A DNA stretch of 63,378 nucleotides, filler included, from Collodictyon triciliatum (lineage: Eukaryota), in assembly GCA_043381765.1 (NCBI GenBank). It is 11 parts of 11 records of this genome, joined end to end, with 100 filler letters (N's around TTAATTAATTAA, not from the genome) between each part and the next. Parts side by side here need not be neighbours in the genome. Positions count along the whole stretch, not along the records: positions 28,875 to 34,545 come from JBHJMP010005029.1; 10 more parts are not named here. One strand, given 5' to 3'. Below, one piece after another: positions 1 through 63,378 of this stretch (positions are counted from its first letter, which is position 1; the number at the start of each line of letters is the position of its first letter). The translations under genes and the position numbers were made by a program. The notes under the pieces are model-generated. The model was not told where the DNA came from. It saw only the letters and a list, made by a program, of their open reading frames with translations, and searched no databases.

Positions 1-29406: not shown

Positions 29407-31885
29407 TTATTCAACCTTGCCAAACATTTGAATTCTTTCATTGCCCCAGTCACAAATATAGAGTTTCTGGTTCAGTCCAAAGCATGCTCCCTTTTGGCCA
29501 TTAAACTGTCCATCGGTTGAAGACTTCGACGAATTTCCGAACGTGTGAACATCAGCATTGTCTTTTGTCGAGTCGTAAACGCGGATGTGATGATTTCCAC
29601 GATCGCTTACCAGAATTGTGTTGTTTGGACCCTCTACGATGAAAACATGACCCGGCACTTTATTGATTATAACGGTGCGTAGAAATGCTCCCATTACATC
29701 ATAAATGTTAATTTTGTCTCCGCCATATCCAATCACGCACACTTCGTTTTTTGAAGTTACGCAAATCCCCTCTGGATTTACGATTCTATATCACCAAAAG
29801 ATGACTCTGCAAACGAGCGTTCGTACTCAAACACCCGGTTGAACTTCTCCACTTGATGCTTGCCTTTATTTGCCACGTAAAGATTCCCGTCGTGGTCAAA
29901 ATACATATTAAACGGATCAGTGAATCCACCAAAGTCGTTCATAGATGAGCTTCGTGTGCTCCTTTTGCGATCCGATTGGATTGTCTGAATCACATTGAAG
30001 TTATCATCAAAAATTTGCACACGATTTTCGTAATCACTAACAGCAATATGTCCATCAAGTGAAATGGCGATTCCGATTGGTGAGTTGAATTGACCGGGGC
30101 CTGAACCTTTACTGCCGAATGTGCAAATAAATCTCAAATCCTCATTCAACACTTGTACGCGATGATTGTCGTTTTCGACGACAAATATGTGCTTTGTCTT
30201 TGGATGAGCTGCAATTCCCCATGGATATTTAAACTGAAGAGCTCCACCTCCTTGTGACCCGGCCTTCCTCTGAAAAACGTAGTCTTTGATATTGCACTCC
30301 CATGGTTTCTGGTAAAAGTCCACACCCACCTTCTTCTTTTGCTCCTCCTGTGCTATTTTCTTCTTCTCTTCAGCCTTTTCCATCTGCTCCTTCTCCAAGC
30401 GATACATCTGCACTTCGCCTTCCAACTCTCTCATTTGCTCCTCTCTCTCATCCATGCGTCTCTGCCACTCCACGTTTTGCATTCGCATCTTTTCCAATTC
30501 CAACTCACAATTTGCGTGCATTTCCTTCACCTTGTATGCTTCAATTTCTCTGATCACTAATTCACCTTCAATCCCAATACTCGTTGTTAATTCTTGCATA
30601 AACGCAATCCCCAACTCTTCCATCTTCATCTCTGTCTGAACGGCTATCCGTGCAAAAACTGCGCTCTTGAAAAGCTTGGTCACTATGCCATCACTCTCAT
30701 AAACTTCTTTGGACTCTTTCAGCATTGAAATTGAGTGCTTCAGAATATTCTCGGAGACCTCAATTCGATATTTTGAATATTCGACGATATCTCTTGACGG
30801 CTGGAACGTCGCCTTCACCTACATACATGTATGACTAAATGAGCTTATTGACCATGGTAAAGTCATTTCCTTTATTGGATCGAAAATTAGTATGATTTTT
30901 CTTTTACTAAGGAATAGACAACGTGCGAATATAAATGAGGATACTGTGGCTGTGAGTTTCTGTCTCAGTTGTGCTGCCTTATGGGTAATATTCTCGTACA
31001 GGGTATCAATTTTTGTGAGCTGCTCCTGCTCCGTCTCATTAATCTATAATTCATATCGTCTTAACTGAGTCATAGTTGATAACACCATTCAACAAAAGGA
31101 GGAAAGACAGGTATCTTCACAAAAGAACCTACCTTTTTCATCTCAATTTCGGCTCTCTTCTTCATTTCACCTATCTCGAGGATTTTCTTTTCTGCTCCCG
31201 CAATGAGCTCGCCTTCTTTGATTGAGTTGTAATCGATTTTCTCAACTTTGACATATTCATGAGATTTAGATGAAATGGAATCTTCAAAGCCACATGTAGA
31301 ACACATTTCAGTGACCGGCCAGCATTCCTTGCAGACTGAAATTATGGGGAGCTTATGCAAAATACATTCACGCATGCTCGCCCTGTGCTTGATTCCAGGG
31401 TCATCCAATGTGCTATTTATCAAAATATAACAATAATTTTATTTTTCATAATAATCATAAGAAAAAGAAATGAAAAAGAAGACAAAAGCATTTTATAAAA
31501 TCAGGATATATACGTACCTGACTTTGTGTCTCATCGTTCTCTTTTGCTTGGAGTGATGCTTTTCATGGCACTCGCTGCAAAGCAGACCACAGCCGTCCTT
31601 ACAGACTAAATTTGGCTCGCTTGAACAGTCTACGCATTCCTCTTTTTTCCTAGGGTCTCTTTGAGCAACTACTTTGTCGTGGTACACTGAGTTTGAGTGT
31701 GGATTATTCGCTGAAGACGCGGTGAAATCGGCATGGCAAACGGGACACGCAGGTTTTGCTCTTGCATGTTGCGCAAGTTTCTCGGTCCTTGAAACACACT
31801 CGCAACAGAAAGTGTGCCCACATGGAAGTTCCACAGTGTCTTGGAAGATTTTGAGGCAGGTGGGACAGTTGCACTCGCTCTCCAT
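29407..31885 (-). CDS. TRIM/RBCC-NHL protein (RING, B-boxes, coiled coil, NHL repeats) with an apparent frameshift near 29778; possible pseudogene
   Basis: RING CPTC...LPCGHTFCCEC...CPVC, Cys/His B-box motifs, a coiled coil, and NHL repeats FKYPWGIA, GQFNSPIGIA, FTDPFNM and GQFNGQKG. The frame changes between SFGDIES* and NPEGICV. Confidence 0.88.
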
Positions 31886-32240
31886 TTTCGGTCTCTGTTC
31901 ACAGCGGTAAGCAAGAGTTTGAAAAGATGGAGTGAGAATGAAGAAGAGTGAGATTGAAGAAAGAGTGAGATTGAAGAAAGAGTGAGATTGAAAAAAGAGT
32001 GAGAACGAAGAGTGAGGATGAGTAAAAAGAGCAAGAAGTGCATTACAGGGTTTAAAGCAGATTGATCTGTTTGCAACATTTTTTTTCTTTGATAAATTCA
32101 AATTTCTTTTTTCATCCAAGGAACCATAATATATCTGGAATGTATATATTGAATGAACCATATTCCTTTTCGTTCGTTTGTCGTGTGTTGGAAACCCATT
32201 GATTCTCGCAAGTAGTCGAGGAGGAATCTACTGGAGGATT

Positions 32241-32304
32241 GAGAGTTTGGGGGAGTTTTTTTTTTCTTCCTTTATTCGATTCAAAAAGAGAGTTTGGGGG
32301 AGTT
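32241..32304 (-). mobile_element. 30-nt micro-insertion of the same family with a perfect 17-bp target-site duplication
   Basis: GAGAGTTTGGGGGAGTT at 32241-32257 and 32288-32304 flanks TTTTTTTTCTTCCTTTATTCGATTCAAAAA. Confidence 0.75.
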
Positions 32305-32329
32305 CTTCGTTGAGGGTGTTGCTTTCTCA

Positions 32330-34112
32330 CCTAAACAAAAACCCAAAGAGTAAACAACTTGAAACTCCTTGATAGTGAGATACAAAATCTGCAAGAAACC
32401 ATCAGCACCCTCACTCCTACTTTTCATCCTGATTATGGACCCTATCACGAGAAAACCAGAACTCAGCGAGGTTCCGCAAATAAGCATCAACAACGAGCAA
32501 CAAGAAAAGAAACTAACCCGACTGCTATTTGGGGATGAAATCAAGCCATATGCAACCGCCAAAAGCAAATAGAGGCACTGCTAGAAATAACAGTCAGCAA
32601 ACTAAAGAAAGTAGGGCTTATAATAAGTAAAGATAAATCAGCGACTAACAACCAGACCGACTCCTCCCACGCCCAAGAAATTGGACAAGACGGGACATAC
32701 AGATACCTAGAAGTCTACGAAGACCAAGGAAACCAAATAGCAAAAACGACAAAGACAGAGACTCGAGAAGAGATGTAGAAACGAATCAAAAAACTATGTG
32801 CAACAAACCTAAATGCCAAACACACCTCCCAAGCAATCAATTAGTTTGCCCTACTAGTATGAAACTATCATATAAGCCTTTTCGACTATAGCACAGACGA
32901 ATTCAGGGAGATGGGTTCAAAAGTAAAAAAAAAAAAAAAAACGAATTGTCTTAAAAAGAAAAAAAAAAAAAAAAAACTTCCTTAGCAGCGAAAAAGTCCT
33001 TTAAAGCTGCAAGCATACAAAGATTCTACTTACCCAGAAATGAATATGAAAGAGGACTAGTCAGCACTGAACACAAGGCAGAAAGACTGCTCATAAACTT
33101 CTACAGCAACCCAAGTGACATCTCGACGAACCACAGGAAAAACAGTTATCCTCATGATGGAGAGAAAAGAAACAACTCCAGTCACCCAAATTGAGGATAT
33201 ACTAGCAGCTTAATACCTTGAGATTGACCATGACAATTTTAGAACACGGATCTACAAAACACTTAAGTTCAGCACCTAAAAGGAAGCAACAGTAAGAAAA
33301 CACTTCACATCCCATTCTACAAATCTATAGAAGAGAACATAAAAAAAGACTCCGACAAATGACTAACGAAAGGAATTAGTTACCGAGAGAATAAGCTACA
33401 TGCTTTACTATGCAAGATGGCGATGTATTCTTTAACGTAACAAAATGCAACACTTGTAAGATACCAAGGAACCTTCCCCATGTAGCGGGGGCATGCACTC
33501 TTAACCTACAAAAAACTTCACCAGACGCCATAACAAAGTAGTCCGATGCATTCACAAACACCTAACCCCCCAAATACAACTCCCGAAAAACAAGAGGCTC
33601 AAAAGACACAGAATAGAAAAAGTAATAGCAAACCAATACGCCACGATACACTCTGACTGTAACTTGGACCCAAAGTCCAGAAAACGTCTATAGGATCTGA
33701 CTTAGTAGTCCATGATAAGATTCACAAAATTGTGCACATAATCGATGTAGCGGCAGTAATGCCAGGGAACCAGGCCAAAAAAAAATGGACAAGAGAAAGT
33801 GGGTGAGTATAAGACTCTAAGGAGATACCTAGCCAAGAAACATCATGCAAGGATAGTGGTACTGCCTTACGTCATCTCCTAGGACGGTAATGTCACCAAG
33901 AAACCCCCGATACCAGGAGCATTCTAGGTAAAACGGACAAAGTACATGCATGTATTCAAAAAGTGATGACGAGAGAAACTATGGATATAGTATTCAGAAC
34001 ATTCAGCAACAAAAATGACTGGAAAAATGAGAGAATAGACAAAGACATAATTGCTAATATGGTACATAAACTTGAAACCAACTCCATCAACGAAGAATTC
34101 CCCAAATCGTAA
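32330..34112 (+). mobile_element. Decayed, 5'-truncated R4-clade (RLE-type) non-LTR retrotransposon
   Basis: RT remnants SLLLFILIMDPITRK, LLFGDEIKPYA (YxDD region), YRYLEVYE, RIKKLCATNLNAKH..QAIN and RFYLPRNEYERGL, then a CxxC..H...C knuckle and restriction-like endonuclease motifs DLVVHDK..IIDV...EK...Y, VLPYVIS. Many stops and frameshifts, no introns. Confidence 0.85.
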
Positions 34113-34487
34113 TCCCTCAAAAGATTCTTTCTGAGAAAAACCTGTTCCGAGCTTCGAAAAAAATCGAGTCATTCTGTGAAGCAATCTCTTCCGCTGTCAC
34201 AGTTAATACAATTGGTTCGCATTCTACCTTTCAAGCATCATCCCCAAATACCATTACAACTCAACAAACTTATCCTTTTTGTGAGAAAACCTTCTTTTTT
34301 TACTACCCCCATGCAAATCAAATTAAAATCACCCATCAATACACAAGACTAATATAACTAAAAAAAATCTTTAAGCAAAAAAAGCATTGCACAAAAAACA
34401 GAAGCTGAAACTAAGCAAGCTCTATATTATTTTTGGAGCTCAAAAAAATCGATCGAAGGTGGGGCAATACATCAAATAATAGCAAAA

Positions 34488-34519
<32 letters not shown>

Positions 34520-34662
34520 TTACACAAAAAAAAAAAAAAGAAAAANNNNNNNNNNNNNNNNNNNNNNNNNNNNNNNNNNNNNNNNNNNNTTAATTAATTA
34601 ANNNNNNNNNNNNNNNNNNNNNNNNNNNNNNNNNNNNNNNNNNNNAAAATGTTTAAAAATTT

Positions 34663-34727
<65 letters not shown>

Positions 34728-35018
34728 AGTTGAAATTACAATTTCGTTAATCAAAGAAAACAACACCCTGTCCTTTAAGCTATGATAGAATGTGAAGAAG
34801 CTATGCTGTATGTATCATGCAGGAAAGGTTGTAATTTGTATCTTACCAGGCATTTTAAGTCGAATATTCAGGTAGATATATTTATATCATGATGGAAACC
34901 AAATTAAACTCGTGGCTTAGGATGCAATTATATCTTATCACTCCAATCTTACAGGGCGATAAAACCGTACATCATTCAAAACTCCAAAGTACGGTGCCAC
35001 CACTGTACCATGTCACAG

Positions 35019-38467
<3,449 letters not shown>

Positions 38468-38971
38468 GTACGACCCGAAGCTGACATATGGCTTAGTTTC
38501 GTCAAAAATCACACGTGGCTCAGTGATGGCAATTGACTATCACCCTAGCTAACCTACTATGCATAAACGAAAAAAAATATTCTTATTCGATTAATAGATT
38601 ATGCTGTCAAATATACTTTCACTGACTTTGTATAATAAAAATTTTCAGTTGACAATAATTTTGTCTACAATTTGCAAGATAATTTTGCTGAAATGCCTCC
38701 TGAACGAATAATTATGACAGCTATCAACCAACTAGTTTGTTGTACTAATTTTGAAACTGTAAATATTATTATTTTGCTTTTATTTGTGGGGTAAAAAAAA
38801 AATGATGCTTTTACATGTTCTAACAAAGAATATTGGGCTAAAATAATTAAGTAACTTGAAAAGTATCTTGAATTAAAAAAAGAGGTAACAGAAAAATGTA
38901 TCTCTCATCCATCCGTGGAATTACAGAGGTATTCATTATAGTTGACTTGTTTCTTAGTATATGGTTTCTAT

Positions 38972-39010
<39 letters not shown>

Positions 39011-40716
39011 TTATAAAAAAAGATTTTGTGAGAGTACCCTGCTTAATCGCCATATATTCTTACTGAAAATGAACCATTCTTGTGAATTCAAACAATCGAA
39101 CGTTTTTTTTTATTTGTTTGAAAACCCACCTACATTCATGGCCACGTTGGTATATAGAAGTATTAATTTGATTGTATTCAAACCTTTAACTACGGTTGTA
39201 ATGTCCTGAAACGGTGGTAAATTCGGAATGATACACTAGGAAAAAGCGCAAGCATTTCATGATAATCGGTATTTTGCCTCGTTATATTGCACCTTTGATT
39301 TTCTTCAACATTCGAAGACACATTTAAAATCAAAGTCTAAGTTAAGAATCCGCCTAGAAAGTAAAGGAAATCGTAGAAAATGTTGCATTTCGCTCTCGGT
39401 AATCCTCTTTTTTACCGATTGCTGTGCTTAAAAAAAAATATGTTCGAGTAGTCAGTTGGAAGGATATCAGTTCACCTTCGTATGAAAATGATTTAGCAGG
39501 AAATCTATTGCTCTGCTAAACTTTGGTCCAGAATAGATTTTGTATTTTAGACCTGTCATATAGTCCGGGATGAACAAGACGCAGGCCCAATCAGCCTTTG
39601 GGCACCACAGCCTCATATGCACCCTTTTTGATTAATTTCGTGGCGGTTGTGTCATATAGCAGTTCGTAGAAAGCGAGTTAACAGACTGAGATAAGAGATG
39701 CAAAAGAAGAGGAAACATGGTGCGGATGACAGGTAAAACCATTCGTGTTCGTGGGATTCTCCTCGCCTATGCAGCTGCTACCAAAAGGCGTCCGGCAGAA
39801 AAAGAAGCGCCATTGCGGCAGGGCATAGACATCACAACCGGCTCCAAGCCCAAAAACCGCAGGGAGAGTAGGAGCGAATCTATCCTATATTTGGAGCGAG
39901 ATTGCGACGCTTCCGTATATAAATGATGCCGGGTGGTGTCAAGTGCGTCACACGGCTGCGTATATTGTGCCTCACATACGCTCTCATCGCAACAACGTGT
40001 TCTTTCGTCATGGAGCCGTCACTTTGATAGGGTTCTCTTTATTCGTTCCTGCGTGCGTTTGGCGATTCTCTTGCGGTCAGCCACTGTGTTTGTGCGCGAG
40101 GGATGCGAGAGCGAGCATATATGTGAAGTATGGAGCAGAGCAGCCGCAGGCGATTAGTTTCTAAAAACAAAACAAAAACAAAACAAAAACAAAACAAAAA
40201 CAAAACAACAAAAAAACAACAAAAACAAAAACAAAAACAAAAACAAAAACAAAAACAAAAACAAAAACAAAAACAAAAACAAAAACAAAAACAAAAACAA
40301 AAACAAAAACAAAANNNNNNNNNNNNNNNNNNNNNNNNNNNNNNNNNNNNNNNNNNNNTTAATTAATTAANNNNNNNNNNNNNNNNNNNNNNNNNNNNNN
40401 NNNNNNNNNNNNNNCAAGCACAAGACCCAGGCTACAGGCCAAACCGCAGGATGCAATTCCTGATTACCGACTACTTCTCCGCCACCCGGCCAACAAGTAG
40501 CGTCCATGCAAACTATGGCTTGCGAACCAAAGCCGAAATCTCCACCATCTCGCACAAAATTGAAATGAAGAATAAAAATTGAAATGAAGAATAAAAAAAT
40601 TCTTAACAAAAATTCTTCACAAAAAATAAAAACAAAAAGAAATGTGCTTTAGTGATTAATTCAATTCACCAAAGGGAGCATGTATGTCACGGTGTTGCAT
40701 TTTCCTTCTTTTCTTT

Positions 40717-45914
<5,198 letters not shown>

Positions 45915-46028
45915 CTTGAGTTAATTACTGTTTGAACACATATAAAGCGCGCATAAACTGGATTCGATTGCAATATTTTTTCACATTTCGTCTAACAACA
46001 ATACTGATAAACCAAAAAAAAAAAAAAA

Positions 46029-46082
<54 letters not shown>

Positions 46083-46206
46083 NNNNNNNNNNNNNNNNNN
46101 NNNNNNNNNNNNNNNNNNNNNNNNNNTTAATTAATTAANNNNNNNNNNNNNNNNNNNNNNNNNNNNNNNNNNNNNNNNNNNNAAAAAAAGAAGGAAAAAA
46201 AAAAAG

Positions 46207-46237
<31 letters not shown>

Positions 46238-46516
46238 ACGATAACGTAACCTCATGACCCAACCCTGAAAATCATATGCGACTAGAAGTAAAAAAAAAAA
46301 AAAAATCAGAATATTCCGACGAGCTATCAGTCAAAAACGCCCTGTGCGATTGAAAATTGAAAATAAAAAAAAAGGCATTCAGAGTTTGTCGGGTTTTATC
46401 ATGTTGGGAGAAAGCGATAAAACTGTCTCTGCGGTCAACAAAACTCACACACAGAGGCTTGCAGAGAAGAAAAATGAAGTGACTGGCAGTATGGGCGCAA
46501 CGACAACAAAAAACTA

Positions 46517-46588
46517 TTCCGATACCGGGAATCGAACCCGGGTTGTGTGGGTGAAAGCCACATGTGCTACCGACTACACCATATCGGA
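46517..46588 (-). tRNA. tRNA-Glu (anticodon TTC)
   Basis: 72-nt cloverleaf: acceptor stem TCCGATA/TATCGGA, anticodon arm TGTGG-CTTTCAC-CCACA, T-arm CCGGG-TTCGATT-CCCGG, followed by a T6 Pol III terminator. Confidence 0.97.
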
Positions 46589-48266
46589 TAACCTTGTTGC
46601 AGAAGAGATCGTAACATTAAATAATTCATTGTAACTATTAATCTGGAATATATAATCAATTTACATAATTGTTTATGCTCAGTTCATCTTTCCTTATGCA
46701 TTGCTTACTTATGAATTATTGAATAGATATCATCACGTGGATGATTACCCTCCTTTGTTTCTACCATCCAATAAGACAAACAGCACTTTTCTACAGTAAT
46801 CGACAGTTCGACGAGCGCCTTACCAACAAACCCGTTAGACCTGCACATTTTAGGAATCTTACAACGGCACCGGGCACAGCGAACAAAGCGGCTGGGAGAT
46901 GACTGAAGACGCAGACGCAGAAAACGAATCAGCAGGCGGGGCTGGGACATGCAAGGTGTGAGTCCACATGAACAATGACTCGTGCCGATAAAGCTCGAGC
47001 AAAGAATTGTCCAATGACAGAAGCCATGCGCAGCGAAAGCCGGCCGCACAACTTATTTTCATCTCTGGCACGAAGCTCCTCGGCGAAAAGGTTTGTGATC
47101 TTCACTCACTTTTTTTTTTTTTTTTACAGAACCCAGCTTTCCCTCGTGGGTAATTATGCACTGTTTTCCAAGTGTTTTCTTCGTCGCATTTCCCCACCTG
47201 CAAAGAGCCCCTTGAAGAGAAAAGATAGGTTCTCCGTTCGTCCTCGACCTTCCTGTGATTTTGGTGGGGAGTTTTGGTAGGAGGATTCCCTTCATCCTTG
47301 CAGAAACAACCAGCTCAGGAAGAGAACTTTTGTCCCATTCTTTTTATTTTTCTTTCAGACCGGATGCCATTGTTTGGCACATTCTTGGATGAAAGAAGCG
47401 CTGTAGGGAGACTGGGTGGGACCGGATGTCTTCTCGGAGTGGAGGGTTCTGAGTGCTCCGCAACAGGCCTCTCTAAGCAACACCGCTTCGATAGATGCGC
47501 AAGGCGACCCATAAACACACCTTATTCTCCCTTGGTTGAGCACATCATAATATCAGGCTGGAAGTGGAATTCGGTCGGTGCAGTTGAAAAAAACGAATCA
47601 AAAACAAAAACAAAATCAAAAACAAAAACAAAAGAAAACAAACAAACAAAAACATATGAAAAACAAAGAAACAAAAAACGAATAAAAACAAAACAAATGG
47701 AAACAAAACAAAAAACTCTGCACTTCCAGCTGATTCCCAGAAGTAATACAACCAGATCGAGCGTCACAACCAATCAAAAGGTCAGAGACATCACCGAGAC
47801 TTTGCTTCAGAGTCTAGGAAGTACACAGAAAACCTAGTGCAGCAAAAAGGCGCATGGCAGAGAATCGGTTTCGCCCGCACAGCCCAGAAGATGTGAGTAA
47901 ACCCTTCGGATCTGAGAACGGACCTTTTGCCAACTTTTGAGTGAGGCACATACGCGGCCATAGAATAATGTGAAAAGCCTTTATCTCTGATACACGACGA
48001 TCAGAGGCGCAGGAAAATTAAGTCCAAAGGACTCCTCTGAGGCTCAATACTTACATTTGTTTATTTTATTTTATCATTATAAATACCTACTTAGAGATAG
48101 CTCCGTTCCCCATTTTTGATGTTGCCATAGACAAAACCATTTCTATGATTTTTTTTTGCTTCATTAAATGAATGTTCCTTAATATATATATATATATTAC
48201 ATAGCATCATTTGTTGCTTTTCTGACTATGAAAACACTTTAAATAACAAAAAAAAAAAAAAAAAAG

Positions 48267-51200
48267 GTCGAGAGTATAACGATAAAGCGACAAGAAAAGG
48301 GATTCTCAAGACTTCGTATGCATGAAGCACAAATCAGAACCCAGATGCAACAGCAGGCAGCGCTTGAACCGGTACTTCAATCTCCATGTTTATTCTCTTA
48401 CAACAGACTAAGCAATTACTGCGTATTTTATTTTCTTCCAAAGGCAAGAATATATATATTATCTACACAGAGTAAAAGGATCTCATATCTTCGCCTTAAA
48501 GCTATTCGATGAAACATCACTCCCGTCTCCGCGCCGTCCTGTAGCTCAATCACACACTCCAAGATTACGCATTCCAGAGATATTGCGCTCTGAGAACTTC
48601 CATCACAATGAGAGACTAGACCACCTCCGAAAAAAAAGATTCCTGGCCGAATACTCTTCATTAATCTCAGAAACGACCAAAGACTTGAGCAAACATCCAA
48701 GACAGATTGACCTGCCCCCGCTTTTTCCAGAGTCTACCGTTGCATCATCCAGCTTGGTAGCAAGCACATCGCAGGGCCCTTTAATGACATCGATCACAAA
48801 CCCCTCTCCAAGGACAAGTAAAATTCTTGGTTAGTGCTAAAGGAGCCTGTGGCACTTTCATTAATATTCAACTAATTTTTTGTTTGAAGTGAAAGTGCAG
48901 AAAAATGTAATTTTGTTTGTCAAAGGGCATACCTTTGTTTAAATATTCCCCCGTTTATTCGATTATAATAGACCTCCATTTAAAAAATATGTGAAAAGAA
49001 AAATCACAAAATCCCACTTCGCCAATCCTTGAAGACTCATATCGAAAATATCATTTTCCATTATAAACCTAAACAAAATACATATTTCACTTTAAATCAG
49101 ATCAATTTTCACCACGATTACCGAAACCAGTCCCACCTTCTACAGACCCGGCATCGTCCGGCCGTAGGAGGAGGCCTCATCCACCAAAACCAAATTCTGC
49201 GCCAAGTTCACCTGCAATTCGAGACTCTATCAGTGGCAATAATATCAGAGTAGGGGAGCTAACCACAGCCCATTTTGAAGAGGCAGATGAAAGAGATTGT
49301 ATCCACGATACTGTATCAAATGGATCCGACGAAAGGGATAAATGCAACTGGGTGGAACAATCAAAATTGACCCCGTCAGAGAGAATCGGGTGTTTTTATA
49401 CACCATCTGCTTACGGGATGAGTCCGAAAAGGATGACACTATCAAATATGGGTAACATGAAAGATTGGCAGCCACCACAAAGCAACTCTATTATCGAAGA
49501 GGACCACATGACTTCGTAATTGTTTTCACTGGACTGTTTATATATACATATATTTTTACACATATTTTGTTGTATATGAGAATCTCACACGTATTATTCA
49601 GAATTTAAACATTTCAATAACAAGACTAGGAAAATCGTTTCTATCTATTTTTCATTCTACAAGTAATTCAAGGCATTTATCTTATCGTTTTGACTATGCG
49701 GTGGTATAAAAAAAATAGTGAATCAGGAAGTCGACCAAGTTCAGCTGATGGAGCCGAAGAGGGGTTCCTCCCTTTAGAACTTTTTGACATTCCTTTAGAG
49801 AATGAGAAATCACCTCAGGAATGGCTGGATTACATCGAGGTAGGGTTGGGCTCAAAGCCTCTCATACCAAATAGATCCATTTATCTATCTGAGACCTCTT
49901 GAAGTAGAGGATATATAAAATATGATAGTTTATTTAGCCTTTCAATATCACCATTAGCCGTCATAGTGGTTGAATATGTTTTTAGTCTCTCTGCATAGAC
50001 AAGTTTTTTTTTTTTTTGTTTAATAGGAAACACGTACTAATACACCATTCTAATCAATTTACCACTTTTTGGTAGCTCACTGGAAAAGGAGCAAGAACAA
50101 AATTTCTGAGAGGGAATAAATGGCTCTGGAAGTCTTGCCGTGTGATTTCATACAATGAATCTGACCTCACCTATCAGATAGAATGGCCCGACACAGGAAA
50201 GCGCAAGATAGTCACTCGACTTAATCTCATATTTGATGGAGAGTCTTATCAAGATTACCACGCAAGACATCGTCGAGCATTAAAAAGAAGAAAAGAGGCA
50301 GAGGCAGAAGTGGTATGTATAACAGATATAGCCGTAGTTTGATTCAAATATTTATATTACGAATCTCGGCCAAGTCCAAAAAAAAAAAAAACAATAAATA
50401 TCTCAATATGCATCAAAATATGCGCGCTGGACTAAGGAATTTTGTCCCCTTCTCTTTCTTATCCAAAACAGCGACTGGATATTTTTCTGAAAGAGCACTT
50501 CCCAGAAAATCTCCCTCCATTAAGTCAATCATCTGTTGAGCGCATCGTTTCATTATGCGGGTTTCCCATACCATCACACAACTTGGAAGAAATCTGTCAA
50601 TCGTACCATCATAGCATAAAGCGTGCAGCCTACAACTACACAATGCTTAGCCCGTTTGAAAGAAGAAAACTTCTTCCATATCGACTTCCTGGACCTCCTG
50701 AACAAAAAAGCGTACCACTCTCTGGTGTTATCGAGATACCAAAATACAATTATGAACAAACTTTCCATTTTGCGCGAGAGAGGCTATTTCATTCGGATCC
50801 CCTACTACTTGATATTATCCTTCAAATATTCAGGCATTGGGAATACTATTCTAACAAGATTCTTGTCGATGACAAATTGAAAGGCTATTCCTTACCCACA
50901 GAGCTGAATACATTAGTCGAGTACCAATCTTTTCACATAGATGACATAATCAGTGTTTTGATGCAAGAGTAAGTTTATATTATCTTTTATTTTTCACTAA
51001 TTCAATATCTTCTGAATAATTCACAAATATGTTTATAAATAAATCTTTTTGATAATAATTAAAACTCTTGCGTTTTGATTAAGGTGGATTACTGGAATCG
51101 ATGTTGCCGTTTTCTCCAGACTGGAGGTTCCTGCAGACGTGAACGCCAAAAGGCAAATCGAACATGCACCAATATTAGTATGCCATATATTTGATATTCA

Positions 51201-51483
51201 TTTATTCAGGTTTTTTTTTTATAGACTCTGAAATATTTTAATTTCATACAAATCGCACATCGACTTTAATTCATCTCATCTTTAACTTTATCGGGTTGCA
51301 CAATTTTTATGTCAATATTAGACATATCTGCTACCCGATGAAAGGTTGCGAAGATTTCTACGCCTTGTTTCTTTAATCATGAGCGACCAGCTGAGAAAAC
51401 TTGTTGTTGACTCACTAAATTCATATGTGAAGCTAATTGAAAGATATCGATGGAATAAGCATGAAGCTGTTGATTCAACCAGA
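48267..51483 (+). CDS. DNAH1: Axonemal inner-arm dynein heavy chain, DNAH1-like N-terminal region (partial)
   Basis: FLPLELFD...SPQEWL, W..CRVISYNESDLTYQIEW...VTRLNLIFDGE...R.RALKRRKEAEA and LRRFLRLVSLIMSDQLRKLVVDSL match the DNAH1-type tail. The start codon is not determined. Confidence 0.75.
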
Positions 51484-53021
51484 GTGGTTTGTTCTGAAAC
51501 CATTTTTTTTTTCATTCATATAGCCAAGAGGCAACTCAGAAAGCACCACGAACATGCCTCTCTAATCCTTATTGATGTTGTTGTTGATGTTGATGTTGAT
51601 GTTGATGTTGATGTTGATGTTGATGTTGATGTTGATGTTGATGTTGATGTTGATGTTGATGGTGATATTATTGTTATTGATGTTGTTATTGTTATTGTTA
51701 ATGATGTTGATGTTGGTATTGATGTTGATATTGATATTGATATTGATATTAATGTGAGTGTTATCATTAGCATTTTTTTAACAATATGCTATGAAAAACA
51801 CATTTTTTTTCGTCCTCGAAGCGATGGGCTTTCCAGGATCAGGTTTGGNNNNNNNNNNNNNNNNNNNNNNNNNNNNNNNNNNNNNNNNNNNNTTAATTAA
51901 TTAANNNNNNNNNNNNNNNNNNNNNNNNNNNNNNNNNNNNNNNNNNNNAAAAAGAAAAAAGAAAAAAGAAAAAAGAAAAAAGAAAAAAGAAAAAGGAAAA
52001 AAAAAGAAAAAGAAAAAGAAAAAGAAGAAAAAGAAGAAAAAGAAAAAAGAAGAAAAAGAAAAAAGAAAAAAGAAGAAAAAGAAAAAAGAAAAAAGAAAAA
52101 GAAAAAAGAAAAAAGAAAAAAGAAAAAGAAAAAAGAAAAAGAAAAAAGAAAAAGAAAAAGAAAAAAGAAAATGCAACGATGAACCACAATCATGGCGTAA
52201 TAAAAAAAAAAAGATAGGGTACCCCACAACACACAATAGAATTACAAAAAAAAAAAAAAAAAATGTAGAATGATTGTCGAGAGAGGAAAAAAACATTCTT
52301 TGCCGAATGCTGCCTTCGTGACGGGCTTAATATTCGCGCCTGAACATATACAAAAGAAAAAAAAGTATTATATATAGTGAAAGACGCTAATGAGCGAACG
52401 TTTTTTTTTTCAGACAGGCGCAACCGCCGCAGAACGCGAGACTTCTGTCGTGGTTTTTTTTTCTTTTTTGAAGGGTATTTGATCGTGGTGGTGGAGTAAA
52501 TTGGTTGAATCGATCGACTTCGGGACTGAAAATGTACGAAGATAATTTGAATAGGCAAAAGAAATAAAGAGGAAAATTACTCGCGGTAGTGTCGCAATAA
52601 ATGGATATTTATTCTCCAGATAAGGCTGTAATTTGGTGGGAACATAAGTTTCAGTGAATTGGGACGAATGTGTAGATGCTCGTTTTGTTAGGGAAGGATG
52701 AGGTATGAAGATTTTGACTTAAATAATCACATACACTTTTCCTTTTTGTGTTTTTTCCACCCTCTTATTACTTCTTACTTTATGGGAACTTATTCTGTGT
52801 GTGCGAATCATCATTTATTGAAGTAGCCCAGCAGATGGTCGAAACGGTTTATCAGCCTTGAATTTTTCGAGCGTGACCGCCGAAGTATTGGCTGGCTACA
52901 ATCTTGTGCTTGGCTGTCGCTCACAGACCCATGTTTTTGCAGAACCATGTCGTAAAGCTGGCAAAAAGTTTGTTCGGGTTATGACCATTTGGACTTATGT
53001 CGAAAGATTTTAAAATTAAAG

Positions 53022-56000
53022 TTATTTGAAAAAAATATAAACTTTCGATAACTGGCAGAAATCTCAACAAGTGATTTCACAAAAGAACCCTACAGTTCAC
53101 CTGGATTATCAATTTTTTTTATTGAAGGGTGTACCTTGTCGACTTCCGCTTCGGTTTTTACCATGACCTGGCGGATGCGTCGAACTCTTTCAAGAGACGT
53201 TTTCACATGTTCATTAACCTTAATCACAGATTTTAAGATGGATTTATTTTTTAAGAAAATTAAAATAGAAGAATGTTCATTTTAATCATTTCATAGAAAT
53301 TTAAATACTGTTGGTTTTTTTTTTTGAAAAATACATTTGCGATGCGCTCGATTTCCTTCTCCTTGTGCATCAATCTCTTTCTGAATGATGACCAAGAGAG
53401 TATTTGCCTGACGACCTGTCAATTTTTTTTTTTTTTTAAAAAAAAAGGTATAAATCGCAAATATTTCGTTGAACTTACATAGACCATGAAATGCTGATTC
53501 GGTTCTTGGTTAATGATTTCTGATTTAAACATATCAAAAATAAATAACTGAAAATGTCAAACTTTAGTATGTTCTTGTCGGGAAAGTTGTGGGGTCTTAT
53601 AGGCTCTCCAAACAGATTGAATTACCAAGGCTGCATTTTCAGGCAAATGTTTTGTCGCCTCGCTCTACGGGGTTATTTAAAAATCGAGAAATGAATAAAA
53701 CGATTAAAACAAAAGCATGATATTTGAGATGATTCAAAATGAATGGCAAGTCTGTGCTAAATTAGACCTTTTTTAAAAAGGTTGTTATAAAAGCCTGTGG
53801 GCGTGTCAAAATGAGTGTTCTTTTCACCACACTTATCAAGAGAGCACTATTGATGGCGCCCCACAGCCATCCTGGTCAAGAAATGAAATATACCTCCATT
53901 TAGATTCTTATTCGTTTCACGTCGCGATAAGTTGAAAAAGAAATGATTCAGTTGCAAATATGATTAAGTGGATTATGCATATCAGAAACCTATGAAAACA
54001 AAAGCCCTCGCGCAATATGTCTGGACAGTAACGTCACCATAACCGATGGTTGTAATCGAAACATAAATCATCCATACAGTCTCTGAAAAGTTCTTTTGCG
54101 GGGTAAGGGGATTGTTGTGCTCGCAAAGGCGAACTCCATACGCAGCAAACAAAATGTTGAATAGGATGGACTATAGTTCATAATGAAGCATCATCAGTAA
54201 TTAGGAAAAGAATGGCATATCCTTGTTCAATAATATGATGCACTTACAATAGGTAGGAAGAAGAACGGATACAGGTGAAGCGATGCTTTCAACGCAAATG
54301 ATGATGAAGTTTGTACATTGTTAAGTTTTCCAGAAAGTTCGACAGGCCGTAAATGAAATCCCATACTGAATTTGATTGTTCGATCTAATATTCACAAACA
54401 CAAGAGCTAAGAAAGCGATTTTTCTATTACCAAGTAAATACTAGCATATAAAAAAAGTTTGATGCAATAGGTATATAATCGCTACTGACATAAAAGATAC
54501 GCCCGAAATAGCATAATTGCACCAAGAATGTTATCGATGTTATACCGCACTGACCCAAGAGCACCTGTTATGTAGGGTTGTATCGCTTAACAAATTCAGA
54601 ATACCCATAAATACTCATCAAGCGACAATAGAAAAAATTAACGGAATACATACGCATGTTCAATTCCACATGGTGGTTCACAAAAGGAAGGGGATGTATT
54701 AAAATAATCATAGTCTCCAAAATAGCATCCTGGATATACTTTGATGGTAAACTGGCATCTGTTGAATTTTTAAAATCCATATATCTACGTGAAAAAAATA
54801 CTTGGCATCTCCTCTCCTTTGGTACAAAATAAATATAAAAGTAAAAATAAAAAAAAAACCGAAATCAGTATACCTTCAATCAGCCGCGAACCTCGAAGTC
54901 GAACCACCTCTTGACGAGTTCTGTAGTATGCATAAACGAAGTACACTAGCAGGCATCGAATACAAAAGTAGATAATATAAATTGATTCATACGGATGTTA
55001 TTCATACAATAATAAAATGCGATGAGTATTGTCTGATTTTAATATTACACCTGTGATTAAAGTTGATATTGATATTAAGATTTTGATGATATCTGTCTCG
55101 CTTGTCGGATTGTTACCATTTGAAAACAGGATTTCGTTCTGCAATAGTTTATAGAATTTAAAGTGCAAATGAAATCAATATATCATCATGAAGATATCCT
55201 GATATAATTTCATTCAATACGAATATAATAAAATGCTAGTTAACGAACAAAAAGAACAAATTACGTACTTCAAGAATCATCAAAAGAACCCCACATAAGG
55301 AGAAAAAATTGATCAGCTTCACGAGGACGGCGAGGCGCTCCGTACGAATGTTTGAACCTCTCAGGTTCTCTTCCAAGTTAAAAGTCAAGTCGCTTCAGCA
55401 ATATAATATACGCATAGTATGTTAATTTTATAAAAGTATTAGTGATAACATAATTCAAATGAATACAAGAGCATGTTTCCAGATTGCACCATCAACAGTC
55501 GAATGAAGAAATGCAAAGAGGAGTATTTTTTCATAAATTATTCTGCCGTAGCCAACAAAAAAAAAACCTAATTTCTTTTGTTATTCGACTGATTTCAGAC
55601 GACATTTGCGTCATCGACCCAGACATGAATTGATTCCATCCACCCCTACAAAGGTATATTTATGATTGTCAATCAAACACCAAATGGAAAATGTCATTCA
55701 TTGCCATGTATGGAGTCGCAAAAAGGACGCCCTCGGGTTATACCACTCTCAAAAAAAAATACAGCATCTTGAAAAAAACCAGATTGATTGCATTATTTTT
55801 TTTTATTATGTTCACTAATATTGAAGAAAAGGATGAATGAGAATGTAGAGGAATAGTTCCACAAACCTAAATAGACCCACCATAGTTCGAAAGCTATCCA
55901 TACGTGATGTATTTTCATGTTGATGTATATAAGGTAAAATTTTCTCAGAAGGAAGGGAGACGGGTTGTATATCATCTGGGTTTAGTTTTCAGAACAAGGA

Positions 56001-56274
56001 GAAAAAAAACCACAAACAAGTTGCGTTAGATTACCTACGACCCATTTATAAAAAAATTATAGAGCAAAATAATATAAAATATATAAGCATAAATAGTAAC
56101 GTAATAATCAAAATAGAAATAAAAAAGAAAAGAAAAAGAAAAAGAAAAAGAAAAAGAAAAAGAAAAAGAAAAAGAAAAAGAAAAAGAAAAAAGAAAAAGA
56201 AAAAGAAAAGGAAAGAAAAGAAAAGAAATAGAAAAAGAAAAGAGAACCATAGTCTTACTGAAATCTTGTTCCAT
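53022..56274 (-). CDS. Small-conductance Ca2+-activated K+ channel (SK/KCNN-like)
   Basis: S1-S2 GVLLMILENEI...IKILISISTL, S3 IHPLP, S4 MLFRAYLL, pore WMIYVSITTIGYGD and a calmodulin-binding-like NAALVIQSVWRAYK. The 3' end is uncertain. Confidence 0.9.
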
Positions 56275-58165
56275 TCTGAGACTGGCCTGGACTATGACCC
56301 CTGTCGGCAGGCGCTATTCCGGGGCAACCAAAACTAACATGAAACTTAGGTCTCTAGCAAGTTCCTCACTGTTTGCGAATGAATATTTTCTTCTTTCTGG
56401 TTTCTTTTTGCTTCTGTCAAATCGAAACTTCTAACCAGGCGACAAATAAAATTATGTGAGGCTTATGCAGGGTGCAACCCGCTTCTCTGTTCCTCCTTCT
56501 GTTGTTTAATGAGGAAATCGAGCATTTGGCTTTTGCCCCAAAAAGGGAAAAAAATTATCAAAGTCGGGTGCGTTTGTTTGTGTGGTTGTGTTGTCTCAGA
56601 ATTTCTTTCTGTGCCTTTTCGCATGGAAGATTACATGAAAATACTGCGCATTGGGCTCGATTGTTTCCGCGGATGTGTGATGGTCTCGTGCAGTCGTGGC
56701 CAGACCTGTCTTCACGTCGCACCAACGGTCATTGAGGCCCTCGAATTAAAGGCGAGAGAGCACCAAGAACAAGGATTGGATCTGAAAGGATGTATTATTC
56801 GAGCACATTGGTTGACATATCCACATTGATTGTTTGATTGATTGACTATTTATTTATTTATTTGCGGATTTTCGAAGGGTTAATGAAAGGATTTTTTTCT
56901 TGAAGCATACATTTACCTCTTTGTAGATGTGACAATATTTGAAAATTACATGATGATTTCGGAACTGCTATAGATTTTTTTTAAAAAAAAAATAATAATT
57001 GTTAGCACTACTCCACATCAACCAAACGATGTTCTTTCAACCAAGGCTGACGCAGAGTTCAATTGTTGCAGTTAAGGTTGCCAGAAAGTTAATCTAACTG
57101 CTGGCGAGTTGATTGTGGTGATTGGATTTAATCAGAACATGAATGTGCAGGTTTCATAAGCCCACATAAATTTGAAAACGGTGGAAATTAGAATGGTGGA
57201 AGGTTTGCTTTAACTGTATACTTTGGAACACTAAATGATCTAAGAAAAATCACAAATTTTAATACTGCATGAAGAAACTAATGCAATTCTGAGTACAAAA
57301 GATTAAAATTAATAAATTCCAAACATGAATACACATAATTGGAAGCTGTCCAGAATTTTCATTGATATCATCCAAATTTGGATTCAGCTACATATTTTTC
57401 GAAATATTGATTTTCCCGCGTTCTGAGAGACTCTTCGTGACGATGTTTGTTACGATGTCATGCCGTTTGATGACATTTTTTGACATCTTTTGACTACTTT
57501 GAAATCACAAGGCTGGGTGCGCAGTTGTGTCGATTGGGGCTTACTTTGGGCTTTGCGCTTCGATTGCCCGACAGGCTCTGGCTCTGTGTGATTGCAATAA
57601 AATAATTCAAAAAANNNNNNNNNNNNNNNNNNNNNNNNNNNNNNNNNNNNNNNNNNNNTTAATTAATTAANNNNNNNNNNNNNNNNNNNNNNNNNNNNNN
57701 NNNNNNNNNNNNNNTGTTCTTTACTTTTACTTTTACTTTTACTTTTACTTTTACTTTTACTTTTACTTTTACTTTTACTTTTACTTTTACTTTTACTTTT
57801 ACTTTTACTTTTACTTTAACTTTTTTACTTTTACTTTTACTTTTACTTTTACTTTTTACTTTTACTTTTACTTTTTACTTTTACTTTCTATCATATTATA
57901 ATATTTTGTTTTGGTTTTCAGCCACACTGTCATATTTTATGAGTAATACAGTGGAGAGAATGGAAAAACGAGAACTTCATGCACCTTTTTATGTTTTAAA
58001 ATATATTCTCATGCATATGAAAAATAACAGGGTCAAAAATCGTGGACACTAGTGACTTTGCCATCGTAAGTATACTAACAGTTCCTTCGACTTGTTTAAT
58101 TACGAAGTAGAATTCTTTTGGAAAAATTGAAGAAAATATTAGAGTTGAGACAATTGTTTCGATAG

Positions 58166-59978
58166 GATTATGATGAAGACGAAGATGCCGATTTTTTGGC
58201 TGCCTTAGAAGCTTCAAAATTCACGAGTGGTATCACCGAGCGGGACACACGGAAGAGAAATGTCTCAGAAGTAACGATGACGTATTCGTCCGATGACGAT
58301 GCCAAAGCGAAGAAAAAGCCGCACAGAGATGTAATTACTCGAAATTTGCCATCACATTTTTCTTTCTCAAGTAGCGGCGCAATTTCATAGCGACATGATA
58401 ATGAATTACTATTATTACTATTATTACTATTATTACTATTATTACTATTATTACTATTATTACTATTATTACTATTATTACTATTATTACTATCATTACT
58501 ATGATGATTATGATTATTATGATTATTATGATTATTATGATTATTACTATTACTATTACTATCATTACTATCATTACTATCATTACTATGATGATTATGA
58601 TTATTAAAACTTTATTTCAGTATTAATTTGAACCGGGCTCATCTCTCGAATTTGTACTTAGATTCCGAAAGAGTCCACCAGAAATGAAAAACCTGCAACA
58701 CACAGAGATGATGACGATGACGATGACGATGGGTGGCTGAGAACTTTGGGAAGGCATCAGAAGGGAAGAAAGGTAGGGAATGGGGGCGAGGATGATGCTG
58801 ATGGTGAATGGATAAATGAAGCTGAAGAAGTTAAAGAAGCTGAAGAAGTTGAGGAAGTCAAACCAGCGAGGCAAGAGAAACCGAAGATTGGACCAAAGGT
58901 GACTCTTTTTTCTTTTATTTCTTTTTTGGCTCGCTTGAATTGAGCGATTTCTTTTTATGTTTGTGTTCTGTGTCCATTTTTTCCTTTCATGATGTTCCCA
59001 AGGGCACACCACATTTAACATACTTTTTTTTCAATATAAAAGCAATATGTTTCGTGGTATAGTTGTCGCAATCATATTTGAATTGTTTCTCAAATAATAT
59101 ACAAATACTTTATGGCATAGGCTCCGACCACAGCCCTGATGGACGAATGTAATCGCAATGATATATATGGGCCAAATGATTAACACGTCCACATTTCTAT
59201 TATTCTCCTTGAAATATGTCCTGGGCCGAAGGGATTTTTCACCCTCAATTGTTTATTCCCACGCAGTGCGCGTTGTCCTTCCAAGTTTCTTCTCCGGATG
59301 CGTCGCTTATTTCCATAGAATCCCCCACGGTGAATTAGGAATGCTAAAGCGCGCTATCTTTGGTTTTGGAGGGTTTGTTTCTTGACATAATGTTCCAAGA
59401 CCATCAAGTGGGTGGCGCATGTTTTGTACTGCTTTATATAAGCAACTATGTTATTGCCCCAACCTTCTTATGAATGCTAATAGAGAAATAGCTGACTCTC
59501 TCACTCGTGCTGTGACCCACATCATCACACAGCGGAATTGGGAGGAAAGCTACGAGACCGCAACTCTGGAAAACCCTGGTATGTTCTGTAAACTTGCGTT
59601 ATGATTGCGAGCAGAACCAAAAATCGCCTTTCATGTCAAGACTCTTCCTGCTTTGGTGAAAAAAAGACCAGATGCTTTCCCCTATCTATCGCGTTTGTAT
59701 GTGTGTATTGTTTGTGTATGTATGTATGTATGTATGTATGTATGTATGTATGTATGTATGTATGTATGTATGTATGTATGTATGTATGTATGTATGTATG
59801 TATGTATGTATGTATGTATGTATGTGTTGGAATAAAATGCGGTGACGAAAACTGAAAGCATCAAACACACACAGACTTAAAAGTTGTACGCCCTTCGTGG
59901 ATTGTCGACTGTGTCAAGGAAAAGAAGCTCAAATCCGTGATGCCGCACGCAGTGACGCCATTAAATAGACTCCTCTGA
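58166..59978 (+). CDS. XRCC1: XRCC1-like DNA repair protein: acidic linker plus C-terminal BRCT domain (5'-truncated)
   Basis: VLPSFFSG...LKRAIFGFGGEIADSLTRAVTHIITQRNWEESYETATLENPDLKVVRPSWIVDC resembles XRCC1 BRCT2. A ligase-III-type BRCT is the alternative. Confidence 0.7.
59717..59824 (+). repeat. (TATG)n microsatellite, intronic
   Basis: Seen directly. Confidence 0.95.
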
Positions 59979-60445
59979 AAAAGATGCCTTATCCCCACAA
60001 ATATTATTGGTCCTAACAACACCTGTCGAATAAAAAGTATAAACCAATAAAAAAAAAAAAAAAACGACAATGTAAAAAACGCTTCCTGTAGCTTCGCACC
60101 AGGCAATGGCTATCCTTGAGCCTCTCTCTGCCCTTCATATGCGAACCATTTATTCCACATTAGGCATCCAAGTATGAATTCCGCATCAGTCATATTTACA
60201 AGTATTTGTCGGGAATTTATCTTCCAAACACAAAAAGTAGTATAAATACGCCTGCGATAAAACACCAGTCAGTCCAAGCAAAGCCAATTGCCAGAATCGC
60301 TTGGGAATGATCAATCGACCAACCAGCCAGACGACAGGGTCAGCACGCAAGGACACACCTGCTTGCAGACAACGGTTCTTGACAAGCTGTTCGATTTACC
60401 GCCACATAATTAACAGACGCAAACCAAACGAAACTACAACACACG

Positions 60446-61186
60446 ATGCTCGGCAGACGCGCAACCGACCAAGGCTTCAACCAAAAGTGGGAGATCCCGG
60501 TTTTCACCGCCTGCTGCGAGCGCCCAAGTGACTGTGAGCATTACACCGACCAAACCCTGACTTTGCGTGACTGCCCGCGTCTGCTCCACCTCTCAACACA
60601 AAGCATCCCTCTGCTCTTCCGTATGAGCCATTCTCCTTGGAACAGAACAACCTACTTCCTTTCTTCTCACCGCAGGCTGCTATCCTTGTTGCTGCACATG
60701 CTGTCTGATCAGAGACCAGCGCCTAGCCCTGATCGGCGGACCCGACAACTACGTGTGCTGCAATGCTGAGTTCAAGGAGCTCTCCACCTGCTGCAACCCG
60801 TGCACAAAGCCCTGCCCTGAGTTCTGCGCCTGTTGCGAGGGCCTCTGGTGCCCTTGTGTCGCCACTTTTGTCAACCGCGATCTCATCAGGAACAAGCACA
60901 AGATGGAGGTTTGTCCAAGGCACAATCAGCCACTCTCACCTTCTGCTTCTTTTCTTGTTTTCCTTCGCTTGTCTTTTGTTTGCATGAATTACATTTTGGC
61001 GTGATTCTCACCTTACGCACTGACGGACAGCCCACGGATGTGGAGGAGTTTCTCCTCTACCTGACGTGCCTGTTGGAGTTTGCCGGTGTCCACTGCAACG
61101 GATGGCTTGTATGCTGCATGGGAATGCAACACGAGGAGGAGATGAAGAAGCGTGGAGACTACTCTAAGCCCAAGGACATGAAGTAA
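60446..61186 (+). CDS. PLAC8/cornifelin-like cysteine-rich protein, copy A (3 exons, intact)
   Basis: MLGRRATDQGFNQKWEIPVFTACCERPSD/CCYPCCCTCCLIRDQR...CPCVATFVNRDLIRNKHKME/PTDVEE...CCMGMQHEEEMKKR. Confidence 0.8.
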
Positions 61187-61956
61187 ACCAGTCAGCCAAG
61201 ACTCGCCTCCCAGCCGCTTTCATCACCCTTCTCTGATTCAATATAGCTCGCCTACTCACATTCTCTCGCCCCTTTGGGAGTCATTCTGCAGAGCGAAATA
61301 ATTATTAAAAAAAAAAAAAAAAGAGCCGCTCTGAGGACATGTATTAGCGTCTTGCTAGAATCAACTGCGTATGTTTGGAGCGACGAGAGGATATTGACGA
61401 CGCGAGTGCAAGAAATGCCTGCACATAAACGATTCTCTCGCAGTCACTCATGTTATGAACTACTTTTGCTGTGTGACGTTTATATAAGTAAAACATAATG
61501 TATTCGGAGATAAAAAAACGGAGCCTCAATAGAATGACAAATGACCCATCGAGTAGATTCTCCATAAAACTATATATTCCACATACAGTGAATGAGCATA
61601 TCCACATTAGGCAGCCAAGTGGCTAACCCAAAACGTACACGAAAACGGCCCATGCAGCCACACACCTGCCGCCAACGGACACCCTACAAAGCGATAAACC
61701 GCTCCAAACAAGGATATAATGCACAGGAAAGCTGTCTCGGGTAACGAAAAGAAATGGTTCGTGTTAGGTGATCAACTGCAGTTGTTCAACTCCTGCCGAG
61801 AACTGTTACACGACTACCACACCAGACCGACACAGATAGAACGAACTGCCGCGAAGCCGGCACTAGAAGCCGACACTAGATGCCGACTGATTGGGATTAC
61901 ATGTAGTGTCTGTAGGAAAGGAAAGGAAAGGAAAGCAAAGCAAAGCAAAGACGAAG

Positions 61957-62677
61957 ATGCTTGGAAAGTGAGACAGTAACCAAGGCTATGTCCAAAAGTG
62001 GGAGATTCCGGTCTTCATCGCCTGCTGCGAGCGCCCGTGCGATGGTACGAAAGTATAAGCTCATCGAAAAGGCTGGGAGCATTAATGGTAATTCATTCTT
62101 CGCAGCATGAGACGCTGTCTTATTTTCTATGATGCGTGCACTAGTCACATCATCATGTTGTAGGCTGCTATGTCTGTTGGTGCCCATGCTGTCTGATCAG
62201 AGACCAGCGCCTCGCCTTAATCGGAGGGCCTGAAAAGTATGTCTGCTGCAACGGAGAACTCAGAGGACTCTCAACGATGTGGAATTGCTGCACAGACCCT
62301 TGTCCCGGGTTCTGTGCCTGCTGCGAAGGTTGCTGCTGCCCATGCATCGCCACGTTTGCGAACCGTGATATTCTTCGCAGGAAACACAAACTAGAGGTAT
62401 GTCCAGAGCTTCCCAAAGCTTCTGGTTGTTTTCAGCTTCATATGTTGCAGTTCTCCTTTGTCTTAATTTGTGGACGTTTGAGTGTTCTTTTGTTTCAGCG
62501 TCATTTAACCGACTATAGCCCACGGATGTGGAAGAGTCCTTGCTGTACTTGACATGTCTCCTTGAATGTTTGGGCGTTGCCTGCTGCAGCAGATGTTTGG
62601 TGTGCTGCATGGGGATTCAACAGCAAGAGGAGATGCGAAGACGTGGAGACTATGGCCATACTCAACAGATGACTTAG
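61957..62677 (+). pseudogene. PLAC8-like copy B: tandem paralogue with an in-frame TGA at codon 5, otherwise intact
   Basis: Same three-exon structure and intron phases as copy A. It begins ATG CTT GGA AAG TGA GAC, with the TGA at 61969-61971. Confidence 0.7.
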
Positions 62678-62965
62678 GAAGTGGAGTATATGAAATCTTC
62701 CATGAATCTCAGCGAGAAACACCATAACCCTCACTTCCTCTGTATAGCGTCTATCTCTCGCTAAGGGTTGAATAAAATAAACTGTTTCATAACAGTGCCT
62801 ACCAAATCCTTCCTTGTCCTCTATTGCGCAATTAGTCACCGCTGGTGCTACTATCATGCGTAGCAAGTCCTTATTGTATCTTCGCTGATTTAACAACACC
62901 GCTCAAGATTTCCATAATTTCTAGAATGCTCCTGCTTCTCATTAGAAATCGCGAGTTGCTCATAG

Positions 62966-63289
62966 TCGAAGGCTTTGCAAGTTGCAGCCAGCCCTTCTGG
63001 TTCCAACGCTGGTGCGGAAAACCCCCGAATCGCACATAAGCCTAGGAAGACCCGTGCAAGGAAGCCGCCGGCAAGTCTGTCTGAGCGGACAGTATTTTTG
63101 CATGATGTCGAGCAAGTCGTTTACAACAAAAACAAGGCCCGCAGAATCACAGATGCGCTCGCCTCCTACTTGAAAGCGAACAAACTTTGGGAAGAGTCCG
63201 TCCGATTGCGCTTACCAGACAGCGAAGGTCTTTGACTCATTGCCTTCCACACTGCAGAGAACGCCCGAAAGCTTCTAGGGCTGAAGCAG
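62966..63289 (+). CDS. Hypothetical protein, partial
   Basis: An open frame of about 87 codons (…LSERTVFLHDVEQVVYNKNKARRITDALASYLKANKLWEESVRL…) and a short exon ending CAG|GTAAGT. No family recognised. Confidence 0.35.
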
Positions 63290-63378
63290 GTAAGTTTGAT
63301 CGATATTACGATCAGCTTCAGCAGAAGTAAACCAACAGAGACCTCGGTCATGATCTACCAACTACCGCTGGACGTGTG

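Follow-up and report, generated by a model that had tools for sequence, protein, structure and literature searches.

Very short A-tailed insertions between long direct repeats in Collodictyon triciliatum: candidate products of target-primed reverse transcription

Genes and sequence background

The DNA analysed here, referred to below as the window, is a 63,378-base stretch from the genome of Collodictyon triciliatum (assembly GCA_043381765.1). It should be noted that the window is not a single locus: it consists of 11 separate scaffolds of 5,664-5,677 bp each, joined through N44-TTAATTAATTAA-N44 spacers, and all results on the element described in this study rest on ~62 kb of genome. The sequence is AT-rich (GC content of ~32-40% per 3-kb bin), with a higher GC content in the last scaffold. 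Internal runs of N were found at 12962-13584 (623 N) and 21284-21296 (13 N), inside scaffolds 3 and 4, and the assembly is therefore a gapped draft.

Genes across the window are intron-split and animal-like, and include isoleucyl-tRNA synthetase exons, Tctex-1, a dynamin GED domain, Myb, PH domains and a protein kinase. On scaffold 6, a RING plus NHL-repeat (TRIM-like) gene occupies positions 29410-32227 of the minus strand (RING finger, Pfam E=3e-7; NHL repeats, E=2e-15), and it also has a B-box-like cysteine pattern, recognized by eye, and a coiled-coil-like stretch. When the NHL ORF was searched for homologues, all matches had an identity of at most 51% and covered partial stretches of the query, and a close relative was not found among them. 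A tRNA-Glu (TTC) gene at 46517-46588 (minus strand) was the sole Rfam/ARAGORN match above threshold in the window.

Several tandem arrays were also observed. A 17-nt repeat, (GAGTGAGATTGAAGAAA)n, is located at 31930-32020, just 5' of the RING/NHL start codon. Perfect arrays of 8-nt units were found at 18222-18323, (CCCATAAA)n, and at 17329-17428, (ATAATCAA)n, the latter at a scaffold end. Other arrays include (TGTTGA)n at 51582-51661, ATTACTATT and related units at 58405-58606, and a minus-strand (GTCTTTT)n array that extends from about 20980, where the region viewed begins, to 21016.

Traces of a retroelement were detected on scaffold 6 as well. A degenerate, stop-riddled, retroelement-like region spans 32335-34198 on the plus strand and contains a weak RVT_1 match at 32539-32775 (E=0.033, below the Pfam cut-off). 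Downstream of this match lie a CCHC-like motif and a PD...D-like motif, a combination that we take to be typical of restriction-like-endonuclease (R2-type) LINEs. This is the only reverse-transcriptase-like fragment, and the region downstream of it differs from the element described below. Its presence on the same scaffold as the first copy of the element implies, therefore, that retroelements may exist in this genome. In addition, a long A-rich tract is present at the scaffold end (34490-34545).

An insertion upstream of the RING/NHL gene

The first copy of the element (copy 1) is on the minus strand of scaffold 6. It comprises a 30-nt insert at 32258-32287, TTTTTGAATCGAATAAAGGAAGAAAAAAAA, which reads T5, GAATCGAATAAAGGAAG and A8 and includes the exact core shared with other copies. 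The insert is flanked by a perfect 17-bp direct repeat, AACTCCCCCAAACTCTC, whose upstream unit is at 32288-32304 and whose downstream unit is at 32241-32257. An earlier note on this DNA had reported such a repeat around a 30-nt insert on the minus strand, and both its sequence and its coordinates were reproduced. Copy 1 is located 356 nt upstream of the ATG of the RING/NHL gene (31885), in the same orientation as that gene, and adjoins the weak plus-strand reverse-transcriptase-like fragment.

The same scaffold also carries a diverged paralogue of the copy-1 target (34074-34128, plus strand), in which the insert is absent and the duplicated bases are single. The surroundings of copy 1 (minus strand, 32326 to about 32230) matched this paralogue at 28 of 33 positions (BLAST E=7e-4). 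After removal of the insert and one 17-bp repeat, the alignment crossed the junction and reached 56 columns with a score of 48, compared with 41 when the insert was kept; 300 shuffles gave a mean score of 19.9 (sd 2.5) and a maximum of 32. These regions were compared by local alignment, the local match having been missed by global MAFFT alignment. The paralogue resembles an unoccupied target and, being diverged and not an allele, appears to add modest, independent support for an insertion. We also considered twin priming for the inverted similarity between 32294-32326 and 34074-34106. In the twin-priming model, the inverted piece derives from upstream of the direct piece; the model was rejected because the inverted piece observed here duplicates the 3' part of the direct piece.

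Distribution of the element in the window

The 20-nt core occurs exactly three times in the window, at 27247 (plus strand), 32267 (minus strand) and 44454 (plus strand), on scaffolds 5, 6 and 8, which bears out the earlier report of exact cores on two further, unlinked scaffolds. The core was also identified, with three mismatches, at two additional positions, 18636 (plus strand) and 30867 (minus strand). Five matches in total compare with 0.03 expected, and none of 100 shuffles contained five or more. All-against-all BLAST of the 11 scaffolds revealed the element as the only convincing inter-scaffold repeat (E-values of 4e-6 to 5e-5), the remaining matches being of low complexity with E-values of at least 0.002.

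Copy 2 (27234-27286, plus strand) consists of a 23-nt insert, TTGAATCGAATAAAGGAAAAAAA, between two units of a 15-bp target-site duplication, ATAAAGAATGTTCTT (27234-27248 and 27272-27286). This perfect 15-bp duplication is new beyond the first observation. The copy is located between PH-domain exons (27576-27734 and 27010-27159; E-values of 1e-5 to 2.5e-6) of a minus-strand gene and is therefore intronic and antisense. Copy 3 (44441-44484, plus strand) has the exact core, with a preceding T-run of up to 13 and then AAAATAAAAG. It lies in T/C-rich DNA, and its flank repeat is imperfect, with 13 of 15 positions matching (44430-44444 vs 44485-44499). Thus, the target-site duplications of 15-17 bp that had been claimed for the element are present and perfect at two of the three exact copies (17 and 15 bp), but not at the copy at 44454.

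Two variant copies form a pair. One, T6-GAATCGAGCTAAGGG-A7, is located at 17756-17786 on the minus strand and has no clear duplication; the other, T6-AAATCTAAAGGG-A7, is located at 17828-17855 on the plus strand, head-to-head with the first and 41 nt away from it. Together they make up an inverted repeat of ~100 bp (17756-17855) with arms of 14 nt (100% complementary) and 12 nt (92%); the two units have 3 bases beyond the A-run in common. No flanking duplication was found around the pair, which might have arisen by duplication in inverted orientation or might represent a structure resembling a MITE.

Three older copies lack an A-tail. The longer copy at 18623-18662 (plus strand; AAAATCATATTA followed by TTTTCGAATCAAATGAAGGAAAT) is in sense orientation, with a plus-strand ORF on either side, of which the one upstream is Myb-like, and appears to be surrounded by an intron (GT at ~18587 and AG at ~18749, splice sites assigned by eye). 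A second longer copy, AAAATCATACTAA followed by TTTTCGATCCAATAAAGGAAAT, is located at 30860-30899 (minus strand) inside the RING/NHL gene, between its ORF blocks and again in sense orientation. The third, at 24313-24352 (plus strand), contains ACATCGAATAAAGGGAATGA and has a 9-nt flank repeat, ATGATTACA, which may be due to chance. A borderline copy, TTGAACCGAATAAAGGGGAAAAA, was detected at 21040-21062 on the minus strand (E=0.067) with a profile that was built from seven of the copies and for which the E-values of those seven hold by construction. In total, the ~62 kb contain three exact and five to six diverged copies, and 6-7 of the 8-9 copies are solitary. The copies differ in age, that is, the family has aged in place. 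No N-runs were found adjoining the copies.

Flanking duplications compared with chance

Exact direct repeats of at least 11 nt, spaced 8-120 nt apart, were sought throughout the window. Nearly all of the 72 entries obtained were in microsatellite arrays. Outside the arrays, repeats of at least 13 nt were limited to the copy-1 17-mer, the copy-2 15-mer and a 13-mer at 19456, where the coding sequence is itself repetitive. A second scan started from each A-run of at least seven in the window, and a copy of the bases that follow it was sought up to 6 kb upstream. It yielded nine entries: two were tiny inserts with repeats of 15 and 17 nt, and the other seven were 10-mers separated by 362-5181 nt. 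When flank repeats were sought at random positions of the window, at least 15 nt were found at 32 of 3000 positions, which probably lie in the microsatellite arrays.

Sequences from elsewhere served as a further control. An exact 18-mer scan retrieved 48 metagenome and 2 viral loci, all in unrelated and mostly prokaryote-like contexts; one locus (L013) has A10 after the core, without a T-run or a duplication, and at another (L020) the core is located just before an ORF start. These 50 loci were considered as possible relatives, but were treated as chance occurrences and used as negative controls. The longest repeat in their flanks was 8 nt.

Several other A-rich sequences in the window were also inspected. 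Poly(A) look-alikes at 5420-5484, 37897-37945 and 54828-54858 were dropped, as they have no duplications. Two A-tracts are conspicuous: one at 44130-44236, ~200 nt upstream of copy 3, reads about A58, GAGG, T7 and about A37, and the other, at 5438-5482, has about A45 after AATAAATATAACAATTAC. The A-run scan found no flanking duplication of at least 12 nt around either of them; homopolymer expansion or the ageing of retroposed tails may account for them.

Ends, orientation and length classes

In both young copies, the A-run abuts the downstream duplication (A8-10 in copy 1 and A7-8 in copy 2), and each unit of the variant pair has A7. The T-run at the opposite end is shorter than the A-run, with 5 residues in copy 1 and 2-4 in copy 2. 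AATAAA is located just before the A-run, which starts ~4 nt after it. The sense strand is probably the one that reads T-run, GAATCG...AAGGAA and A-run, because this strand carries AATAAA and its terminal A-run is the longer homopolymer in both young copies. Animal cleavage sites are usually farther than ~4 nt from AATAAA, and it is possible that the motif does not serve as the signal here.

Two classes of copies can be distinguished. Five A-tailed copies start at the T-run (T5, T2-4, up to T13, T6 and T6), and their upstream sequences are unrelated; three older copies without an A-tail extend further upstream. Between the copies at 18636 and 30867 the alignment spans 36 columns and takes in 12 bases upstream, AAAATCATAYTA, with a score of 43 compared with a maximum of 27 in 300 shuffles, and those at 30867 and 24330 align over 63 columns with a score of 23 compared with a maximum of 17 in 100 shuffles. 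The uniform boundaries described in the earlier note therefore apply to the five A-tailed copies, but not to the three older ones, which share ~12 or more nt upstream of the T-run. These shared bases suggest a longer source sequence, of which the young copies may represent the last ~20 nt.

On the other hand, the common start at the T-run in the A-tailed class suggests a defined end. Four origins of this end appear possible. First, reverse transcription might meet a strong stop, or release its template, at a U-run. Second, the A-run of the cDNA might be captured by T-rich target ends through microhomology, which is compatible with copies 2 and 3 and incompatible with copy 1. Third, the RNA might be very short and its cDNA might receive untemplated A's. 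Finally, the end might be that of a dedicated small RNA. As read from two target sites (n=2), too few for a consensus, the first-strand nick would be on the bottom strand, behind ...GTT at one site and ...TAT at the other. The classical L1 target site is TTTT/AA, and the two sites do not look like it.

Origin of the insertions

Taken together, our analysis leans towards the truncated tail of a longer element. We give a probability of roughly one half to the reading that the insertions arose by target-primed reverse transcription (TPRT) of a longer, poly(A)-tailed transcript, of which only the tail and the last ~20 nt were copied, up to a U-run. The signature of TPRT by a poly(A)-type LINE is made up of long duplications of unequal length, an A-run directly next to the downstream one and AATAAA shortly before that run. 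The earlier note had proposed this signature, and all of its parts are found here, with duplications of 15 and 17 bp. Since the duplications are unequal, insertion by TPRT is favoured over insertion by a transposase, and the interpretation of the copies as TPRT products, which would involve an RNA intermediate, appears to be well supported on the basis of sequence.

According to this model, an endonuclease would nick the target, and the freed 3' end would prime on the A-tail of the transcript. Only the last ~16-20 nt (GAAUCGAAUAAAGGAA) would then be copied, with synthesis stopping at or just past the U-run, and the flanking duplication would be generated when a second nick was made at a distance of 15-17 bp and the gap filled in. 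The source would be a longer transcript, from a LINE or its non-autonomous partner, that contributed its 3' end, and the parent would be expected to end in ...T(n)GAATCGAATAAAGGAA(A)n. The copies themselves would be dead on arrival (that is, non-functional) and not self-propagating.

Several observations stand against the truncated-tail reading. No parent was found in the 62 kb, either as a longer young copy or as a LINE or SINE with such a 3' end. The start of five copies at the T-run is unexpected under random 5' truncation. Moreover, the three longer copies, which have neither an A-tail nor clear duplications, could be a different and older thing, and simple TPRT does not account for the two variant units facing each other at 17756-17855. 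The short spacing between AATAAA and the A-run also weighs against this reading, as may the unlikeness of the two target sites (n=2) to that of L1.

The second explanation is an ultra-short, non-autonomous retroposon, in which an RNA of ~20 nt (U-run, GAAUCGAAUAAAGGAA and A-tail) would be produced from one or a few master loci and mobilized in trans by a LINE. The A-tail would be either part of the RNA or formed by untemplated A's on the cDNA, and the LINE would recognize the A-tail or the 3' sequence. Such a unit would fit the start of all five A-tailed copies at the T-run without shared upstream sequence, the identical cores of the two youngest copies, and the T-run length of 2-13, as from untemplated addition or slippage; the element is also the only repeat common to the 11 scaffolds, and a longer copy was not seen in the sample. 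However, 20 nt is too small for any known SINE promoter module. The Rfam search around the element gave nothing better than E=0.24, and neither a tRNA, 7SL or 5S match nor any other Rfam match was obtained; in addition, the folds of the element were no better than those of shuffles, with no stable fold (z-scores of 0.30, 0.51, -0.66 and 0.77). The extra upstream sequence shared by the three older copies suggests a longer source, and a 62-kb sample is too small to exclude longer copies. We therefore consider this explanation rather unlikely. Its strongest form, a self-standing nano-retroposon family whose mobile unit is the ~20-nt RNA with its A-tail and which has been amplified to high copy number by a LINE enzyme for which the short 3' tag would suffice, is likewise doubtful. 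Thus, the self-standing micro-retroposon put forward in the earlier note was not established, given that the upstream bases shared by the three older copies hint at a longer source. These extra bases favour, instead, the alternative raised in the same note, namely the 3' end of a longer element that was cut at the T-run.

A third explanation places the element at the DNA level: the unit would be the terminal inverted repeat of a MITE-like transposon, and solitary units would result from abortive transposition or internal deletion. The two variant units that face each other 41 nt apart, their arms being complementary at 100% over 14 nt and at 92% over 12 nt, and the 3 bases that the pair shares beyond the A-run would agree with such a structure, as would the fact that the unit has a T-run start and an A-run end on either strand. 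However, the duplications of 15 and 17 bp are both long and unequal, whereas known eukaryotic DNA transposon superfamilies generate duplications of fixed length (2-11 bp). Furthermore, inverted symmetry within the unit is limited to the homopolymers at its ends, the inverted pair is without a flanking duplication, and solitary units are the rule (6-7 of 8-9 copies). A DNA-level origin thus appears improbable.

Finally, an artefact of assembly or gap filling is very improbable, as is an AT-rich motif that arose by chance or convergence (for example, a signal for regulation or polyadenylation). The draft is indeed fragmented and gapped, with small scaffolds, and the unit has a high AT content and homopolymers at both ends. 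However, five matches were found against 0.03 expected, no N-runs lie beside the copies, the duplication lengths differ and hence do not reflect a fixed k-mer overlap, mutated copies exist that would not be expected of an artefact, and the combination of T-run, A-run and duplication was seen at none of the 50 loci from other sources in which the core occurs by chance.

Implications and comparison with known systems

The truncated-tail reading and the ultra-short unit would have different consequences. If the insertions are the truncated tails of a LINE, they would mark a recently active retrotransposon whose dominant output is micro-insertions that ordinary repeat finders miss. If, on the other hand, the ~20-nt unit is all that was ever mobilized, this would be the shortest retroposon family known and would reveal that a very small RNA is enough for a LINE reverse transcriptase to recognize and integrate a template; a self-standing nano-retroposon, if true, would define a minimal in vivo substrate for retroposition. 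The insertions also put AATAAA motifs near or inside genes, one being intronic and one 356 nt upstream of a start codon. As the only interspersed repeat in the sample, the element may prove useful in this genome as a marker of young insertions. The core strings (a 14-mer and a 13-mer, both strands) had no match in the open literature, repeat databases and subscription journals being outside the scope of this search, and the family may well have been catalogued already.

Among known systems, MITEs resemble the element at one locus only, the inverted units at 17756-17855 with an overall length of ~100 bp. The element differs from MITEs and other DNA transposons in that its duplications are long and unequal, solitary units predominate and inverted symmetry is absent beyond the homopolymers.

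The likeness to SINEs is broader. Platy-1 of New World monkeys, a family of ~100 bp, is called the shortest known SINE in primates (PMC4864456). The element is similar to SINEs such as Platy-1 in being short, non-coding and dispersed and in having an A-rich tail and target-site duplications, although Platy-1 exceeds its length of ~20 nt by a factor of four to five. The element presumably shares with SINEs a dependence on LINE enzymes. However, a SINE head, that is, a polymerase III promoter derived from tRNA, 7SL or 5S, was found on none of the copies, the unique part of which is 16-20 nt.

The insertions produced by poly(A)-type LINEs with an AP endonuclease (L1-like, Tad-like and I-like), when truncated at the 5' end, are similar to the element in their variable target-site duplications of 15-17 bp, in the 3' A-run that abuts the duplication, in the AATAAA near the end and in the presence of dispersed copies of different ages. 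The duplication sizes of the L1-like, Tad-like and I-like clades match the range of 15-17 bp. In contrast with ordinary truncated LINE insertions, however, only ~20 nt of the element is unique, and five copies share one 5' boundary at the T-run. The uniform size of ~20 nt, together with an apparent density of three exact and five to six diverged copies in 62 kb, is unusual.
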